In this document: positions 1 through 64,000 of the stretch, piece by piece | How the letters are laid out: each line of letters begins with the position of its first letter | How positions within the stretch are numbered: the first letter of the stretch is position 1 | Origin: a virus | Strand: one strand, 5' to 3' | DNA: 64,000 nucleotides | IMG/VR virus record: IMGVR_UViG_3300044641_004856 | Location: 28,875-92,874 of that record | Made by a program: the position numbers and the translations under genes | Notes under the pieces: generated by a model | Told to the model about the DNA's origin: nothing | Seen by the model: only the letters and a program-made list of their open reading frames with translations | Database searches by the model: none

Positions 1-1
1 A

Positions 2-760
2 GAGAAAGTCCCTGAAGGGATTACTCGTCCACGTTATAAATACACATGGTCTTGGAATGCAGATGGTTCTGAAGGATTAACTTACAGTGGAGATAAGATT
101 CATTCACGTAAGGGATACAGGTGGACACACCCTGTGCATGAAGTTATGCGAAATTACGGGATGGAAGAGACTCAATCATGGACTGGATTACAGATTCATC
201 ATTTCCCAGACAACACTAAGTCTAGAAGTCAATACTTCCCTTTGTTAGAAATGGCTGTAGCAGAAAGTCCAAACGATGACAGAAATGCACACTACCTAGG
301 TAGAGAGTATTACTTCAATGGAATGTGCGACAAAGCAAAGGCAGAGTTACAACGACATCTTTCGTTGCCAAATGCTGTTTGGAAACCAGAACGTGCTGCA
401 TCAATGCGTTACATTGCTCGTTGTTCTGAAGGTGCTGAAAAAGAAGAGTGGCTAATGAAAGCACAAGAGGAATACCCTGAATCTAGAGAAGCCTTAGTTG
501 AACTATCTGAGTATTACTACAGCATCAGTGATTGGCATGCTTGCCTTCGAATGGCAAAGAGAGCCTTAGACATAAAACAACGACCACTTGAATACTTAAC
601 AGACCCTAAAGCATGGGGTTACACACCATACGATATGGCAGCAATTTCTTCTTATCACTTAGGTTTTAAAGAGGATGCCCTGACATTTGGACAAGAAGCA
701 CTTAACATAGAACCTAATGATGAACGTCTAAAACGTAATTTAGAGTTCTATTCTGCTTAG
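2..760 (+). CDS. Glycosyltransferase family 2 protein with C-terminal TPR repeats (5'-truncated)
   Basis: Frame is open from base 2: RPRYKYTWSWNADGSEG...KIHSRKGYRWTHPVHEV (GT2-TPR type motif), then TPR-like helices (HYLGREY, REALVELSEYYY, ALNIEPNDERL). Confidence 0.75.
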   Translation, partial: EKVPEGITRPRYKYTWSWNADGSEGLTYSGDKIHSRKGYRWTHPVHEVMRNYGMEETQSWTGLQIHHFPDNTKSRSQYFPLLEMAVAESPNDDRNAHYLGREYYFNGMCDKAKAELQRHLSLPNAVWKPERAASMRYIARCSEGAEKEEWLMKAQEEYPESREALVELSEYYYSISDWHACLRMAKRALDIKQRPLEYLTDPKAWGYTPYDMAAISSYHLGFKEDALTFGQEALNIEPNDERLKRNLEFYSA

Positions 761-768
761 GAGAGTTC

Positions 769-1395
769 ATGCGGGGAAGTAGATTACAGGGTCGCTTTGA
801 CCTTGAGTATGAACAAAAGCGGATGTATGAAAGCATCAAAGAAGATTTACAACACCCTGTTGGTGTTGAAGTTGATTGGTTCCGTTGGAACAACGATTGG
901 TATGAAGAAAACGTTGCCACTGTAAGAGACCCTCTTTACGACGTTTCAAACTCTGGTTATGTAGGAACAGGTAACGTTGGAGGTCGACGTTGGATTCCTC
1001 CCTTTAGTCTTCCTGCTATTACTGCTCAAATTATTCGTGGTAGCAATGACCTTAATGAGCGAGGCTTCTACGTAGTCGACACTTTGCGATTAGTTCTTAA
1101 CGTAGGAGATGTTGAAAAACTTTTGCCTGGTATGTTGCTAGACCCATCAGACCATTTAAAAGACAGAGTTGTTTATCGTGGGAATGTTTTTAGTCCTTCT
1201 AGAATTAACCCTAGAGGACATTTTGGCTATAACTGGGCTGTTGTAACTGTTGATTTGACTGAAGTTAACTCAGAAGAATTAGTAAATGACCCTCAATTCC
1301 AGTATTTGGCACTAAAAGGTCAGCGAGAAATGATACCTTACGAAGAGTTGTATTACGGATTTAATGGATATGGAGAAGGAAAATATGGTAACTAA
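769..1395 (+). CDS. Putative head completion / head-tail joining protein
   Basis: 208-aa ORF with AGGAG RBS, upstream of the tail genes; function inferred from position and a beta-rich pattern. Confidence 0.4.
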   Translation: MRGSRLQGRFDLEYEQKRMYESIKEDLQHPVGVEVDWFRWNNDWYEENVATVRDPLYDVSNSGYVGTGNVGGRRWIPPFSLPAITAQIIRGSNDLNERGFYVVDTLRLVLNVGDVEKLLPGMLLDPSDHLKDRVVYRGNVFSPSRINPRGHFGYNWAVVTVDLTEVNSEELVNDPQFQYLALKGQREMIPYEELYYGFNGYGEGKYGN

Positions 1396-1537
1396 CGAAG
1401 AGCGTGAAGTTTTAGAAGCACAAAAGATTGTTCTAGAAACCGACATTGCTGATTCTCAGTCTTGGCGAGGTGCTCGTGAGTTAGCAGCAATGGGCGATGC
1501 TCTTGCAAAACTAACAGCGAAACTAGATAGCGAGTAA
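1385..1537 (+). CDS. Small helical hypothetical protein (50 aa)
   Basis: Manual translation MVTNEEREVLEAQKIVLETDIADSQSW...; AAGGA upstream; fills the gap between neighbours; not in the ORF track. Confidence 0.6.
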   Translation: MVTNEEREVLEAQKIVLETDIADSQSWRGARELAAMGDALAKLTAKLDSE

Positions 1538-1540
1538 CCC

Positions 1541-2059
1541 TTGCCTCTCAATCTTCCCAAGCGTGGAGATAACAACTGGGACACGCCACTTAATGCTGCC
1601 TTAGTTGACTTAGACACTCGAGTAACTACGCACACTCACCCTGCATCTGCAACTGCTTATCCAAGCCCAATTGCTTACACACCTGTGTGGTCTGGAACTG
1701 GTTTAGTGCAGTCTTCTAACCTTGCTACAGGAACATACTTTGATTATGGTCAGATGGTTGTTGTGCAAATTACAGTTCCGATGACAAACGTTACTCATTT
1801 TGGTACTGGTGCTTACTCGGTAACTCTTCCAAAACAATCAGCACTTCATGCAAATGCTTGGGGTGGAACTATTCACGACACAAGTCTAAGTAAGTTCTAC
1901 AGTCTTAAGGGGCACTTAGAAGCAAACAGTAACGTTTGCAGTCTTTGGTTTATAAACCAAGCCACTCAAGACCAAACATTTGCTGCAACCACACCTTTTG
2001 TTCTTGCTACAGATGACCTGTTCCACATCAACTTTATTTACCAGGCTAAATCTGCGTAA
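1541..2059 (+). CDS. Probable virion structural protein (fibre/decoration-like)
   Basis: N-terminal LPKRGDNNWDTPLNAAL...THTH, then a beta-sandwich typical of fibre C-termini (YTPVWSG...FGTGAYSVTLP). Confidence 0.5.
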   Translation: MPLNLPKRGDNNWDTPLNAALVDLDTRVTTHTHPASATAYPSPIAYTPVWSGTGLVQSSNLATGTYFDYGQMVVVQITVPMTNVTHFGTGAYSVTLPKQSALHANAWGGTIHDTSLSKFYSLKGHLEANSNVCSLWFINQATQDQTFAATTPFVLATDDLFHINFIYQAKSA

Positions 2060-2325
2060 TGGCTGAAAAAAAGAAACCTGTTAAACCAGAGAAGCCAGTA
2101 ACTATTGCTATTGGAGTTCCTGGTCGTAAGGCTCATATCTCACATAAGGTCACCAAAAATAAAAAAGGCGATGTTGTAGTAGAGCACACAAACTCAAAGC
2201 AGGGTAAATACGATAAGATTAACCTTACTAAAAAAAGCCAAGGCTCAATAAAGTCTGTGGCTCAAGGAGTCAAGGGCGTAAAAGAATGGCATAAGAAAAA
2301 TCCGCACACGAGTAGGAGTACGTAA
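2059..2325 (+). CDS. Lys-rich small hypothetical protein
   Basis: 88 aa, strongly basic; TAATG coupling with the upstream gene. Confidence 0.65.
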   Translation: MAEKKKPVKPEKPVTIAIGVPGRKAHISHKVTKNKKGDVVVEHTNSKQGKYDKINLTKKSQGSIKSVAQGVKGVKEWHKKNPHTSRST

Positions 2326-2471
2326 TGGCGACTAAAGTTGCTGCAGACCCTTGTTGGAAGGGATATGTTCAAGTAGGTATGAAGACCAAAAACGGCAAAA
2401 AAGTGCCAAACTGTGTTCCTGAAGGTTCTGGAAAGAAAAAAGTAGCAGCCCCCAAGAAAGGCAAAAAATGA
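2325..2471 (+). CDS. Lys-rich microprotein with PCWKGY...VPNCVP motif (48 aa)
   Basis: Manual translation MATKVAADPCWKGYVQVGMKTKNGKKVPNCVPEGSGKKKVAAPKKGKK; AGGAG RBS; coupled to both neighbours. Confidence 0.75.
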   Translation: MATKVAADPCWKGYVQVGMKTKNGKKVPNCVPEGSGKKKVAAPKKGKK

Positions 2472-2749
2472 ATTTAGCATTTGAATTAGACTTAGTTGTG
2501 AGGGGATTAATTGAATTCCCTGAAAATGAGCACAACGCTGCAGCATTAGCGGAGGTACGACCAATTGCTGCAAAACTAACTATTTTAAAAGACCAGGTAA
2601 CAGAAGACGTTCTTTCTAAAGAACAAGTTATTACTTCTTTAGAAAACGTAAAGGGAGAGTTAGATGTCCTTGATTCTATTTTGCCTTTTGTTAAAATTGC
2701 TGCTGCAGACCTACTGCGGTTTGTTAACCTACTAAAAGAAAGCGAGTAA
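2468..2749 (+). CDS. Hypothetical helical protein
   Basis: 93-aa ORF, ATGA overlap with the upstream gene. Confidence 0.6.
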   Translation: MNLAFELDLVVRGLIEFPENEHNAAALAEVRPIAAKLTILKDQVTEDVLSKEQVITSLENVKGELDVLDSILPFVKIAAADLLRFVNLLKESE

Positions 2750-2753
2750 GAGC

Positions 2754-2885
2754 ATGTGTGCTGTATGCGGATGCGGTAAGAAAAAGGGTCAGGCTGGATT
2801 TGGTAAAGGTAAAGGCTCTGCTATGGATGACAAAAAGAAAGCCTCTATGCTAAAGGGCAAAGACAAAGACAAGAAGAAGAAGTAA
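2754..2885 (+). CDS. Lys-rich microprotein with N-terminal CxxCGC (43 aa)
   Basis: Manual translation MCAVCGCGKKKGQAGFGKGKGSAMDDKKKASMLKGKDKDKKKK. Confidence 0.65.
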   Translation: MCAVCGCGKKKGQAGFGKGKGSAMDDKKKASMLKGKDKDKKKK

Positions 2886-2890
2886 CCCCT

Positions 2891-3052
2891 ATGGCTAAAG
2901 AACTCTCACCTAAACAAAAGCAAATTGCTAAAGTTGCTGGAAACCCTAAAAAAATTGAGGGTAAAGACTTCCAAGCGTTAAAGGCTATGAAAAAAGGCTC
3001 TGGCGTAAAAGGTAAGACTCAAAAGCAATTGCCTCGTAAAAAGGGTATGTAA
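2891..3052 (+). CDS. Lys-rich microprotein (53 aa)
   Basis: Manual translation MAKELSPKQKQIAKVAGNPKKIEGKDFQALKAMKKG...; followed by a terminator. Confidence 0.7.
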   Translation: MAKELSPKQKQIAKVAGNPKKIEGKDFQALKAMKKGSGVKGKTQKQLPRKKGM

Positions 3053-3073
3053 TCCTTAAAAGAATTAAAGTTT

Positions 3074-3100
3074 AAGCCCCCGACTGGGGGCTTTTTCTTT
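3074..3100 (+). terminator. Rho-independent terminator
   Basis: AAGCCCCC-GACT-GGGGGCTT stem-loop followed by TTTCTTT. Confidence 0.85.
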
Positions 3101-3170
3101 ATCCTTGTCTTAGCAAGAACCATGCGGGTCTTGCTGTTTTACTTGCTGATTTAACTGCTGCTTTAAGGGG

Positions 3171-3365
3171 ATGTCTATGTCTACTCCATGGTACGAACAG
3201 GTTGCTGAGATGCAGTCTGCCAGTGAGCGTGATGAGTTTGTAAAAGGTATGTACGGTTTTAAACCGCATAATCAGCATAATTTTGTAATTGGTCTTTTGG
3301 CTGGGTATGTCGGAACTAAACTACTTTTTAACTCAAAGAAGTCACGCCGTGAGACAAATAACTAA
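3171..3365 (+). CDS. Small hypothetical protein
   Basis: 64 aa; GGGGA upstream; one hydrophobic stretch. Confidence 0.5.
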   Translation: MSMSTPWYEQVAEMQSASERDEFVKGMYGFKPHNQHNFVIGLLAGYVGTKLLFNSKKSRRETNN

Positions 3366-3669
3366 ACTCAAGCCAGCATTTATAAAAGCAGCCCGTCAAA
3401 CCGCTCAATTCATGACGCTTGAATTGCGTAATGAAACACGAGCCAGTGGTTGGAACCCTGATGTTGTTGACGCTATTAAAGTCTCCTATTCCAACAACCA
3501 CCTAAGTATTAACATCCCTGCAAAATATAAGCCGTTGGCAGATAACTGGGAGTTTGGTACTCCTAATCGCCAACCTACTGGGGCAATCCGACGTTTCTCA
3601 AATCGCCCAGAAGAGGCAGAGAAGTTTCTTTTAAAAAGCGTTAAGACTTCTTTAAGAGGTGTCCTATGA
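3349..3669 (+). CDS. Putative neck / tail-completion protein (HK97 gp10-like)
   Basis: WEFGT motif; lies just before the tail terminator; GTG at 3349 preferred (track gives 3289). Confidence 0.5.
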   Translation: MRQITKLKPAFIKAARQTAQFMTLELRNETRASGWNPDVVDAIKVSYSNNHLSINIPAKYKPLADNWEFGTPNRQPTGAIRRFSNRPEEAEKFLLKSVKTSLRGVL

Positions 3670-4310
3670 CACTAGGTCCTTTATTTTTAGAAGAAGACAA
3701 CATGCTCAAAGAAAAACTTAAAGGCATTCTTGTCCATGACCAACGAGCAGACAACGAAAAAATTGGTCGTCCTGTGCAGGTATGGTTTGGTCAACCTGAC
3801 GTTGAACTTAGAGACCAGACTTACCCATTTATTACTATTGACTTAATTGACATTCTTGAGGACCGTGCTCGCTCACATAGAGGCAAGGTTAACAAAACTA
3901 CCGCTCCATATTTAGAGCCTGCAAATTTTCCTGTTAACAAGGCTTGGGAAATTGATTACCCAATTCCAGTAAACCTTGATTACCAAGTAACGACGTATTC
4001 ACGTCAACCTCGACATGATAGAGAAATTCTTGCTGAACTTCTCTACTCAAGATTAAAGTTTCGCAATGCGACTTTAATCGGTAATGACGATACCGTCCGT
4101 CGTCTTGATGTTCTCGATGTCTCAAAACGAGATGTTGTAGAACAGGCTAAACGCCTGTTTGTAAATGCAATTACTGTGCGTGTTTCAAGTGAAATTCCAC
4201 AGGATATGTATGAAGAGTTCTACAAGGTGCAAAAAGTTAAAGTCACTGGTTCCGCTCCTGCTCCAAGGCAGAGGATTATCGGAGTCAACTACGAACAAAC
4301 ATCTCGCTAA
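3666..4310 (+). CDS. Tail terminator / sheath-capping protein
   Basis: YPFITIDLIDI...PVNLDYQVTTYSR pattern; immediately upstream of the sheath gene. Confidence 0.65.
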   Translation: MTLGPLFLEEDNMLKEKLKGILVHDQRADNEKIGRPVQVWFGQPDVELRDQTYPFITIDLIDILEDRARSHRGKVNKTTAPYLEPANFPVNKAWEIDYPIPVNLDYQVTTYSRQPRHDREILAELLYSRLKFRNATLIGNDDTVRRLDVLDVSKRDVVEQAKRLFVNAITVRVSSEIPQDMYEEFYKVQKVKVTGSAPAPRQRIIGVNYEQTSR

Positions 4311-4349
4311 TAATCGGACCCCCTACCAACAACCTAGATAGGAGAAATC

Positions 4350-5873
4350 ATGGCAGTTTATAAAAGACCAGGAATTTACATCAGTGAAGTCCTGCTCCCT
4401 GCTCCAATTACTAACTCCATAACAGCACAGGCTGCTGGTATGGTCGCTGCACCATTTGCCCAAGGACCAACAACATTAACCTTGGTTAACTCATGGTATG
4501 AATTTACAAAGCATTTTGGTGGTTACAATTCATTGTTCCCAGCCACATTTGCTGTCTCTCTCTTTTTCCAAAATGGTGGAAGAGAGTTGTATGTTAAAAG
4601 AATTATGGGCCAAACAGCACAGGCTGCAACTGGCGTAGTTCCTCGTGCTTCTGGTGCTGGAACTGTTTTAACACTAACTGCAAAAAATAAAGGAACTGAC
4701 GGTAATAACTACCGCGTTCAAATGTCAAACGGAACTGCTGTTGGAAACTCTCTAAATATTGCTATTTACAAAGAGGGAGTTCCTGGAACTTCTACTAGCA
4801 TTCAAGACGATATTTTAGTTGAACAGTACGACAACGTTTACACAGATGAACCACTTTCTAATAGTTACGCACCAACAGTGATTAACTCAGTTTCACAACT
4901 TTTTACTTGTACTGTTAGTGATAACACAAACCTTCCAAGTGTTAACGTTGTGCCATTTACTGGTGGAACTAATGGAAATGCAATAATTGATACCGACTAC
5001 TCTAGTTCAACAGATGGCGTAATTGCATCCATTGCAACTATTGACCGTCCTTTGGTAGTGTTTTTACCTGGTCTTTATGATTTGTTGACCGCAAACGCAG
5101 CAACACAAATTCAACTTGATGTTGCTGCTGCATGTGAGAGTTCACAAAAGAACTTCTACGTTGGAGAAACTCAAAAAGACCGTACAGTTACACAAGCGTT
5201 GACTACTGCCGATTCACTTGGTGGTGGTAGAAGTTTTGCTGCTGTTTACTATCCTCACGTATTTGTTTCTGACCCTCTTGGTGTAGCCACAGGTGCTACA
5301 CGTAAGGTAGGTCCTGCAGGTGCAGTTGCTGGTTTGTTCTTAAGAACTGATGCAACTGTTGGTCCATTCAAAGCCCCTGCTGGTTTAACAGCAAACCTTG
5401 TTGGAGTTGTTTCTACAGAAAAGACATTTACTACTACTGAGTTAGATACTTTAAACTCAAGTAAGTATCCAATTAACCCTATTCGTCAAATCCCAGGTGC
5501 GGGTATCTCAGTAATGGGTGCACGTACTCTGCTACAGGACGGAACAGCAAACAAGTATGTAAATATGCGTCGTTCTCTTATTTACATCCGCAAGAGTTTG
5601 CAAAACCTAACAGAGTTTGCGCTATTCGAAAATAACAATGAGCAGTTGTGGGGTCGTATTACTACAACCCTTAACACCTTCTTAAATGAATACCGCAATC
5701 AAGGAGGATTACGTGGAAATTCTCCATCAGAAGCGTACTTTATTAAGTGCGACGCTGAAAACAATACTGCTGCCTCTATCGCTAGTGGCGAAGTTCGCAT
5801 CGAAGTCGGTGTGGCTTTGCAGTACCCTGCGGAATTCGTGGTTATTAACCTTAGCCAGAAGACCTTAAACTAA
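4350..5873 (+). CDS. Contractile tail sheath protein
   Basis: YKRPGIYISE N-terminus, FFQNGG, KAPAG, INPIR, GARTL, YVNMRR, FENNNEQLW, YPAEFVVI. Confidence 0.95.
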   Translation: MAVYKRPGIYISEVLLPAPITNSITAQAAGMVAAPFAQGPTTLTLVNSWYEFTKHFGGYNSLFPATFAVSLFFQNGGRELYVKRIMGQTAQAATGVVPRASGAGTVLTLTAKNKGTDGNNYRVQMSNGTAVGNSLNIAIYKEGVPGTSTSIQDDILVEQYDNVYTDEPLSNSYAPTVINSVSQLFTCTVSDNTNLPSVNVVPFTGGTNGNAIIDTDYSSSTDGVIASIATIDRPLVVFLPGLYDLLTANAATQIQLDVAAACESSQKNFYVGETQKDRTVTQALTTADSLGGGRSFAAVYYPHVFVSDPLGVATGATRKVGPAGAVAGLFLRTDATVGPFKAPAGLTANLVGVVSTEKTFTTTELDTLNSSKYPINPIRQIPGAGISVMGARTLLQDGTANKYVNMRRSLIYIRKSLQNLTEFALFENNNEQLWGRITTTLNTFLNEYRNQGGLRGNSPSEAYFIKCDAENNTAASIASGEVRIEVGVALQYPAEFVVINLSQKTLN

Positions 5874-5893
5874 GAAAAGGAGCCTAACTAAAA

Positions 5894-6502
5894 ATGGCAT
5901 TCGTAGATAAAAACAGGTCAAGTCTTGCGACTGACCCAATTAGAAACTTTAGGTTTTTGGTCAGATTTCTTCCTCTGAACTCAAATGACACTAATCTTTC
6001 TGATTTAAGTACAGCAACTATGGGCTTTACTTCAGTTTCAGGAATGGCTGTAACCACAGACTCTATTCCTTATCGTGAAGGTGGCTACAATACTACTGTT
6101 CACCAAATTCCTGGACAAACTTCTTTCCAGCCAGTTACTCTTCAAAGAGGCGTACTTATTGGAAATAAGCAAGGCTGGAACTGGATGAAGAACATGTTCT
6201 ACACAGTTCAAAATGGTGGAAACAGAACTATCAATCAAAACTTCCGTTGCGATATTGAAATTTCTGTTCTTCCACACCCAATATCAAATCAAACAATTGC
6301 TGCAGGTGCACAAGAAGACACTGCAATGAGGTTTAAGTTTTACAACTGCTGGCCTACAGCAATTGCTTACTCAGACCTTAACGCTGGTGACAACTCTCTC
6401 CTTGTTGAACAAATGACAATGGTGCATGAAGGATTCGATACATCGTTTGCTTCATTTGATGCTGCTAAGAAGTTTGTTTCTGCACCAGCAGTTGACGCGT
6501 AA
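5894..6502 (+). CDS. Tail tube protein (T4 gp19-like)
   Basis: DPIRNFRFLV, GFTSVSG, YREGG, VTLQRG, NCWPT, LVEQMTMVHEG. Confidence 0.92.
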   Translation: MAFVDKNRSSLATDPIRNFRFLVRFLPLNSNDTNLSDLSTATMGFTSVSGMAVTTDSIPYREGGYNTTVHQIPGQTSFQPVTLQRGVLIGNKQGWNWMKNMFYTVQNGGNRTINQNFRCDIEISVLPHPISNQTIAAGAQEDTAMRFKFYNCWPTAIAYSDLNAGDNSLLVEQMTMVHEGFDTSFASFDAAKKFVSAPAVDA

Positions 6503-6525
6503 CTAACTAACTAAAGGAAAATAAA

Positions 6526-7332
6526 ATGACTACTCAAACCGTAAAAGCATCTGAAAATCCAGACCTTGTAAACCAAATGGTTGCCCAAGCACTGGCCGAA
6601 CCTGAAAAACAACAAGAATCAGTTGTAGTTACTCCTCCTTCTGATGTTCACGTTACTCTCCCTGGCGGATTTATAAATTCTGCTGGGGAGAGTGTGACAA
6701 CAGTTGAGGTTCGTGAATTAACTGGAAAAGACGAAGAAGCAATTGCAAGAGCACAGAATCTTGGCAAGGCTCTTCTACAAGTACTAAGCCGTGGAACTGT
6801 CAAAATTGGAAAAGAACCTGCTACTGAAGATGCACTAGATGCAATGTTGGCTGGCGACAGAGATGCTGTCATGCTAGGTATCTACAAAGCAACTTTTGGT
6901 AATACACCAGAACTACAAGGTTTTTGTGGCGGATGCAACGCATTTAAGCCAGTTACCATTAACCTAAATGAAGATATTAAAGTAAGAACTTTAGTAGATG
7001 AGCCTAGTTTTGTTGTAAACGCTAAATGTGGAGAAGTAGTGGTTACCCTACCAACAGGTTACTGTCAAAAAGAGTTAGTGAATAACTCAGATAAAACTAT
7101 GTCTGAGTTGACAACGATTCTTCTTGAGAACTGCATTCTTAAGATTAACGGTCGTCCCGTTATTAGTAAAGGACAGATTCAAAACTTAGGCATTAGTGAC
7201 AGACGCTTAATTGGCGAAGCAATTAATAAACACGCAATTGGCCCAGTTTTTGAAGATATTTCAGTTACTTGTCCTGACTGCGAAGGTGAGGTAAACACTC
7301 CTATTAACTTAGGAAGTTTGTTTCGCTTTTAA
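6526..7332 (+). CDS. Tail/baseplate assembly chaperone (T4 gp26-like) with two CxxC motifs
   Basis: VRELTGKDEE, GDRDAVMLGI, CGGC, CPDC; between tube and tape measure genes. Confidence 0.7.
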   Translation: MTTQTVKASENPDLVNQMVAQALAEPEKQQESVVVTPPSDVHVTLPGGFINSAGESVTTVEVRELTGKDEEAIARAQNLGKALLQVLSRGTVKIGKEPATEDALDAMLAGDRDAVMLGIYKATFGNTPELQGFCGGCNAFKPVTINLNEDIKVRTLVDEPSFVVNAKCGEVVVTLPTGYCQKELVNNSDKTMSELTTILLENCILKINGRPVISKGQIQNLGISDRRLIGEAINKHAIGPVFEDISVTCPDCEGEVNTPINLGSLFRF

Positions 7333-7354
7333 AATTTCTCAATATCCAGTTTTG

Positions 7355-7471
7355 ATGGCTGAATGGTTAGCCTTATCAGAGAGACATCAAGGATGGACCC
7401 TTACTGAAATAAAAGAACTTTCAGTAAGAGAACGAAAAAATTGGTTAGAACTTGCTAAAGAAGGTTACTAA
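7355..7471 (+). CDS. Second tail-chaperone ORF (T4 gp51-like); possibly reached by +1 frameshift from the upstream gene
   Basis: MAEWLALSERHQGWTLTEIKELSVRERKNWLELAKEGY; the same frame is open back through 7328, overlapping the upstream TTT-TAA. Confidence 0.7.
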   Translation: MAEWLALSERHQGWTLTEIKELSVRERKNWLELAKEGY

Positions 7472-7480
7472 GGAGTTGAC

Positions 7481-10195
7481 ATGGCAGAATTAAACGATTC
7501 GTTAAAACAAACCGACGAATTGTTATCCAGCATTGTCAAAAGTCTGACCTCTGCTGAGCAAATAACTAAACGCCTTGAAGGTTCTATGGGTGGAGTTGCT
7601 GGAAAAGCAAAGTCTGCTAAGGGTGGTGGTGACCGACATATCGGTACGGGTCAACATAGCCAAATGCCACACATGGACAAAGTAACTTTTAGTGGACAAG
7701 AAAAAGTTGATAGCACTGCAGAAATTGCTATGCGAGAGGGTATGGAGGCCACTAGATATGGCTTAACCCCTACTCGTGGTCAAAAATTATTGGGAGTTGG
7801 TCAAGGACTTGCACAAGCAACCTTTGGTATTGCTGCTGGAGCAATGGCTGCAATGCCAGGAGTTGCCGAAGTTGGTGCAAGTGCTGGTAACTATTACGGA
7901 GCATCTATTCGTTCTAATATGAGCCGTACTTCAATAATGAATGCCACTTTTGGTGGTTTAGCAGGTGGAGTTACGAGCACTCTTTCTTCTTCAAATATTG
8001 CAAGTATTGCTGCAGCAAGAGGCATTATGCCAGGAAGTGCTCAATACAATGCTTTAGTTGCAGATGTTGGTGGTGCTGCACGGTATATGAACATGGCAAA
8101 TGAAAACGCTATGGTTGCCATGTCTGGTTTTACTCAAGGAGACTTTTCCTCTCGTTTATACAACATTGGTGTTAGCACTTACGATTCAAAAACTGGTAAG
8201 GCTCGAGGCCAAGATGAAATTTTTGGTCAACTCTACGGTCGTCTCACTCAAGGTCAAGGAAAAATGAGTGTAGAAGAGACTATGAATAGTTTTCAAGCAG
8301 GTGGTTTTAACAAAGCAGTTACTGATTTAGGAATGACAGAAGACCAAAGACAACTTTTTATGCAATATTCTGTTGATAGAGCAGCAGGAAAACCAACTGA
8401 TTTATCTAAACTAGGGTACGGACAAAATCCTCTAGCGGATAAAATGCGTATTACCGCATCTGATACATCGGTTTTAAATACGTACACCGAACCCGTATTA
8501 AAAGGACTTAAAGCAGCAGCCGATTTAATTGAGACCACAGTTAATCCTGCATTAGAAAAATTGGCTGGTACTGCAGGAGTGGCATCAGGATTTTTAGGTG
8601 GTATGGGTGAATCACGTGCAGGAATGGGCATGGGTATCGCTGGTGGTGGAATTGTTCAAGGATTGATGACTGCTGGTGGTGCTTTCTTAGGTGCTAAAGG
8701 TGCTCAAGGTCTTTTAGGCAAAGGCGGTTCTAGTGGGGTTAAAGCAGGAGGTTTTAAAGGTCTTTTAGGAAAAGCAGGACTTGCTGGATTAACCTACATG
8801 GGATTAGAGCAAGTACAAAAGTTTTTTAACAAAGCAGATGTTCCAGATGAAATGCGTTATATCGCAAACCTTTTATTTGACGCAGGTCAAGGTGGGTTGA
8901 CTGGATTAGCAACAGGAAACCCTTATGCAGCCCTTGCTGGTACAGTCGCAGGCACTGCTGGTGGTGTTGCAAACCCTTACGGTGGTAAAGGCGGTGGTAC
9001 TCCAGGATTTGGTGCTGCTTTTGGTTCTAGTGGCGTAAATAGTGCAAACCCCTCTTCACCAATTACTAATGGTGGTGTAGGAACACCTTACGGTGCTACG
9101 GGAAGTTTATGGTCTGGGGGAAGTCACACAGGTCAAGATTACCCATGTGCTGTTGGAACTCCTGTTCACGCATCATTAGGTGGAATGGTTATTAATACAA
9201 ACCCTGGTTCAGATTACGGTAAAACTGTAGAAATTGACCACGGAAACGGTTATCAAACTTTGTACGGACATTTATCGGAAGTACTGGTCAAAGTTGGAGA
9301 CACTGTTACGCAAGGACAGTTAATTGCAAAAAGTGGTGACACTGGAAAAGTTACAGGTCCTCACTTGCACTATGAAGTACGTAAAGGAAAAAATAACCCA
9401 GTAAATCCTGATGAATTAAGCAAAGCAGGAGGTTCTGGTTTAGCAGGAGTTCTGGGTGCAAGTGGCAATAATGGAACATCTACTAACGGGCAACAGTTAT
9501 CGGCTATGGTTGGTTCTAAATCTTTACAAGAATTACTAAGTGGGGGTATAGGAAATCTTCCTGCTGAACTTTTGGGTAGTGCTAGTAGTAGTAGTGCTAC
9601 AAGTGGTGGAGCAAAGGTAATCCTTGGAACTGGTAGTGAAAAAGAATGGGCTACTGGTCTTCTTCAAAAAATGGGTGCTCCAGTCAGTGATGCTTCTATA
9701 AATGCTCTTACTACATGGATGCGTCATGAAGGTGGACACTGGAAAAACTCTGCTCACTACAATCCTTTAAATACCACATTAGACATGAGTAACAATGAGT
9801 CTATGAATAGTGTGGGAGTAAAACGCTACAAATCTTGGGAAGAAGGATACGCAGCAACTATAGGAACGTTGACAGGAAAAAATGCTGGGGACCGTGGGTA
9901 TACAGCAATTGTAGATGCTTTAAAGTCAGGTGCTTCGACAGATGCTATTTTAGCAGCAGTAAATAACTCAGCATGGATGACTGGTAAAACGGGAAAAAAC
10001 CCTTATAAGTTCCAAGGTGGAGGCTCACCTTCAGTTGCAACACTTAACTCTTCAGCAGGACTAAATATATCTCCGTCTATCACAATTAATGTAAGCGTTC
10101 AACAAGCATCTTACGCTGAGGCTATGAGTCTTGTTGAAATTGTTAAAACTCAACTTGAAAAAGAAAATTTACTTAGAATAGTAGGTGGGAAATAA
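7481..10195 (+). CDS. Tape measure protein with M23 peptidase and C-terminal lysozyme-like domains
   Basis: Gly/Ala-rich helical N-terminus; M23 motifs HTGQD, YGHL, GPHLHYEVR; WMRHEGG...YNPLNT lysozyme-like region. Confidence 0.85.
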   Translation: MAELNDSLKQTDELLSSIVKSLTSAEQITKRLEGSMGGVAGKAKSAKGGGDRHIGTGQHSQMPHMDKVTFSGQEKVDSTAEIAMREGMEATRYGLTPTRGQKLLGVGQGLAQATFGIAAGAMAAMPGVAEVGASAGNYYGASIRSNMSRTSIMNATFGGLAGGVTSTLSSSNIASIAAARGIMPGSAQYNALVADVGGAARYMNMANENAMVAMSGFTQGDFSSRLYNIGVSTYDSKTGKARGQDEIFGQLYGRLTQGQGKMSVEETMNSFQAGGFNKAVTDLGMTEDQRQLFMQYSVDRAAGKPTDLSKLGYGQNPLADKMRITASDTSVLNTYTEPVLKGLKAAADLIETTVNPALEKLAGTAGVASGFLGGMGESRAGMGMGIAGGGIVQGLMTAGGAFLGAKGAQGLLGKGGSSGVKAGGFKGLLGKAGLAGLTYMGLEQVQKFFNKADVPDEMRYIANLLFDAGQGGLTGLATGNPYAALAGTVAGTAGGVANPYGGKGGGTPGFGAAFGSSGVNSANPSSPITNGGVGTPYGATGSLWSGGSHTGQDYPCAVGTPVHASLGGMVINTNPGSDYGKTVEIDHGNGYQTLYGHLSEVLVKVGDTVTQGQLIAKSGDTGKVTGPHLHYEVRKGKNNPVNPDELSKAGGSGLAGVLGASGNNGTSTNGQQLSAMVGSKSLQELLSGGIGNLPAELLGSASSSSATSGGAKVILGTGSEKEWATGLLQKMGAPVSDASINALTTWMRHEGGHWKNSAHYNPLNTTLDMSNNESMNSVGVKRYKSWEEGYAATIGTLTGKNAGDRGYTAIVDALKSGASTDAILAAVNNSAWMTGKTGKNPYKFQGGGSPSVATLNSSAGLNISPSITINVSVQQASYAEAMSLVEIVKTQLEKENLLRIVGGK

Positions 10196-11523
10196 TGCCT
10201 GACGTAAAGGGTTTAGGTGCTAAAGCAGACCAAGAAAAAAGGTTGGCTGCTTCTCTTAAGGCTGCAGAAGATGCAAATGAGAAAGCAAAATTTGCTAAAA
10301 GCGTAGCGGAAAGGGCTAAGTCTAAAGAAACAACCTTAAAAGGACTAATAGCACAACTTGATTTGCTGCAGGCTGAAAAAACAAGGCTTTCTGGTTTAAG
10401 AACTTTCTATCAAAACAACCTTAATAATTTAATCCTTAGTAATGCCAGTGAAGCAAACATTGCTGCTGCTAAAAAACTTTGGGTTGATACAGATAACTCT
10501 ATTAAAAAAATTGACACTAATATTGCAAAAAAGGCTAAAGAATACGGAGATGCAGCCAATAATGGTAAAGTTTCTGCACGAGCAGGGGCTGCACAGTTTC
10601 GAAAAGAAGCCAAGGTTAGGCAACAATTAGCAAAGGCTAAAAACGACAAAGCCAATCCTAATGGAAGTAAAAATACTAAAGAAGATACTGATGGTGCAAA
10701 TGAAAACCCTATTAGATTTAATGCTCCTATGGTTAGGTCAGCATACTTTGGAACAAACCACCATTCAACTAAGTATTTAACCGCTAAAGGAGCATTACCG
10801 CCTGCTGCTTCACAACTTCTTGCTGACCTCGGTAACTTTGGTGACGGACAAACTAACAGAGGGTTTATTATTCCAAACAAAAGGTCACAAGAGGCAGCCT
10901 TGTCTAAACTAGATGCTAAAGATAAAGCAATAGTTGGTGGGTATAAAGTTCCTTACGGATTTAGGTTTCATTACAATCCTCAATTTGTAACACAATCTTA
11001 CGGTTCCATAACAGGTATTTCCCCAGAATTACTTGAGTCTGGAAAAGACAAGACAAACATGATAACTACTCCTGCTTCTAGTAGTTCAATTTCAATTACC
11101 TTGTACTTAAACAGAATTGAAGACATGAACGCTTTGGCAAACTTTAACGTTAAAGAACCAAGTTATTTTGCTCCCATTAACTCTGATGAGAAATCTCTAA
11201 AGTACTACCCAGAAATAGTTTCAGCATCAGACCGTAAACTAATTAAAGACTTTGGAACAATGTACGATTTAGACTTTCTTTTTAAAACAATAAACGGTGA
11301 TATGGGTGGATACAAAAGCCCATTGCGTGGAATACAAACTGGCGATGTTGGCTGGTTAAACGGTATTGCAGTTGAGGTTCACATGGGAAGAAAACTAAGA
11401 TATTTAGCAAGAGTAACAAACATCAGCGTTAATCATGTTCAGTTCACTGAAAATATGGTTCCAACATTAACTACCGTAGTTCTTACTATGGCACGGTTTC
11501 ATGATGCAATGGTTAAGGATTAA
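10195..11523 (+). CDS. Baseplate tube-initiator-like protein with N-terminal coiled coil
   Basis: GFRFHYNPQFVTQSY...ITLYLNR...HVQFTENMVP; follows the tape measure gene. Confidence 0.55.
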   Translation: MPDVKGLGAKADQEKRLAASLKAAEDANEKAKFAKSVAERAKSKETTLKGLIAQLDLLQAEKTRLSGLRTFYQNNLNNLILSNASEANIAAAKKLWVDTDNSIKKIDTNIAKKAKEYGDAANNGKVSARAGAAQFRKEAKVRQQLAKAKNDKANPNGSKNTKEDTDGANENPIRFNAPMVRSAYFGTNHHSTKYLTAKGALPPAASQLLADLGNFGDGQTNRGFIIPNKRSQEAALSKLDAKDKAIVGGYKVPYGFRFHYNPQFVTQSYGSITGISPELLESGKDKTNMITTPASSSSISITLYLNRIEDMNALANFNVKEPSYFAPINSDEKSLKYYPEIVSASDRKLIKDFGTMYDLDFLFKTINGDMGGYKSPLRGIQTGDVGWLNGIAVEVHMGRKLRYLARVTNISVNHVQFTENMVPTLTTVVLTMARFHDAMVKD

Positions 11524-11525
11524 AA

Positions 11526-11807
11526 GTGATTCCTTTATCTAGTAGATACGCTGATGGCCTTTTGTTAAAGGCTTACCACCCAGTCAAATTAAGTTTTGAA
11601 GTTGGTGTTTATCGTGTTTTCCCTAATAACGTCTCTGGAGTTTTTTACTACTCTTGGGTAGAAGGTGACCGCCTTGATATTTTAGCAAGCAGATTTTTGG
11701 GTGACTCTCGTCTTTGGTGGGTTATCATGGACTATAACGATGACATCCATAGTCCTTTTGAATTAGTTCCTGGTCAACAGTTAAGGATTCCAGTTCATGT
11801 CTTATAA
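11526..11807 (+). CDS. LysM-like baseplate protein (tail X / gp53-like)
   Basis: EGDRLDILASRFLGDSRLWWVIMDYN...GQQLRIP. Confidence 0.85.
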   Translation: MIPLSSRYADGLLLKAYHPVKLSFEVGVYRVFPNNVSGVFYYSWVEGDRLDILASRFLGDSRLWWVIMDYNDDIHSPFELVPGQQLRIPVHVL

Positions 11808-13044
11808 TCAAAAGTATTCTTCACGTGAACACAACTCTTTTTCTGTAGAGTTTCCTGATTATCCAACTTTTGGTTTTTCTGCTGACAATATAACGTTAGA
11901 ACAAAAAGTTAATACTCACGACGTTCTTACTATAGCCTTTACAAATTTTAATTTGGCTATGCTAAAAGGGCTAAAAACACAATCGCCAGTAGTCGTTAAT
12001 TGGAAAACTTCTAATCAAGTACGTGGAACTTTTTATGGGGTTGTTTACGGAGTCCAAAGAACTCATGCTGTTCAATCCAGCAAAGACGTTCAAATTATTT
12101 GTTTAGGGTTGACTTTTTTAATGAAAGAGTCGAGGTCTGGTATTTGGACAAATAAAACAATTAATGAAGTAGTTAGTATTGTTGCAAAAAGAAACAAACT
12201 AAAAGCAGTAGTTAGTGGTCATCCAGCAAGATACTCTCAGATTACACAACAAGGAGAAAGTGATTGGGAGTTTTTACAAAGACTAGCGGATGATAGTGGC
12301 TATACCATCGCTATTAAAGATAAAACTATTCTCTTTAGAACCATTGACGAAATTGTTTCTGAGTCTATTGGTGGAATGCCTATTTTATACCAAGAGCAAA
12401 CCTTTATGCCAGCATTTTCTAGCCTACAAGAACAAACACTAGATAGACTGACTCCGTTGTATGGAGACTACTTAGAAAGCCCTGACTTGCCTAACAACTC
12501 TAACAAAATTACTAGAGGTGTTGACCCGATAAAAGCACTTACGTTTACTTCTACTGAGTCACCAAAAAATAAACAACAAACAAGAAAAGTTAAATCTGAC
12601 CCCATTTTCAACCAAGAACTTACTAACGTAGTTGTTAATACAAAAGAATTCTCTCAATCTGTAGCAAAAGCAAAGGCTGCTAAAGCACGTTTTAACATAC
12701 CTGCAAAATTTAAAAGCCAAGGTGACCCACGAATAGTTCCAAATTCTTTGGTAGAAGTTAAGGGGATACTAGGAGATGCCGATGGCTATTGGTTAGTACA
12801 CAAGGTTACTCACTACATAAACGTTAATGGTGTGTACCAATGTAACGGCACTTTGCTTAGTGACGGTAAAGAACAAAATTATAGAAAACAACCTAACACA
12901 AATACACAGCCTGATAGTCCGTATGTAAACATACAGGCTGTACTAAAAAACCAAACCGCAACAAAAAATAAACCTTCGTATACCGCACCAACAATTTTGT
13001 TTAAAAATGGAAAAGCCACAACACTAACTGGGAAATGGAGTTAA
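11797..13044 (+). CDS. Baseplate hub (gpD / gp27 / VgrG N-terminal-like)
   Basis: QQGESDWEFLQRLA, GDPRI, GYWLVHKVTH. Confidence 0.85.
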   Translation: MSYNQKYSSREHNSFSVEFPDYPTFGFSADNITLEQKVNTHDVLTIAFTNFNLAMLKGLKTQSPVVVNWKTSNQVRGTFYGVVYGVQRTHAVQSSKDVQIICLGLTFLMKESRSGIWTNKTINEVVSIVAKRNKLKAVVSGHPARYSQITQQGESDWEFLQRLADDSGYTIAIKDKTILFRTIDEIVSESIGGMPILYQEQTFMPAFSSLQEQTLDRLTPLYGDYLESPDLPNNSNKITRGVDPIKALTFTSTESPKNKQQTRKVKSDPIFNQELTNVVVNTKEFSQSVAKAKAAKARFNIPAKFKSQGDPRIVPNSLVEVKGILGDADGYWLVHKVTHYINVNGVYQCNGTLLSDGKEQNYRKQPNTNTQPDSPYVNIQAVLKNQTATKNKPSYTAPTILFKNGKATTLTGKWS

Positions 13045-13046
13045 GC

Positions 13047-13451
13047 ATGTCGTATGAATCCGCAATAAGTTTTCCAATTCGCTTAGACAGTTATGGGAAT
13101 CTTGCAACCACGGTTGACCCTAGTAAAATTTGGGCTGATAGAGTAACCTCTGTAATCGGTACTATGGTTGGTGAAAGAATCAATCGTCCAAATTTTGGAA
13201 CACGTATTGCTCGTCAATGGATGAATGGATTGAGCGGTATTCAAGGGGATATAGAGTCTGAAATTCAACAGGCGTTTATATCGTTTCTTCCTTTACTAAA
13301 CTTGCTTGAAACTTCTTTTGAACACGACGATGCAAATGGGTCTCTTAAAGTTATACTTACCTACGCACTACCAAACGATAAGGAAGAGTCTACTGTAATT
13401 GCTCTTGTCAGTATTGGCAATAAACAACCTCAGTATCAGGAGAACATCTAA
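13047..13451 (+). CDS. Baseplate wedge protein, gp25/GPW family
   Basis: ISFPIR, GERINRPNFGT. Confidence 0.88.
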   Translation: MSYESAISFPIRLDSYGNLATTVDPSKIWADRVTSVIGTMVGERINRPNFGTRIARQWMNGLSGIQGDIESEIQQAFISFLPLLNLLETSFEHDDANGSLKVILTYALPNDKEESTVIALVSIGNKQPQYQENI

Positions 13452-15004
13452 TGGCAATTAATCAAATCCCAATAACAATTGACTATACAAGCAGGGACTA
13501 TGAAGCCCTTCGTGAAGAATTAGTTGCTCGAATTAAGGAACGAATTCCTGAATGGAATGGTTCCGATAATGGTGACTTCGGCGTAGTTTTAGCAGAAGCA
13601 TTTGCTTACATGGGAGATGTTGCAAACTACTACATTGACCGAATTGCTAACGAGTCTTTTTTATCAACAGCAACTCAACGCGAAAGTATTTTAGCAATTG
13701 CGGAGACGTATGGTTACGTGCCTTCTGGGTATAAAAATGCTTCAGTCGATGTTGTTTTTTATAATAACTCTGCTTCTGCTGTAACTATTCCAGCAGAAAC
13801 TCGTATAGATGGCGAAGTAATTGCAAATGACACGGTAGAAACAGTCACTTTTACAACAACAGACAGCCTTATAGTTCCACCATTTTCTAATCAAGCACGA
13901 GGTGAAGCCACAGTTCTTGCGTATCAAGGAAAGTTAAATACTGTTGAAGCAAACGATGTTTATGGTGTTCTACTCGGAACCTCGGATGCAGAACCTTCTC
14001 AAACTTTTATTATTGATGACTTCCCAGTTGTAACTAATAGCGTTGAAATATACGTTCAGGGAGGAACTGCTTGGAAAAAATGGCAGAGAGTAACTCATTT
14101 AATTGATTTTAGTGCAAATGATGCAGTCTTTACTACGCGTTTAACACCAGATAATGAAGTAATCGTTCTTTTTGGAGATGGTATCTCTGGAGCAATTCCT
14201 ACATACCAATCAGCAATTAGAGCAAAATATGTTGTAGGTGGAGGAAATTCAGGGAATGTCCCAAGCGGTACTTTAATTAATATTGCCCGTGTTCCTGGTC
14301 TTTCACAAACACAGGTTTCTGCTTTAAACGGTGTAATAGACGTTAATAACGTAAATGCTGCTGTTGGAGGAAACGAGCCAGAAGATAATGAATCTATTCG
14401 TGCTGGTGCACCATTATTTTTACGCACTCAAAACAGAGCAGTAACCCTCGATGATTTTCAAAATTTAGCCTTGTCTGTCGAAAATTGCGGTAAAGCAAAA
14501 GCAGTTGGAACATCTGCTACTGCTGTAACTTTGTATGTTGCTCCATACCGTGATTTTTCTGACTTTGATGCTACTCCTGGTATTGAAATAATCAGTAACG
14601 TACCAACTGCAACTCTTGAGTGGAACCTGTTAAAAACAGACGTACAAAACTTTTTAGCAAATAAAATGCTTGTTGGAACAACTTTAAGTGTTGTTAAGCC
14701 TGTTTACGTTCCAGTAACAATGAACCTTCAATACACTCGAGAGCCAGAATTTAGCCAAACTGTTGTTGAAAAATCAATAAAAGCAGCAATCGTTGAAAAC
14801 TACTCGTATAACTTTGTTGATTTTGGACAAGAACTAACTATTCAAAATGTCGAATCTCTTCTTCAAACCGTTGAAGGTGTAAAATTTGCTAAATGTAGGT
14901 TTCTTTATAAAACAGGTGGAACCCCAAGTTTAGCAGCCATTTCTGCTTTACCGAATGAAATATTTACTTTTGCTGAACCAGATGTGGTGCTTGAGGTTCT
15001 TTAA
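13451..15004 (+). CDS. Baseplate J-like wedge protein
   Basis: IDYTSRDYEALR, YYIDRIANESFLSTA, FGDG, RAVTLDDF. Confidence 0.92.
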   Translation: MAINQIPITIDYTSRDYEALREELVARIKERIPEWNGSDNGDFGVVLAEAFAYMGDVANYYIDRIANESFLSTATQRESILAIAETYGYVPSGYKNASVDVVFYNNSASAVTIPAETRIDGEVIANDTVETVTFTTTDSLIVPPFSNQARGEATVLAYQGKLNTVEANDVYGVLLGTSDAEPSQTFIIDDFPVVTNSVEIYVQGGTAWKKWQRVTHLIDFSANDAVFTTRLTPDNEVIVLFGDGISGAIPTYQSAIRAKYVVGGGNSGNVPSGTLINIARVPGLSQTQVSALNGVIDVNNVNAAVGGNEPEDNESIRAGAPLFLRTQNRAVTLDDFQNLALSVENCGKAKAVGTSATAVTLYVAPYRDFSDFDATPGIEIISNVPTATLEWNLLKTDVQNFLANKMLVGTTLSVVKPVYVPVTMNLQYTREPEFSQTVVEKSIKAAIVENYSYNFVDFGQELTIQNVESLLQTVEGVKFAKCRFLYKTGGTPSLAAISALPNEIFTFAEPDVVLEVL

Positions 15005-15474
15005 TGAATAACGAGTACACGGGAACTTACCGAGGTGTCGTTACTAAAAATAAAGACACTGATGGTCACAGGCGAATTAAGTGTAAGGTTCCTCAATTAT
15101 TTGGTGACGCAGAACTAAATTGGGCATGGCCTTTAGAAACATCAAGCCTTAAAACACAAGTTCCAGATGTTGGTGAAGGTGTTTGGATTGCCTTTGAAGG
15201 TGGAGACCCAGGCTACCCAATTTGGAGTGGCAACTTTGGAAAACCAAAAAACGGTAAGCGAGTAAATGTTAAGGTCTTGTCAGACTCCGTTTCTTTAACT
15301 GGACTGACCCCTTATTTTAAAACCGAACGTACTGCAAATGGGACTACAGAGATTGACCTTGTTGCTACCTTACTAGCCATGGCTGCTGCTTTAAAAGACC
15401 ACGAAACACGCATTGCTACCTTAGAAACTCAGATAACTCAGAAAGCAAACGTTAGCCACAGCCATCCTGCCTAG
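15004..15474 (+). CDS. Baseplate spike protein (gp5/gpV OB-fold)
   Basis: GTYRGVV...RIKCKVPQL...WAWP...PDVGEGVWIAFEGGDPGYPIW; C-terminal HSH. Confidence 0.85.
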   Translation: MNNEYTGTYRGVVTKNKDTDGHRRIKCKVPQLFGDAELNWAWPLETSSLKTQVPDVGEGVWIAFEGGDPGYPIWSGNFGKPKNGKRVNVKVLSDSVSLTGLTPYFKTERTANGTTEIDLVATLLAMAAALKDHETRIATLETQITQKANVSHSHPA

Positions 15475-15550
15475 TCATTCATAGCCTGTTTAGGGAGTCA
15501 AACTCCTTGTTTAACGTCAAAATTGACCTTAGTCGTTTAGGAGAATAATT

Positions 15551-16219
15551 ATGCCCGCTTCGTATCCCGCAGGTGTCAAAGGTTTTACTACCAAGGTTGA
15601 CTTTACCGACCTCGTATTAGCCGACCACGTTAATGCTCTACAAGATGAAGTTCGTGCTCTACAAGCAACTATTGGCACAGACCCACAAGTAAGTAGTGGT
15701 TGGGTTGGAACTCTCGATAAAACAACCCAAACTTGGGCAACGTTAAAAGCACGTATTGCAAATCTTGAGTACGGAGTAGTTAACGACTCACACACCCAGT
15801 ACACACATAACACTGGTGGAGATACTATTCAGGCTAATGGTGCAACCATTATTCCTCTTAAACTAAAAGGTTTTACTAGCCAAACAGCAGACTTACTAAG
15901 ATTTGAAAACTCAGCAGGAACAACCTTAACTAAAGTTGATAAAGACGGAAAACTTTTCATTAACAATCAAGAAATCAAACCTGTTCTTCATCAACAGGCT
16001 CAACCAGATGGTGTGGCATTAGGATTACCTCAAGGAACTCTTTGGGTAGATTCTGATTCAAACCCTGCAGTTTTATCTGTGGACACAACTATTCAAATTA
16101 CTGGTGGAACCCTAACTGGTGACCAAGCATTGACTTCCCGCCTTCGTAATATCACCGTGTCTACTTCTGACCCAACTGGCGGAAATAACGGAGATATTTG
16201 GCTTAAGTACACTGTGTAG
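15551..16219 (+). CDS. Putative tail fibre / adaptor protein
   Basis: ADHVNALQDEVRALQ coiled coil; GTLWVDS and STSDPTGGNNGDIWL modules common in phage fibre proteins. Confidence 0.6.
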   Translation: MPASYPAGVKGFTTKVDFTDLVLADHVNALQDEVRALQATIGTDPQVSSGWVGTLDKTTQTWATLKARIANLEYGVVNDSHTQYTHNTGGDTIQANGATIIPLKLKGFTSQTADLLRFENSAGTTLTKVDKDGKLFINNQEIKPVLHQQAQPDGVALGLPQGTLWVDSDSNPAVLSVDTTIQITGGTLTGDQALTSRLRNITVSTSDPTGGNNGDIWLKYTV

Positions 16220-16230
16220 GTCTAGGTACT

Positions 16231-17547
16231 ATGCCTATTCAGATTAAAGTCGCCAACAATTACGTTTCTTCAGGCTCTGCGTTTTTTAAAAGCGGTGGTG
16301 CTTGGATAAAGGCTAAAGAAGGTTACGTAAAAGTTGAAGGCACTTGGCGTAAGTTTTTTGTGTCGGAGTTTAAAGACTTCTTTGAAAGAGCAAACGCTTC
16401 AACATTAGGCACTTCTCCTACTGGACAAGCCTGGACAGTTGGTAGAGGCACTTGGAACATACTTGATGGTAAAGCACAAATTGCTACAGCAAAGTCAACA
16501 TACCCAATTGCTTTAGTTGATGTTGGACTAACAGATTTTGAACTACAGGCAAATGACATGGTTCCAGGAGTTGGCGTAATAATTAGGGCAGAGTCTTCTA
16601 CTACTTGGTGGGGCTTAGTTGGTTGGAATAACCAAGTTGCTTACACATATTCTTTTTGCCCACAAGCACTCGTTAATCAAGGCTACTGCATTGTAGATAA
16701 TATTTGCCAGCAAACAATTTGTCCTGGTGGGTATCAAACAGGGCAAAATTGTTCCCAAGGTCCTTGTTTAGTGCGTGAGCCAGACCAATTAGTTGGTATT
16801 GATTGTACGTATGCTTACTATCCAGGAACAACAACCTGTACTCCCGTCTCTACGCCACAAACAACTTGCCAAAACGTATGCATTAAAAACTGTACTAAAA
16901 CAACTTGTACACCAGGAAAAACAACCTGTACCAACTACCCTAAATGGGGAAGACAGTGTTACACCAGTGAACCAACCTGTACCTCTTCCTCTTTCTGTTG
17001 TGATAGAGATACGGTATGCAGTACAACAATTGTTATAACGCAATCTTGCACAACATCAGCAGGTAGTTATCGAGAAACGTGTGCTGGGTACTCTAGTCAG
17101 CAAGGAGCGTGTACCTCCTATGGTGCAGACGTTTGTACATCTTTTTCAACTTGTCCTGGTGGAACTACAACTCAAAACGTTGTCTGCGGTTACCCAGACT
17201 GTGCACAACTAGGTTCACGTCAAGTATGCCCAGTTGCAGAACAAACGGCGACTGGATACAATTACTTCTATAAACTTTACCTAATTAAGTCTGTAAATGG
17301 CGTTATAACCGTAGAACAACAATTTGATATTGGGGAAAACTTCAAGGCTCTTGGTGTGCTTGGAGTCGGTCCTAACTTAGCAGTAAACGTGTATAGAGAT
17401 AACGCCTATAACGACCAGATTAAGGTGTTGAGTTACTCGTCGTTTACCTCCCCAGCAGGAAGTAACTTCGGTATATTTGGCTATCCTTCAAATTACCAAG
17501 AAGGTAATACAATTGGTTCAATACAAGTAAAGCAACCAGGAGCATAA
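16231..17547 (+). CDS. Cys-rich putative tail fibre / receptor-binding protein
   Basis: N-terminal KSGGAW..YVKVEGTWRK fibre-attachment motif; beta-rich domain interrupted by a 191-aa Thr/Cys-rich insert. Confidence 0.6.
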   Translation: MPIQIKVANNYVSSGSAFFKSGGAWIKAKEGYVKVEGTWRKFFVSEFKDFFERANASTLGTSPTGQAWTVGRGTWNILDGKAQIATAKSTYPIALVDVGLTDFELQANDMVPGVGVIIRAESSTTWWGLVGWNNQVAYTYSFCPQALVNQGYCIVDNICQQTICPGGYQTGQNCSQGPCLVREPDQLVGIDCTYAYYPGTTTCTPVSTPQTTCQNVCIKNCTKTTCTPGKTTCTNYPKWGRQCYTSEPTCTSSSFCCDRDTVCSTTIVITQSCTTSAGSYRETCAGYSSQQGACTSYGADVCTSFSTCPGGTTTQNVVCGYPDCAQLGSRQVCPVAEQTATGYNYFYKLYLIKSVNGVITVEQQFDIGENFKALGVLGVGPNLAVNVYRDNAYNDQIKVLSYSSFTSPAGSNFGIFGYPSNYQEGNTIGSIQVKQPGA

Positions 17548-17548
17548 T

Positions 17549-17830
17549 ATGAGTGAAAAAAGTCCGTGGCAGTTATGGAAAGAAAAAAACCCAGGTGATG
17601 CTGTTCGTCCATGGGATTTACTAAATCCTAATGTAAAGCGAGTCGACGATGAAACTCGGGATTACCGACTTAACCATTGTCTAGGATGCAAACATTTAAT
17701 TAAAGCCACTAAAACATGTACTAAATGTGGCTGTTTTATGACAGAAAAAACTAAATTAGCCCATGCTTCATGCCCCATTGGACTATGGGGTGCTGTTACT
17801 ATAGAACCTACAAACACAGAAGGAGAATAA
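17549..17830 (+). CDS. Small Cys-motif protein (DUF6171-like)
   Basis: RLNHCLGC...TCTKCGCF...KTKL..ASCPIGLW. Confidence 0.65.
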   Translation: MSEKSPWQLWKEKNPGDAVRPWDLLNPNVKRVDDETRDYRLNHCLGCKHLIKATKTCTKCGCFMTEKTKLAHASCPIGLWGAVTIEPTNTEGE

Positions 17831-17831
17831 A

Positions 17832-18017
17832 ATGGCGGAGAACCAAAGATTTTTAGCGTTTGTCCTTGATGGAGAAGTAGCAGAAATACTTCAGACCGAT
17901 GACAAACTTGCTGCTATTTTTCTAAGTCAACCAAAAGTAGTTGAATTTGATAGAGAAAAAGACGGTGTTGTTGCTGGTATGAAGTACGACGGCACGAAGT
18001 TTAGTAACCCTGAGTAA
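17832..18017 (+). CDS. Small tail-module protein (possible fibre chaperone)
   Basis: AFVLDGEVAEI...GMKYDGTKFSNP; AGGAG RBS. Confidence 0.5.
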   Translation: MAENQRFLAFVLDGEVAEILQTDDKLAAIFLSQPKVVEFDREKDGVVAGMKYDGTKFSNPE

Positions 18018-18019
18018 AA

Positions 18020-18457
18020 ATGCCTACATATAGAGAAGTATACGTTTGGAATGGGAACGCTTGGGACTCCCTTGCTATTGCCCTACCCGATTTAACTTCC
18101 TATGCCTCAAAAGTTGCTGACAATACCTTTTCAGGTGCTCAAACTTTTTCTGGAAGAATTACTCGAGAAGGACAAGTTCCTTACGCTATTGAAACAGGGA
18201 CAGTCAACCTCACTACAACAACTACTGGTGACCAATTAATTATTGGAACTAGAACTTTTGGAGTAGGGCGATTTACTTCAACACCTCTCGTATTTCTACA
18301 AGTTCGATACGGAACAACTGTTAAAAACGGTTATGCAACAGCAAAGGCAGTTAGTTCAACTCAGTTTGGTTACGAAGTAGTTATGAACGTTGCCATTACA
18401 GATTCACAAAGTCCTATAACACTATTTGTTGATTATCTCGCTATCCAGATGGTCTAG
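18020..18457 (+). CDS. Putative short tail fibre protein
   Basis: YVWNGNAW, NTFSGAQTF, C-terminal beta domain. Confidence 0.5.
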   Translation: MPTYREVYVWNGNAWDSLAIALPDLTSYASKVADNTFSGAQTFSGRITREGQVPYAIETGTVNLTTTTTGDQLIIGTRTFGVGRFTSTPLVFLQVRYGTTVKNGYATAKAVSSTQFGYEVVMNVAITDSQSPITLFVDYLAIQMV

Positions 18458-18468
18458 GAGGTGAACCA

Positions 18469-20661
18469 GTGGCAAAATATGCTGGTTCCATTTATCGTGG
18501 AGCGTATTATGGTAACTCTCCGCGTCTTGTTTACAATGTTACCCCCTTCCTTGCTTCTGCATTAACTTACGACAAAGTACAGTTATTTTGGCAATTACCT
18601 CAAGGAGATTTTTCTCAATTTAGGCTTGTTAGAAATAATACTAACTTTCCTGAAAGTGCTGAAGATGGAACAATCGTTTGGCAACAAGTTTCTGCCACAA
18701 ATATCAGTGGTCAAGTATCTAGAAACTCAATTATTGATGGTGAAGATAACGTTAGCGAAACTTATTACAAAGGCCTTATTCCTGGTCAATTTATTTACTA
18801 TACCGTATTTCTTTACACTTCAACCAAGGTTTGGGTTGCTGCGGGTTCTACCTACGTCCTGATACCTAAAAAGTTAAGCAGCACAGACACTTTGTACAAC
18901 ATGCTTCCTAGAATCTTTACTACTAAAGACGGAAGTCCTACAGGACCAATGGAAAAAGATACTTTTCTGTATAATTTCTTAGATTCTTTTGGGTTTACTT
19001 ACGACCAGATATTAACTTATGCCGACTTAATTAAACCTTCTTTTGGAGAGTCTAAACTTCCCCCTCAATTTTTAGGGTATAAGTTTTTAAGTTATGGTCT
19101 TTATTTAGAACGAGGATTAGCCTTTAAAAACCAAAAAAAGTTAGTTCGTGAATCGGCTAGACTTTTTGCATTAAAAGGAACTGAACTAGGCATCAATAAC
19201 TACATAGAGTCTTTAAGTGGCTATGCACCTGTTTTAGTAAAATCTCCTAACCTACTTTTAGATATGCAAGATGCCACTTTTAAAAATGGTTTTGGTCGTT
19301 GGATTGCAACGGCAGGAACTTTAACTGCGGATAACACACAGACTTTAGCAACGGGAACCAACGCTATTGACACAGTTTGGTCTGGAAAAGTAGTAACCAT
19401 TTTGCCAACAGTTACCTTTAAACAAAGGTTGAATGACGTGGCTCAGTTAACAACTAACGTAGCCCACGGTTTAGAAGTTGGTGATACCGTTACTGTTGCA
19501 GGTGTAGATGCTAACTACAACGGAACCTTTACTGTTACAACAGTTCCAACACCAACAACTTTTACTTATGCAAGTGTCAACGCTCCAATGATTCCAACTG
19601 CTGCAACAGGAACTGCTGCTGGGGGAACTGCTATCTCTCTAGGTCGAGATGCTCCTATTACTAAAGGAATTCCAGTTACACCTCAAACTGCTTATACGCT
19701 ATCTTTTTATGCAAAAACTGTTGCCAACGGAACTTTAACACCTGCTTTATACTGGTATGACGAACTAGGTAAAATAATTGGCTCTAGAGTTATGGGCACA
19801 GAACTCGGAACAATTGGTCAAGTTCAAAGAACAACTTTGGCTGCAACTTCACCAGCAGGTGCTGCTTATGCTGGAATTAGGATTTACTTAACCACTACAG
19901 GAACTTACTATATTGATATGGTTCAATTAGGAAAAACCATAGACATAACTAATTACGACGAACCACGTAGTATTGATGTATTTTTAGAGCCAAGGAAAGT
20001 AAATTTAATTAGTAACCCGTCTTTTGAAACAAACGGCAATTTATGGACTACTAACTCTTCAAAAACCCTGGTTGCAGATGTTCCAACGGGTGTTCCAGGA
20101 GCACAGTCTCTTCGACTTAGTGGAACAAACGCACTTTCTGTAACAACTACCTGTGCAACCTCTTCAACTTACACAATTTTTGATGACAATAACTATGTGT
20201 TTTCTATTTACCTAAAGGCAAGTGCCCCTTGCACTGTAAACATAACTTTAGGTGTTACTGATGAAACAGGGACAGATGCGGAAAGTGCTGTTCAAACTTG
20301 TAACTTAACCACTGATTGGCAAAGGTTTTACACTACTGTGTATATTCCAATTGACTTTTCACCCCAAAATACTATTACAATGACTGCAAGTGTTTCAGGA
20401 ACATTGACAGGGCAAACAGTTACATTAGACAACGCTCAGGTAGAACGTGGTTACCAACCATCAGAATATTTTGACGGTTCTATGCCGTCCGATTACGGTG
20501 TTGTATGGTCAGGAACTGCCCATGCTTCAAGGTCATTCTACTATACAGACAAAAACATTAAAATCCCTAGACTTCTTATAAGCCTTCCAGATTGGATTCC
20601 ACGGCATATTCCTTACCGTATCAGAAGTTACGCTGGTGTCGAAGGAAGTTACGCTCCATAG
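18469..20661 (+). CDS. Baseplate/tail protein (P2 gpI-like) with carbohydrate-binding-like domains
   Basis: LYNMLPRIF...LYNFLDSFG...KGTELGI (gpI-like); NLISNPSFE CBM-like region; AGGAGG RBS with GTG start. Confidence 0.7.
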   Translation: MAKYAGSIYRGAYYGNSPRLVYNVTPFLASALTYDKVQLFWQLPQGDFSQFRLVRNNTNFPESAEDGTIVWQQVSATNISGQVSRNSIIDGEDNVSETYYKGLIPGQFIYYTVFLYTSTKVWVAAGSTYVLIPKKLSSTDTLYNMLPRIFTTKDGSPTGPMEKDTFLYNFLDSFGFTYDQILTYADLIKPSFGESKLPPQFLGYKFLSYGLYLERGLAFKNQKKLVRESARLFALKGTELGINNYIESLSGYAPVLVKSPNLLLDMQDATFKNGFGRWIATAGTLTADNTQTLATGTNAIDTVWSGKVVTILPTVTFKQRLNDVAQLTTNVAHGLEVGDTVTVAGVDANYNGTFTVTTVPTPTTFTYASVNAPMIPTAATGTAAGGTAISLGRDAPITKGIPVTPQTAYTLSFYAKTVANGTLTPALYWYDELGKIIGSRVMGTELGTIGQVQRTTLAATSPAGAAYAGIRIYLTTTGTYYIDMVQLGKTIDITNYDEPRSIDVFLEPRKVNLISNPSFETNGNLWTTNSSKTLVADVPTGVPGAQSLRLSGTNALSVTTTCATSSTYTIFDDNNYVFSIYLKASAPCTVNITLGVTDETGTDAESAVQTCNLTTDWQRFYTTVYIPIDFSPQNTITMTASVSGTLTGQTVTLDNAQVERGYQPSEYFDGSMPSDYGVVWSGTAHASRSFYYTDKNIKIPRLLISLPDWIPRHIPYRIRSYAGVEGSYAP

Positions 20662-20684
20662 AAATTTAGGTCTAAGATACACCT

Positions 20685-20939
20685 ATGGACCTACTTATAG
20701 AACTACTTGTAATCTCTTTTGCTGTTGCATATTTTACTGAAGCAATTCAAGCCTTCTACGATTTAAAAAAACTACGTGGGTTTGTTGCCTTGCCATTTGC
20801 TGTTTTGTTTTGTTGGTTGTTTGGTTACCCATGGATAGAAACAGCACTGTTTGCTCCCGCTAGTTCTTTCTTAGCCTTAGCAATTACAATGTTTATTACT
20901 AAAGAAGAAGTAAGTGTTCAACCAATTCGACGATACTAG
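20685..20939 (+). CDS. Holin-like membrane protein
   Basis: 84 aa, about 3 hydrophobic segments, charged C-terminus, at the end of the tail module. Confidence 0.5.
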   Translation: MDLLIELLVISFAVAYFTEAIQAFYDLKKLRGFVALPFAVLFCWLFGYPWIETALFAPASSFLALAITMFITKEEVSVQPIRRY

Positions 20940-20948
20940 GAGTATAAA

Positions 20949-21416
20949 ATGACGCGATTATTAATTGTTGGTAGTGCTGATGACATAGATGTAACAGTTG
21001 GTTTGCGACAGTTGTTGGATAAAAGAGTCATTGCAGAGATTGTTCTTCCCTCTAGTGAACCAAATGAAACACAAGACCAAATCATCCTCACTGCTTCTGA
21101 AAAAGGCATTCCTGTTAGCACGGGAGGAGATTTAGATACGTTGATGGAAGTTTTTGTTGCGGATGATATTTTGGCAGTTGCATGGGATGAATCAGATGAG
21201 TGCTTTGAGGCTATTGAATGGGCACATGACAAAGGCTTAGATATATGGGACATTTCAAATGGCTTAAATATCGTTGATACACAGACAGAGGCTTTGGAAG
21301 AACACCTAGATGAAGTGCTTGCAGACTTTACTGAATCCTTGTCAGCATTGATTTACAAGATGGTGATGGACCAAATTAACGGCGATGGTAAGCACAAATA
21401 CCGTCGCTCTGAGTGA
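20949..21416 (+). CDS. Acidic hypothetical protein (alpha/beta fold)
   Basis: 155-aa ORF with GGGAG RBS. Confidence 0.6.
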   Translation: MTRLLIVGSADDIDVTVGLRQLLDKRVIAEIVLPSSEPNETQDQIILTASEKGIPVSTGGDLDTLMEVFVADDILAVAWDESDECFEAIEWAHDKGLDIWDISNGLNIVDTQTEALEEHLDEVLADFTESLSALIYKMVMDQINGDGKHKYRRSE

Positions 21417-22378
21417 GCCTTTCATCTCGGCTGCTCGACGCGAATTTAAGCCATTTTCAATTTCGTCTCTTCGTTACACTGTGGTCCTTAGCGACCTCTG
21501 ACGGGGTGGTAGAGCAGTCAATGGATACTCTCGGCTGCTCGACGCAGGCTAAATCTAGGAACACCGTCAGAGAGGCTATACGAGCCTTAGAGGACAAGGG
21601 GCTACTTGAAACACAACGCAAAAAGCGTGGGCGAGGGTTCTATTCTGGGAACACATACCAGTTGTTATGCCCTCTGTGGGAGGCATCAGTATGCCCTGCA
21701 GAGAGGGCATCTACAGATAGAGCAGATAGTAACTATGACTACCTAGTTAATAGACTATTAGTACCTAATAGTCATATTAGTCAAACTAGTTATGAAAATA
21801 TAAAAATACAAAAAGTAAGTGAGGAATCAATGAATAAAAGTTGGCGTGAAGAACAAGCCAAGGATGATTCCATTGGTGGTATTGGAAAGTTGGAGTCAGA
21901 GACACCGAGGACACCGCCGAGCAAGAAAGACACTAAGACACGAGGACTGCGACCAGAGGCAGAATGGACAAGTCGCGATGTAGCAGCAGAGTTTTCTTAC
22001 CTTGTTGGCAAGAAGTTTCCCTGGCTTCCAGGAACTGTCAACGTCGGTCACCTTGCAGGAGCACTCGCCAAGCAACGCAGCCAGTATCAGACGACAGCCC
22101 TGGTCGAACTAGAGTTGTTAAAGATGTTTATGGCTGACCAAAAGAACTTTATAGGTATCGGCAACGAGGCTCCTTATCTCTATAAGAAGTTTCTCCAGAT
22201 GTTTAGGACCCACCTGGTCAAGGCGCACAACAATCTTGGGATAGTCCTGCCGAATGTCGAGGGCGTGTCAGAAGAGATTAATACCGATGTCGTCTATGCT
22301 TCTGACGGAAGAACATTCGACAACACGATTGCAGGTCGGTCTGCGCTAGAAAGGTATGAGAAAAAGTTAAATGCCTAA
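21413..22378 (+). CDS. HTH-domain replication initiator-like protein
   Basis: N-terminal winged HTH (SRNTVREAIRALEDKGLL...NTYQL); near a DnaC-like loader; internal DNA repeats. Confidence 0.6.
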   Translation: MSLSSRLLDANLSHFQFRLFVTLWSLATSDGVVEQSMDTLGCSTQAKSRNTVREAIRALEDKGLLETQRKKRGRGFYSGNTYQLLCPLWEASVCPAERASTDRADSNYDYLVNRLLVPNSHISQTSYENIKIQKVSEESMNKSWREEQAKDDSIGGIGKLESETPRTPPSKKDTKTRGLRPEAEWTSRDVAAEFSYLVGKKFPWLPGTVNVGHLAGALAKQRSQYQTTALVELELLKMFMADQKNFIGIGNEAPYLYKKFLQMFRTHLVKAHNNLGIVLPNVEGVSEEINTDVVYASDGRTFDNTIAGRSALERYEKKLNA

Positions 22379-22541
22379 GTATGATTTTAAATGCGATACC
22401 TGCGAAGGCAGTCTTGTAGAAATGCACTTGACTTTTGAATCTACTGAGCGACCTAACTGTGACCGTTGTGGCAATGCGATGAGCAAAGTATTTACACCAC
22501 CTGCAGTTCAATTCAAAGGCGGAGGATGGGGAGGTCAGTAA
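22371..22541 (+). CDS. FmdB-family zinc-ribbon protein (56 aa)
   Basis: Manual translation MPKYDFKCDTCE...CDRCGNAMSKVFTPPAVQFKGGGW. Confidence 0.85.
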   Translation: MPKYDFKCDTCEGSLVEMHLTFESTERPNCDRCGNAMSKVFTPPAVQFKGGGWGGQ

Positions 22542-22705
22542 TGCAGTGTGTTGCTAAAACCGCTACAGGTAAACCTTGCAAAGTAGTTGGGGAAGAATCT
22601 CGAGGCGGTCTGTGTCATGTCCATGACCCAAATGGAAAGTATCAAGTGCAGCACCCTAAATTTGCAGAAGCAGTTAAAAGAATTCAGGAAAAGGAATTAA
22701 CATGA
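22541..22705 (+). CDS. Small Zn-binding hypothetical protein
   Basis: MQCVAKTATGKPC...LCHVH; TAATG coupling; GGAGG RBS. Confidence 0.6.
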   Translation: MQCVAKTATGKPCKVVGEESRGGLCHVHDPNGKYQVQHPKFAEAVKRIQEKELT

Positions 22706-22785
22706 ATCTTGCACTCATCATCGGAATCTTAATTGGTATTCCTATTGGAATGCTCATACATGCCTGGGTAGAAAACGATGGCTAA
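22702..22785 (+). CDS. 27-aa single-pass membrane microprotein
   Basis: MNLALIIGILIGIPIGMLIHAWVENDG; AAGGA RBS; ATGA overlap. Confidence 0.5.
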   Translation: MNLALIIGILIGIPIGMLIHAWVENDG

Positions 22786-22981
22786 AAAGAAAAAAGATTT
22801 ACCCGTTTTTGCTATTGTCACTATGCCCAAGTGGAAGTCTAAAATTTTAGATGTTATTGTCGGCATCTTGTTTCCAGGAGAGTTGTATTTTGTTTTAACA
22901 ATCCAAGAAACAGGTATGACTACAAACGGTAAAGGCAAATACACCGACGACAGAGGAGTATCAGTTGACTTATCAGATTGA
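22778..22981 (+). CDS. Hypothetical protein
   Basis: 67-aa ORF overlapping both neighbours. Confidence 0.5.
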   Translation: MAKKKKDLPVFAIVTMPKWKSKILDVIVGILFPGELYFVLTIQETGMTTNGKGKYTDDRGVSVDLSD

Positions 22982-23687
22982 ATCGTTATCTCCTTTCAAA
23001 CGACATTGGATACTCCGTAATTCAAATATCCCCCGACGTTTTCTTGGGTTAGAACCTTCTGACATGTTGTCTGAGTTTCCAGAAACAGTCGTTGATTGGC
23101 TGGACGAGATAGTAACGGGCAACGTTATTAAGCAGGTTGGTGGTCTTGGTTTAACAGGCGTTGGGTTACTTTTTGATGGAGGACCAGGACTTGGCAAAAC
23201 AACTCACGCAGTTGTAGCAGCCATGGAGTTTGTTAAGAATTTACCTGACGATGAAGACACTGCTAAAAAAGTTCTTGAATACAAGTCAGGCTCAGATTAC
23301 GGAATGTTATCTCGCCCTATTTATTACTTAACCTATCCTGAGTTTCTGTCTCGCAAAAAGGCTATGTTTGACGCAGATGCTGATGAAAAGCGTGAGATGA
23401 ACCGTGAAATGGAGGGGTTTCACGGACGTGCAAAAGAAGATTGGTTAAACGTTAGGTTGTTGATACTTGACGACTTAGGTAAGGAATACGGCTCTAACTA
23501 CGACAACACTTCTTTTGACGAGATTTTACGCAGTCGATACGACAGAGCATTGCCTACAATAGTAACTACCAACGAGATGCTGGAAAATTGGGGAGCCAAA
23601 TACAGCAACGCGATGGCGAGTTTTGCTAATGAGGCATTCCAAAGAGTTCGCCTAGTTAACAAAGACTTACGGAAGGCACGAGCATGA
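22965..23687 (+). CDS. DnaC/IstB-like AAA+ helicase loader
   Basis: IPRRF, Walker A GGPGLGKT, Walker B LLILDDLG, R.DRALPTIVTTN. Confidence 0.88.
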   Translation: MTYQIESLSPFKRHWILRNSNIPRRFLGLEPSDMLSEFPETVVDWLDEIVTGNVIKQVGGLGLTGVGLLFDGGPGLGKTTHAVVAAMEFVKNLPDDEDTAKKVLEYKSGSDYGMLSRPIYYLTYPEFLSRKKAMFDADADEKREMNREMEGFHGRAKEDWLNVRLLILDDLGKEYGSNYDNTSFDEILRSRYDRALPTIVTTNEMLENWGAKYSNAMASFANEAFQRVRLVNKDLRKARA

Positions 23688-23986
23688 AGAAAGGCTCAAA
23701 TTTGGAGACGTGGAGAACGGTCCAGTTATTTCTCTCGACTACGGGGGTGTACGAGGTACAACTACGCCCTGGTGATACGAATGCGAAATGTAACTGCCCT
23801 TCTTACCGAGTTAGAAGCAAATGTAAACACACCGAATTTATTCAACAGCGCATGCTAGAAAACTCTGGGCAGTACGCTATTTTAGTTCCTGAAGACGTGC
23901 CAGAAGATGAGGCTGCTAAAGCCAACGATTCTGCAGACGCGTTTAGAAATTTTATTTTAAAATACGCGAGAGTAGAAGTGTTGTGA
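23684..23986 (+). CDS. SWIM zinc-finger protein
   Basis: YEV...CNCPSY...CKH. Confidence 0.75.
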   Translation: MKKGSNLETWRTVQLFLSTTGVYEVQLRPGDTNAKCNCPSYRVRSKCKHTEFIQQRMLENSGQYAILVPEDVPEDEAAKANDSADAFRNFILKYARVEVL

Positions 23987-24399
23987 GAAATGGCGACATC
24001 TCTAATGAAACACCTTCGCGTTTAATTGTTCTTGCAGAAGTTGTTGCCCAAACTGAAGAAGTAAAAGAAAAGAAACTTTTTAAATCTTCTACATATCTTC
24101 GCATTAGTAACATAAATAAAGAAGCAGTTGCACAGTTATGGATTTTAACTAACAAATACGGTTTGTCCGTAGAACTTGCAGGTATTGAGGAAAGTGGTTT
24201 AGATAAATCTGACTTAGACCACATTATGGAAATTCTTGACAGGAGAGGAGGTAACCCGTTTAATTTTGCACAGATTTACATGACGACACAGGAGTTAGTA
24301 GATGACTTGCCCTATCGCGTAAATCTAAAAGGTGTGATAGACATTCCCCCTAGATTGGGAAGATATGGTTCTTGGGGTATTGAATTAAATCGTTTATGA
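23983..24399 (+). CDS. Hypothetical protein (possibly degenerate HAD fold)
   Basis: 138-aa ORF, GTGA overlap. Confidence 0.5.
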   Translation: MRNGDISNETPSRLIVLAEVVAQTEEVKEKKLFKSSTYLRISNINKEAVAQLWILTNKYGLSVELAGIEESGLDKSDLDHIMEILDRRGGNPFNFAQIYMTTQELVDDLPYRVNLKGVIDIPPRLGRYGSWGIELNRL

Positions 24400-24414
24400 G
24401 AGGAGAATAAATTC

Positions 24415-25668
24415 GTGGCAGCAGATAATGAACACAGACTAGTAAGTAAAGTAATTCGTGACCGCGACATTCTCCCAGTATTACAACGCGGAGTTACATT
24501 TGATTGGTTTTTAGATGACGACAATTCTCGCGTATGGAAATTTGTTGTAAAGCACTATGCAGAGTATTCAGAAGTTCCAACTGCTGTAACTGTTAAAGAC
24601 CATTATCCAACATACAAAATTTTAGATGTTCAAGATTCACTTGAGTTTTTAGTTGACCAAGCCGTAACGTTTAGAAGAAAACTTCTTGTAAGACAGGGTT
24701 TAGAAAACTCTGTTCAAAAATTAACAGAGAATGACCACGAAGGTGCTTTGGTTGCTATGGAAGCAGCCATTACTCGTGTTAACTCACAGGGTGTTCAGGG
24801 AACTAACGAACTTGATTTAACAAAAGATGCGGAAGCAAGATTTGCTGAGTATCAAGCATTAGCAAACCAAACAATGCTGGGAATTCCAACAGGCTTCGAC
24901 AAAATTGACGAGGCAACTGCTGGATTACAGGGTGGGCAGTTAGTGACAGTTATTGCTCCTCCTAAAACAGGTAAGTCACAAATAGCACTAGCAATAGCGA
25001 TACACGTGCATCGTGACGGCAAAGTGCCAATGTTCCAGTCTTTTGAAATGACTAACAGAGAACAACAACAACGGCATGACTCAATTCGTGCTCAAGTTTC
25101 TCATGGTCGTCTTCGTCGCGGAAAACTCTTTCAAGATGAAGAGACTCGTTATATTGATATGTTAAAAGGCATGGACGGAATGAAAGAATCGTTCCATCTT
25201 GTTGACGCTGTAAATGGGTTAACAGTTGCCTCTTTATCTGCCAAGATTTCAAAGTTACAGCCAGACATTGTGTTTGTTGATGGTGTTTATCTCATGATGG
25301 ATGAAATGACTGGTGAGATGAATACGCCACAATCTATTACAAACGTAACGCGAGCATTGAAACGTCTTGCTCAACGTCACGACATTCCAGTAGTTGTAAC
25401 TACTCAGACTTTGTTATGGAAGATGAAGGGCGGGAAGGTAACTGCAGACTCTATTGGTTACTCCTCATCATTCTTCCAAGACTCAGATGTCATCCTTGGT
25501 TTAGAACCCGTTCCAGATTACGACGATTTAAGAACTTTAAAGATTGTTGCAAGCCGTAACTGTGGTCCTAGTGAAACAAGTTTGACATGGAAGTGGGAGA
25601 CAGGGTGTTTCCACGAAGAATCAAAAAACTCAACTTGTGCTGTTTGTAAGAGAGGCTTAGTAATATGA
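24415..25668 (+). CDS. dnaB: DnaB-like replicative helicase
   Basis: GIPTGF, APPKTGKS, SFEM, IVFVDGVYLM, QDSDVIL. Confidence 0.92.
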   Translation: MAADNEHRLVSKVIRDRDILPVLQRGVTFDWFLDDDNSRVWKFVVKHYAEYSEVPTAVTVKDHYPTYKILDVQDSLEFLVDQAVTFRRKLLVRQGLENSVQKLTENDHEGALVAMEAAITRVNSQGVQGTNELDLTKDAEARFAEYQALANQTMLGIPTGFDKIDEATAGLQGGQLVTVIAPPKTGKSQIALAIAIHVHRDGKVPMFQSFEMTNREQQQRHDSIRAQVSHGRLRRGKLFQDEETRYIDMLKGMDGMKESFHLVDAVNGLTVASLSAKISKLQPDIVFVDGVYLMMDEMTGEMNTPQSITNVTRALKRLAQRHDIPVVVTTQTLLWKMKGGKVTADSIGYSSSFFQDSDVILGLEPVPDYDDLRTLKIVASRNCGPSETSLTWKWETGCFHEESKNSTCAVCKRGLVI

Positions 25669-26627
25669 CGGTTGTAGATGTTGTTAAAGTTTTGGATAAA
25701 TTAGGTGTATTTATCATAAGAGAACGTGGCGATGAAATGCTTGCTCATTGTCCTGGTCATGAAACTCGGACTGGACAAAAAGATGTTAACCCTTCTTGGT
25801 ACATCAACCAACGAACAGGTGCTCACATGTGTTTTTCTTGTGGATTCAAAGGAAACTTATTCTCTTTAGTTGGGGAAGTCCAAGGCTTCTACATTTCAGA
25901 GGACATTGATTACAGCGCAGTTAGTAAATGGATTGCACAGATTGAAAACATTACTCCACAAGAATTGGCTGCTCGTCTAAAAGAAGCACCGCAGTATGTA
26001 GCACCAAAACAAGAATTACCTATGGACGATTCACGATTGGCTTTATTTACAGAGCCTCCAGCATGGGCTTTAGAATCTAGAGGCTTAACAGCCGAAGCAT
26101 GTCGTAAGTATGAGGTGCTGTGGGCAAAAGAAGATACGTGGATACTTCCAATTAGAAACCCACATGACCACACTTTATGGGGTTGGCAAGAAAAGCATTC
26201 GAAGCAACGTTTGTTTAGAAATAGACCTCTAGGTGTTACAAAATCTCGCACATTATTTGGTGCACACGAAGTAACTCCAGAGCAATCAATTTTAGTTGAG
26301 TCACCTCTTGATGCTGTACGAATTGCTTCTGCAGGAGTAGTAGGGGGAGTGGCTGCCTTTGGAGCACAGGTAAGTGAGTCTCAACTTAAACTCCTACGGT
26401 ATTCCGATGTGGTCATTGTTGCGTTAGACAATCCAAAAGTCGACCCTGCTGGAAAAAAAGGTTGCGAAGCATTTTTACAAGGGGCTAAGAAGTTAGGCAT
26501 TACTGCTAAGTTCTTTAACTACGCTTCAACAGGTTTAAAGGATGTTGGCGATATGGCTAACGAACAAATTCTTTGGGGCATAGAGAATGCTATTGACATG
26601 ATTTATGGGGAGAAGGCGTATCTCTAA
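25665..26627 (+). CDS. DNA primase (Zn finger + Toprim)
   Basis: CPGH...PSW...CFSCG; Toprim VESPLDA and LDN; KDVGD. Confidence 0.9.
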   Translation: MTVVDVVKVLDKLGVFIIRERGDEMLAHCPGHETRTGQKDVNPSWYINQRTGAHMCFSCGFKGNLFSLVGEVQGFYISEDIDYSAVSKWIAQIENITPQELAARLKEAPQYVAPKQELPMDDSRLALFTEPPAWALESRGLTAEACRKYEVLWAKEDTWILPIRNPHDHTLWGWQEKHSKQRLFRNRPLGVTKSRTLFGAHEVTPEQSILVESPLDAVRIASAGVVGGVAAFGAQVSESQLKLLRYSDVVIVALDNPKVDPAGKKGCEAFLQGAKKLGITAKFFNYASTGLKDVGDMANEQILWGIENAIDMIYGEKAYL

Positions 26628-28207
26628 TGTTTACAGGCACTTTAAAACCGTATCAAGTTGAAGCCGTTGAACGTATGGCAAAGCAAAAGAAAATGCTGGT
26701 TGCCTATGAGATGGGTTTAGGAAAAACTTGCATGACGATTGCAGCACTTGAAGAGTTGCGGGAAAGAAAAGAAATTACCCAACCCACATTAGTTATTGTG
26801 TTAGCAAGTTTAAAGTATCAATGGGAAGCAGAGATAACAAAGTTTTCAAACGCCACAGTTACCGTCGTAGACGGGTCAAAAGCAGTACGAACTAGGCAAT
26901 ACGTAGATGGCACATACACGGACTACATAGTGACTAACTACGAGTCTATTGTTAATGACTGGGAGTTCCTAAAAGGTTTGCTATTTGACGCTATTGTGTG
27001 TGATGAGGCTACTGCTATAAAAGGTTTCCGTTCTAAAAGAAGTAAGAAGGTTAAAGAACTCGCAACAAAAATTCCCGTTAAGTATGCATTAACTGGCACA
27101 CCTATTGAAAATGGAAAGCCAGAAGAGTTGTATAGCATTATGCAGTTTGTTGAACCATCGATGTTAGGTCGTTTTGATTTATTTGATAAAACCTTCATTG
27201 TAAGAAATCATTTTGGCGGGGTACAGAGATACCGCAATCTTCCGTTACTACACGAGAAGATTAAAGAAGCGTCGGTTAGGAAGGCTCAGTCAGACCCTGA
27301 TGTTGCCCCCTACCTACCCGCCACTATTCATTTAAGCCCTATCAAGGTTCGCCTAAACAAACCTGCTCGAACTCTGTATGACAAAATTAAGTTAGATTTA
27401 ACAACTGACTTAGAAGAAGCCCAATCTCTTTTTGGAGGGGGTTTTTCTTTAGACGCAATTTATGGGCAAGGACAAGCCTTTGGCGGACCTGTAGACGCAA
27501 TGCGTGGGGCTATCATGTCTAAAATTACTGCGTTGCGTATGGTGTGTGACAGTCCTTCGTTACTTGTTGATAGTGCGACAAAATACAAATTAAACCAAGG
27601 CTTAGGAGGTAGTTCGTATGCTTCTTACCTTGACGATGAGGGTTATCTAGAAAACTTAGACTTAGGTGCGTCTAAGTTAGATGCCGTAGTGAGTTACGTA
27701 GTTGACCACTTAGAAACAGACGAACTTTCTAAGGTTGTAATTTTTACAAGTTACATTGGAATGTTGACGTTGCTCCAAAACGCTTTGGCAGAAAAGAAGA
27801 TAAAAAGCCGTATTTACTCAGGACAACTGAATGCTAAAGAAAAAGAAGATTCAAAACTAGATTTCCAAAACTCAAAAGAAGTTAGGGTTTTAATCTCTAG
27901 TGATGCTGGAGGTTACGGCGTTGACTTGCCTCAAGCAAATTTACTGGTAAATTATGATTTACCTTGGTCAGCAGGTAAAGCGGTTCAACGTAACTCTCGA
28001 ATACGACGTGCGTCAAGTAAATGGCCTTCCGTTATTATTCAAGACTTCTTAGTGTTAAACTCGATTGAAGAACGCCAGTTTGAAATGCTAAACCAAAAAA
28101 ATTTAGTAGCAGATGCTGTTGTTGATGGGACAGGGATTAACATTAAAGGAGGCGTTGACTTAACAGTCGGCAGTCTTTTGAACTTTTTATTAAACGCAAC
28201 TATTTAA
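26627..28207 (+). CDS. SNF2-family helicase
   Basis: LKPYQ, MGLGKT, DEA, LTGTPIEN, DLPW, QRNSRIRR. Confidence 0.92.
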   Translation: MFTGTLKPYQVEAVERMAKQKKMLVAYEMGLGKTCMTIAALEELRERKEITQPTLVIVLASLKYQWEAEITKFSNATVTVVDGSKAVRTRQYVDGTYTDYIVTNYESIVNDWEFLKGLLFDAIVCDEATAIKGFRSKRSKKVKELATKIPVKYALTGTPIENGKPEELYSIMQFVEPSMLGRFDLFDKTFIVRNHFGGVQRYRNLPLLHEKIKEASVRKAQSDPDVAPYLPATIHLSPIKVRLNKPARTLYDKIKLDLTTDLEEAQSLFGGGFSLDAIYGQGQAFGGPVDAMRGAIMSKITALRMVCDSPSLLVDSATKYKLNQGLGGSSYASYLDDEGYLENLDLGASKLDAVVSYVVDHLETDELSKVVIFTSYIGMLTLLQNALAEKKIKSRIYSGQLNAKEKEDSKLDFQNSKEVRVLISSDAGGYGVDLPQANLLVNYDLPWSAGKAVQRNSRIRRASSKWPSVIIQDFLVLNSIEERQFEMLNQKNLVADAVVDGTGINIKGGVDLTVGSLLNFLLNATI

Positions 28208-28217
28208 GGAGAACATA

Positions 28218-28661
28218 ATGGCAAAAGCGATAGATGAACCAAGAGACTTTCTTGGAGACGATAGCCTTGAAGGACAGGTAAAAGAGTATGCCTATCTAAA
28301 AGGCGTTGTTGATGATGCTGAAAAACGCCAAAAAACTCTGAAGGAAAAACTATTTGCGTATATTGAAGAAAATGGTTTTGAAGACGGTAAGGGGCATTGG
28401 TGGTATGAATTTACTGAGCCTATTGAAGGAGTCAACTCTGTTCAGAAAGAAAAAAGAGTTTCTCGTACAAAAATTGACGACTTAGTTGCTGACAGAATCA
28501 TTGAAGAAAAAGGACTTGCAGACAGACTGTATAAAACAGTCCAAGTAGTTGACGAAGATGCACTATGGGCAGCCTTGTACGAGGGCGTATTGACTGCAGA
28601 AGAGGTAGATGCAATCTTCCCTCCTAAAGTTGTTTGGGCACTAAAGTTAAGTAAGAAGTAA
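28218..28661 (+). CDS. Hypothetical protein (coiled coil, replication region)
   Basis: 147 aa; AAGGAG RBS. Confidence 0.6.
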   Translation: MAKAIDEPRDFLGDDSLEGQVKEYAYLKGVVDDAEKRQKTLKEKLFAYIEENGFEDGKGHWWYEFTEPIEGVNSVQKEKRVSRTKIDDLVADRIIEEKGLADRLYKTVQVVDEDALWAALYEGVLTAEEVDAIFPPKVVWALKLSKK

Positions 28662-28663
28662 TC

Positions 28664-29143
28664 ATGGCTGGATTGCGTAGCGATGATGAGATTGAAAAAG
28701 CATTTGCGGATTTGAAATACAAGCCTGGTTCTAAACAACAAAGACGGGCTATAAATCCAGAAGTTTCTAAAAAACGAAAGGCTAAAGAAGAATCTCCTTG
28801 GGATTCTTTAGCCATAAAGAAACAACTGAATGGAAAAGAAACAGAGGTTTTCACGATTGGTGCTATGGCTCAAGCATTAGAAAAGAGCATCATTAGTATC
28901 AGGTCGTGGGAAAAACGAGGGTATCTACCGAGAGCACCTTATCGTTTGCGGTCCAAAACTCTTAACGGAGTAAAAGTTGCAGGCAATAGGGTCTACACAA
29001 GAAGACTCATAGAAATAACTATTGAAGAGTTCTCCAAAAGAGGGCTTTTAGGAGTTTCTCGTGTAGAATGGTCTAAGCACCATGATTTAACTATTGCGAT
29101 AACTTCGCGGTGGAAAGAACATGTTGCTAACGAGAGTCAGTAG
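28664..29143 (+). CDS. MerR-like HTH DNA-binding protein
   Basis: FTIGAMAQALEKSIISIRSWEKRGYLP...RVYT. Confidence 0.75.
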   Translation: MAGLRSDDEIEKAFADLKYKPGSKQQRRAINPEVSKKRKAKEESPWDSLAIKKQLNGKETEVFTIGAMAQALEKSIISIRSWEKRGYLPRAPYRLRSKTLNGVKVAGNRVYTRRLIEITIEEFSKRGLLGVSRVEWSKHHDLTIAITSRWKEHVANESQ

Positions 29144-29190
29144 ACCTCAAATCCAACCGAGAGCGTAAGCCTCATAACCGAAAGAAGAAC

Positions 29191-29841
29191 ATGTCAATAA
29201 CCAATCCAACAGTAAATGCTGCATCGTATTTAGATGTAGATAACGAAGATGCAACACCAAAAGTCGGAACAACCGTTCAATCTGGTTGGGATTCAGCCGA
29301 TGCCCTATTACGTCAAGACACAACAGAGTTCCCAACTGATTTTAAATTCAGTGAAGAACCTCAACTTATTAAATTCCTAGAAGACGGTCCATTCCGTGTG
29401 TATGAACAGCACTGGATTGAACGAACTGGGAAAAAGTCATTTGTTGCTTTAGAAACCGATGACCCCTTTACAGATTTACTTGGAAGCAAACCAAGAGCAC
29501 GTTTTGCGTTTAACGTTATTGCATTGAGTGGTGACACACACACCGTTCAAATCCTTACCGCTCCTCCTTCATTTGCACGTCAAATTCGTCGTGCACACGA
29601 AGATGAGAGAAAGGGACCTCTAAGTAAAGAGTTTTGGGAAGTTTCTCGAATGGGAAATGGTCCAACTACTCAATACACTTTAAATTATGTACGTGGTCGT
29701 GACTTGGAAGAGGAATGGAATCTCAGCCTCGAATCAGTTAACGCCATTTTAAAAGATGCTGTTTGTTTTACACCTGACGTTATCAAGGAGACACCTCGAG
29801 AAGAGATGTTAAAAATTGCCCGTGAAGTAGCAGGCGCATAA
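29191..29841 (+). CDS. Single-stranded DNA-binding protein (gp32-like)
   Basis: LIKFLEDGPF..YEQHW..., FWEVSRMG..TTQY; directly upstream of the polymerase. Confidence 0.65.
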   Translation: MSITNPTVNAASYLDVDNEDATPKVGTTVQSGWDSADALLRQDTTEFPTDFKFSEEPQLIKFLEDGPFRVYEQHWIERTGKKSFVALETDDPFTDLLGSKPRARFAFNVIALSGDTHTVQILTAPPSFARQIRRAHEDERKGPLSKEFWEVSRMGNGPTTQYTLNYVRGRDLEEEWNLSLESVNAILKDAVCFTPDVIKETPREEMLKIAREVAGA

Positions 29842-29853
29842 CTTACTGAATAA

Positions 29854-29883
29854 GGGGAGTCTGTGCCGTCACACAGACTCCCC
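29854..29883 (+). terminator. Strong hairpin after SSB (terminator or stabiliser)
   Basis: GGGGAGTCTGTG-CCGTCA-CACAGACTCCCC, perfect 12-bp stem with a weak U tract. Confidence 0.65.
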
Positions 29884-29904
29884 ACTTCTATAACAAGGGG
29901 CATT

Positions 29905-31917
29905 ATGAATATCATTACAACGGCTATTGCTTTACAGGAAATGGTCGATTACTACTTAGACCAACCTGCTTTTGCTTTTGACGTAGAAACAGTTGGACCT
30001 GATGACTTTTCTCGCCTTCATCCCATGCTAAATGAAATCACTTGGATTTCTTTTGCTACAGAAGGACGTGTTGATGTTATTCCAATGGGACACCCAAATG
30101 GAGAGTTTTTGCACTGGAATAAACCTTTATTAAGTTCTGCACAGGCTAGAGCAGATGAGGGCTTAGAAATCCGTGAACAAGATTTTTCAAGACGTGAAAC
30201 AAGTTGGACCCCAGTATTTGATGTTCCACCAGAACAACTATTACCAGGAGAAGTTTTTGCAGCCTTAAAACCTTTAATGTTTAGCGATAAACTAAAAATT
30301 GGCCATAACTTAAAATTTGATTTAAAGGCTATAGCCAAATATTACCGTGGAGTTGTTTGTTCCAAACCTTACTTTGACACTTTGATGGCTGCTTTTATTA
30401 TCGATAACAGAACAAAAAACGGCTTATCTTTAGATGCTTGTGCTGCTCGTGAACTTGGCATAGAGGTCACTAAAGGAATTGGAAAAGCAGTTGAGCGTCA
30501 TTCTTTTAGCGATGTTGCTAACTACGCTGGAATTGATGCAGAAACAACTTGGAAATTATACAAAGCGTATGAACCTAGACTAAAAGATTACAACTTACTT
30601 ACAGTATGGCGTTTAGAGATGGACTTGCTTCTAGTTCTTGCAGACATGGAACTAACTGGAGCACACATGGACGAAAATGAGTTAAGTCTTTTAGCAAAAA
30701 GGTTAGAAAAAGACTTAATTGAAGTTACTGGTAACGCTTACCGATTAGCGGGAAAAGAGTTTGCATTGAACTCAATTCCTGAAAAACAAGCCTTGTTATT
30801 TACACCTAAATCCGAAGGCGGACGAGGAATTAGACCAAATACTAAGATTAAGATTGCTCTAACTCCTAAAGGACTAGAGGCTTCAAAGAAGGGTGAAGAG
30901 TTAACAACTCGTCATTACTCAACTAGTGCAGAAGCACTCGAGTATTACAGAGAAAAAGACCCTTTAGTTGCAGAGATTTTAAAATATCAAGATTTAAATA
31001 AGATAATGACAACTTACGTAACTCCCTATACAGGGGGTGAAATTACGAGAACCACGGCTGGTAAGTCTAAAACTTCTGAAAAGCACAGTTTGCTAGTCAA
31101 TGGAAAAGTTCATACAAACTTTAAATCTCATGGAGCCGAGACTGGTCGTTTTTCCAGTAGTGAACCAAATTTACAAAACATTCCAACCGATGGAGCCTAC
31201 GGTAAGTTAATTAGAAATCTATTTATTGCTCCTCCAGGACATAAGTTAGTAGTTGCTGACTACTCACAAATTGAACCAAGAATTATCGCTTCTTTTTCTA
31301 AAGACCCTGAGTTCGTAAAAAACTACTTAGACGGAGGAGACATTTACACAACCATTGGAGAACGAATGGGTGTAAATAGAAAAGCAGGGAAGGTTTTAGT
31401 TTTAGCAATTGCTTACGGAATTGGTCCAGAAAAAATTGCAGACCAACTTAGTTGTACTGTAAAAGAAGCACACCAACTCATGGACTTGTTTAATGATAGG
31501 TTTAGAGATATTAACCGTTATAGGCATCAATTAATTCGCCTTGCATCACAACAACGACCTATACCTTATGTGTCTACTGTGTTAGGAAGACGACGCTATA
31601 TTCCAGAGATTCTAAGTAAAGACCTTGGGCAAAAATCACGTGCCGAACGTCAAGCGTTTAACACGGTTATTCAAGGTTCGGCTGCAGACTTAATTAAACT
31701 AGCCATGGTTAGAGCACACTCATGTTTTATAAATGAGCCTACGGTTAACGTTATATTGACAGTTCATGATGAACTAGTAACAGTTACTCCCGACGCATTA
31801 GCCGAACAAGTTGGCGAAGCCATAAAAGAGTCCATGGAGGGAGTAAGATTGCCTGATATGGTGGTTCCGCTTATTGCGGATATGAAAATTGTGGAAAAGT
31901 GGGGTCAAGCAAAATGA
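29905..31917 (+). CDS. polA: DNA polymerase, family A, with 3'-5' exonuclease
   Basis: FDVET, GHNLKFD, TGRFSSSEPNLQNIP, ADYSQIEPR, QGSAAD, VHDEL; ATG at 29905 preferred. Confidence 0.95.
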   Translation: MNIITTAIALQEMVDYYLDQPAFAFDVETVGPDDFSRLHPMLNEITWISFATEGRVDVIPMGHPNGEFLHWNKPLLSSAQARADEGLEIREQDFSRRETSWTPVFDVPPEQLLPGEVFAALKPLMFSDKLKIGHNLKFDLKAIAKYYRGVVCSKPYFDTLMAAFIIDNRTKNGLSLDACAARELGIEVTKGIGKAVERHSFSDVANYAGIDAETTWKLYKAYEPRLKDYNLLTVWRLEMDLLLVLADMELTGAHMDENELSLLAKRLEKDLIEVTGNAYRLAGKEFALNSIPEKQALLFTPKSEGGRGIRPNTKIKIALTPKGLEASKKGEELTTRHYSTSAEALEYYREKDPLVAEILKYQDLNKIMTTYVTPYTGGEITRTTAGKSKTSEKHSLLVNGKVHTNFKSHGAETGRFSSSEPNLQNIPTDGAYGKLIRNLFIAPPGHKLVVADYSQIEPRIIASFSKDPEFVKNYLDGGDIYTTIGERMGVNRKAGKVLVLAIAYGIGPEKIADQLSCTVKEAHQLMDLFNDRFRDINRYRHQLIRLASQQRPIPYVSTVLGRRRYIPEILSKDLGQKSRAERQAFNTVIQGSAADLIKLAMVRAHSCFINEPTVNVILTVHDELVTVTPDALAEQVGEAIKESMEGVRLPDMVVPLIADMKIVEKWGQAK

Positions 31918-32336
31918 AGTTCTTTAAGAAGAAGAAGCAGGCTTCTTTTGATATTGACGCTTTACACGCAGAGATAATGTTTAGAATCCGTGCTTTATTT
32001 TTAGACTCTGGCATGGAAGACCCTTGGGGTATGAGTGTTATGGCTGGAACGTCTTTCACCAGTAAAGAAGTTGCAGATATGGAAGAACTAGAAAGCAAAC
32101 TTCGAGTTTCAAAAATCATTCACTTATTCCCTTTGCTTATTGCTCATGCAACTACCCTCTCAAAGGGAACAACAGAACTGCAAAGAACTAAAAATATTGA
32201 AATGCAAATGCCTGAAGAATTTTGGGATAAGTTAGAGGAAATTCATAAAGAAGTTGCTTTTTCTGCTATCTGTGGTTCACTGGCTCAATTAGTAGATTTA
32301 CAATTAATTTCAGTTGGACCAAGGAGACCAAAATGA
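31914..32336 (+). CDS. Hypothetical protein
   Basis: ATGA overlap with the polymerase gene. Confidence 0.6.
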   Translation: MKFFKKKKQASFDIDALHAEIMFRIRALFLDSGMEDPWGMSVMAGTSFTSKEVADMEELESKLRVSKIIHLFPLLIAHATTLSKGTTELQRTKNIEMQMPEEFWDKLEEIHKEVAFSAICGSLAQLVDLQLISVGPRRPK

Positions 32337-32710
32337 GTTCAGACTGGTGGGCAAAAAAACTACAAGGACAAGCACCTGCTGTTGGAAGACCTGACCCAAC
32401 ACCACCGATGCCTCCTTCGCAACAACCTATGACACGCTATGTTGCCCCTGTAGTTCAACCCCCTGCTCCTTCTAAAGCACAAAGCGTGAATCAAACACAG
32501 CAATGTCCTGAATGCGGGTCAAACAATTACTTAGCGGTCAACGCAAATGTCGCACCCCGTTGCTACGATTGTGGTTATCCGATTTCTCAATCAGGAAGTC
32601 GTTACGGCTCTTTAACTGGAGCACAAGTAGAGGGAACAACAAAAATGGCAGCAGGTAATGAACTCGGTAACAATTGGAATCCCCAAGGGATTATAGGAAG
32701 AGTGGATTAA
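32333..32710 (+). CDS. Zn-ribbon protein with Pro-rich N-terminus
   Basis: CPECGS...CYDCG; AGGAG RBS. Confidence 0.65.
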   Translation: MSSDWWAKKLQGQAPAVGRPDPTPPMPPSQQPMTRYVAPVVQPPAPSKAQSVNQTQQCPECGSNNYLAVNANVAPRCYDCGYPISQSGSRYGSLTGAQVEGTTKMAAGNELGNNWNPQGIIGRVD

Positions 32711-33723
32711 TGAACGATGAAGCAAAGAAAATCGTTGCACAACTCAACAAGAAATTTGGCAACAACGTCGTGGTTTGTGCTTCTGACATTAGGGCTGACC
32801 TTATTCCTCGCATTACCAGTGGTTCTACTACATTGGATTACGTCCTTGGAGGAGGATTTCCAGGAAACCAGTGGAACGAATTAATTGGTGAGTCTTCTCA
32901 CGGTAAAACTGCTGTTGCTTTAAAATGTATTGCTGCTAATCAAAGACTAAATCCCGATTACACAACTGTGTGGGTTGCTGCAGAGCAATGGGTTCCCGAA
33001 TACGCAGAAATGTGCGGGGTTGATGCAAGTCGCGTTATTGTTATTGAGACAAACATTATGGAAGAGGCGTATCAAGCAGTAATTGATTTTGCTGAATCCA
33101 AATCAGTAGATGCAATAGTTATTGATTCCCTCCCAGCACTATCTCCATTACCTGAAATGGAAAAAAACATGGACGAAATGACTGTCGGTAGAGGTGCTTT
33201 GCTAACAAACAAGTTTTTTAGAGTTGTTGGTTCTGCCATGAAAAGAAGTTTAGTTGAAGACGAAAGAGCCGTATTAGGTTTGATTATTAATCAATACCGT
33301 ATGAAAATTGGCGTAATGCATGGTGACCCACGCACTACCCCTGGTGGAGAAGGTAAGAATTATGCTTTCTTTACTCGCTGTGAAGTTAGAAGAGATGAAT
33401 GGATTGAGATTGGCCCTAGTGGAAATAAAATCCGTATTGGGCAAACTATCAAGGTTCGTAGTCTAAAGAATAAAACGGCACCTCCTCAACGAGTTGCTTA
33501 CTTTGATTTTTACTTTGCTCCTGGCGGTGACTGCACTCCTGGCGAATATGACTTCGCTAAAGAAATTGCAGCCATGTCAGTAGTCCACGACATTGTAGAA
33601 AGAAAAGGTGGCTGGTACTACTACGGTGAGAGAAAATGGCAAGGAAACGAGTCCTTAATCGCCAGTATTAGAGAAGAAGTCGACCTAAAAGAAGAACTGT
33701 CTAAAAAGGTATTATCATTATGA
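32710..33723 (+). CDS. recA: RecA-like recombinase
   Basis: LDYVLGGGFP, GESSHGKT, IVIDS, IINQYRMKIGVMHGDPRTTPGG, KNKTAPP, GGWYYY. Confidence 0.95.
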   Translation: MNDEAKKIVAQLNKKFGNNVVVCASDIRADLIPRITSGSTTLDYVLGGGFPGNQWNELIGESSHGKTAVALKCIAANQRLNPDYTTVWVAAEQWVPEYAEMCGVDASRVIVIETNIMEEAYQAVIDFAESKSVDAIVIDSLPALSPLPEMEKNMDEMTVGRGALLTNKFFRVVGSAMKRSLVEDERAVLGLIINQYRMKIGVMHGDPRTTPGGEGKNYAFFTRCEVRRDEWIEIGPSGNKIRIGQTIKVRSLKNKTAPPQRVAYFDFYFAPGGDCTPGEYDFAKEIAAMSVVHDIVERKGGWYYYGERKWQGNESLIASIREEVDLKEELSKKVLSL

Positions 33724-34040
33724 GGTCTGAGGGACAAAAACAATCTCAAAAGCACGAAAAGCGTTTAGCCAAAAAAGTTGGTGGAACACGAACTGCTGCT
33801 TCTGGGGCATTCTGGTCAAGAAAGGGAGACGTTCGTTCTAAAGAACTTTTAATTGAGCATAAGTGGACTGGTAAAAAACAGGTCACTATCAAGTCCGAAG
33901 TTCTAAAGAAGATTACGAGAGAGGCAATACTAGATAGCCGAATACCCGTGCTCGGCTTACATTTAGATGGGGAGAACTACGTGGTTCTTCTTGAAGACGA
34001 TTACTTGGAAATGAGAGAGACCGTTGAAAAGGAATCGTAA
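33720..34040 (+). CDS. Holliday junction resolvase-like PD-(D/E)XK nuclease
   Basis: HEKRLAK...ASGA...KGDV...IEHK. Confidence 0.75.
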   Translation: MRSEGQKQSQKHEKRLAKKVGGTRTAASGAFWSRKGDVRSKELLIEHKWTGKKQVTIKSEVLKKITREAILDSRIPVLGLHLDGENYVVLLEDDYLEMRETVEKES

Positions 34041-34043
34041 AGC

Positions 34044-34361
34044 ATGGATGAACCGTCTTACACATGGCGGTATAAAGCAAAGTGTCGCGGAGAAGATACT
34101 GACACCTTTTACCCACCTCGTGATAAAGAAAAGTACACAATCATTGCAGATAGAGCAAAGACGTTTTGTTTTGGAGCCACAGGGAACAAGCCCTGTCCAG
34201 TTCGTTTAAATTGTCTGTGGGATGCTGTAGAAAGGGATGAGCCACATGGAATTTGGGGAGGCCTGTCTCATCGAGAAAGAAATGCTCTAATTCGCAAATG
34301 GAAAAAGAAGTACAAAAAAACTATGTCGTTAGAACAATACATTAAAGAACTAGAGGATTAA
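34044..34361 (+). CDS. whiB: WhiB-family transcriptional regulator
   Basis: WRYKAKC...AKTFC...CPVRLNC...GIWGGLSHRER. Confidence 0.92.
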   Translation: MDEPSYTWRYKAKCRGEDTDTFYPPRDKEKYTIIADRAKTFCFGATGNKPCPVRLNCLWDAVERDEPHGIWGGLSHRERNALIRKWKKKYKKTMSLEQYIKELED

Positions 34362-35216
34362 ATGAACGCAGAGTTAAAGAGGTTTCTAGAGGCTAAGAAG
34401 ACTAACCCTAGACTTGTAGGGGATGTTGAACGGCACTTGCTTTCTAGAGCACCCGAACCACGGTCTACTACCGTCTTACACCCTTCGGAGATGGTAAAAA
34501 AAGATTGGTGTTTACGAGCCTCTTACTTTGCATTAACTGGAGCGACTGTTAAAAAAGAAGCCCCAAACCTACGTTTGCAATCCATCTTTGATGAAGGCCA
34601 TTTTATTCATCACAAATGGCAGACATGGTTTCGAGAAATGGGTGTATTGCACGGACAGTGGCACTGCATGGTTTGTAGCAAAGAGATGTTTGCTACCTCC
34701 CCAATTGTTTGTTTAAACTGTGGTGCTAAAAGTCTGTTCTTAACTTACAGTGAAGTCACTTTGGCTGACCCTGAAACAAGAATTCAAGGTCACACAGATG
34801 GCTGGATAAAAGGTATTGGCAACGATTGTTTAATTGAAATAAAATCAATTGGTGCAGGAACTCTACGCTTTGAAGCCCCTGACTTGTTAGCCAAGAACGA
34901 GGGAGATGTACAAAAAACGTGGCGGTCAATTAAGCGTCCGTTTAATACACATTTACTTCAAGGTCAAATTTACCTAGAACTTATGCGACGAATGCTACAG
35001 CCAGTAGACGAGATTGTTTTTCTTTACGAGTTAAAGGCTGACCAAGATTATATGGAATTTACTATAAAAGCCGACTTTGGCATGGTTGAGGAACTATTTG
35101 AAAAAGCAAAAATAGTCTGTGCTGCGGTTGAGGCTAAAGAACCTTTAGAGTGTAATATTGGTGGAAAGTTTGGTTGTAAGTCATGCCAACAATTTGGAGG
35201 AGAAAATGTCGCTTAA
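34362..35216 (+). CDS. Cas4-like PD-(D/E)XK exonuclease
   Basis: HPSE..C, GHFIH, GHTDG, EIKS, QGQIY, C-terminal C...CKSC. Confidence 0.8.
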   Translation: MNAELKRFLEAKKTNPRLVGDVERHLLSRAPEPRSTTVLHPSEMVKKDWCLRASYFALTGATVKKEAPNLRLQSIFDEGHFIHHKWQTWFREMGVLHGQWHCMVCSKEMFATSPIVCLNCGAKSLFLTYSEVTLADPETRIQGHTDGWIKGIGNDCLIEIKSIGAGTLRFEAPDLLAKNEGDVQKTWRSIKRPFNTHLLQGQIYLELMRRMLQPVDEIVFLYELKADQDYMEFTIKADFGMVEELFEKAKIVCAAVEAKEPLECNIGGKFGCKSCQQFGGENVA

Positions 35217-35694
35217 ACTAGGGCAAGCAGCAAAACAAGCAGTCGAAGAATTATTAGACCAGGGGTTTATTATTTCACCAACACAATCTACTTACCCAGT
35301 CCCCCACCCAGACTTAACTATTTTAGACAGTGAAGAGTTAAGTAGATTATTTAGTCAGTTAACTGCTTGGACTAATTATGTTGCAACTCAATTAGCAGCA
35401 GCACAAATTGATGAACGTGCTGCAGAAAAATTGTTAGATACACAAACTGCAAAACGTATGATTTTACGGTCAAGTTCCACCGCTAAAACACCTGTCGCTG
35501 CTATGAAGGCTGACGTTGCAGGAAGTCCTGAGATTATAAAATTATCTGAGGAATTAGAAACACTGTATGCGTATAGGAAAATGATTGAGGTAATGTTCTT
35601 TAACTTAGAAAGAGACTCTGCTTTAATTTCTAGAGAACTAACTCGTAGAGCATCTGACTTTAGAGCCAACAGGCAGGACAAAGCCTCATGGTAG
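35206..35694 (+). CDS. UvsY-like recombination mediator (coiled coil)
   Basis: Helical protein ending ISRELTRR in the recA cluster; GGAGG RBS before ATG 35206. Confidence 0.5.
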   Translation: MSLKLGQAAKQAVEELLDQGFIISPTQSTYPVPHPDLTILDSEELSRLFSQLTAWTNYVATQLAAAQIDERAAEKLLDTQTAKRMILRSSSTAKTPVAAMKADVAGSPEIIKLSEELETLYAYRKMIEVMFFNLERDSALISRELTRRASDFRANRQDKASW

Positions 35695-35975
35695 ATGAAA
35701 CAGTTTTATACGAGGCACAGCGTTTAATTACTAATGACCGTAATAAAGCCTACGACCACCCATTAGATAATTTTGCTCGTATTGCAAAGGGTTGGTCTGT
35801 AATTTTTAATAGCGAAGTAACTGAAGAACAAGTTGCTTTAGCAATGACGTGGGTAAAAATATGCCGAGAGGTTCATCAGCATAGTCGAGACAACATTGTT
35901 GATGGTGCTGGTTATTTAGGCACATTGCAGATGGTCATAGATGAGCGTGAACTGCGTGCCAACAAAAACGATTGA
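35688..35975 (+). CDS. DUF6378-family protein
   Basis: EAQRLITNDR..YDHP..NFARIA..WS...K..R...DNIVDGAGY. Confidence 0.75.
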   Translation: MVDETVLYEAQRLITNDRNKAYDHPLDNFARIAKGWSVIFNSEVTEEQVALAMTWVKICREVHQHSRDNIVDGAGYLGTLQMVIDERELRANKND

Positions 35976-36531
35976 CGGTGGGTTAACAAGAAAAACTGAC
36001 GTTTACATTGGCATTGACCAGTCGTTAACGGGGTTTGCTTTAACAGCCCTATCCGAAGATAACCCCTTAGAGTTTTTTACGTGGGTATACAAATCTCCTT
36101 ATTTTGGTATTGAAAGATTAGTAGATATTAAAGAGTGGCTTGAAGATACTTTAGATTACATTCAAGAACATGGTGCAGAGTTACTAGACGTATCTATAGA
36201 AGGAAGTGTGCTACAAAGTCCTGCTGCTCTTAAGTTAGGGGAGTTAGCAGCGATTGTTAAACTTGCTTTATACGAAAGAGAAAAGATATTTCCTTTACAA
36301 GTTTCTCCCATGACCCTAAAGAAGTTTGCTGCGGGTAAAGGAAACGCCAAAAAACAAGAGATGCTCCTACAGATGTACAAACGTTGGGGTGTTGAGTTTA
36401 ATGATGACAACGCTGCCGACTCCTACGCCTTAGCCCGTCTAGTCTCAGGAAACGGGATAAACAAGGTAGAAACCGAGATTATCGAACAAATGTCTAATCC
36501 AAAGTACAGAGATGAACCACGTTTAGCCTGA
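35941..36531 (+). CDS. RuvC-like Holliday junction resolvase
   Basis: IGIDQSLTG, IEG, LKKFAAGKGNAKK, DNAADSYALA; start may be GTG 35956. Confidence 0.85.
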   Translation: MSVNCVPTKTIDGGLTRKTDVYIGIDQSLTGFALTALSEDNPLEFFTWVYKSPYFGIERLVDIKEWLEDTLDYIQEHGAELLDVSIEGSVLQSPAALKLGELAAIVKLALYEREKIFPLQVSPMTLKKFAAGKGNAKKQEMLLQMYKRWGVEFNDDNAADSYALARLVSGNGINKVETEIIEQMSNPKYRDEPRLA

Positions 36532-36603
36532 CTTTTAAGGGTTTCTTCTCTACCTTTATGAGTAGGTAGGGCACTACAAATCGAACTTAAAGGACTACTA
36601 ATT

Positions 36604-36894
36604 GTGACTAAAGAACCAACCCCCGCTTCAGAAGAAGCGTTTTTACGTGTAAGTGCTGGAAGTAACCCTCAAAGCGTTGCTTCTGCGATTGCTCATGCTT
36701 TGTATTCAGGTGGGCAAGTAAAACTACGAGCCGTAGGTGCAGGAGCCGTTAATCAAGCGGTTAAAGCCCTAGCGATTGCTCGAGGCTATGTTGCTCCACG
36801 AGGATTGGATTTGACTTGTAAACCAGGGTTTACAACCATTGAGAGCCGTGACGGAGAAATTTCTGCAATTGTTTTTAGCATTGAAGCAAGGTAA
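36604..36894 (+). CDS. spoVS: SpoVS-family protein
   Basis: LRVSAGSNPQSVASAIA...RAVGAGAVNQAVKALAIARGYVAPRGLDL.CKPGF...ISAIVF. Confidence 0.92.
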   Translation: MTKEPTPASEEAFLRVSAGSNPQSVASAIAHALYSGGQVKLRAVGAGAVNQAVKALAIARGYVAPRGLDLTCKPGFTTIESRDGEISAIVFSIEAR

Positions 36895-36929
36895 AAAAAG
36901 GTATTATTAAGGTAAGCAAAGGAGTTTAT

Positions 36930-37331
36930 ATGTCAGATTATCGTCAGATGGGACAGGCTATGCGTCGTCGTGCAGGTGCATCAAGCAGCACACTAGGTGG
37001 TGCTGATAAAAAAGTTTCAGTTGAAGTTCCTGATGCAATTAGCGACATGCTAAATGCGTCAAGTGCTCGTCTGTCTGTGGGTGCAGTTCGTGGAAAGTTA
37101 ATTCCTAAGAAGAACACACAAGCAGCAGACCCAACAGTTATGGGACCAAAAGCAAAGCGTGCTCCTATGCAAGCAGGTGCTGAAAAACTTGGACCAGCAT
37201 GCAGAATCACTTCTTCATATTCTGTTACTTCTCCAGAAGCAGCATCAACCATGAGAAATGGTAGAATTGTTTCAAGCACAATGGGAACTCGAGCATCACT
37301 TACAGATTCCATTCACGACTCAAGAGCGTAA
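36930..37331 (+). CDS. Basic, likely disordered hypothetical protein
   Basis: 133 aa; AAGGAG RBS. Confidence 0.6.
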   Translation: MSDYRQMGQAMRRRAGASSSTLGGADKKVSVEVPDAISDMLNASSARLSVGAVRGKLIPKKNTQAADPTVMGPKAKRAPMQAGAEKLGPACRITSSYSVTSPEAASTMRNGRIVSSTMGTRASLTDSIHDSRA

Positions 37332-37332
37332 C

Positions 37333-37575
37333 ATGAGTTCGAATGCTCTATCTGCTGCACAAGGTGGAGAGATGCCAAAACCATATAGGTATTCTGGCTA
37401 CACTGCTCCAAAAGGATTAGGCAGCGTAAACGCAACCACACAAAGTAAGCGTACTGCGTGGACAAATGACAGCGACCCTTACGGAACCCCACAGCCTTTA
37501 TCAAAGCAGACACAAGGGTCTTATTACAAGTGGGATGATGGAAGTGCTTCTCAACCTAGCGTTGAAAAAAGATAG
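37333..37575 (+). CDS. Hypothetical protein
   Basis: ATG 2 nt after the upstream stop; 80 aa. Confidence 0.55.
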   Translation: MSSNALSAAQGGEMPKPYRYSGYTAPKGLGSVNATTQSKRTAWTNDSDPYGTPQPLSKQTQGSYYKWDDGSASQPSVEKR

Positions 37576-37648
37576 GTCGTGTCGCAGTAGTTTTCGTTAA
37601 ATAGTTTGTATACTAATTCGTAGACAAACTCTTAACAAAGGACTACTT

Positions 37649-37903
37649 ATGGCAGACGAGTCGCTTCTTTCAGTTCTTGACGAACTGTTAGCAAAAGCAG
37701 AAGCCCCCACGGTTCGCCCATGGACATGTAAATTTGCTAAGTGGTTAGAGACGTTAACAGCCGATGAAATATCTCGCGTTAATAAGATAATGGAATCAAA
37801 CATAACTCATGCAGAACTTCATCGATTACTTTCGAGAGTGTGTGATGTTAGTCGGGACACCATCAGGACTCATAGAACAGGACGCTGTGCATGTCGAAGT
37901 TAA
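37649..37903 (+). CDS. Small HTH/Zn-binding protein
   Basis: C...VSRDTIRTHRTGRCAC; overlaps the phosphoesterase gene. Confidence 0.6.
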   Translation: MADESLLSVLDELLAKAEAPTVRPWTCKFAKWLETLTADEISRVNKIMESNITHAELHRLLSRVCDVSRDTIRTHRTGRCACRS

Positions 37904-39105
37904 ACCCAGAAGATTTAGATAAGGTTCTTACCGATGCTGAACAACTAGTAGTTGAGTCAAAAATTAATGAAGTCCTACAGAAAAACGGAATTAACCGCGA
38001 GGAAGTTGGGAAGATTTCTCGGGTTAGTGTATCTACTTACCAAACGGTTACTAAAGGTGAAGACGGCGAACCAGTCATCAACGACCTTGAAGCGGTTAAG
38101 GTTGTTCTCCATCCTTCTTGGGAAGCAGGACCGCAATGGGAAATAATTCGTCCTGCAACCCCAGTAGAAGTAAAACTACCTTGGAAACCCCAGGTTAAAA
38201 AGAAATCTGAAACAGATTTAAAGTGTGCTTTTATTTTACCTGACCCTCAAATTGGTTACCGTAAATACGAAGATGGAACGCTAGACCCCTTTCATGATGA
38301 CCAAGCCATTGATGTTGCTTTACAAATCATGGCGTTTGTTCAAGAAAAATATGGCATTGATGTAGTAATTAATCTTGGAGATTTCTTAGATTTACCAGAA
38401 CATTCAAAATTTATTCAGGAAGCAGCCTTTGCTGGAACAACACAACTAGCCATTAACTATGGTCACGAATTTTTAGCAAAACAAAGGGCTATTTCACCAG
38501 AAGCCCGTATTGTTTTACTTGAAGGAAACCACGATAATCGTTTGAACCTTTATGCAACTAGAAATGCTCAGGCTTCTTATGGACTAAAAAAAGCGGGGGA
38601 TGTTAACGGAGACCCTGTATTAAGTGTTCAAAACCTTTTATGCTTAAAAGAATTAAACGTTGAGTTTTACGATAAGTACCCTTCTCAAGAGTCTATGGTT
38701 TGGTTAGGTAAATACTTGCGTGCCATGCATGGAAATAAAGTCCGAAGTAATGGAAACACAGCAGTTGCTTACACAAACGATACCCCACACCTATCAACTA
38801 TTTTTGGTCACATTCATCGCATTGAGATGCAGTACAGAACAACGTTTGATGCAGATGGTCCGATTAGAAGCGTTTCCGTCAGCCCTGGATGTTTGTGTCG
38901 AGTTGATGGTGCTGTTCCAGGAGCAAACTCTGGAGTTGGTGGAGATGGTCGTCCAGGGAAACACTATGAGAACTGGCAACAGGGTCTTGCTGTAGTTTGG
39001 TATAACGAAACTTCGGGAAGATTTTCGGTAGAGACTGTTAACATTATTGAAGGAACTGCTCTATACCAAGGTCAAGAATTTCTAAGTTCTAAAACCTCTA
39101 CGTAG
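37891..39105 (+). CDS. Calcineurin-like metallophosphoesterase
   Basis: PDPQ, GDFLD, GNHD, HG, GHIH, WQQG. Confidence 0.88.
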   Translation: MSKLNPEDLDKVLTDAEQLVVESKINEVLQKNGINREEVGKISRVSVSTYQTVTKGEDGEPVINDLEAVKVVLHPSWEAGPQWEIIRPATPVEVKLPWKPQVKKKSETDLKCAFILPDPQIGYRKYEDGTLDPFHDDQAIDVALQIMAFVQEKYGIDVVINLGDFLDLPEHSKFIQEAAFAGTTQLAINYGHEFLAKQRAISPEARIVLLEGNHDNRLNLYATRNAQASYGLKKAGDVNGDPVLSVQNLLCLKELNVEFYDKYPSQESMVWLGKYLRAMHGNKVRSNGNTAVAYTNDTPHLSTIFGHIHRIEMQYRTTFDADGPIRSVSVSPGCLCRVDGAVPGANSGVGGDGRPGKHYENWQQGLAVVWYNETSGRFSVETVNIIEGTALYQGQEFLSSKTST

Positions 39106-39242
39106 TGCATTTCAATTTCAAATTTAGCCATATCAATATCTGAAGTTACTGAACCGTGCCACCCACATTTAGTTGGGTTACAAGTGGCTTGGTAAAGGAC
39201 ATCACTTACGATAGCGACCACAGCGTGGTGTTTTAAGCCCAT
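39072..39242 (-). CDS. Small putative Zn-binding protein on the opposite strand (56 aa)
   Basis: Manual translation MGLKHHAVV...YQATCNPTKCGWHG...EMHYVE; AGGGAG RBS upstream. Confidence 0.55.
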   Translation of the reverse strand: MGLKHHAVVAIVSDVLYQATCNPTKCGWHGSVTSDIDMAKFEIEMHYVEVLELRNS

Positions 39243-39294
39243 TTGGTACTCCCTTTATCCTGACAAACGCTATCTTATCTTAGAACATATAGGT

Positions 39295-39915
39295 ATGAGT
39301 AATTCAGCCCTTAGTGATGGTCAATTTGCGGAGCACTTAAACAACCCCAACACGGGTGGAGCCTCCTTGAACTTTAAAGACCGAACAGAGGTTTCAGGTA
39401 AAGGGTTTATGACGGCTTTTTCTGGGGCTGAGAAAACACTACCACTACCCGCAAAAGAAGAAGACATAACTTCTTTTAAAGAAAAGAATAAACCTGCAGT
39501 TGAGGGTAATGCAGCAGCAGTTCACGGTGCTTGGAAATACCCAGAGGGACATTACACTCAAGATTTATCAGTACAAGTGTCGACTCCTAGTGCATCTCAA
39601 AAAATGGGAGAAGAGGAAAAACAACAGGCTGCTTACGCATTGCCTGGAAGTCGAGTGTCCAGTCGAGGACATCACCTTAAAGAAGGTGGCGATGTTTTAT
39701 TCCACACTGCTGACTTAGGAAAAAATGATTCAGACCCACGCTATCGCCCAGGTGCGTTAGATATGGCAGGCGGTAAAGGTAGTTTTACTCGTAATCAATA
39801 CGCAAACAAAGACTGGAAAAAAGTTGGTGGAACCTTAAATGGTAAACCAGTTAATTACGAAAGCGTTTTAAGAACAATAAATGAAAACCGCACAAATCGT
39901 ATGAGAGGTGAATAA
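39295..39915 (+). CDS. Hypothetical protein
   Basis: 206 aa; GGAS...HGAW...QDLSV...QQAAY pattern; function unknown. Confidence 0.65.
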   Translation: MSNSALSDGQFAEHLNNPNTGGASLNFKDRTEVSGKGFMTAFSGAEKTLPLPAKEEDITSFKEKNKPAVEGNAAAVHGAWKYPEGHYTQDLSVQVSTPSASQKMGEEEKQQAAYALPGSRVSSRGHHLKEGGDVLFHTADLGKNDSDPRYRPGALDMAGGKGSFTRNQYANKDWKKVGGTLNGKPVNYESVLRTINENRTNRMRGE

Positions 39916-40445
39916 TGCCTAGCAGCAGCATGTCTCCAAATCAAGATTGGCAAGCACTTGGTGCAGGTGGTTTGTACGGATATAACAACCAAGGGGGTTC
40001 GGGTGGACCTGCTGTCAGAGATAATTTAGATTTTCAAAGATTAGGTGTAGGACGAGTTCCGTCTGCTGAGTATCCTGACGGATATTTAGGTACACTTACT
40101 ACACGTCGTCGAGATGACAAACTTCTTGATTCACTCAAGAATAACGTTAACAAGAAGGCGTATCAACGAGGTGTTCACAAAGGTGAACGCATTGAGCCAA
40201 GTGGTTATTACTGGCCTACCGAGTTGCAACCGACCCGTGGATTATCACGCCAAATGAATGCGAAAATGGATAATGCCAACGGGACAGTTGTGTATCGGGT
40301 GGCTCGCAATAGCCCAGTGGTTGAACTGACCCCTGCCCCGCATCTCGTTAATGATGGAAAAGCAAACTTACGTGCCGACCAACCTGGACAATTAAATCCA
40401 AAGAGAGCATCTCAACTTTTAAACATGCGTCCTTCTTGGAGATAA
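39915..40445 (+). CDS. Hypothetical protein
   Basis: 176 aa; TAATG coupling. Confidence 0.65.
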   Translation: MPSSSMSPNQDWQALGAGGLYGYNNQGGSGGPAVRDNLDFQRLGVGRVPSAEYPDGYLGTLTTRRRDDKLLDSLKNNVNKKAYQRGVHKGERIEPSGYYWPTELQPTRGLSRQMNAKMDNANGTVVYRVARNSPVVELTPAPHLVNDGKANLRADQPGQLNPKRASQLLNMRPSWR

Positions 40446-40446
40446 C

Positions 40447-41079
40447 ATGGCAGAGGAATTAGCAAAGCGGGTTGTTTTTAGCCCCATCATGTCGCAACAG
40501 TTGATGCAAAAGAATGTTGACAACATTACTTCTCGCTTCAAATCAGCCACTAAAGAACAACGGGCTGAAGGTGTAGATTGGTATAAAAGAGCCAATGACA
40601 TAGCCTTTGAATTAGGAAAAGGCGATGTTAAAAAAGGTGCTGGCATTTTGTCAGCATTAAGCCCTGCCATGGAGTGGAACCGTAATATCCGTGCTGCTAG
40701 AGAACTAGTAAACACAGGGGAAACAACACATCAGTATTACTCTTCAACAGTTGTTAAAGCCAAAAGAATTTTAGAGGGCGAAGACCCAGACACACTGTTT
40801 AATGAAAAAACAGGTGCAAAGACACTTAATTTTTATCACAATATTGCAAACCCTGAAGACCCTTTGCCAGTAACTATTGACCGTCATGCTCATGATATTG
40901 CGGTAGGTGAAAAAGGTTCTATGACAAAAACCTTAAGCGGTCACTTAGCAGGACCTAGGTATCGCCACTTCTCTGAAGCCTATAGAAACGCTGCTCACGA
41001 ATTAGGTATACCAATTGCTAATCAAGTTCAAGCGGTAACATGGGGAACTCAACCAAAGGGAAGACAGGCAAATGGCTAG
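40447..41079 (+). CDS. Putative HhH/DNA-glycosylase-like phage protein (DUF7178-like)
   Basis: GVDWY, ILSALSP..W.RN, KTLNFYHNI, VTIDRHA, AY..AA..LG...QVQAVTW. Confidence 0.55.
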   Translation: MAEELAKRVVFSPIMSQQLMQKNVDNITSRFKSATKEQRAEGVDWYKRANDIAFELGKGDVKKGAGILSALSPAMEWNRNIRAARELVNTGETTHQYYSSTVVKAKRILEGEDPDTLFNEKTGAKTLNFYHNIANPEDPLPVTIDRHAHDIAVGEKGSMTKTLSGHLAGPRYRHFSEAYRNAAHELGIPIANQVQAVTWGTQPKGRQANG

Positions 41080-41443
41080 AGGTAGTGGAACAGACGGTCG
41101 TTATGACCACACAAAGCCTTGGACTCAACGTCCTCCATTTATGCCTGACCAAGTTGCAAAACGCTGGCAATATAGCGGTCCTTGGTCTTCTAACGAAGAA
41201 CGTTTAACTTCTCAAGCACTAATGGTTATGAATGTTCCAGGTGCAGACATTCAAGCAATGGTTCGCCCTAACCTTCCTCAAATTCGTTTATTTCCAGAAA
41301 AATACGGCTACAACAGAAAAACTTTAGGCATCGATGACATAGTTACTATCGACCGTAATTACATTGAACCAAGAGTTGGTTGGTACTCAGGAGGAGTAGC
41401 AGGTTACACAGGTTCTATGAGAAACAGTTTGGGGAATAATTAA
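41072..41443 (+). CDS. Hypothetical protein
   Basis: 123-aa ORF, overlapping/coupled. Confidence 0.6.
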   Translation: MARGSGTDGRYDHTKPWTQRPPFMPDQVAKRWQYSGPWSSNEERLTSQALMVMNVPGADIQAMVRPNLPQIRLFPEKYGYNRKTLGIDDIVTIDRNYIEPRVGWYSGGVAGYTGSMRNSLGNN

Positions 41444-41643
41444 TGGATGAAGAATCAGGCGGTTTAACTTTGGATATGCAAGCCAAATTAGTTATGGATA
41501 ACACCGTAAAATATAACGGCTCTGCTCCTTGCCCACAGTGTGGTGTTATTATGGACCCTGTGTCTATGATGTATAGCAAAGGTATGTGTCCACAGTGTTT
41601 CTCCCAGCATTCTGCAAAACGTCTTAAGGATAGAATGGCATGA
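41443..41643 (+). CDS. Small zinc-finger protein
   Basis: CPQC...CPQC. Confidence 0.6.
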   Translation: MDEESGGLTLDMQAKLVMDNTVKYNGSAPCPQCGVIMDPVSMMYSKGMCPQCFSQHSAKRLKDRMA

Positions 41644-42242
41644 GCAAGAAACCACGGACAAAAACTAAAAGCGGTAAGCCACTACTTAAGTCAGGAAAAA
41701 TTGCTGTCCCTACAGTAAAAAGAGGTGAAGACGGAAAGTTAGTTGGCACTTCTCCTCAAGAAAGGGAGGCTGCTCGTAGAACAGAACTACCTACGGCTGA
41801 CAGAAACAAAATGGGAGTTCCAGAACCAACGGTTGGTTCAGTCCAAAGAGTTTCAGCAGTTCGTGGTGTTGGCACACCCGCAAAAGGTGCAGCAGGTTCT
41901 TACCCTGTTATAAAGGGTCTTGTAGACCAAGCAAGAATGCACCTAAAGAACATGCAAGAAACTCACGGAACCCCAGCCTTCCATGAGCACCATGAGTCCT
42001 TTAACCAAGTCCATGCAACCCTAGCCATAGGTGCTCCAGACATTCATGTGTCCCTCAAAGTGGCAAAAGACCAAGTGGTGAACCCCACCGAAAACTCTTC
42101 AAAGCACTTAGCCCTGGCTCATCAAGCAATTGATGACAGACTTAGCATTTATAAGAACTCCTCAGAGAGTAACATTGAGAATAGTCAAGCAGGCTATCAG
42201 GAACGTATGAGAAAAATTCGTGCTGAAAGGAACAACTCATGA
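41640..42242 (+). CDS. Basic hypothetical protein
   Basis: 200 aa; ATGA coupling. Confidence 0.6.
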   Translation: MSKKPRTKTKSGKPLLKSGKIAVPTVKRGEDGKLVGTSPQEREAARRTELPTADRNKMGVPEPTVGSVQRVSAVRGVGTPAKGAAGSYPVIKGLVDQARMHLKNMQETHGTPAFHEHHESFNQVHATLAIGAPDIHVSLKVAKDQVVNPTENSSKHLALAHQAIDDRLSIYKNSSESNIENSQAGYQERMRKIRAERNNS

Positions 42243-42556
42243 ATTGGAATGACCGCCGTAAGGCAAAAAATGCTGCAAGTTCAGAAATGAAAAAAAACCT
42301 TTCTGCTATGGCAAAAGCGGGAACTTTACGTGCAGAACCAAAGCGTTCCGCAGATAACTGGTCAAGTACTGGAAAAGACGAACGCCGTGCTGTTTCTAAT
42401 GAAGCACGTCAAGTTGGTTGGGAAGCAGGCAACGACCCATACGCTAGAGCAAAAAATTACAAGACTGCAGCAAAACGTGTCTCCGACAACCCTGCAAAGT
42501 ATCACTTGAGTGATAAAGAACCAATGCGAGCAAATCCAAAGAAGGCAGGTAAATAA
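42239..42556 (+). CDS. Basic hypothetical protein
   Basis: 105 aa; ATGA coupling. Confidence 0.6.
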   Translation: MNWNDRRKAKNAASSEMKKNLSAMAKAGTLRAEPKRSADNWSSTGKDERRAVSNEARQVGWEAGNDPYARAKNYKTAAKRVSDNPAKYHLSDKEPMRANPKKAGK

Positions 42557-42558
42557 TC

Positions 42559-42765
42559 ATGGCAGTTAACTCATCACGTTCAATGAACGCTTCACTAGAT
42601 GCTGGTGCAACAGACGGTAAGTATCGTAAGGCTCGTCCTGATACTGAAGTTGTTGCAGGTGCAGGCACTGAAGAAACTTTGGCTAATCGCCAAGCACTAC
42701 ACCCATTTCTTAACTATGGTTTTGCAACTACTGAACATCCAAATAAGGTAAACCCTGGTAAGTAA
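42559..42765 (+). CDS. Hypothetical protein
   Basis: 68 aa, tightly packed with neighbours. Confidence 0.6.
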   Translation: MAVNSSRSMNASLDAGATDGKYRKARPDTEVVAGAGTEETLANRQALHPFLNYGFATTEHPNKVNPGK

Positions 42766-42954
42766 ATGACGAAAAAAAGACCTCGTGGCATTGGTGCTAA
42801 AGCAGGTAAAGGTGGAGCAAAGCAAGTAAGAGTTGAGTTCACCGAAGAACGTAAAGAAGGTGGTGGGGCAAAGCCTAACCGTAAAAAAGGTGGCAAAGTT
42901 AGAAGACCAATTCCAACCGTTGGTGGTAGGAAGCGTCGCGTTCAAATAGATTAA
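42766..42954 (+). CDS. Lys/Arg/Gly-rich microprotein
   Basis: 62 aa, extremely basic. Confidence 0.55.
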   Translation: MTKKRPRGIGAKAGKGGAKQVRVEFTEERKEGGGAKPNRKKGGKVRRPIPTVGGRKRRVQID

Positions 42955-42994
42955 TTAACGGTAGACTTACCGTTTACTAAACAAGGAGTAATAC

Positions 42995-43549
42995 ATGGGC
43001 CAAATCCCTCTATTGGGTTCTCGTAAATCTGATGACCACAACTCTGGTCCAGTCATTCGTCTTTTGCACTGCAAAGTGTGTAACAGTATTGAAGAACTTC
43101 CACCTTACACAGGTGCTCCAGAACAAGACTACTTATTAGAAATTGCTTGCGAAAAGCATAAGTTTCCTTCTGGAGAAGAACATAAAGGATTGCTCTTTAT
43201 TGTTCCAGTAAAGGCGTGGGCTAATACAGATGCTCGCAAAGATATGATTCGCCAAATTAAAGGTGGTGGCTCTAAAGGCCTTGACGAAATTGACTCTACT
43301 TTCTACGATACTAAGAGTCAATTTGGTGAAGATGCCATGAACTGCTGGAAGAGCAGAAATAGACCACAAGACAGTTGCCCTGATTATCAGACTGACAGCA
43401 AGAAACTTGTGCCTAATACAAAAAAGGAAAGAAAAGAGTTAGGATTAGACACAACGATGGCAGGACCAAAAAATTACTTGTGTCATTTTTGTCCAATCCA
43501 CGCTAAGGTAGTCCAACGTAAACGACAACTGATGGGAATGTATGACTAA
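42995..43549 (+). CDS. Cys/His-containing hypothetical protein
   Basis: CKVC, H..H, C...C, CHFC; AAGGAG RBS. Confidence 0.65.
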   Translation: MGQIPLLGSRKSDDHNSGPVIRLLHCKVCNSIEELPPYTGAPEQDYLLEIACEKHKFPSGEEHKGLLFIVPVKAWANTDARKDMIRQIKGGGSKGLDEIDSTFYDTKSQFGEDAMNCWKSRNRPQDSCPDYQTDSKKLVPNTKKERKELGLDTTMAGPKNYLCHFCPIHAKVVQRKRQLMGMYD

Positions 43550-43898
43550 CATGGAAAACGCTAACCTAGACCTCGATTTCTACTTTGTTGTAGGAGTTGA
43601 AAAAGACGGAAATATCCAAACTTACAAGGAGTTACCTTCAAACGTAACTACTGAACGTCAAGCATCAACGTTTGACATTTACAAAGTTGCAAAAGAGATT
43701 GTCTCTGACATTGAGGCTTCACTACTTGCAGACCGCGTAGTTGCTGGTGTTATGAATGCTATGGCACAACGTGACATGACAGTTCAAGAAAGAATTGCTC
43801 AAAACCTAAAAGAACGCGGTGTTGAGTTTGACGCAAGCAACGGTCAAGAAGTTTCTTTTTCAACCGACCCTGTTGAAGCAGAAGTTGTAGAAGACTAA
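43542..43898 (+). CDS. Acidic hypothetical protein
   Basis: 118 aa. Confidence 0.6.
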   Translation: MTNMENANLDLDFYFVVGVEKDGNIQTYKELPSNVTTERQASTFDIYKVAKEIVSDIEASLLADRVVAGVMNAMAQRDMTVQERIAQNLKERGVEFDASNGQEVSFSTDPVEAEVVED

Positions 43899-43899
43899 A

Positions 43900-44112
43900 A
43901 TGGTTGCCATTGAGATGTCTTGTGCTTGTGGGGCTTCGCTAAGCCTTACAGGAGACAAAGAAGAGACTGAACAACTATGGCATCTCACACATAGGTTTAC
44001 CAACGCTCATACAGTTTGTGGCTTCATTGATGCTCCTGCTGTAGATAAAGAGCGACGTGTTCCTATGAAAAAGCACTTCTTCAAGCCGATAATTGAGGAC
44101 GATGAAGAGTAA
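43900..44112 (+). CDS. Small hypothetical protein (CxC...HxxC)
   Basis: 70 aa. Confidence 0.55.
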   Translation: MVAIEMSCACGASLSLTGDKEETEQLWHLTHRFTNAHTVCGFIDAPAVDKERRVPMKKHFFKPIIEDDEE

Positions 44113-44121
44113 AATAAAAGC

Positions 44122-45063
44122 ATGAACCGCAACGATGCTTTAACGCGAGTGGTTGGCTCAGTAAACATTTCTGAGGCAACCACTTCGTATTTTTCTAACC
44201 CTGAAAACGAGTTAGACCCTATTTTATTCCAAGGACAGACTGTAAAGCCATGGATTCGTAACAGTCTTTTAAGAATGATAAAAGATTGCTTAGACACAAC
44301 TTATAGGTCACAAGAATCTTGGGCAACTGCGTGGTTAGCAGGTTCAGGTGTTTCTTACCAATGGAAAGTGCAACGTTCACCTGCAGACCTTGATGTATTA
44401 ATCGGCGTGGATTATTTAACCTTTCGACGAAGTAATCCTGAATACACGCAGTTATCTGATACTGAAATTAGCAAGATGATAAACGATGACTTTCGCACCA
44501 AACTTATGCCCAACACTAAAAATTGGGAAGGCTATGAAGTCACCTTCTACGTAAACCCTGGTGCTACAGACATTCGTGTTATCAAACCTTATGCTGCTTA
44601 CGATTTAACACATAGTGAGTGGACAGTGCACCCTGACCCACAAGCACAACCAAAAAGTAATAGAGCATGGGAAGACGCAACACTTCGGGATAAACAAAAA
44701 GCCGTTGAGTTAGTCTCTAGGTATTCAACTGCAACTACAACATTACAAGCAGCCACTAACCCTGCTTCTCGAAGAAACGCTGAGTCACAATTACTTACTG
44801 TTTTAGAACAAGCATCTGCTTTGTGGGATGACATCCACAGTAGTAGAAAGAAAGCCTTTTCTGAAGCAGGAGAAGGCTACGGAGATTTCTACAACTACCG
44901 ATGGCAGGCAGGAAAAAAACTGGGGACTATTGCAGTTCTTCGCGTTATGAAAGATTACCTAGATTCTTTTAAAGAAACCGATGAGTTAGAAACTTACGGC
45001 GTAACACTTCCAGATACACAAACACTTATTCGTAGAGCAGCGACATACAGAACAGGCAGATAA
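44122..45063 (+). CDS. Pol-beta-superfamily nucleotidyltransferase
   Basis: hAGSG.S.QW...ADLDVLI signature, third acid in YEVTFYVN, AAYDL; helical C-terminus. Confidence 0.78.
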   Translation: MNRNDALTRVVGSVNISEATTSYFSNPENELDPILFQGQTVKPWIRNSLLRMIKDCLDTTYRSQESWATAWLAGSGVSYQWKVQRSPADLDVLIGVDYLTFRRSNPEYTQLSDTEISKMINDDFRTKLMPNTKNWEGYEVTFYVNPGATDIRVIKPYAAYDLTHSEWTVHPDPQAQPKSNRAWEDATLRDKQKAVELVSRYSTATTTLQAATNPASRRNAESQLLTVLEQASALWDDIHSSRKKAFSEAGEGYGDFYNYRWQAGKKLGTIAVLRVMKDYLDSFKETDELETYGVTLPDTQTLIRRAATYRTGR

Positions 45064-45064
45064 C

Positions 45065-45559
45065 TTGAACATACTCGTAGCATTAGAAGGTGTATTAAGT
45101 TCGGATAACAGTGATAACCCAAGCAGAGTCGGTGCTATGGTTTATTACGGATTTAAACCTGCTCATAGAGTTGCAATTTTTACTTCTTGGAGTAAACCTC
45201 AAGCAGAGCATTGGCTAAACGTAAATGGGTTTGTTGGTTATGACGAACTCATTGACAACACCTATGACCTTATTGGTGATGAGTTGGCTCAACGCCAAAT
45301 TACCGTTGCACGGTCAAGACAACAGGTAGAACTCTTGGTCACTGGTGACCCAAAGTTGGCAGCATGGGCATTTGAGCAAGGGCTACCTTCTTTAGTATTA
45401 GCCCACCCAGACACAATGCTTGTGCAAAATCGTCCCGATGCCCCAAAGAAGATGCGGGCTTGGACAGACATTGAAGACGTAATCACCAAAAGAAACATCA
45501 AGCGTTCTTTAGACATGTCTAAAGACGATGATGGTGCTCTTTTTAGATTTGATGACTAA
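45065..45559 (+). CDS. HAD-like fold protein, apparently degenerate
   Basis: ILVALEGVL in place of hhhDxDGVL; IFTSW; WL..NG..YDEL; TTG start. Confidence 0.6.
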   Translation: MNILVALEGVLSSDNSDNPSRVGAMVYYGFKPAHRVAIFTSWSKPQAEHWLNVNGFVGYDELIDNTYDLIGDELAQRQITVARSRQQVELLVTGDPKLAAWAFEQGLPSLVLAHPDTMLVQNRPDAPKKMRAWTDIEDVITKRNIKRSLDMSKDDDGALFRFDD

Positions 45560-45561
45560 TT

Positions 45562-47079
45562 ATGAACATTATCTACGGGGGCACCGAAGTTGGCAGCAAC
45601 CGAACGCTGCTCGAATCCATGGGTGTTACCCGCATGGCACTTTCTTTTTACGCTTTAAAGAAGCGTGGATTACCCCAAAAGAAGTTATGGCTAGTCTCTG
45701 AGCACTTCCTACCTACACTAGACATCTTGGTAGATTCTGGCATTGCCCAGGCTGAACGTGATGGGCTGTCTAAAGAGGAACTAACTTCTTTAGGGGCTGA
45801 ATACCAAGAGTTTGTCGCCAATAACCTGGATTCTATTCTGGGGTTTGTTGAAGCAGACTCTCAGACCCTAGGGTTAGATTGGATTCTCCAAGAGCGGGCT
45901 TCCTTTGAGCATGACCCTAAATTGTGGGTTGTATGGCATGACTCCTACGGGCTTCCAACCCTGCGAGAATGGGCTAGACGTTACTCAAATATCGCCATAC
46001 CCCACGCCACTATTGAAGCCTCTACGAGCCTTGCAGGGGTTACTAGAGGGCTGTCTAGCCAGTATGGGACGAAGTTCCACGCCCTAGGCTCAGCCAAGCC
46101 TGATAACCTTCGTCAGATACCGTTTACAACCGCTACGACCCTATCGTGGCTATCTCCCATGAGAAATGGGGAGACCATAATTTGGGACGGAACTAAAATA
46201 GTTCGGTATCCCAAGAAGATGATGGGGCAAGCGAGAAAACGCTACTCGTCAGTAATAGCCAAGGCTAATTTAGACTACGATGCGTTCTTAAAGAACAATG
46301 GGGTGGAATCCTCTAAGGTTGCAGTCTGGTCATACCAACAGTTGGAGAAATCAATGGACAAGAAACGCCCCGACCTTCACATAATTGAGGGGGGAAAAGA
46401 GCCTCTGTTATCTGATAACAGTGAGACACCCCTACTAAGCACTTTCGCGGAAACATGGGGTCACCCTTCTGATAACAGTGACCTAGAGATGCGGAAAGAT
46501 TCTGCGGTAGAAGAGCCTAAAAAGTTGATTGAAAGAGACCCTGAAGAGGTCACAAGCCTACCTGTCTTTGGCTACAAGATGAAGACGATTGTAGACACAG
46601 ATGACGAGGGAAATGACGTTCTAAAAGAAGTCCCTCTAGTCCAAACTACTGGCACTTCTTTACGCCAATGTGACACCTGTTTTGTTGCTTCGAACTGCCC
46701 AGCCTTCAAACCACAGAACTCCTGTGCCTTTAACCTACCTGTTGCTATTCAGACTAAAGAACAGTTAAAAGCCCTATTAAATGCCGTTATAGAGATGCAA
46801 GGAGCACGAGTTGCCTTCTCTCGGTTTGCAGAAGAGTTAAACGGAGGTTACCCTGACCCCAATACTTCGCAAGAGATTGACCGCCTTTTCAAGTTAGTAA
46901 AGGGTATGAAAGAGTTGGAAGAGAACCGCGAGTTCATTAGAATTACAGCAGAACGACAGTCTTCAGGAGGGGTGCTTTCAGCCATCTTTGGAGACCGAGC
47001 ACAGGCACTAAAAGACCTTCCAAATGGGGGTTTGAACGAAGCAGAAACTACGAAAATTATTCAACAAAGCCTAGAATAG
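45562..47079 (+). CDS. TGT/DpdA-like TIM-barrel domain fused to a Cys4 + helical C-terminal domain
   Basis: ILVDSG, VVWH, KFHALG, PF...SW..P.RNG; C-terminal CDTC-x5-C-x8-C. Confidence 0.55.
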   Translation: MNIIYGGTEVGSNRTLLESMGVTRMALSFYALKKRGLPQKKLWLVSEHFLPTLDILVDSGIAQAERDGLSKEELTSLGAEYQEFVANNLDSILGFVEADSQTLGLDWILQERASFEHDPKLWVVWHDSYGLPTLREWARRYSNIAIPHATIEASTSLAGVTRGLSSQYGTKFHALGSAKPDNLRQIPFTTATTLSWLSPMRNGETIIWDGTKIVRYPKKMMGQARKRYSSVIAKANLDYDAFLKNNGVESSKVAVWSYQQLEKSMDKKRPDLHIIEGGKEPLLSDNSETPLLSTFAETWGHPSDNSDLEMRKDSAVEEPKKLIERDPEEVTSLPVFGYKMKTIVDTDDEGNDVLKEVPLVQTTGTSLRQCDTCFVASNCPAFKPQNSCAFNLPVAIQTKEQLKALLNAVIEMQGARVAFSRFAEELNGGYPDPNTSQEIDRLFKLVKGMKELEENREFIRITAERQSSGGVLSAIFGDRAQALKDLPNGGLNEAETTKIIQQSLE

Positions 47080-47094
47080 TTATCTGATAACAGC

Positions 47095-47134
47095 AGGTGG
47101 AGAGACGTGGAACAAGGTGGGGGAAAATGGAGGC
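47095..47134 (+). promoter_or_regulatory. Four phased (G/A)TGG repeats, MraZ-box-like
   Basis: AGGTGGAGAG ACGTGGAACA AGGTGGGGGA AAATGGAGGC with an exact 10-bp period, upstream of the RNR gene. Confidence 0.5.
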
Positions 47135-47218
47135 TTATTGTCAGGTGCATTAACATGATTTACCCAGCAAACTTCTACCTCTAATCTTCCTAAATCTTCC
47201 CTCCCGAAAGGTCTTTCA

Positions 47219-49264
47219 ATGTCATTTTTGTCTTTTAATCTTAACGAGGATTTTGTCTCAGGCTTCCGCTCAAAGAAGCCTCCTTTTGGCTACACCGATG
47301 CTGCTGGTAATTCTGTCGGGGAGATAACCTTCTTAAGAACCTATAGCCGTCTCAAAGAGGACGGAACTAAGGAGACTTGGGTTGACGTTTGTGAGCGTGT
47401 AATCAATGGAATGTATTCCCTACAGAAAGACCACGCTAAATCCCAGCGTCTACCTTGGAATGACTCCAAGGCTCAGTCTTCGGCAAAAGAAGCCTTCGAA
47501 CGTCTTTTTGAATTAAAGTGGACTCCACCTGGTCGAGGACTTTGGGTAATGGGAACTTCTTTAGTAAACAAGCACCGCAACTCAGCAGCACTACAAAACT
47601 GTGCTTTTGTCTCTACCGTCGAAATGACCAAAAACAACCCCGCCAAACCTTTTGCTTTCCTCATGGAGGCTTCAATGCTAGGCGTGGGTGTGGGCTTTGA
47701 CGATAAGGGAGCGGATAAAGACTTTACTATCTATGAGCCTTCTAAAGCAGAGGCTAACTTTCAAACCTACGTAATCCCTGATACTCGTGAAGGCTGGGTC
47801 GAGTCTGTAACTCTTCTTTTGAACTCTTACTTAAAGGCTGACCAACCACGTTGGATTTTTGACTACTCTCTGATTCGCCCTGCAGGTGCACCTATCAAAA
47901 TCTTTGGTGGCACTGCTGCTGGACATGAACCTCTTTTGAGACTGCACGATTACCTTTATAAGATGTTTGAAAATCGGGCTGGTGAAAAGGTCACTCGTAA
48001 GGACATAGCAGACATTGGAAACCTTATTGGAGTCTGTGTTGTTTCAGGCAACGTCCGTCGTTCCGCAGAACTTCTTATTGGACGTATTGATGATGAAGAT
48101 TTCCTAAACCTAAAGAACGCAGATGTCTACCCTGAGCGTAACTCCTATGACCCTAAAAATCCTGGTTGGGCTTGGATGTCGAACAACTCTGTAGAAGCAA
48201 CTGTTGGCTCTGATTACTCTAAAATTGTTGACGGCATTATTCTTAATGGAGAACCAGGAATTGTTTGGCTAGATGTTTCAAGAAAATACGGAAGACTTGC
48301 TGACCCTATCAATAACAAAGACCACCGTATCGCTGGCTACAACCCTTGTGCAGAGCAAAGCCTAGAGTCTTTTGAATGTTGCACCTTGGTGGAGACGTAT
48401 CTCAACCGCCACAAAAATAAAGAAGACTTCTTAAGAACTCTAAAGTTTGCTTACCTATACGCAAAGACCGTAACTCTTCTTCCTACACACTGGGAAGAGA
48501 CCAACGCAATCATGCAACGCAATCGTCGCATTGGAACTTCAGTTTCAGGCATGGCTAACTTTGCTGACAATAAAGGCTTACCTGTTTTGCGTGATTGGCT
48601 TAACGAAGGCTACAAACTTGTGAAGAGTTACGACAGCACTTACTCAGAATGGCTTGGTGTTCGTGAGTCAATCAAGATGACAACGGTAAAGCCTTCAGGA
48701 ACAGTTTCAATCCTTGCTGGAGAATCTCCAGGAGTTCACTGGGCTTCAGGTGGTAAGTTCTTTAACAGAGCAATTCGCTTTGCTAACTCTGACCCAATGC
48801 TTCCTCTTTTCAAAATGGCTCAGTATCGAGTTGAGCCTGCTTCTGAATCTCCTGAAACAACTTCTGTTGTCTTCTTCCCGATTAAGACAGAGGCTAAGCG
48901 TGCTGAAAAAGAAGTTTCAATCTACGAAAAAATGGACTTAGCAGCAACTGCTCAGTTCTACTGGAGCGATAACTCTGTATCAGTTACAGTAACTTTCGAC
49001 CCTGAAAAAGAAAGTAAAGAGATTGGAACGGCTTTAAGAATGTTTGAGGGAAGAATGAAAACTGTTTCGTTCTTGCCGATGGGTAACGCTGTGTATCCAC
49101 AAATGCCTTACACGCAGATTACTGAACAAGAATACGAAGATGCAACTATGAAGTTGTTCCCTATTGACCTTGAAGGTGTTTATGCAGGTATGGCTTCAGA
49201 CGCTATCGGTGAGGCTTACTGCACTACAGATGCTTGTGAAGTTAAACTTATAAAAGAAGGTTAA
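47219..49264 (+). CDS. nrdJ: Class II (adenosylcobalamin-dependent) ribonucleotide reductase, RTPR type
   Basis: RTYSR, PPGRGLW, NCAF, GNVRRSA, NPCAEQ, TVKPSGT, C-terminal CTTDAC. Confidence 0.93.
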   Translation: MSFLSFNLNEDFVSGFRSKKPPFGYTDAAGNSVGEITFLRTYSRLKEDGTKETWVDVCERVINGMYSLQKDHAKSQRLPWNDSKAQSSAKEAFERLFELKWTPPGRGLWVMGTSLVNKHRNSAALQNCAFVSTVEMTKNNPAKPFAFLMEASMLGVGVGFDDKGADKDFTIYEPSKAEANFQTYVIPDTREGWVESVTLLLNSYLKADQPRWIFDYSLIRPAGAPIKIFGGTAAGHEPLLRLHDYLYKMFENRAGEKVTRKDIADIGNLIGVCVVSGNVRRSAELLIGRIDDEDFLNLKNADVYPERNSYDPKNPGWAWMSNNSVEATVGSDYSKIVDGIILNGEPGIVWLDVSRKYGRLADPINNKDHRIAGYNPCAEQSLESFECCTLVETYLNRHKNKEDFLRTLKFAYLYAKTVTLLPTHWEETNAIMQRNRRIGTSVSGMANFADNKGLPVLRDWLNEGYKLVKSYDSTYSEWLGVRESIKMTTVKPSGTVSILAGESPGVHWASGGKFFNRAIRFANSDPMLPLFKMAQYRVEPASESPETTSVVFFPIKTEAKRAEKEVSIYEKMDLAATAQFYWSDNSVSVTVTFDPEKESKEIGTALRMFEGRMKTVSFLPMGNAVYPQMPYTQITEQEYEDATMKLFPIDLEGVYAGMASDAIGEAYCTTDACEVKLIKEG

Positions 49265-49597
49265 TTACTTCTTTTTGTTTTTAGGTGCTGGAGTTCTGGC
49301 ACGCTTTTTAGCAAGTTGTGCTTTTTGGGCTGCAGCAGTTCTATCTTTACTTGCTTTGGCTTCTGCTTCACGCTTTTTTGCTGCGTCATTAACTTCTTGC
49401 ATAGGTATAAGTTCACGAGAGGCTTTGATAATGTGAGGCTTGTTGTTTACAGTTGCTGTAACAATAGTTATCTTGTGGTCAGGGTTTTGTGGGTGTCTTC
49501 CAGTATGACGTGTTTGTCCATTACCTAGGTCTGTTTTAGTTCCTCGCTGAACTACGTAGTTTGCTTCGTCAGGAGTTGGTTTGTTCTCAGTTGCCAT
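49265..49597 (-). CDS. Basic hypothetical protein
   Basis: MATENKPT...; TATCAT-N6-ATG leaderless start preferred over 49612. Confidence 0.6.
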   Translation of the reverse strand: MATENKPTPDEANYVVQRGTKTDLGNGQTRHTGRHPQNPDHKITIVTATVNNKPHIIKASRELIPMQEVNDAAKKREAEAKASKDRTAAAQKAQLAKKRARTPAPKNKKK

Positions 49598-49610
49598 AAG
49601 AAAATGATAC

Positions 49611-49650
49611 AAAAAAACCCCCCACAGCAGTTGCTGTAGGGGGTTTTTTT
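49611..49650. terminator. Bidirectional intrinsic terminator
   Basis: AAAAAAACCCCCCACAGC-AGTT-GCTGTAGGGGGTTTTTTT. Confidence 0.85.
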
Positions 49651-49804
49651 ACTTACCTAATCGTGTTTTTGCTTCGTTAGACTTAATACTGGAGTATCCA
49701 GTCTTCTTTTTATTCATACTTCCTGGAACTTTGCCACCAGGACCTTTATGATTGGCTTTACGAACTTCAAGACTTGCTTGTATTTTATCTAGGTGTTTGC
49801 CCAT
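49649..49804 (-). CDS. Lys-rich microprotein (51 aa)
   Basis: Manual translation MGKHLDKIQASLEVRKANHKGPGGKVPGSMNKKKTG...; GAGGAGG RBS. Confidence 0.7.
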   Translation of the reverse strand: MGKHLDKIQASLEVRKANHKGPGGKVPGSMNKKKTGYSSIKSNEAKTRLGK

Positions 49805-49837
49805 GTTTATTTCCTCCTCATAGTTGTAGGTTACAGC

Positions 49838-49872
49838 AAAAAGCCTTCTGCTATCAACACAGAAGGCTCTTT
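49838..49872 (-). terminator. Intrinsic terminator after the transglycosylase gene
   Basis: Minus strand AGCCTTCTG-TGTTGATAG-CAGAAGGCT-TTTT. Confidence 0.75.
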
Positions 49873-49886
49873 ACTTACTGCTTGTA

Positions 49887-50456
49887 TTACTTCGGAAACT
49901 TCTTTAGCCATTCTTGTGCACGAGGGGTCATACCCTTCCATGCAGACCAATCAGTTCCGCCCTTGCTCATGTAATAAGCAATTTGGGCATTTGTCACAGG
50001 GTCTAACAACATCGCGTTAGATACCATGCCGAACTTCTCCCTGCGTGAGTCTCCTACTTCTTCAATCATGTTTATCTGAAAGATTCCGTAAGAGTTATCT
50101 CCTGTCTTCTCGTTGCCGTTGTAGGCATGAGAACGACAGTTGCTTTCACGCATGACGATAGCCCATGCTTGTTCTAAGGCTTTGCCTTTGAACCCAACTT
50201 CTTTTAAAAGCCCTTTACATTCTACGTGAGAGAGTTTTACCTTGTTACGGTAGTTCTCTAACTTGTCTGAAGGGGCTTTTATTTTTAGTTCTTTTTCGAC
50301 TGAGGATTGGAGTAAAGGAACTGGCTGTGCCTCTACTGCTTCTGTGGGAATTGTTCCTAGGGCTTTTGCTACAACAAAGCCACTACAAAACAATGCCCCT
50401 GCTACTGTCATAATTGCTATTGCAATTACTTTCTTTCCACGTTGTGTTAGTCGCAT
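49887..50456 (-). CDS. Lysozyme-like lytic transglycosylase with N-terminal signal/anchor
   Basis: Hydrophobic N-terminus; AWAIVMRES, GDNSYGIFQINM, DPVTNAQIA, DWSAW. Confidence 0.85.
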   Translation of the reverse strand: MRLTQRGKKVIAIAIMTVAGALFCSGFVVAKALGTIPTEAVEAQPVPLLQSSVEKELKIKAPSDKLENYRNKVKLSHVECKGLLKEVGFKGKALEQAWAIVMRESNCRSHAYNGNEKTGDNSYGIFQINMIEEVGDSRREKFGMVSNAMLLDPVTNAQIAYYMSKGGTDWSAWKGMTPRAQEWLKKFPK

Positions 50457-50462
50457 AGTTTC

Positions 50463-51758
50463 TCACCTTTCTCCCAACAGATACTCGTCCGCAAGTTCCC
50501 CTGCTTTCGACTGCTGGTGACGGATACGGTGTAAATACCGCTCCGTAGTTGTGATTGACTGATGACCCAAACGTTCCTTAACCTCATGCACATCAACACC
50601 CTTCTTTAACAGTTGAGTGGCGTTTGCATGTCTTAAGTCGTGCGTTTTTGGATACCAACCAATACCTGACTTTTCTATGGCTTCGTTCCAAATGGTTCTC
50701 CACTTGGTTCGACTGAGGTGACCTGAGCCGATACTTTGGCTAAGGCTGTCTCTGCCTTTTGATTTGTCCTTTCTGTATTGTTTGCGATAATCCTTTATCG
50801 CTTGTTTACACAGGTCACACCTGCACTTTCCCACGTTGTAAGCGTAAGGAGTTGCATGGTTGAAGACCCTACCTTTGACAGTAAAGGTCTCGTTAGTTCT
50901 TATGGAAGAACTACCTGCATGAATTAGTTTACCAACTTCGATGGTGTTATTGCCAAACAAGAGGTCATTATTAGATAACTTTTTATCTGCTATAAAGGCT
51001 TTTAACGTCTTTAAGAGAGTTGTGCTAATAACTACTGTTCTTTTATGATTGTTTTTAGTTGTATGCACTACTAAAAAACGCGACCCATTATTTGCATCTT
51101 TACCAATGTCGCATACAGTTCTACGAATGTAAACTTCTTTAGACTTAAAGTTAAAGTCTTTCACCCGTAACTCTGTTGCTTCTCCAAAGCGACAGCCTGT
51201 TGCAATTAAAAACTGAGCAAACAACTTTGCTCCGTCTGTAGGCAACTTGGCAACTATTTGCTTGAAGTCGTCAGGCTCTAACGTAATGAATGGGTCAGTC
51301 TGAGGCACTTTCACCCTAACCCCATGCGTAGGGTTTGCCACCATTCGCTCATCTTGAACAAGCGGACGGAAAGCAGACCCCAAGGCAATCTTCACATGGA
51401 GAACGGTGGAAAGGCTTACGCCTTCTTGAATTAGTTTTTCAAAAAGGCTACGAACATCACGTTTTGTTATAGACAAGACCTGCTTATTTCCTAAAGAAGG
51501 AATGACATACTTCTTTAACGAAGTCTTGTAGGTTTTTTTAGTTATTAAGCGAACATCTGTTCTAATCAACCATTCCTCTAGGTATGCCTCTAAGGTTTGG
51601 TTAGATTCTGACTCATCAACTGACAGCCCACCTTCCGCAAGAATTGCAGAGGATAAGGCTTTGGCTCTTGAGTCAAACGTGCCTGCGGACACTACGCGAT
51701 TATTTTTGTTGCGGAAGTAACCTGTGTGACGTTTATTTCGGGTAATTACATAAGCCAT
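50463..51758 (-). CDS. int: Tyrosine recombinase / integrase with inserted Zn-finger-like motif
   Basis: TGCRFGEA, HDLRH, LGH, TTERY catalytic set; insert HATPYAYNVGKCRCDLC. Confidence 0.92.
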   Translation of the reverse strand: MAYVITRNKRHTGYFRNKNNRVVSAGTFDSRAKALSSAILAEGGLSVDESESNQTLEAYLEEWLIRTDVRLITKKTYKTSLKKYVIPSLGNKQVLSITKRDVRSLFEKLIQEGVSLSTVLHVKIALGSAFRPLVQDERMVANPTHGVRVKVPQTDPFITLEPDDFKQIVAKLPTDGAKLFAQFLIATGCRFGEATELRVKDFNFKSKEVYIRRTVCDIGKDANNGSRFLVVHTTKNNHKRTVVISTTLLKTLKAFIADKKLSNNDLLFGNNTIEVGKLIHAGSSSIRTNETFTVKGRVFNHATPYAYNVGKCRCDLCKQAIKDYRKQYRKDKSKGRDSLSQSIGSGHLSRTKWRTIWNEAIEKSGIGWYPKTHDLRHANATQLLKKGVDVHEVKERLGHQSITTTERYLHRIRHQQSKAGELADEYLLGER

Positions 51759-51787
51759 ACACTTGCTCCTCTCTCGTTTAGTAAGTG

Positions 51788-51988
51788 TTAGTTATCTTGT
51801 TTTTGAGGCAACCTTCTTCTGCTTTGAACCCAAGCCTCTGCGGTTTCCGATTTCCACACAGGAGTCCTCCCGAAGTAAGTATCGGGTTTGGGAAGGGTGT
51901 TTAAGTTTCGATAGAGATAGTTCTTTAACGTGTTCTGACTTATCCCTGCTTTTTCTGCCAAGTCTTTTTGAGTTAGCCACTCTTGCAT
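51788..51988 (-). CDS. AlpA/excisionase-like HTH protein
   Basis: WLTQKDLAEKAGIS.NTLKNY...LPKPD..FGRTPVW; adjacent to the integrase. Confidence 0.8.
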   Translation of the reverse strand: MQEWLTQKDLAEKAGISQNTLKNYLYRNLNTLPKPDTYFGRTPVWKSETAEAWVQSRRRLPQKQDN

Positions 51989-52012
51989 TTGTTGCTCCTT
52001 TCTTGAGCATGG

Positions 52013-52252
52013 TTACATCTTACCCAACTCGGCATGGGCTTTGATAACGGCAGCATGATTTTTCATGATTTCTGTAAGTTCTTTTGAAGCCTCCAACATG
52101 GTGTCTAAGAACCGTCCTGCTGTTAAATAGTTAGCAGGTTGATAGCCTGAGTCAAGCATGTCCGCATAGATTTGGACAGCAAGTTTCAAAGACTCTCCAC
52201 ACAGGCTTAGTTGACCAGCAAACTTTAAGTCTTCTTTAACAGTATTGGTCAT
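52013..52252 (-). CDS. Hypothetical protein
   Basis: 79 aa, coupled. Confidence 0.6.
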   Translation of the reverse strand: MTNTVKEDLKFAGQLSLCGESLKLAVQIYADMLDSGYQPANYLTAGRFLDTMLEASKELTEIMKNHAAVIKAHAELGKM

Positions 52253-52410
52253 TTGTTTACCCGCTCACTTTGCAAGATTCGAATAGTTCTTATAAGTTCT
52301 TTATTAACTCTAAGAAGATTGCGATGAGCATTAACAGAAACAACCATAACTATGCATGAACATACAAGCGCAATCATAATTGCCAATAGGTCAGTTGTTT
52401 GTAGATACAT
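52249..52410 (-). CDS. Single-pass membrane microprotein (53 aa)
   Basis: Manual translation MYLQTTDLLAIMIALVCSCIVMVVSV...; AAGGAG RBS; ATGA overlap. Confidence 0.6.
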   Translation of the reverse strand: MYLQTTDLLAIMIALVCSCIVMVVSVNAHRNLLRVNKELIRTIRILQSERVNK

Positions 52411-52771
52411 GGGGTTCTCCTTCTTTAATCATAGTTTCTAACTCTTTAACTAAGAGTTGTTTCTTCTTTAGGTTTTCTTTTAGTTCTGCAACATACTCAG
52501 ATAAAACAGGAGGATACACAGTTATCTCTCTACGAGAGTTCACTCGCAATACTTTCCAATCTCCCATGTCATAACCTGCAACGAGTTTGTCTGCTTCTTC
52601 AGGGTCAAGCCAAAAGAAGATTTCATCATCAAGTGGGTGTTCATCTTCTCTGCCTTCCCACTCTGCTTGCTTTACCGCAAACATAACCTTGTCTTCGTTT
52701 AAGGTCATTTGCTTTGTTACTGGTTCTTCTTTCCAACGAATAGTTGCTTTGATTACAGATAGTGTTGTCAT
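52391..52771 (-). CDS. Hypothetical protein
   Basis: 126 aa, coupled. Confidence 0.65.
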   Translation of the reverse strand: MTTLSVIKATIRWKEEPVTKQMTLNEDKVMFAVKQAEWEGREDEHPLDDEIFFWLDPEEADKLVAGYDMGDWKVLRVNSRREITVYPPVLSEYVAELKENLKKKQLLVKELETMIKEGEPHVSTNN

Positions 52772-53064
52772 AGAGAAATCCTTTCTTCTTTAAGGGTTGG
52801 TTGATGGTGTGCTAACCACCAAGTTTTTGCGTATTCCAAAGTAGTGTCATTGAATTGATAGCACCACTTTTGTTTATGAGTATGGTGTGCATCTAAATCT
52901 TGATTACCTGAGAATAGAACTACTTTTCCACCATACTGGTTTATGTCCATGAGTATGTTGTCTGCAGGTATTCCCCAGTCAAGTAACTTGCCTACCCAAT
53001 CTTTTACTCGGTCTTGTCTGCAAGGTATGCAAGAACACTTGTGTTCTGTTTGATGTTTTATCAT
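52768..53064 (-). CDS. Hypothetical protein (HxCxCxxC)
   Basis: 98 aa, coupled. Confidence 0.6.
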   Translation of the reverse strand: MIKHQTEHKCSCIPCRQDRVKDWVGKLLDWGIPADNILMDINQYGGKVVLFSGNQDLDAHHTHKQKWCYQFNDTTLEYAKTWWLAHHQPTLKEERISL

Positions 53065-53294
53065 ACGATAACCCCATAAATAGGGATTTCAGGAAGTGGT
53101 GGAATAACTTCTTCTAGGTCTGTTAAAGAATAACTAGCAGACTTAACCTTTGTGGAATAGTTAGGAAGTTGTTCCAGTTCTTGTTCTCCCATTTCAACAC
53201 GTCTTACCCAGTCTTCTGCTTCTTCTTTAGAGTTAGCGTCAAACGTTATAATTCCATGATTTTCTTCGGCGTATCGAACTACGTATCTTGTCAT
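53061..53294 (-). CDS. Hypothetical protein
   Basis: 77 aa; GGAGGCA RBS. Confidence 0.65.
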   Translation of the reverse strand: MTRYVVRYAEENHGIITFDANSKEEAEDWVRRVEMGEQELEQLPNYSTKVKSASYSLTDLEEVIPPLPEIPIYGVIV

Positions 53295-53302
53295 GTTGCC
53301 TC

Positions 53303-53629
53303 CTATGCTTTCTTGTAGGTATAACTTACGGTATAGGTTTGAGTGTCTCTGTCATAGACACGAATTGAAGGGCACTTCTTGCCCCTAACTTTGTTAATGC
53401 ACTTGAATACTGCAGGAGTATCTGTGCATTCCCAATGGTGTTCGTGACACTTCTTGCAATTATTTTCATCGCAGTCACGATAGGTAATTTCAAGGCAGGC
53501 TTCACAATAGGTTGCAAAGCATTCTCCACCCTTATGAAAGTTCCAGTAAGAACAATCTCTCCATGACTCTTCAGCGTTACAACACTTACTAAGCGTTGGC
53601 ACTCCTGTGCTTAACTCTCCTGTTTTCAT
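53303..53629 (-). CDS. Cys-rich hypothetical protein
   Basis: 108 aa, many Cys; ATGA overlap. Confidence 0.6.
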   Translation of the reverse strand: MKTGELSTGVPTLSKCCNAEESWRDCSYWNFHKGGECFATYCEACLEITYRDCDENNCKKCHEHHWECTDTPAVFKCINKVRGKKCPSIRVYDRDTQTYTVSYTYKKA

Positions 53630-53952
53630 GAAGACACCTTGATACAGAAGTTCTCTTCATCTTTCCATGGAAGTGGTGTGATGAAATAGCCGATACGGTT
53701 TACAACTGCACGTCCATTAACTATGTAAGTGCCTCCGTTGTCTCCGTCAACAAGAGTCCATACGTTGTGGTAATCGCAAGCGTAAACAAAGGCTTGCTCT
53801 TCTCCGTATGTCTCATAAAGAATACCTACACCATTTTCATCTTGCCATGAAGCGTTTTCAACAAGCGTGTTCCCTATCGGCTTGTATGTGTTTTGCCATT
53901 TATCGAGAGTGATACGGCGTTGCTTAGTTGCTGTTGCTAGTTGTGTTTTCAT
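53626..53952 (-). CDS. Hypothetical protein
   Basis: LYETYGEE...VWTLVDGD...VNRIGYFIT..PW; GGAGGCA RBS. Confidence 0.7.
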   Translation of the reverse strand: MKTQLATATKQRRITLDKWQNTYKPIGNTLVENASWQDENGVGILYETYGEEQAFVYACDYHNVWTLVDGDNGGTYIVNGRAVVNRIGYFITPLPWKDEENFCIKVSS

Positions 53953-54568
53953 GTGTTGCCTCCTTTTTTTGTGTTGGGTATTTGATACGAGTTAATGCAC
54001 GTGAGTTACCAGCAGTTTTTCTGTATCCGTAACGAACCAAACGCAGGTTAATTGCGCCAACAGTTAACCCAAGTTCTTGTGCGATTGTGTATGTGCTAAC
54101 TCCTAAGAGAGTCTGCTCATGAATTAAGCGTGTGAACTCTTCTGCTTCTGTTCTGTTCTTAGACCCCTTGCCTCTAAGAAGAGTGGCAGTTGCATGAAGT
54201 TCTTTAAGAACTTTTAGTGCTTCAGGGTCAATAGGAGTTTTCCTATAAACAACCTTCTTTATACGAGCACGCTTTGGAACTGGTTGACTAGCAACTGAGA
54301 GCATGAGTTGGAACGGTTCTCGTTCGAGTTTATCTACGATTAACCTAATCATCTCTCGTGTTACACCAACAGCCTGCCCGATACTTTCAAGAGACCAACC
54401 TTCTTCTTTTCTAAGTCTCCATACGTATTGGTTTCTTTCTTCTTTTGTCTTAAAAGACTTAAAGATTAAATACACTTCAGGAGTTAGCAACTGATTTCTT
54501 ACAGGGCTACCTTCTGTAACTTCTTTAATCTTCTTTACGTAATTGGGATTTATGCTTGGGTATTTCAT
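53924..54568 (-). CDS. Double-HTH DNA-binding protein (sigma-70 region 4-like)
   Basis: GWSLESIGQAVGVTREMIRLI and STYTIAQELGLT. Confidence 0.75.
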   Translation of the reverse strand: MKYPSINPNYVKKIKEVTEGSPVRNQLLTPEVYLIFKSFKTKEERNQYVWRLRKEEGWSLESIGQAVGVTREMIRLIVDKLEREPFQLMLSVASQPVPKRARIKKVVYRKTPIDPEALKVLKELHATATLLRGKGSKNRTEAEEFTRLIHEQTLLGVSTYTIAQELGLTVGAINLRLVRYGYRKTAGNSRALTRIKYPTQKKEATHENTTSNSN

Positions 54569-55161
54569 AGTGCCACCAACCCTTCTACTTGTTCAGCCGT
54601 TAAAGAAGTTATCATTCCGTTTGAATCAGTAACAGCGTTAGTAATTACTACGTTACCTAACAGAACTGTTTCATCATCTTTGCCAAACTCGTTAAGCCAT
54701 AATTTTGTTGCGGTGAAGTTTGGAACTAACCCTAGGTTCTTAAAGCGTGCTTCTTCGTTAAACCATAGTGTTATGTTTTGAGAAGGTAGGGTCTTGCACT
54801 CAACGTATCCTTTGCATGTTGATTGTAAGAACTCTAACTGGTCTTCTGCTTTAACTTCTTGAACTGCTTTCGTTCCGTCTTCGTAAAAGATAACTGCTTT
54901 AACTTCTTTATAATTTACGTAAGCATTGGAACTACCACAAACCAAACACAGAACTTCTTTATCATTCCGTTCTGTATCTTCATTGAAGTTAAAGGCTTCA
55001 ACGTATGGGTCGAAAGGAGTTACCGACTCACAAGGCATACACCATGTCCATTCGATGTTGTCAAACTTTCCGACGTAATCGAATACCCCATACTGTCCAT
55101 GACGTGCATAGACTTCATTACACAAGTCGTAGATGTTTCTCGGTGCAGGGTTAGTTGCCAC
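54565..55161 (-). CDS. Protein with C-terminal DUF3846-like domain
   Basis: LQ...GYVE...LWFNEE...N.TAT...LLGNVVI; GTG 55161 after AGGAGGAG. Confidence 0.65.
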   Translation of the reverse strand: MATNPAPRNIYDLCNEVYARHGQYGVFDYVGKFDNIEWTWCMPCESVTPFDPYVEAFNFNEDTERNDKEVLCLVCGSSNAYVNYKEVKAVIFYEDGTKAVQEVKAEDQLEFLQSTCKGYVECKTLPSQNITLWFNEEARFKNLGLVPNFTATKLWLNEFGKDDETVLLGNVVITNAVTDSNGMITSLTAEQVEGLVAL

Positions 55162-55513
55162 GATACTCCTCCTGTGTTTGAGCAAACTTGAATGGAGTGT
55201 AAGAAGGGTCGCTATTAATAATTCTTCCCAACTCTTCAAGTTCTGAGTCAGTAAAGTTATCTATTGCTTCCCAATCTTCTTTTGCCCATGAATCAGTATC
55301 AACAACACACAAGCCACTTGCCCAACCGTAGTTAGAATCTTTAGCGATGTATGTTGCTTTATCAAAGTCAACAACACGAATGTAAACTTCGCCGTCAACC
55401 TTAACAACTCCGTCAGCAATTAAAGATAGTCCTGAACCTGCTATTGCATTAGCAAGAGTGCTTAGGTCTATGTCTTCTTTTGAAGAGATAATTATTGCAA
55501 CTTGATTACTCAT
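55151..55513 (-). CDS. Acidic hypothetical protein
   Basis: 120 aa; GGAGGCA RBS. Confidence 0.65.
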   Translation of the reverse strand: MSNQVAIIISSKEDIDLSTLANAIAGSGLSLIADGVVKVDGEVYIRVVDFDKATYIAKDSNYGWASGLCVVDTDSWAKEDWEAIDNFTDSELEELGRIINSDPSYTPFKFAQTQEEYRGN

Positions 55514-55516
55514 AAG

Positions 55517-55756
55517 TTATGCCTCCATTTCGTTTTCGATTGCGGAATAGATGTCATCATAAGTTCCTTCAGTATCAAACTCTCCTGAAGCAACACTCTT
55601 CCAAACTTCTTTAGTTAAAGGTTTGTAATTGTCTTCTTCGGAATTGTTATCTTCCCAACTTTCTTCTAAATCCCAAAACGTCCACCATGCAACAACGATT
55701 TCTTCTTTAGGGTCTAGTTTGCTTAACGCTTTGATTACGCTTTCTACTGTTGCCAT
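55517..55756 (-). CDS. Acidic hypothetical protein (paralog family)
   Basis: MATVESVIKALSKLDPKEEIVVAWW...KEVWK. Confidence 0.7.
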   Translation of the reverse strand: MATVESVIKALSKLDPKEEIVVAWWTFWDLEESWEDNNSEEDNYKPLTKEVWKSVASGEFDTEGTYDDIYSAIENEMEA

Positions 55757-55759
55757 TAT

Positions 55760-56026
55760 TTATGCCTCCACTTCTACGAGTTTGATACCACGTTTTTTTA
55801 ATTGCTTTTCAATCATTTCTGAGATGACTCCCTGAATACCCATGATGTCATCTCCTGTTGGTGCTTTATCAATGGCTTTTTTCCAAACGTCTAACGGAAG
55901 AGTTACGCCGTAATCTTCTTTTAGTTCTTCAGCAAAGTCTGAGTAACCAAAGTATGTAACCCATAATTCATCTTCAGGTTTGAAGTCCTTTTGCAAGTCT
56001 TCTATAAGTTCTTTTACTGTTGTCAT
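55760..56026 (-). CDS. Acidic hypothetical protein (paralog family)
   Basis: MTTVKELIEDLQKDFKPEDELWVTYF...LDVWK; GGAGGCA RBS supports ATG 56026. Confidence 0.7.
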   Translation of the reverse strand: MTTVKELIEDLQKDFKPEDELWVTYFGYSDFAEELKEDYGVTLPLDVWKKAIDKAPTGDDIMGIQGVISEMIEKQLKKRGIKLVEVEA

Positions 56027-56030
56027 TAGG

Positions 56031-56267
56031 TTATGCCTCCTGTTCTGTATAAGCATCGTCGTAGCCTTGGTTATGACCTAACGCCCAAACTTTGTGTAGC
56101 ATTTCTTCTAGTTCTTTAGTGGTAAAGAACTTTAACTTAACGTCTTTTGCAACCTTCACGTCTTTAGGGTTTGCCATTACAACGTGTGTTGCAAAGATGT
56201 TTCTTGCAAGTGTTTCTATTTCTTTCTTATCTTCTTTAGTTGGGTTTCCAAGTTCTCTTTTGCTCAT
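56031..56267 (-). CDS. Hypothetical protein
   Basis: 78 aa; GGAGG RBS. Confidence 0.65.
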   Translation of the reverse strand: MSKRELGNPTKEDKKEIETLARNIFATHVVMANPKDVKVAKDVKLKFFTTKELEEMLHKVWALGHNQGYDDAYTEQEA

Positions 56268-56270
56268 GGG

Positions 56271-56468
56271 TTAAGCCTCCTTTGATAGTCGTTGTTCTTC
56301 TTTAGTAATTAAAAAGAGAGCAAGACGAATGCCGTCTGCTTTGCCGTCTGTGTAGTGAAAGTTAGAATCTGCTCCGTCTTCAAGAGCATGGCTTATCTCC
56401 ACAGTCTTTAACTCGGAACGTAACTTCTTTCTGATGTTCTCAAGCGGTAGTTGAATCTCTTTAATCAT
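56271..56468 (-). CDS. Hypothetical protein
   Basis: 65 aa; GGAGGCA RBS. Confidence 0.65.
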   Translation of the reverse strand: MIKEIQLPLENIRKKLRSELKTVEISHALEDGADSNFHYTDGKADGIRLALFLITKEEQRLSKEA

Positions 56469-56713
56469 GCGCTTGCCTCCTTTAGTTGGTCTGCTTGTTC
56501 GAATTGAAGTGCATACACAAGTGCATACACTTTTTGCATAGCGTCTGTGTAACCTCTGTGATACTCATAGCCTCCAACAACTGCTTCTTCACCAGTTGCT
56601 TCAGATAAGTTCTTTTGCTGATTGATAATTTCAAGCAAGACTTCTCCATGAATAATTTCATGAATCGGTGTGCCTAGTGCGAGCAGGTTTTTTTGTTGCG
56701 GAGTTGCATTCAT
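56465..56713 (-). CDS. Hypothetical protein
   Basis: 82 aa, coupled. Confidence 0.65.
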   Translation of the reverse strand: MNATPQQKNLLALGTPIHEIIHGEVLLEIINQQKNLSEATGEEAVVGGYEYHRGYTDAMQKVYALVYALQFEQADQLKEASA

Positions 56714-56994
56714 ACTGTTACCTCTTCTCTCTTCTTGTTCATGATTGATACGTATTGTTCGTGAATCCAGTCAGCGAACGTGTTTCCCATTTCTTCCCAT
56801 TCGAGAATGTTTTGAACAACTTCAACTAACTCATTCCAAACTTCTTTTGGAACTTCTTCATAGTCCATGGTGTCTTCGAGAAACTCGCAACCCCATTCGT
56901 TGTTATCTGCATACTCCTTTGTAACCCATTCGATAATAATTTCTTCGTCAGGATTGAGTGCTTGTAAGTATTCGATTGCCTTGGATACTTTCAT
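56710..56994 (-). CDS. Acidic hypothetical protein (paralog family)
   Basis: MKVSKAIEYLQALNPDEEIIIEWV...KEVWN; ATGA coupling at 56994. Confidence 0.7.
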   Translation of the reverse strand: MKVSKAIEYLQALNPDEEIIIEWVTKEYADNNEWGCEFLEDTMDYEEVPKEVWNELVEVVQNILEWEEMGNTFADWIHEQYVSIMNKKREEVTV

Positions 56995-57695
56995 GATTGA
57001 TACTTCCCAGCACACACAGCACCCATACCTCTTGCAACAGATACTGCTCTTGTTAGTGCACGACCACAATGCACACAGCAACCAAACTGAACGCTTAGTT
57101 CGATTGCCTTAGATAAAGTCAAACGATGTTCAGGCTTTAACTCAAAGAGCACCGATTGCTTTGTTGTGTCGTAATCGAATCCGTCATGATTACGATTGAT
57201 TGTCCATACTTGAAGTTTGCGACTATTCAAACCCATACGGATTTGGTAAATAGAGTTATTAAGAAGGTATGCACCAACTTCTTTTATCTCAGGTTCTAAA
57301 GACGGTGCGTCTTTGAGTTGTGTAATTAATCCACTTACTGAATCAATAGACAACTGCTCCAACACAGTTACACCTTCTTTTGAAAGTGTTGCAGAAAGTA
57401 AGGCTTTGCCTTCTTGCTTGTCCTGCACCAGTTTCCCTAGCAACCAAAGTTGCTTTGATGTTGCAAGGCGAACAACGCCTGCTTTGTTTGGGCACTTAAG
57501 AAGATTAGCAATTAACTCAGTTGCTCCTTGCACGTTAAGTAATGCAAAGTCAGGAGTGTCATAAGAATGTTGCTTTGTATCAAGTAACTTCTTTATGAAG
57601 TTTGCCTGCTTCTCACTTGCATAGCGAACCTTGTATTCGCCGTATTGATTACCACCACGTGCACCAGCCTTACGATGTTTTGTTTTTGTAGCCAT
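56991..57695 (-). CDS. Protein with C-terminal DUF6011-like zinc finger
   Basis: ASEKQ/ATSKQ repeats; CVHCGRALT..SVARGMGAVC. Confidence 0.75.
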   Translation of the reverse strand: MATKTKHRKAGARGGNQYGEYKVRYASEKQANFIKKLLDTKQHSYDTPDFALLNVQGATELIANLLKCPNKAGVVRLATSKQLWLLGKLVQDKQEGKALLSATLSKEGVTVLEQLSIDSVSGLITQLKDAPSLEPEIKEVGAYLLNNSIYQIRMGLNSRKLQVWTINRNHDGFDYDTTKQSVLFELKPEHRLTLSKAIELSVQFGCCVHCGRALTRAVSVARGMGAVCAGKYQS

Positions 57696-57731
57696 AGTTT
57701 TGCCTCCCTAGTTTTTTTGTTGCGGATTGGG

Positions 57732-57887
57732 TTATGGATAGAGCAAGTCTTTGCAGAACGAACTCATCTGTTCAACAGGAACTTTGCATTCAGCAGGGGT
57801 AGTTGCATTGAATGCCCAAGCGATAAAGCATAAGAAGATTGCTAACACGACCAACCTTCTTATTCGGTATTTAGTTTGCATTCGCAT
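57732..57887 (-). CDS. Small membrane protein
   Basis: MRMQTKYRIRRLVVLAIFLCFIAWAF...; AGGAGG RBS. Confidence 0.6.
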   Translation of the reverse strand: MRMQTKYRIRRLVVLAIFLCFIAWAFNATTPAECKVPVEQMSSFCKDLLYP

Positions 57888-58038
57888 GTGCTTCCTCCTT
57901 TGATTGAATTGATACAGGCGTTGCCATGTTCTTGAATCGAATTGCAATTTCTTTTGCTTTTGGGTATTGACTTGCAATTAAAGATTGAAGAACAATACTT
58001 AGTTCTTCATCATTGACTGAAAGAATGTGTAGTGTCAC
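57871..58038 (-). CDS. Hypothetical protein (55 aa)
   Basis: Manual translation from GTG: MTLHILSVNDEELSIVLQSL...; GGAGGCA RBS; GTGA overlap. Confidence 0.55.
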   Translation of the reverse strand: MTLHILSVNDEELSIVLQSLIASQYPKAKEIAIRFKNMATPVSIQSKEEAHANAN

Positions 58039-58250
58039 CAGTTTGCCTCCACTTCTTCTATCTTCTCTTCATGTTGAGTTTGGATAAACAAAGGAACAAG
58101 AGTGTCATGAATAAACGCTTCTCCTTTAAACCATTCTGTGTGAGTTCCATACTCTGCACCAAACCATGTGCGTGCAGAGTAATCACCAAACGTCCATTCG
58201 TATTTAACTTCTGTTACTTCTGCTACTGATACTTCTTTTGTATTAGCCAT
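58035..58250 (-). CDS. Hypothetical protein
   Basis: 71 aa; AAGGAG RBS. Confidence 0.6.
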   Translation of the reverse strand: MANTKEVSVAEVTEVKYEWTFGDYSARTWFGAEYGTHTEWFKGEAFIHDTLVPLFIQTQHEEKIEEVEANW

Positions 58251-58256
58251 AGATTG

Positions 58257-58490
58257 TTACTCCTTCTCATCTAGTTGGGTTGATAGTTCATGTGCGATTT
58301 GCTCTTGAATTAATTGGTCTGCTTCATCATCATCAACGAATGCAAGTGCCTGTTGCCATACTTTGTCTGTCACTTCTGAATCAAACTTATCTTCAAACTC
58401 TTCTTTAGAGAAGAAGAGAACGTAGATTGAATCTGTATCTTTGAAGTTGTCATTGAGATTTACTTTCAGGTCTTTAACTGTAGTTATCAT
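58257..58490 (-). CDS. Acidic hypothetical protein (paralog family)
   Basis: MITTVKDLKVNLNDNFKDTDSIYVLFF...DKVWQ. Confidence 0.65.
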   Translation of the reverse strand: MITTVKDLKVNLNDNFKDTDSIYVLFFSKEEFEDKFDSEVTDKVWQQALAFVDDDEADQLIQEQIAHELSTQLDEKE

Positions 58491-58715
58491 TTATTCCTCC
58501 TCAGTCGCTGTTACTTCTAGTAATTGAATTGCTGTGCCTACTGCAGACCACACGATTGCGTTGCGTAGATAAAGTTCCAAGTAACGTGTGAAGTCTTCTG
58601 TGTTGATTATCTTCTTTAAGGTTTGCACCTGTCTCTCATTCCAATTAATACGAATTGAAAGAGAGACAGGCGCAGTTAAAGAAGTTTTAGATTTACTCTT
58701 TCCAGAGTTTTTCAT
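58491..58715 (-). CDS. Hypothetical protein
   Basis: About 74 aa; start uncertain (58715 or 58733). Confidence 0.55.
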   Translation of the reverse strand: MKNSGKSKSKTSLTAPVSLSIRINWNERQVQTLKKIINTEDFTRYLELYLRNAIVWSAVGTAIQLLEVTATEEE

Positions 58716-58974
58716 CGTGCTCTTCTTCATCAACTAAGTGTTGCAAAGTTTCAACAACAGAAGTCTTAGTTGAGTCGTAACGACTAACACCATTTAAGTC
58801 GTTGTAGAAAGTTTCTTTGAGTGCATACCAACCCCACTCGTTACTTGCAAACTTAAAAACAACCCAACGCAAGTCTTCTGATACGTAAACAGAAGAAGAG
58901 TTGTATGCATTGTTTGGCAGAGTTACTGTTGGATACTTACTTGCTTCATACTTCTTTAGAACGATTGTTGACAT
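58693..58974 (-). CDS. Hypothetical protein
   Basis: 93 aa; GAGG RBS. Confidence 0.6.
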   Translation of the reverse strand: MSTIVLKKYEASKYPTVTLPNNAYNSSSVYVSEDLRWVVFKFASNEWGWYALKETFYNDLNGVSRYDSTKTSVVETLQHLVDEEEHDEKLWKE

Positions 58975-59571
58975 TTATGCCACCTCTTCTTTCTTGTCGT
59001 AGACGAGTTCGATTAAACGTTCCATGTCACGCAAAGTAATACTTACTCTTGCATGACTAGAGTCTGAGTAGTAAGGCACTTCGATGTTTACGTCATCGAA
59101 TAACTTTCCACCCAGTAGTGACTTAATTGTGTTTGGCATAGTTAACTTTGCACGTTCTGCATGTTCTTGAATCTGTTTTTTCTTTGCACGAACGATTGCT
59201 TCTTGTGCTTCTTGTTCTGCACGTAGTCGCTTCTCTTCTGCTTCACGTGCATTCCATACACCTTGAACGATGTCATAGCGTGCAACGATACTTGCAACTC
59301 GTGTGACGTAATAAAACGTCTCACCATTATCGTCTGTAATTGTAAAGAGCAAACCAACTCCCTTTACTTCTTTCTTTGGTGCAGGAGAGAAGTCTGCTTC
59401 TTCTTTTGAAGGGCGAGTATCTTTCCAGTAATACTTATCCTTGGAGACAAGTTTTGCTTTGTAGATGTTGTGCCTCTGCACGTGGTTAAGGTCAACAGCA
59501 TTACGCTTTGTGTATGTGAATGAGTTAAGAATTGCATACTCAACACCTACTTCGAGTTCTGAAAGTTTCAT
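58975..59571 (-). CDS. Hypothetical protein with coiled coil
   Basis: 198 aa; MKLSELEVGVEYA. Confidence 0.7.
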   Translation of the reverse strand: MKLSELEVGVEYAILNSFTYTKRNAVDLNHVQRHNIYKAKLVSKDKYYWKDTRPSKEEADFSPAPKKEVKGVGLLFTITDDNGETFYYVTRVASIVARYDIVQGVWNAREAEEKRLRAEQEAQEAIVRAKKKQIQEHAERAKLTMPNTIKSLLGGKLFDDVNIEVPYYSDSSHARVSITLRDMERLIELVYDKKEEVA

Positions 59572-59627
59572 AAGAAGTTACCTACTTTCTTTTGGTTGGT
59601 GGATTTTTTGTTGCGGTGAAAGATTGT

Positions 59628-59688
59628 GCAGGGCAGAGAGGGAAGTCTCTGCCCTGCTAGTTAGTTGGAGAGGCAACTACAACTAACT
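59628..59688 (-). other. Intergenic tandem hairpins with loops complementary to early-gene RBSs
   Basis: Perfect 12-bp stem 59628-59657 and 9-bp stem 59659-59688; see findings. Confidence 0.6.
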
Positions 59689-59690
59689 CC

Positions 59691-61667
59691 TCATTGAGAT
59701 ACCAAACGACGTGCGATTGCAGTTCGCACTAGTGATTGACCAAGAGACAAGATGTCTTTGGCTTCACCAATTCGTTTGATTATCTCAAAGTTATGTCTGC
59801 ACCTTTCTAATCCTTCATTCGAAACTTCATTAGGATAGAGAAGTGCTTGGCAAGTGAGAACACCTGCTTCTTTCATTCTTCTTACAGACTCTTCCGCTTT
59901 ATCTCCGCCCCATGCACCGTCAGTAATCATGAAGAGAATGCGGATTGGCTTGTCTGTAGTAGCAAGAATGTTTTGTGCATTTAAGATTGCAACTTCAGGT
60001 TGTGTTGTTCCACTTGCACCTGAATCTCTTACTGTTGTATCTGCTTTTTCATCTGCAGAATAAAGTAAGTGAGTATGTGAATCAAACGTGTAAACAGTTG
60101 TGCGTGCCTGCACTTTGTCTAAAGAACGTTTGATAGCCCACAAACTTTTGTATGCTTCTTTTGCATTGTGACCTTGCATTGAAGAAGAACGGTCAAGAAG
60201 AATAACTGCTTCGATTGCAGTTACGTCATCGCGACCGCTTTGCCACTTGTTAAACAAAGTGCGAACACTTGCACCTTGCATGTAACGATTGGCATTTAAC
60301 TTTCCACTTCGTTGCTCAGTTAACCATGAAGGGTCGTAGTTTGCTTTGAGTCTTTCTAACTCACGAGCAAACGAACGTTGCACCATTACTAAGTCTGCAG
60401 TTGCAGATACAGAACGGTAATCAGCACGTGATACCGACTCTGCATTAACAGTTCCCATAAGAGGTTTACCAACAACCTGCATTGATAACTTATTTAGATT
60501 ATCCATAAGTTCTTCAGTAACTGATTGGATAATCTCTTCCATGGTGTCTGTAACTTCTTGAGAGTTTGCAGTTTTACTTTTACCACCAGCACCAGCATGA
60601 CGGCTTAAGTTATCTGCTTCATAAGAATCATCAGACTCTGAATCATCATCAGAATCTTCAGCAACAGTTACGTCACCAAAGTCAGAAGAAGAATCGGAAT
60701 CTTCTTTTGAATCTGAATCATCATCTGAATCTAATTCATCATCAGAATCATTACCACCATTACCACCTTTATCGTTTGGGTCTGCAAAGTTATCTGAAGA
60801 AGAGTTAGATTGTGAATCTGAATCTGAATCTGAATCATCATCAGAATCTGAATCATCATCAGAATCAGCAGAAGAAGATTGTGTATCTTCTTTATCTAAT
60901 TCTTTTTCTTGCTTCTCTGCATTCTTACGGTCACGCTCTTGTTCACGCTTTGGTGCAGGACGTGAATCAGAAGACTCATGACCTTGGAATGGTCTCGCTT
61001 CATGACCGTTTGGGTCTGCAAGATTATCGCCCTGAATTAATTCTGCGAATCGTGCAATTAATTCTTTTGCACGTTCTGTATCGTCAGGGAATAACAGCAA
61101 ACGGTATTCATCAATTACTTCACCAAGTGCAACTATGTTTTCTTGTTTTGCATAGTGCTTGCGTGCAAGTTGACGAATCTCAAGAGGCAAGTATCTGCGA
61201 CCGCGTAATAACGGATACGCATTCTCGATTGCTTCAGGAGTATTAAGAATGAATTGTGCAACAGTTGCAGTCAACCAATTAACAGTTGAAGGGAATCTGC
61301 CAACCATAAGTGTTTCGATACGTTGGTCTTCTAACGCATTGAATGCTTTCCAGTAATTGTTTTCAATTACCCATAAGCAGATGTCAGAACCGTTACGTGG
61401 TGTGTAACGAACGTGTGCTAACTCGTGAAAGTCCAAGCCTTGGATTGATAACAAAGTCTCTGTATCAAACTTGTCATTAATCTTTGCTTCGTTGAACCAT
61501 ACGTCGTTAGCACCCGACCAAGCAGGAGCACCGTCAGGTTGATTGACGATGTGCACTTTAATTGGACGAAGTGCAATAACAGAATTAGCACGTTGAAACA
61601 CTTGTGCTAATCGAAGTAATCTATCGCGCTTTTCGTTCTGTTGTTCTTGTGTTGTTAGTTGTTGCAT
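59691..61667 (-). CDS. vWA-domain protein (CobT-like) with HExxH region and Asp/Ser-rich linker
   Basis: HELAH, NALEDQRIE, MIDAS LLDRSSSM, GTT, ITDG. Confidence 0.85.
   Translation of the reverse strand: MQQLTTQEQQNEKRDRLLRLAQVFQRANSVIALRPIKVHIVNQPDGAPAWSGANDVWFNEAKINDKFDTETLLSIQGLDFHELAHVRYTPRNGSDICLWVIENNYWKAFNALEDQRIETLMVGRFPSTVNWLTATVAQFILNTPEAIENAYPLLRGRRYLPLEIRQLARKHYAKQENIVALGEVIDEYRLLLFPDDTERAKELIARFAELIQGDNLADPNGHEARPFQGHESSDSRPAPKREQERDRKNAEKQEKELDKEDTQSSSADSDDDSDSDDDSDSDSDSQSNSSSDNFADPNDKGGNGGNDSDDELDSDDDSDSKEDSDSSSDFGDVTVAEDSDDDSESDDSYEADNLSRHAGAGGKSKTANSQEVTDTMEEIIQSVTEELMDNLNKLSMQVVGKPLMGTVNAESVSRADYRSVSATADLVMVQRSFARELERLKANYDPSWLTEQRSGKLNANRYMQGASVRTLFNKWQSGRDDVTAIEAVILLDRSSSMQGHNAKEAYKSLWAIKRSLDKVQARTTVYTFDSHTHLLYSADEKADTTVRDSGASGTTQPEVAILNAQNILATTDKPIRILFMITDGAWGGDKAEESVRRMKEAGVLTCQALLYPNEVSNEGLERCRHNFEIIKRIGEAKDILSLGQSLVRTAIARRLVSQ
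60620..60880 (-). repeat. Low-complexity (GAT/TCA)n repeat encoding an Asp/Ser linker
   Basis: GAATCTGAATCATCATCA-like units; DSDDDSDSDDD in the protein. Confidence 0.8.
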
Positions 61668-61730
61668 GACTGCCTCTCTGTAGATTTTTTGTTGCGGATT
61701 TTTTTATAAAGAATGTTGCAAGAGTGCAGA

Positions 61731-63131
61731 TTAATTATCTGCACCCTTGTCAACGTTAGGAGTATTGATTGCAACTTCATACTCTTCTGCGATGTTGGTG
61801 CTGTAAGCCTCCAACAACAACTTAACGCTTGAACGCTCTTCTTCGTTGAAGTGATTAACAAAGCAACGAACAGCGAAGTCGAAGTTGTAATTGATTACGT
61901 GATACTGAAAGCCCTTAAGAAGTCTGAGACTGATTGGTGTCTCATACTCTCCACGAACAGACTCTGCACGCATTTGCGTTGCAAGTTCCAGTAACGACTT
62001 TGACTTAATGATTTTCTTTTCAATAGTCGAGTCGTATTCGTAAACTAATTGAGTTGTGAATCTATCTGCAAACGCCTCATTTAATTTACGAGTTCCGCGA
62101 TAACCTGCGTTGTATGCACCGATGATAAGAAGTTCATCATGACCTTGAATAACTTCATTGTCGTTGCCACGCAAAGTAATCTGTCGCAGATTATCAAGTG
62201 CATTGTGCATGTCAGCAGAGCAACCTTCTTTAATGAATGAAAGTTCATCAAGAAGAACAACACCACCGTATTTAAACGCGAGTGCTAACTCACCGTAAAC
62301 AAACTTAAGTGTGCCGTCTGCTTGCGGTTCAAGTTGTCCTTTGTAATCAGAAGGTTCACTTGCAAGGTTCATGCCGATTGCATAGAACGGTAAACCTTTT
62401 GAAGAAGCGAATGCTTTTGCGGAAGTTGTTTTACCAGTTCCAGCATGACCTTCTAACAATACGTTTTGTTTATTAATCAAAGCACGTTCGAAGATGTCAA
62501 ACTCTTTTATACCGTCGAATGTGCGTTGAATGTAGTTCGCAACTTCAGGGTCAGTTGGTGAAGGCACATACTTGTTTTTAATTTCAAGTGGAATGTCATC
62601 ACGAACAGCAACAGTTGCAACAGGAGCAACAGGAGCAGTTTTAATTGGTGCAGAAGCGATGTTGATTTGCTTGTAGTTTGTAGTTGCAGTTTTATCTGCA
62701 CGACCGTCACTACGAAACTTCACAAGCGAATTGATGTCAGTTGCTAAGCAAGTATCAACGTCTGCAACAACGTCACTTAGTAATTGACCAGTAAGTGTTT
62801 TATCGCGTAGTGCGAATTGTTTTGTTAACTTCTGAATCATGTTGAATGCAGAGTTATCAGTAAACACGTCCTTGATGTCAGTTGGTGTAAGTGGTGAAGA
62901 TAGAACAGAACCAACAACTAATTCATTACCAAACTTATTAGTAGTGAATGAATCGTAAGTTGAATCAGTCCATGCGTTTGATACACCACGACCGCCGTTA
63001 GTAACACGTGTCCAAACTTTTACACCGCGTTCGATGTCAGCAACAACTAGTTGTTGTCGAAGATAACCGAGTTCAGTTGTTTGCGATGTAACTAATACTG
63101 CATAACCAGTTGTGATTGTTGTTGTAGTCAT
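61731..63131 (-). CDS. MoxR/CbbQ-type AAA+ ATPase
   Basis: VLLEGHAGTGKT, VLLDEL, YNAGYRGTRKLNEAFADRF, ISLR. Confidence 0.9.
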   Translation of the reverse strand: MTTTTITTGYAVLVTSQTTELGYLRQQLVVADIERGVKVWTRVTNGGRGVSNAWTDSTYDSFTTNKFGNELVVGSVLSSPLTPTDIKDVFTDNSAFNMIQKLTKQFALRDKTLTGQLLSDVVADVDTCLATDINSLVKFRSDGRADKTATTNYKQINIASAPIKTAPVAPVATVAVRDDIPLEIKNKYVPSPTDPEVANYIQRTFDGIKEFDIFERALINKQNVLLEGHAGTGKTTSAKAFASSKGLPFYAIGMNLASEPSDYKGQLEPQADGTLKFVYGELALAFKYGGVVLLDELSFIKEGCSADMHNALDNLRQITLRGNDNEVIQGHDELLIIGAYNAGYRGTRKLNEAFADRFTTQLVYEYDSTIEKKIIKSKSLLELATQMRAESVRGEYETPISLRLLKGFQYHVINYNFDFAVRCFVNHFNEEERSSVKLLLEAYSTNIAEEYEVAINTPNVDKGADN

Positions 63132-63134
63132 TTA

Positions 63135-63308
63135 TTAGTTTGCCTCTCTGTAGTGATTGATTGCGATTTGTAGTTCAGTTACTGCCTCTTCTAAAAGAAG
63201 ATTGTTCAAACGTATTTTGCGAATTGAATTACGTTTTGTATAACTGCGTTCGATTAGTTCGTCAGCAGTTAGGTATTTATCTTTTGTATCTTTGTATGTC
63301 TTAGCCAT
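63135..63308 (-). CDS. Small hypothetical protein, first gene of the leftward operon (57 aa)
   Basis: Manual translation MAKTYKDTKDKYLTADELIERS...HYREAN; AAAGGGAAG upstream. Confidence 0.65.
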   Translation of the reverse strand: MAKTYKDTKDKYLTADELIERSYTKRNSIRKIRLNNLLLEEAVTELQIAINHYREAN

Positions 63309-63405
63309 GACTTCCCTTTCATAGTGTGTAGTTCGATTAACTACACAAGGCGTATGACTAACAACGTGAAGTAGTTAGTCACACACCTTGCGTATTTAAT
63401 TTTGG

Positions 63406-63433
63406 AATGTAAGTAGAATAAATAAGATTGCAA
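63406..63433 (-). promoter_or_regulatory. Candidate sigma-70-type early promoter
   Basis: Minus strand TTGCAA-N16-TACATT. Confidence 0.45.
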
Positions 63434-63914
63434 GTAACCGTTTGAGTTTGTCGCACTAGGCGTAGTTACTAATTATTTATTGTGCAGATTAAGTGCACAC
63501 TTAAAGTCGTTAGCAATAGTTGCGATGTTGTAGAACCAACTATGTAAAAGTTTTGCTGTATGAATTATTTACTGAATCTAAAGAAGTTCGTTTGATTATG
63601 TAATCACGTAACTTGATTGATTGATTGTAAAAAAATAAATAATTACTTTTACTCTCTCACCACGACTAAGACCCTCGGGCTAACGACTTGACGTAATTAT
63701 TGCATGAGGGGTAGCCCACCTGCAAATCGGGGTAAAAGCGGTGTGTCCTGAGCGTAAACGCCAGCCCTCCCCATAGGTATTACTCCCCCTTGGCGAATAA
63801 ATTGTTAAAAAATTACGGGGCAACCAGAATGTTATTAATCGTATTAATTGTTAAAGAAGAATAGATAAATAAAGTAAACAAGTATTACTCCTGCTTGACG
63901 ATTATTTTGTAAAG

Positions 63915-63942
63915 AATGTAAGTAGTTATTAATACACGTCAA
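63915..63942 (-). promoter_or_regulatory. Candidate sigma-70-type early promoter
   Basis: Minus strand TTGACG-N16-TACATT; shares the 12-mer CTACTTACATTC with the 63406 site. Confidence 0.5.
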
Positions 63943-64000
63943 GTAATACTGCTACACACTCGGTTGCTCGGCAGGGACTATTTCGTGCGTCAATTTTAAA

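Follow-up and report, generated by a model that had tools for sequence, protein, structure and literature searches.

Antiparallel strands that are tied by nested disulfides in place of a hydrophobic core are known from theta-defensins, from tachyplesin/protegrin-type peptides and from HAP2, and the same principle would apply to the phage tail protein analysed here. Theta-defensins are cyclic, with 18 amino acids and three parallel disulfides, and a cystine-ladder-like motif was described for Chlamydomonas HAP2 (PMC6327110). Known cystine-ladder hairpins hold two to three rungs in 18 to 37 residues, whereas the phage ladder would hold 13 rungs in 191 residues. The bovine ultralong CDR-H3 has a disulfide-free stalk, with the disulfides in a folded knob.

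The phage protein is encoded in the 64,000-nucleotide stretch of viral DNA that was analysed as a whole (the window). The phage is a freshwater myovirus whose DNA occurs in lake water. Since it encodes WhiB, its host is probably an actinobacterium. The following features are discussed below:

16231..17547, + strand: ladder-protein gene, 438 amino acids plus stop, at the tail-fibre end of the myovirus tail module (open reading frame list, translation)
16231..16365, + strand: residues 1-45, a beta-rich segment at the N-terminus that carries three (V/I)KVxGxW-type repeats in tandem (AF2 strands within residues 5-43)
16366..16656, + strand: predicted ConA-like lectin/CBM beta-sandwich, first half, residues 46-142, Cys-free (VIA-align)
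16657..16929, + strand: left (outgoing) hairpin arm, residues 143-233, Cys 1-13 (Cys pattern, co-loss, AF2, covariation)
16657..16734, + strand: left half of the conserved insert base, with residues 143-168 and Cys 1-4, ending in CPGGY (entropy)
16879..16893, + strand: invariant node, left side, C217-x3-C221 (41 of 41 homologs)
16930..16956, + strand: loop TNYPKWGRQ at the hairpin tip (residues 234-242), which differs between close relatives
16957..17229, + strand: right (returning) hairpin arm, residues 243-333, Cys 14-26 (Cys pattern, co-loss, AF2, covariation)
16996..17019, + strand: invariant node, right side, C256-C257-D-R-D-T-V-C263 (41 homologs)
17152..17229, + strand: right half of the conserved insert base, with residues 308-333 and Cys 23-26, starting with CPGG (entropy)
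17230..17544, + strand: predicted ConA-like sandwich, second half, residues 334-438, Cys-free (AF2, VIA-align)
17549..17830, + strand: gene of a DUF6171-like protein of 93 aa that has an RPWDL motif and six invariant Cys (CxxC...CxxCxC...C)
17832..18017, + strand: 61-aa gene that accompanies the 93-aa gene, even in the most distant loci (L022, L023)

The insert and the domain that carries it

The start of the ladder protein (MPIQIKV) is kept across nine related loci. All of its 26 cysteines (translation of 16231-17544) fall within residues 143-333 (nt 16657-17229), at positions 143, 153, 159, 164, 174, 179, 192, 203, 213, 217, 221, 226 and 233 on the left arm and 243, 250, 256, 257, 263, 273, 284, 294, 302, 308, 319, 324 and 333 on the right arm. 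The central loop between C233 and C243 reads C-TNYPKWGRQ-C, and the inter-Cys gaps counted outward from it total 78 on either arm. Seven pairs (13/14, 12/15, 9/18, 8/19, 7/20, 5/22 and 1/26) obey i+j=476 exactly, and the remaining six are off this mirror register by 1-4 residues. When the 25 gaps were shuffled 200,000 times, at least six non-trivial exact mirror pairs occurred with P = 8.5e-5 and a summed mirror deviation this small with P = 1.5e-5; the excess over chance is large, though the test is post-hoc. Compared with each other, the arms show no significant similarity in sequence (best BLASTP E = 0.047). Thr makes up 33 of 191 residues in the insert (17%) against 17 of 247 in the flanks (7%), which contain no cysteine. 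The mirror pattern, down to the positions, gaps, loop and seven equidistant pairs, and a Thr-rich insert splitting a Cys-free beta domain had been noticed in a sequence-only reading of this DNA, and both were reproduced here.

No Pfam family matched the ladder protein at E up to 1, and no PDB chain matched the family sequence profile at E up to 1. The AF2 model, however, suggests that the flanks form one ConA-like lectin/CBM sandwich, a likeness at the level of the fold only. VIA-align matched model residues 52-435 with CBM66 4b1m_A (Z 16.0, rmsd 2.5, 148 of 165 residues), and further matches included Douge gp20 (8zdq_v, Z 16.4) and the TM4 gp23 receptor-binding domain (9n6a_A, Z 14.8). CBM66 matches overall reached Z 16.0-16.4, and the solved ConA-like matches together Z 13-16.4 (rmsd 2.4-3.8 A, 148-181 residues aligned), with actinophage receptor-binding domains and CBM66 as the best structural neighbours of the flanks. 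The hairpin would thus grow from one loop of a sandwich made of residues 46-142 plus 334-438. PHROG matches are confined to the N-terminal segment (phrog_25859, E 4e-4, residues 12-44), whose (V/I)KVxGxW-type repeat is also seen in the consensus of 57 distant relatives; this segment is the probable attachment part.

Synteny places the gene in a myovirus tail module (sheath / tape measure / baseplate J / 156 / 222 / ladder gene / 93 / 61 / 145 / 730), which agrees with its earlier assignment as a tail protein. The 93-aa gene directly follows the ladder gene in 20 of 20 loci that extend past the latter. Its product matches phrog_13558 (E 3e-15) and looks like a zinc ribbon; against DUF6171 it scores 23.1 bits in Pfam, below the cut-off of 27. 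It is present in at least 563 viral contigs; in the best 80 of these loci, an upstream lectin-ladder gene is seen in only about 19, and any Cys-rich ORF within 3.5 kb in only 37. That this protein might be a redox chaperone specific to the ladder was considered and rejected, since the association is not exclusive; by its distribution, the gene is a conserved neighbour of ladder genes but no exclusive partner. The 61-aa gene gave no family match.

One antiparallel hairpin

The insert forms a single hairpin according to three kinds of evidence from 41 homologs: paired changes of cysteines, covariation of the remaining positions and a predicted structure. The number of cysteines is even (20-34) in 40 of the homologs, the exception being P0021 with 25, and pairing the k-th with the (n+1-k)-th cysteine yields the same offset pattern in nearly all 41. 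Cysteines are gained and lost by mirror pairs, with partners up to 128 residues apart (presence/absence phi: C159-C319, 1.0; C174-C302, 0.95; C226-C250, 0.95; C233-C243, 1.0). When mapped on a tree for which only the flanks were used, the numbers of changes agree within each pair: 10 and 9 for C5/C22, 6 and 5 for C12/C15, 3 and 3 for C13/C14, and 3 and 3 for C3/C24. On supported branches, 12 independent contrasts were concordant, none was discordant and one was without difference, whereas C5 vs C15 and C12 vs C22, which served as non-mirror controls, behaved randomly. Homolog P0034 lacks the tip rung, while P0013, P0016 and P0033 have extra rungs adjoining the tip. The tip insertions of these three give each arm one cysteine and equal spacing, so that length is compensated on both arms, as had been anticipated.

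Among 106 variable non-Cys columns, MIp peaked at i+j=476 (0.28 vs a background of -0.03), and all but a few of the 25 strongest long-range pairs fall within three residues of this anti-diagonal. It is the sole covariation band and can be followed from the tip itself to 75 residues away from it; a second anti-diagonal or a parallel band was looked for in the insert and was not found. An anti-diagonal centred near residue 238 is what the sequence-only reading had predicted. The AF2 model, computed with the 41-sequence alignment (mean pLDDT 78.7; insert 73-81; flanks 80-91), and the covariation tests draw on one alignment and are hence not fully independent. It places strands on i+j=476 at 158-163/313-318, 169-175/301-307 and 179-182/294-297 and, toward the tip, at 186-197/279-290, 201-227/249-275 and 231-236/240-245, with symmetric breaks at conserved Gly/Pro. 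These breaks do not favour a straight ribbon of about 30 nm, the length given earlier for full extension. Since the odd rung spacings (7, 11, 13) cannot all fit non-hydrogen-bonded sites, bulges or kinks would be needed, and the ribbon may therefore not be straight.

We conclude from co-loss, covariation and the model that the insert is a single-chain antiparallel hairpin with cysteines in mirror (nested) order, as first suggested. The two facing antiparallel strands of a cystine ladder are seen in the covariation band and the AF2 strands. Nested connectivity is evident from the paired changes of rungs 3/24, 5/22, 12/15 and 13/14, and for rung 9/18 from one co-loss. Covariation is uninformative for eight of the 13 rungs, which vary hardly or not at all; we infer that the remaining rungs are likewise cross-arm. 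Cys k would then face Cys 27-k, with the arms in register i+j=476 and up to 13 rungs.

Two regions of the hairpin are fixed. The left base has an entropy of mostly 0-0.3 bits, and CPGG-coding DNA is present as a repeat on both arms. At the node, C217 and C221 as well as C256, C257, D258 and D260 are unchanged in 41 of 41 homologs (entropy 0). The node cysteines may pair across the arms or, alternatively, form a Cx3C disulfide (C217-C221) plus a vicinal C256-C257 disulfide.

The family comprises 249 representatives at 50% clustering and has no name in any library searched; its ladder design is common to hundreds of uncultured phages. Cysteine numbers are even in 76 of 82 distant relatives carrying at least 10 clustered cysteines, and 23 of these 76 show mirror symmetry at p<0.01. 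Across relatives, the number of rungs ranges from 3 to about 20. One subfamily, that of P0114, has exactly mirrored arms with 3-11 rungs, a tip loop of 17 residues in most members and an insert that is Tyr/Gly-rich instead of Thr-rich; AF2 with its 18-sequence alignment gave an insert pLDDT of 22-27, and a search for related loci with P0114 as the lone query found nothing. Short relatives resemble contig-end fragments, so that no split form is indicated for the subfamily. A tandem Cys pattern was seen in the distant relative P0060. Searches of GenBank phages by DNA and protein and of prokaryotes with one genome per species gave no match, and the ESM Atlas gave no usable one. Neither the DUF6171 literature nor that on hypervariable, disulfide-rich receptor-binding proteins of phages yielded a description of the ladder family.

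Variability and possible role of the ribbon

The insert evolves fast. Its non-Cys positions change about 6.5 times faster than the flanks (dN 0.50 vs 0.076), and dN/dS is 0.49 in the insert vs 0.12 in the flanks, with dS near saturation. Where the ladder gene is 69-80% identical between loci, the genes next to it show 82-99% identity. Most of the ribbon outside the base and one node is hypervariable, tip included. Entropy in the tip loop is 0.7-2.3 bits per position among 36 relatives of at least 67% identity. An aromatic/basic tip (YPKWGR) had been put forward as a receptor probe; the variation of the tip among close relatives, and of most of the ribbon besides, does not favour such a special role. 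A diversity-generating retroelement was rejected as the source of variability: the 92.9-kb record (96% complete) contains no PF00078 match for a reverse transcriptase, and the 64-kb window, as distinct from the other 29 kb of the record, contains no direct repeats of at least 45 nt involving the ladder gene.

We propose, with good though not full confidence, that this is a receptor-binding-type tail protein, in which a lectin/CBM sandwich carries a single 191-residue hairpin of nested cysteines as a hypervariable projection toward the host surface. The ribbon is rich in Thr, Ser, Gln and Gly and has no hydrophobic core, for which the cross-links would stand in. With the base (143-168/308-333) and the node (C217/C221, C256-C257-DRD) fixed and most other non-Cys positions varying fast and freely, it would be a length-tunable, hypervariable projection that contacts the host surface. 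The ribbon is presumably extended, with a contour of up to about 30 nm, and would bind or probe the host envelope.

The same hairpin might instead play a passive part, as a strut, a spacer or a cover over the lectin site that sets a distance or makes the fibre stiffer, with binding left to the lectin domain or the 730-aa fibre. We regard this as rather unlikely, although several observations would suit it: dN/dS in the insert is 0.49 and not above 1, variability runs along most of the ribbon instead of concentrating at the tip, 3 to 20 rungs in relatives would fit a length-setting element, and the lectin fold alone is already a common phage receptor-binding module. Relaxed constraint could, at this dN/dS, account for the variability without a receptor arms race. 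However, with dS near saturation a mean dN/dS below 1 is compatible with positively selected sites, and the ladder gene is the most diverged one in a module that is otherwise 82-99% identical, as is typical for host-recognition determinants.

As a projection used in host recognition, the ribbon may represent a new structural class: a free-standing single-chain beta-ribbon with up to about 100 residues per arm and up to about 20 nested disulfides in place of a core, lengthened or shortened by single rungs and serving freshwater actinophages as a hypervariable whisker of tunable length that reaches and recognises the host envelope. For this wider proposal we see the chances as even. If true, it would be a new type of host-recognition device in abundant, mostly uncultured lake-water phages, for whose receptors and adsorption mechanisms we know of no description.

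Cysteine chemistry and comparison with known systems

The cytoplasm in which virions assemble is reducing, and nothing in the window was recognised as a thiol oxidase. Together with the zinc-ribbon resemblance of the adjoining 93-aa protein, this would suit mirror cysteines that are in contact but reduced or metal-bridging in the virion. We consider this state improbable. The insert contains no CxxC motif, His accounts for 2 of 7822 residues in the insert sequences, and cysteines are lost and gained by twos and not by fours, which also makes the metal-ion cross-linking entertained in the sequence-only reading unlikely. A two-stranded polar ribbon would barely be held together without covalent links. 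Moreover, the virions are found in oxic lake water, and the cyanophage Pam3, likewise from fresh water, is documented to have disulfides in its virion (PMC9942802). The pairs are probably true disulfides, which would be made in oxic lake water or during maturation. A lanthipeptide-like chemistry between Thr and Cys was also considered and rejected; no enzyme for it was noticed in an unsystematic comparison of about 25 ORFs of the window with Pfam and PHROGs, and the P0114 subfamily is not Thr-rich.

Precedent exists for inter-subunit disulfides or links to other virion proteins, as in Pam3 or Milano, and the ladder cysteines might serve likewise. We give this very little weight, for the even Cys counts and the mirror covariation within one chain require no partner, neighbouring structural proteins are not Cys-rich, and the insert's ends, both being part of one sandwich domain, have to come together. 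Least probable of all is a compact domain or a string of local Cys-rich modules (EGF-, knottin- or granulin-like) with incidental mirror spacing, for which short-range motifs on both arms (Cx3Cx3C, CC, CPGG) and tandem patterns in some distant relatives such as P0060 could be cited, since co-lost cysteines are always mirror partners, up to 128 residues apart, the covariation band is single and the AF2 strands are mirror-symmetric. Neither local tandem modules nor a homolog without mirror symmetry, the outcomes named beforehand as counting against a hairpin, occurred in the near family.

If the disulfides are real, the architecture is absent from the solved structures ranked near the model. It would be a coreless beta-ribbon tens of nanometres long, held by a cystine ladder alone and tuned rung by rung. 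Its length would far exceed that of any known cystine ladder. As a natural scaffold it could display variable surfaces, being simple, evolvable, resistant to proteases and heat, and endowed with many freely variable surface positions. It raises the question of how 13 ordered disulfides arise for a virion that is built in a reducing cytoplasm.

Compared with known cystine ladders, the phage ladder is neither cyclic nor a free peptide but an insertion closed by a lectin domain, and its rungs are spaced by 0-12 residues, whereas those of known ladders sit on adjacent or alternate residues. It lacks the head-to-tail cyclic form of about 18 residues of theta-defensins and would resemble them in ladder-like function, not as a member of the defensin family.

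The Cys-free flanks share their fold with Douge gp20 (8zdq/8zdp), the C-terminal domain of TM4 gp23 (9n6a), the CBM2 of the J-1 Dit (5ly8) and CBM66 (4b1m), and the ladder gene shares its location in the tail/baseplate module with actinophage ConA-like receptor-binding domains. The 191-residue insert has no counterpart in solved ConA-like domains, which match 148-181 of the 438 model residues, roughly the size of the flanks.

A looser likeness is that to the bovine ultralong CDR-H3, which the sequence-only reading had drawn. The long two-stranded beta-ribbon leaving a beta-sandwich, the cysteines and the hypervariability are indeed shared. The stalk-and-knob arrangement is not: the CDR-H3 stalk has about 12 residues per strand, whereas the putative disulfides of the phage ladder run along both arms of about 95 residues each, and its tip is a bare loop of nine residues (C233-C243). 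Diversity is evolutionary in the phage ladder and somatic in CDR-H3.

In Foldseek, the rows ranked highest for the whole model were the pore forms of aerolysin and lysenin with their long hairpins, all of them weak matches (E 6e-3 or worse, TM about 0.07). The stems of these beta-pore-forming toxins, and that of the anthrax PA pore, are also very long hairpins from a beta-rich domain, but they are amphipathic, disulfide-free and stable only in an oligomeric barrel, and the match reflects shape and not kinship. Mtd and tentaclins (PMC10743442) are likewise lectin-type phage adhesins with a hypervariable surface beta-hairpin; they differ in having another lectin fold (C-type), a short hairpin and diversity generated via reverse transcriptase.

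Mirror arrangement and paired loss of cysteines

The 26 cysteines of the ladder protein were re-examined in its translated gene, taken from the ORF list:

16231-17547, + strand: ladder protein gene, 438 residues

A script recomputed every figure of the sequence-only reading, and all of them held: the cysteines (C1-C26) all lie in the insert, residues 143-333 (nt 16657-17229), 13 on either side of C-TNYPKWGRQ-C, and the outward inter-Cys gaps total 78 on each arm. Seven mirror pairs, or rungs (Cys k with Cys 27-k), satisfy i+j=476 exactly, and the remaining six deviate by 1-4 residues. The flanks are without Cys, and Thr makes up 17% of the insert vs. 7% of the flanks. The mirror pattern is real and beyond chance expectation in a post hoc test, in which the 25 gaps were shuffled 200,000 times (at least six non-trivial exact mirror pairs, P = 8.5e-5; equally small summed mirror deviation, P = 1.5e-5). 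A sequence repeat between the two arms was not found (best BLASTP E = 0.047).

A word-indexed search yielded 43 relatives, of which 40 are full length (33-95% identity) and form the basis of a 41-homolog alignment. The Cys number is even (20-34) in 40 of these 41 homologs. The sole odd one, P0021 (25 Cys), has C5 retained and C22 gone; either a sequencing error or an intermediate step in evolution could explain this. Joint absence was seen for C5 and C22 (residues 174 and 302, 128 apart; P0003, P0010, P0012 and many others), C9 and C18 (P0015), C12 and C15 (P0024, P0031, P0032), C3 and C24 (P0035), and C13 and C14 (P0034). Correlations of presence and absence reach 1.0 for C159/C319 and C233/C243 (residue numbers) and 0.95 for C174/C302 and C226/C250. 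When the k-th Cys is paired with the (n+1-k)-th, nearly all homologs give the same offset pattern. Compensation between the arms, which the sequence-only reading had led us to look for, is seen in P0013, P0016 and P0033, where an extra tip-adjacent rung adds equal spacing on both arms.

On a tree built from the flanks alone, with the insert excluded, C5 changed state 10 times and C22 9 times, C12 6 and C15 5 times, and each Cys of the C13/C14 and C3/C24 rungs 3 times. For these four rungs together, supported branches yielded 12 independent contrasts with change in the same direction and 0 in the opposite one, and the non-mirror controls (C5 vs. C15, C12 vs. C22) behaved randomly. The C12/C15 rung is nested inside C5/C22 in the sequence but varies without regard to it, so we rule out that the coupling arises from swapping the insert as a single cassette.

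Metal ions had been offered beside disulfides as the cross-link. The insert contains no CxxC motif, His occurs only twice in the 7822 residues of the 41 inserts, and Cys are lost in twos, as expected of separate cross-links between two Cys and not of metal sites with four ligands. Virion disulfides are documented in the freshwater phage Pam3 (PMC9942802). We consider it probable that the mirror Cys pairs are true disulfides.

Covariation, predicted structure and base domain

APC-corrected mutual information was calculated from the 36 closest sequences, over 106 variable columns other than Cys. Its maximum lies exactly at i+j=476, the anti-diagonal anticipated for one hairpin, with a value of 0.28 at offset 0 and a smooth fall to background (-0.03) beyond offset 8; of the 25 long-range pairs with the highest values, nearly all are no more than 3 off this line. 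Among all antiparallel and parallel bands scanned it was the only one, and it extends along the arms from the tip as far as 75 residues. The scan contained neither several short anti-diagonals, as tandem local modules would produce, nor the extra bands of a folded-back ribbon.

AF2 with the 41-homolog alignment gave a mean pLDDT of 78.7 (insert 73-81, most of the sandwich 80-91). The predicted strand pairs 158-163/313-318, 169-175/301-307, 179-182/294-297, 186-197/279-290, 201-227/249-275 and 231-236/240-245 all share register 476. The strand breaks are symmetric, match conserved Gly/Pro positions (G189, G199, G278, G292) and sit at odd rung spacings incompatible with a regular ribbon; the modeled ribbon is therefore probably segmented. 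Its proposed length of 30 nm would be an upper bound (95 residues at 0.33 nm each), and an extended whisker of 20-30 nm is put forward only tentatively, at slightly less than even chances. Foldseek against the PDB ranked long-hairpin pore forms of aerolysin and lysenin first, with weak scores throughout (E 6e-3 or worse); they resemble the ladder protein in shape only. We regard it as very probable that a lectin-like tail protein here carries a single long hairpin whose Cys pair in nested order.

In two VIA-align searches with the predicted model, residues 46-142 and 334-438 matched a ConA-like lectin/CBM fold. Neither Pfam nor a PDB profile search placed the protein in a ConA-like family by sequence; the likeness of the model is at the fold level.

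Structural matches of the predicted base domain
CBM66: Z 16.0-16.4, rmsd 2.4-2.5 A, 148 residues aligned
Mycobacteriophage Douge central fibre gp20: Z 16.4, rmsd 2.7 A, 171 residues aligned
TM4 gp23 receptor-binding domain: Z 14.8, rmsd 3.0 A, 173 residues aligned
J-1 Dit CBM2: Z 12.9, rmsd 3.8 A, 181 residues aligned
Pan3 tailspike: Z 11.0, rmsd 3.7 A, 171 residues aligned

The ladder protein has no Pfam match, and PHROGs gave weak matches confined to the first 45 residues. This segment (16231-16365, + strand) consists of three tandem repeats of ~13 aa, type (V/I)KVxGxW, which are kept in 57 distant relatives despite completely different inserts. It is probably the virion-docking part.

Genomic context and variability

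The window runs from 28875 to the end (92874) of a 92,874-base IMG/VR record, 64,000 bases in all; the record is estimated to be 96% complete. Relevant genes are:

Upstream of the ladder gene: tail sheath, baseplate hub and baseplate J/wedge protein
7481-10195, + strand, upstream: 904-aa tape-measure-like protein with an M23-type peptidase domain at residues 530-650
17549-17830, + strand: 93-aa protein with six invariant Cys (CxxC...CxxCxC...C) and an invariant RPWDL motif
Downstream of the ladder gene: this 93-aa protein, then 61-aa and 145-aa proteins and a 730-aa fibre-like protein
34044-34361, + strand: WhiB-family regulator gene (Pfam Whib 65.2 bits; PHROG WhiB E 5e-17)
50463-51758, - strand: tyrosine integrase gene, at a coding-strand switch

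The sheath, hub, tape-measure and baseplate neighbors identify the phage as a myovirus, with the ladder gene at the fibre end of the tail module. The M23-type metallopeptidase domain likely serves cell-wall digestion for entry, and the integrase indicates that the phage is probably temperate. Since the WhiB model matched only the actinobacterium among 14 control genomes, the host is probably an actinobacterium; WhiB, 41% G+C and lake-water origin together point to a low-GC freshwater one. Across 20 studies, at least 20 metagenome runs of lake water or freshwater contain the DNA. Genes for a family-A DNA polymerase and a class II ribonucleotide reductase are also present in the record. A 658-aa vWA-domain gene has tandem 18-nt repeats at 60597-60885 (- strand); their translation is an acidic low-complexity stretch rich in Asp and Ser.

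The gene of the 93-aa protein, which is DUF6171-like with a score under the Pfam cut-off, follows the ladder gene, along with the 61-aa gene, in all 20 loci reaching past it. This small, widespread, unnamed protein occurs in at least 563 viral contigs beside varied genes. Among its best 80 loci (L027-L106), about 19 have an upstream lectin-ladder gene and 37 any nearby Cys-rich ORF. A role as dedicated oxidase or chaperone of the ladder is unsupported; the protein may be a general tail-fibre maturation factor.

The whole tail module is syntenic in 22 related viral loci, where the ladder gene is 69-80% identical and neighboring genes 82-99% (34-38% vs. 44-76% in more distant phages). Nei-Gojobori estimates over 45 pairs gave dN 0.076 and dN/dS 0.12 for the flanks, and dN 0.50 and dN/dS 0.49 for non-Cys codons of the insert; per-column entropy was 0.32 and 0.35 bits in the two flanks vs. 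1.19 in the insert. Nearly invariant are the insert base (143-168, 308-333; CPGG in each arm) and C217-x3-C221 / C256-C257-DRDTV-C263. At residues 256-263 (16996-17019, + strand), CCDRDTVC lies opposite C217-x3-C221, and both are invariant. A vicinal Cys pair together with two unchanging Asp hints at a special node here (kink, Ca2+ site or docking site), within a ribbon that is hypervariable elsewhere. Entropy is about 1.5-3 bits at most other insert positions, including the tip, so YPKWGR, proposed as a receptor probe, is one variant among many and not a conserved probe. With no reverse transcriptase in the 92,874-base record and no template repeat involving the ladder gene within the 64-kb window, we reject a DGR as the source of this diversity. 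A direct role in host recognition is the somewhat favored reading.

The wider superfamily and known systems

HMMER was run exhaustively against 1.84 billion cluster representatives, a library that itself carries no names, and returned 249 proteins at E up to 1e-3. No functional name was found for any relative: named entries read "hypothetical protein", and the six best BFVD models are labelled "uncharacterized protein, uncultured Caudovirales phage". Among 82 distant relatives (identity of 50% or less, at least 10 clustered Cys), 76 have an even Cys number, and 23 of these 76 show mirror symmetry at p < 0.01 against gap shuffles (0.8 expected). Over 119 proteins, with clusters of 3 to 20 Cys pairs, left and right arm lengths correlate (r = 0.87) and are equal within 3 residues in 50.

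The independent P0114 subfamily (18 sequences, ~25% identical to the ladder protein) has exactly mirrored arms, e.g. 6,11,6,8,8,10,8,8 on both sides of a tip loop that is 17 residues in most members. The arms are two different tandem 12-residue repeats (left C-GG-SYSQTGP-SYY, right C-SNPVGPNY-SQV) in equal copy numbers of 3 to 11, and protein length scales with the 3 to 11 rungs (266-494 aa). AF2 gave no usable model of this insert from the subfamily alignment. P0058 and P0084 carry a Cys-free, Tyr/Thr/Ser/Pro-rich low-complexity insert at the same site, where aromatic stacking may replace disulfides, and some other relatives have tandem or irregular Cys patterns. The superfamily thus has more than one stalk design.

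The cystine ladders that our literature searches returned are all small (theta-defensins, hairpin antimicrobial peptides and the 37-residue HAP2 motif; HAP2: PMC6327110), each with at most three rungs, whereas the ladder protein has 13 rungs over 191 residues. Tentaclins differ: they are targets of DGRs, their hairpins are short, and their lectin domains are of the C type (PMC10743442). They included no match to a 13-rung, 191-residue ladder on a ConA-like phage adhesin. We propose that the ladder protein is a cystine-ladder hairpin on a lectin-type receptor-binding protein, of a scale and modularity without described precedent.

Follow-up and report, generated by a model that had tools for sequence, protein, structure and literature searches.

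Directly 3' of the vWA-domain gene of a freshwater actinophage, the coding strand carries a hairpin (hairpin 1) whose loop is conserved while its stem has been turned over, and the complementarity of this loop to ribosome-binding sites (RBSs) exceeds chance and recurs at orthologous targets. The loop matches the RBSs of upstream genes and is kept despite the changes in the stem, so it is probably a built-in brake on the translation of the genes just upstream. A second hairpin (hairpin 2) follows immediately and is, judging from its sequences in relatives, a generic intergenic structure that is separate in kind from hairpin 1.

Phage, operon and the two hairpins

The window, by which we mean the whole stretch of 64,000 nucleotides that was analysed, is the final 64 kb of one virus record of 92,874 bp, which is approximately 96% complete. 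All relatives of this phage are from lake metagenomes. A WhiB-like gene is located at 34044-34361 on the plus strand (Pfam Whib, 65 bits) and, as whiB is a marker of phages of Actinobacteria (PMC10202952), it marks the phage as an actinophage. Together with a G+C content of approximately 40% and the lake origin, the whiB gene suggests that the host is a low-GC freshwater actinobacterium.

The two hairpins lie in a minus-strand gene run that extends from 63308 down to about 49887 and encodes a 57-aa protein, an AAA_5 ATPase, the vWA protein, approximately 25 small proteins, a sigma-70 region 4 protein, an integrase, and a lysozyme (Table 1). The AAA+ and vWA genes and their neighbours are co-oriented with no terminator in between in a terminator scan, and the gene order and orientation AAA+ > vWA > 198-aa gene are identical across all loci examined. 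The scan found a canonical bidirectional terminator with U-tracts at 49609-49652, which ends the operon, indicating that the host polymerase does use ordinary terminators. Upstream of the operon (63309-64000) there are approximately 700 nt of non-coding DNA with two GGAGTAATAC repeats and a G+C-rich stretch at about 63650-63790, which is probably structured and has no Rfam match. The sequence TTAATCTGCAC is common to this 5' leader (63482-63498) and the hairpin at the AAA+ stop codon, both on the minus strand; it sits inside small GTGCA...TGCAC inverted repeats and may represent a repeated operator or RNA element.

Table 1. Position and description of the features around the two hairpins, numbered in the window.
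Feature	Position	Strand	Description
First operon gene (gene 1), 57 aa	63135..63308	-	start region with AGGGAAGUC at 63309-63317, adjoining the ATG
AAA+ gene (AAA_5, MoxR/CobS-like), 466 aa	61731..63131	-	start region with GAGAGGCAA at 63140-63148
Hairpin GUGCAGAU/AUCUGCAC across the AAA+ stop codon	61724..61744	-	architecture as at hairpin 2: hairpin, A-rich motif, next RBS
vWA-domain gene (CobT-like), 658 aa	59691..61667	-	start region with GAGAGGCA at 61671-61678
Hairpin 1	59659..59688	-	5' arm 59680-59688, loop 59668-59679, 3' arm 59659-59667
Hairpin 2	59628..59657	-	perfect 12-bp G+C-rich stem, 6-nt loop CUUCCC at 59640-59645
C/A-rich, G-poor spacer to the next gene	59572..59627	-	motif CCGCAACAAAAAATC at 59602-59616
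Conserved 198-aa gene 3' of the element	58975..59571	-	no Pfam family; start region complementary to neither loop
Eight further GAGGCA start regions	58044-58049, 57701-57706, 56474-56479, 56034-56039, 55763-55768, 55520-55525, 53957-53962, 53297-53302	-	each can pair with loop 1 UGCCUC

The vWA stop codon TGA occupies 59691-59693. Hairpin 1 starts 2 nt past it and consists of a 9-bp stem (AGUUAGUUG/CAACUAACU) and a 12-nt loop, UAGUUGCCUCUC, which lies 15-23 nt past the stop codon in the window. A single unpaired A at 59658 separates it from hairpin 2. The two hairpins therefore abut directly behind the vWA stop codon without a U-tract, both as given in a preliminary description of this DNA made from the sequence alone. 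With 8 G-C pairs among its 12 bp, hairpin 2 has the G+C-rich hairpin of an intrinsic (Rho-independent) terminator, but it was ruled out as one because the U-tract is absent: ACAAUCUUUCACC comes next in the window, and the sequence at this position in relatives is A-rich rather than U-rich, often with the motif GCAACAAAAAAU...CCGCACAC. The site is also unlisted by the scan that finds 49609-49652. The two-hairpin region folds much better than shuffled sequences (z = -6.1), with both loops unpaired in the predicted ensemble. No Rfam family reached its gathering score anywhere in the window, and relaxing the cut-off to E <= 10 brought up only noise. Loop 1 might also form a pseudoknot with the purines immediately 5' of the stem, but this was rejected because the purine run is variable and is absent in one of the lineages with hairpin 1 (L054, see below).

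In the spacer, the motif CCGCAACAAAAAATC stands between the hairpin and the next RBS. It repeats at 61683-61697 and also at 57713 and 56689, often with an A run before it, and is found 3' of the vWA hairpin even in relatives with proteins just 40% identical. This distribution suggests that the motif is a separate conserved signal, for example a promoter, a processing site, or a factor-binding site.

Conservation of the hairpins among relatives

For comparison we used about 70 loci encoding vWA relatives, in which gene starts were called by a simple script. A nucleotide search of the phage collection gave no match, and the CobT-like genes of Gordonia and Brevibacterium phages that a protein search gave as its only matches are distant. 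Stem-anchored pattern scans of viral contigs returned only five close relatives and chance palindromes, and a loop-plus-motif pattern scan of the viral contigs returned about 100 chance matches and nothing new. No prophage relatives were found in a scan of prokaryote genomes.

Hairpin 1 is present only in four lineages, which are the window clade (vWA identity 90-100%), L054 (51%), L176 (46%), and L185 (approximately 53%); a search with the L054 vWA protein for more contigs of that lineage found none. The four stems are unrelated in sequence (AGUUAGUUG, UUGUUCAAC, GCAACAAG, and AAUAAACAAGU, respectively), while the loop core TTGCCTC (UUGCCUC in RNA) is invariant in the window, its relative L005, L054, L176, and L185. 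In every lineage that has it, the hairpin starts 0-3 nt past the vWA stop codon. Among 10 close relatives, none of the 30 sites of hairpin 1 varies, and across both hairpins only one of the 60 sites does (0/18 in the loops). In the same relatives, the adjoining spacer varies at 20% of sites and third codon positions at 21-40%. The two-hairpin element is under purifying selection. Within the close clade, an inserted G and a linker change from A to C give hairpin 1 one extra G-C pair.

Hairpin 2 follows another pattern. A G+C-rich hairpin is found 3' of the vWA stop codon in nearly all relatives, down to 40% protein identity. Covariation was counted by a script anchored on an invariant G-C step, because MAFFT did not align hairpin 2 in structural register. 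Across 15 stem versions, 180/180 pairs are Watson-Crick or U-G, with compensatory changes at most positions, and all 10 wobbles are U-G on the coding strand. Given that the pairs are kept and that every wobble is U-G on this strand, hairpin 2 is an RNA structure of the mRNA strand. Between lineages the loop of hairpin 2 is unconserved and reads CUUCCC, UCUUACCCU, CCGUUC, AAAUAA, AAAUC, or ACAUGAGCAG. Hairpins like hairpin 2 are also located 3' of the AAA+ gene, with equivalents at that position in L176 and L185, and 3' of a 374-aa plus-strand gene (genome coordinate 13788). The most likely role of hairpin 2 is to block 3'-exonucleases or to mark a processing point, which would set the 3' end of gene 1-AAA+-vWA.

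Complementarity to ribosome-binding sites

The 9-nt segment UUGCCUCUC of loop 1 (59668-59676) is an exact 9/9 complement of GAGAGGCAA, the AAA+ site, and an 8/9 match to the vWA site GAGAGGCAG. At the top of hairpin 2, GACUUCCCU (59639-59647) is an exact 9/9 complement of AGGGAAGUC, the gene 1 site. All strings quoted in the preliminary description, these three complements included, are present where it placed them. Its statement that the second loop presents a 9/9 complement applies to the complement itself, which is exact, but only CUUCCC belongs to the loop; the G, the A, and the last U belong to the stem, and about 5 kcal/mol is needed to open them. GAGGCA is found 2-9 nt 5' of the start codon in 10 genes of the minus-strand operon, eight of which, at 53297-58049, agree with the "at least eight more" of that description. 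Among the plus-strand genes (78 kb), GAGGCA precedes no convincing start, indicating that the early operon has its own RBS flavour.

The best predicted target of loop 1 is the AAA+ site, with a duplex energy of -16.9 kcal/mol, and several of the eight further GAGGCA sites have duplex energies of -14 to -16 kcal/mol with this loop. After subtraction of the opening costs, the net predicted energy is -10.0 kcal/mol for loop 1 with the AAA+ site, -6.1 kcal/mol for loop 1 with the vWA site, and -4 to -6 kcal/mol for the top of hairpin 2 with the gene 1 site. The RBS core GAGGCAA consists of the Shine-Dalgarno (SD) core GAGG followed by CAA. The 16S tail, which we take to be CACCUCCUUUCU, would want UG after GGAGG; the CAA is thus unexplained by the 16S tail, whereas UUG of the loop accounts for it. 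The final codons of gene 1 overlap GAGAGGCAA in the window and could place an extra constraint on the site. Sterically, a 12-nt loop leaves little room for a 9-bp helix, and this counts against the pairing model. Two further candidates were discarded: a second genomic copy of GAGAGGCAA (33919, plus strand) lies within a gene and at no start site, and the loops have no complementarity to the adjacent downstream RBS.

The preliminary description considered two loop/RBS matches unlikely by chance, and the controls agree. Of the 61-nt windows on the same strand of the genome, 0.8-0.9% contain two non-overlapping 9-mers complementary to any of 30 operon start regions, and not one among 92,692 windows matches two of the first three genes. 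When the loops were shuffled with their base content kept, 1.9% of the shuffles of loop 1 (P = 0.019) and 0.8% of those of loop 2 reached the observed duplex energy; against the first three genes only, the fractions were 0.25% (P = 0.0025) and <0.05%, respectively. These tests were scored by duplex energy, and the accessibility costs entered only the net energies given above. In the other lineages, the corresponding values for loop 1 are P = 0.003 in L054, 0.056 in L176, and 0.032 in L185. Loop 1 thus beats its shuffles in the window, L054, and L185, with L176 at the margin, whereas loop 2 does so in the window clade only, its complementarity being not significant in the other lineages tested by shuffles. 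In L005, an A to C change in the upper stem of hairpin 2 is uncompensated in the gene 1 site. An apparent covariation of loop 2 with the vWA RBS in L054 (UUACCCU versus AGGGUAA) was dropped, as shuffled loops equal it (P = 0.61).

In L176 and L185, where 6 kb of flank on each side was scanned, the best partners of loop 1 among 28 start regions are those of the AAA+ gene, the vWA gene, and the small gene before them, and all three carry GAGGCAA or a near variant. The same three targets are therefore found in the window clade, L176, and L185, the lineages whose flanking DNA was long enough. The L054 contig is 4.3 kb long and the AAA+ site is off the contig; its loop 1 matches two downstream start regions, and its vWA RBS, AAAGGGUAA, is unmatched to loop 1 and is the exception among vWA sites. 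What the preliminary description expected of both loops in related phages applies to loop 1, whose core is conserved with matching sites, but not to loop 2, which is unconserved and has no significant complementarity elsewhere.

The distribution of hairpin 1 was then set against the vWA protein tree, a quick maximum-likelihood version whose base is unresolved, on which the hairpin occupies two of three clades and requires three changes, e.g., one gain and two losses. At AAA+ and vWA, neither of the loss lineages has a site complementary to the loop: L174 and L175 read GAGGCU and AAAGGUAAC, respectively, and L004 and L051 read AAGGAGCAAC at both. In the third clade, which is without hairpin 1, the AAA+ site is AACGGA throughout. 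Within this clade, L009/L061 and L019 have kept GAGAGGCAA as the vWA RBS without hairpin 1, indicating that the site predates the loop and that pairing is not all that maintains it. The association of hairpin 1 with its RBSs on the tree is suggestive, the number of independent events behind it being only about three. At the start region of the 198-aa gene, the AAA+ and vWA pattern is inverted, with AGAGGCAACAAAUG in L174 and L175, which are without hairpin 1, and weak, non-complementary sites (GUAGGU, GCAGGU, and AUGGAU) in the lineages with hairpin 1.

Proposed function and rival explanations

We give about an even chance to hairpin 1 being an anti-SD loop that is embedded in the mRNA and limits initiation at the RBSs of the upstream cassette. 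The element would be carried on the polycistronic mRNA that is transcribed from the minus-strand operon. Its UUGCCUC(UC) loop would pair with the GAGGCAA cores of the AAA+ and vWA RBSs, and less strongly with GAGGCA sites elsewhere in the operon, limiting translation initiation. Two routes can be envisaged. In cis, one transcript would fold back from 3' to 5', as in the icaR mRNA; in trans, a stable two-hairpin decay product would act in the manner of the C-rich loops of the 6C sRNA. A terminating ribosome would have to melt hairpin 1 and, because the hairpin starts at the stop codon, the presentation of the loop may depend on vWA translation. Pairing in the cell, repression, and the choice between cis and trans action are steps that we infer from the sequences. 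The preliminary description had proposed an anti-RBS function for both hairpins. Its idea is well matched by hairpin 1, which has an invariant loop, recurring targets, and loss lineages with non-complementary sites, and poorly by hairpin 2, the loop of which varies.

In the icaR mRNA of Staphylococcus aureus, an anti-SD motif in the 3'-UTR pairs with the RBS of the same mRNA (PMC3868564). Like icaR, the phage transcript has, past the stop codon of the gene that would be regulated, a pyrimidine-rich anti-SD sequence that is complementary to the SD region of its own transcript. The motif is 3' of the stop codon on the same transcript as its target RBSs, and the complementarity is kept in the window clade, L176, and L185, with the L054 vWA site as the exception. 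The icaR element, however, is in a terminal 3'-UTR, whereas the phage element is between operon genes, in the loop of a hairpin starting at the stop codon, and matches the RBSs of two or three upstream genes that are 2-3.7 kb away. Repression and RNase cleavage are part of the icaR type, while the phage pairing is predicted from sequence. The 6C sRNA of Actinobacteria has C-rich loops that were shown experimentally to bind G-rich RBSs independently of a chaperone (PMC6486639). The phage element resembles it in having two pyrimidine-rich loops with predicted complementarity to the RBSs of several targets, and in the phylum of the host. It differs in that the 6C family is absent even at E <= 10 on 59500-59800 (Rfam), in that its loops are mixtures of U and C and not C runs, and in being embedded in an mRNA with no evident promoter or terminator of its own. 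Some Firmicutes sRNAs (RNAIII hairpins and Rsa RNAs) have UCCC-containing, C-rich hairpin loops that pair with SD sequences. Loop 2 of the phage contains UCCC as well, but the phylum is another one, the loop is unconserved between lineages, and an independent phage RNA is hypothetical.

Other explanations were weighed against the anti-SD loop. An invariant loop on covarying stems is typical of protein operators such as those of R17 coat, T4 gp43, and lambda boxB, and the behaviour of hairpin 1 fits such operators too. It could be recognized by a phage or host RNA-binding protein for mRNA stability or processing, with the RBS match as a side effect of the loop being rich in pyrimidines; the linear motif CCGCAACAAAAAAU, which is conserved, is close by. 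We consider a protein site rather unlikely, since it leaves unexplained both that the loop core is the exact GAGGCAA complement of two upstream genes in three lineages and that the GAGGCAA core is absent in both loss lineages. No RNA-binding domain was found among the neighbouring genes scanned, and with >90 nt between it and the next start codon, the hairpin is not placed like a translational operator. Stabiliser hairpins between genes are familiar from REP elements and RNase-processed 3' ends. Hairpin 2 is like them in being G+C-rich, in having no U-tract, in standing between co-transcribed genes, and in keeping its structure and not its sequence, while hairpin 1 adds a sequence-specific loop. 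If both hairpins were structural only, serving as 3'-end protection, a processing site, or a weak attenuator with coincidental RBS matches, the presence of hairpin 2 in nearly all relatives with unconserved loops would clearly be accounted for, as would the similar hairpins 3' of the AAA+ gene and of the 374-aa plus-strand gene (genome 13788), and two 9-mer start-region matches do occur in about 0.8% of random windows. A 7-nt loop core, however, should then not stay invariant while all stem positions turn over. The invariance of the loops in the close clade and the rarity with which shuffled loops pair as well also speak against a purely structural role, which we regard as improbable.

Three further readings concern polymerase, DNA, and the opposite strand. 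The put antiterminator RNA of phage HK022 consists of two stem-loops with one base between them, and the window shows two abutting stem-loops with one unpaired base inside a presumed phage early operon, beside a linear motif that is conserved and recurs through the operon. A processive antitermination element that acts on RNA polymerase, either of the put kind or like nut sites, which combine a hairpin with a linear box, is nevertheless quite improbable: the hairpin spacing varies (1 nt in the window, 0-1 nt in L185, 5 nt in L054, and 8 nt in L176), most relatives have a single hairpin and the second one is unconserved among relatives, no canonical terminator is found downstream in the operon before 49609-49652, no terminator link was seen, and there is no Rfam match. 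At the DNA level, GAGAGGCAA and TTGCCTCTC could be short inverted repeats for recombination or a DNA-binding protein, as two inverted copies bracket the 3.5-kb AAA+-vWA cassette and the match extends to 12/13 positions with one indel. The invariable order and orientation of AAA+, vWA, and the 198-aa gene make this very doubtful, as does the location of one copy always in the loop of a stem-covarying hairpin, which speaks for RNA. There is no adjacent recombinase gene; the integrase is 8 kb away. The least likely reading is transcription of the plus strand, suggested in the preliminary description as a CsrB-like decoy whose hairpins would display RBS mimics and titrate a regulator. The loops do read GAGAGGCAA and GGGAAG on that strand, but the wobble pairs contradict the idea, since all 10 wobbles of hairpin 2, which are U-G on the coding strand, would become A-C mismatches. 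No plus-strand gene or promoter-like site is nearby, and there are just two hairpins, while CsrB-type RNAs have many GGA loops. We know of no use of CsrA by Actinobacteria.

The anti-SD loop at hairpin 1 would fit a broader, more tentative proposal, to which we give somewhat less than an even chance: a translation-sensing mRNA riboregulator in freshwater actinophages, in which the loop folds onto the cassette RBSs or is released within a two-hairpin small RNA and caps, or shuts off, the translation of GAGGCAA early genes. If true, these phages would encode an anti-RBS system that needs no chaperone and has its own RBS code (GAGGCAA). What is known of post-transcriptional control within phage operons comes chiefly from a handful of model phages, and the control usually operates via proteins. 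The comparative data point here to an RNA-RNA device, with a deeply invariant loop at a stop codon that is matched to the starts of the preceding genes. If confirmed, it would provide a phage case of 3'-to-5' anti-SD pairing, show that an operon can hold a private RBS variant addressed by its own RNA, and extend the C-rich-loop mechanism of the actinobacterial 6C sRNA to viruses of that phylum. For metagenomic phage genomes, it may offer a search rule, namely a conserved loop with a changing stem and complementarity to upstream RBSs.

Pyrimidine-rich loops were also observed elsewhere. In L054, a third hairpin of the operon (3741-3783 of the contig) has a 16-bp stem and a C-rich loop, ACAAUUCCCCA, followed by CUUCCCCU; the complementarity of this loop to the few start regions of the contig is not significant. 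On the plus strand of the phage genome, 15.1 kb before the start of the window, a 13-bp hairpin lies 3' of the 374-aa gene (genome 13788-13824). The loop of this hairpin, UACUCCUUCUU, shows complementarity to the canonical SD AAGGAG, including the SD of the gene that comes next, 30 nt downstream; 3' of the hairpin there is a C/A-rich leader. A terminator hairpin at genome 14266-14307 has the loop UUUCUGCCCUCCUC. From these two loops, pyrimidine-rich anti-SD-like loops recur in the genome.
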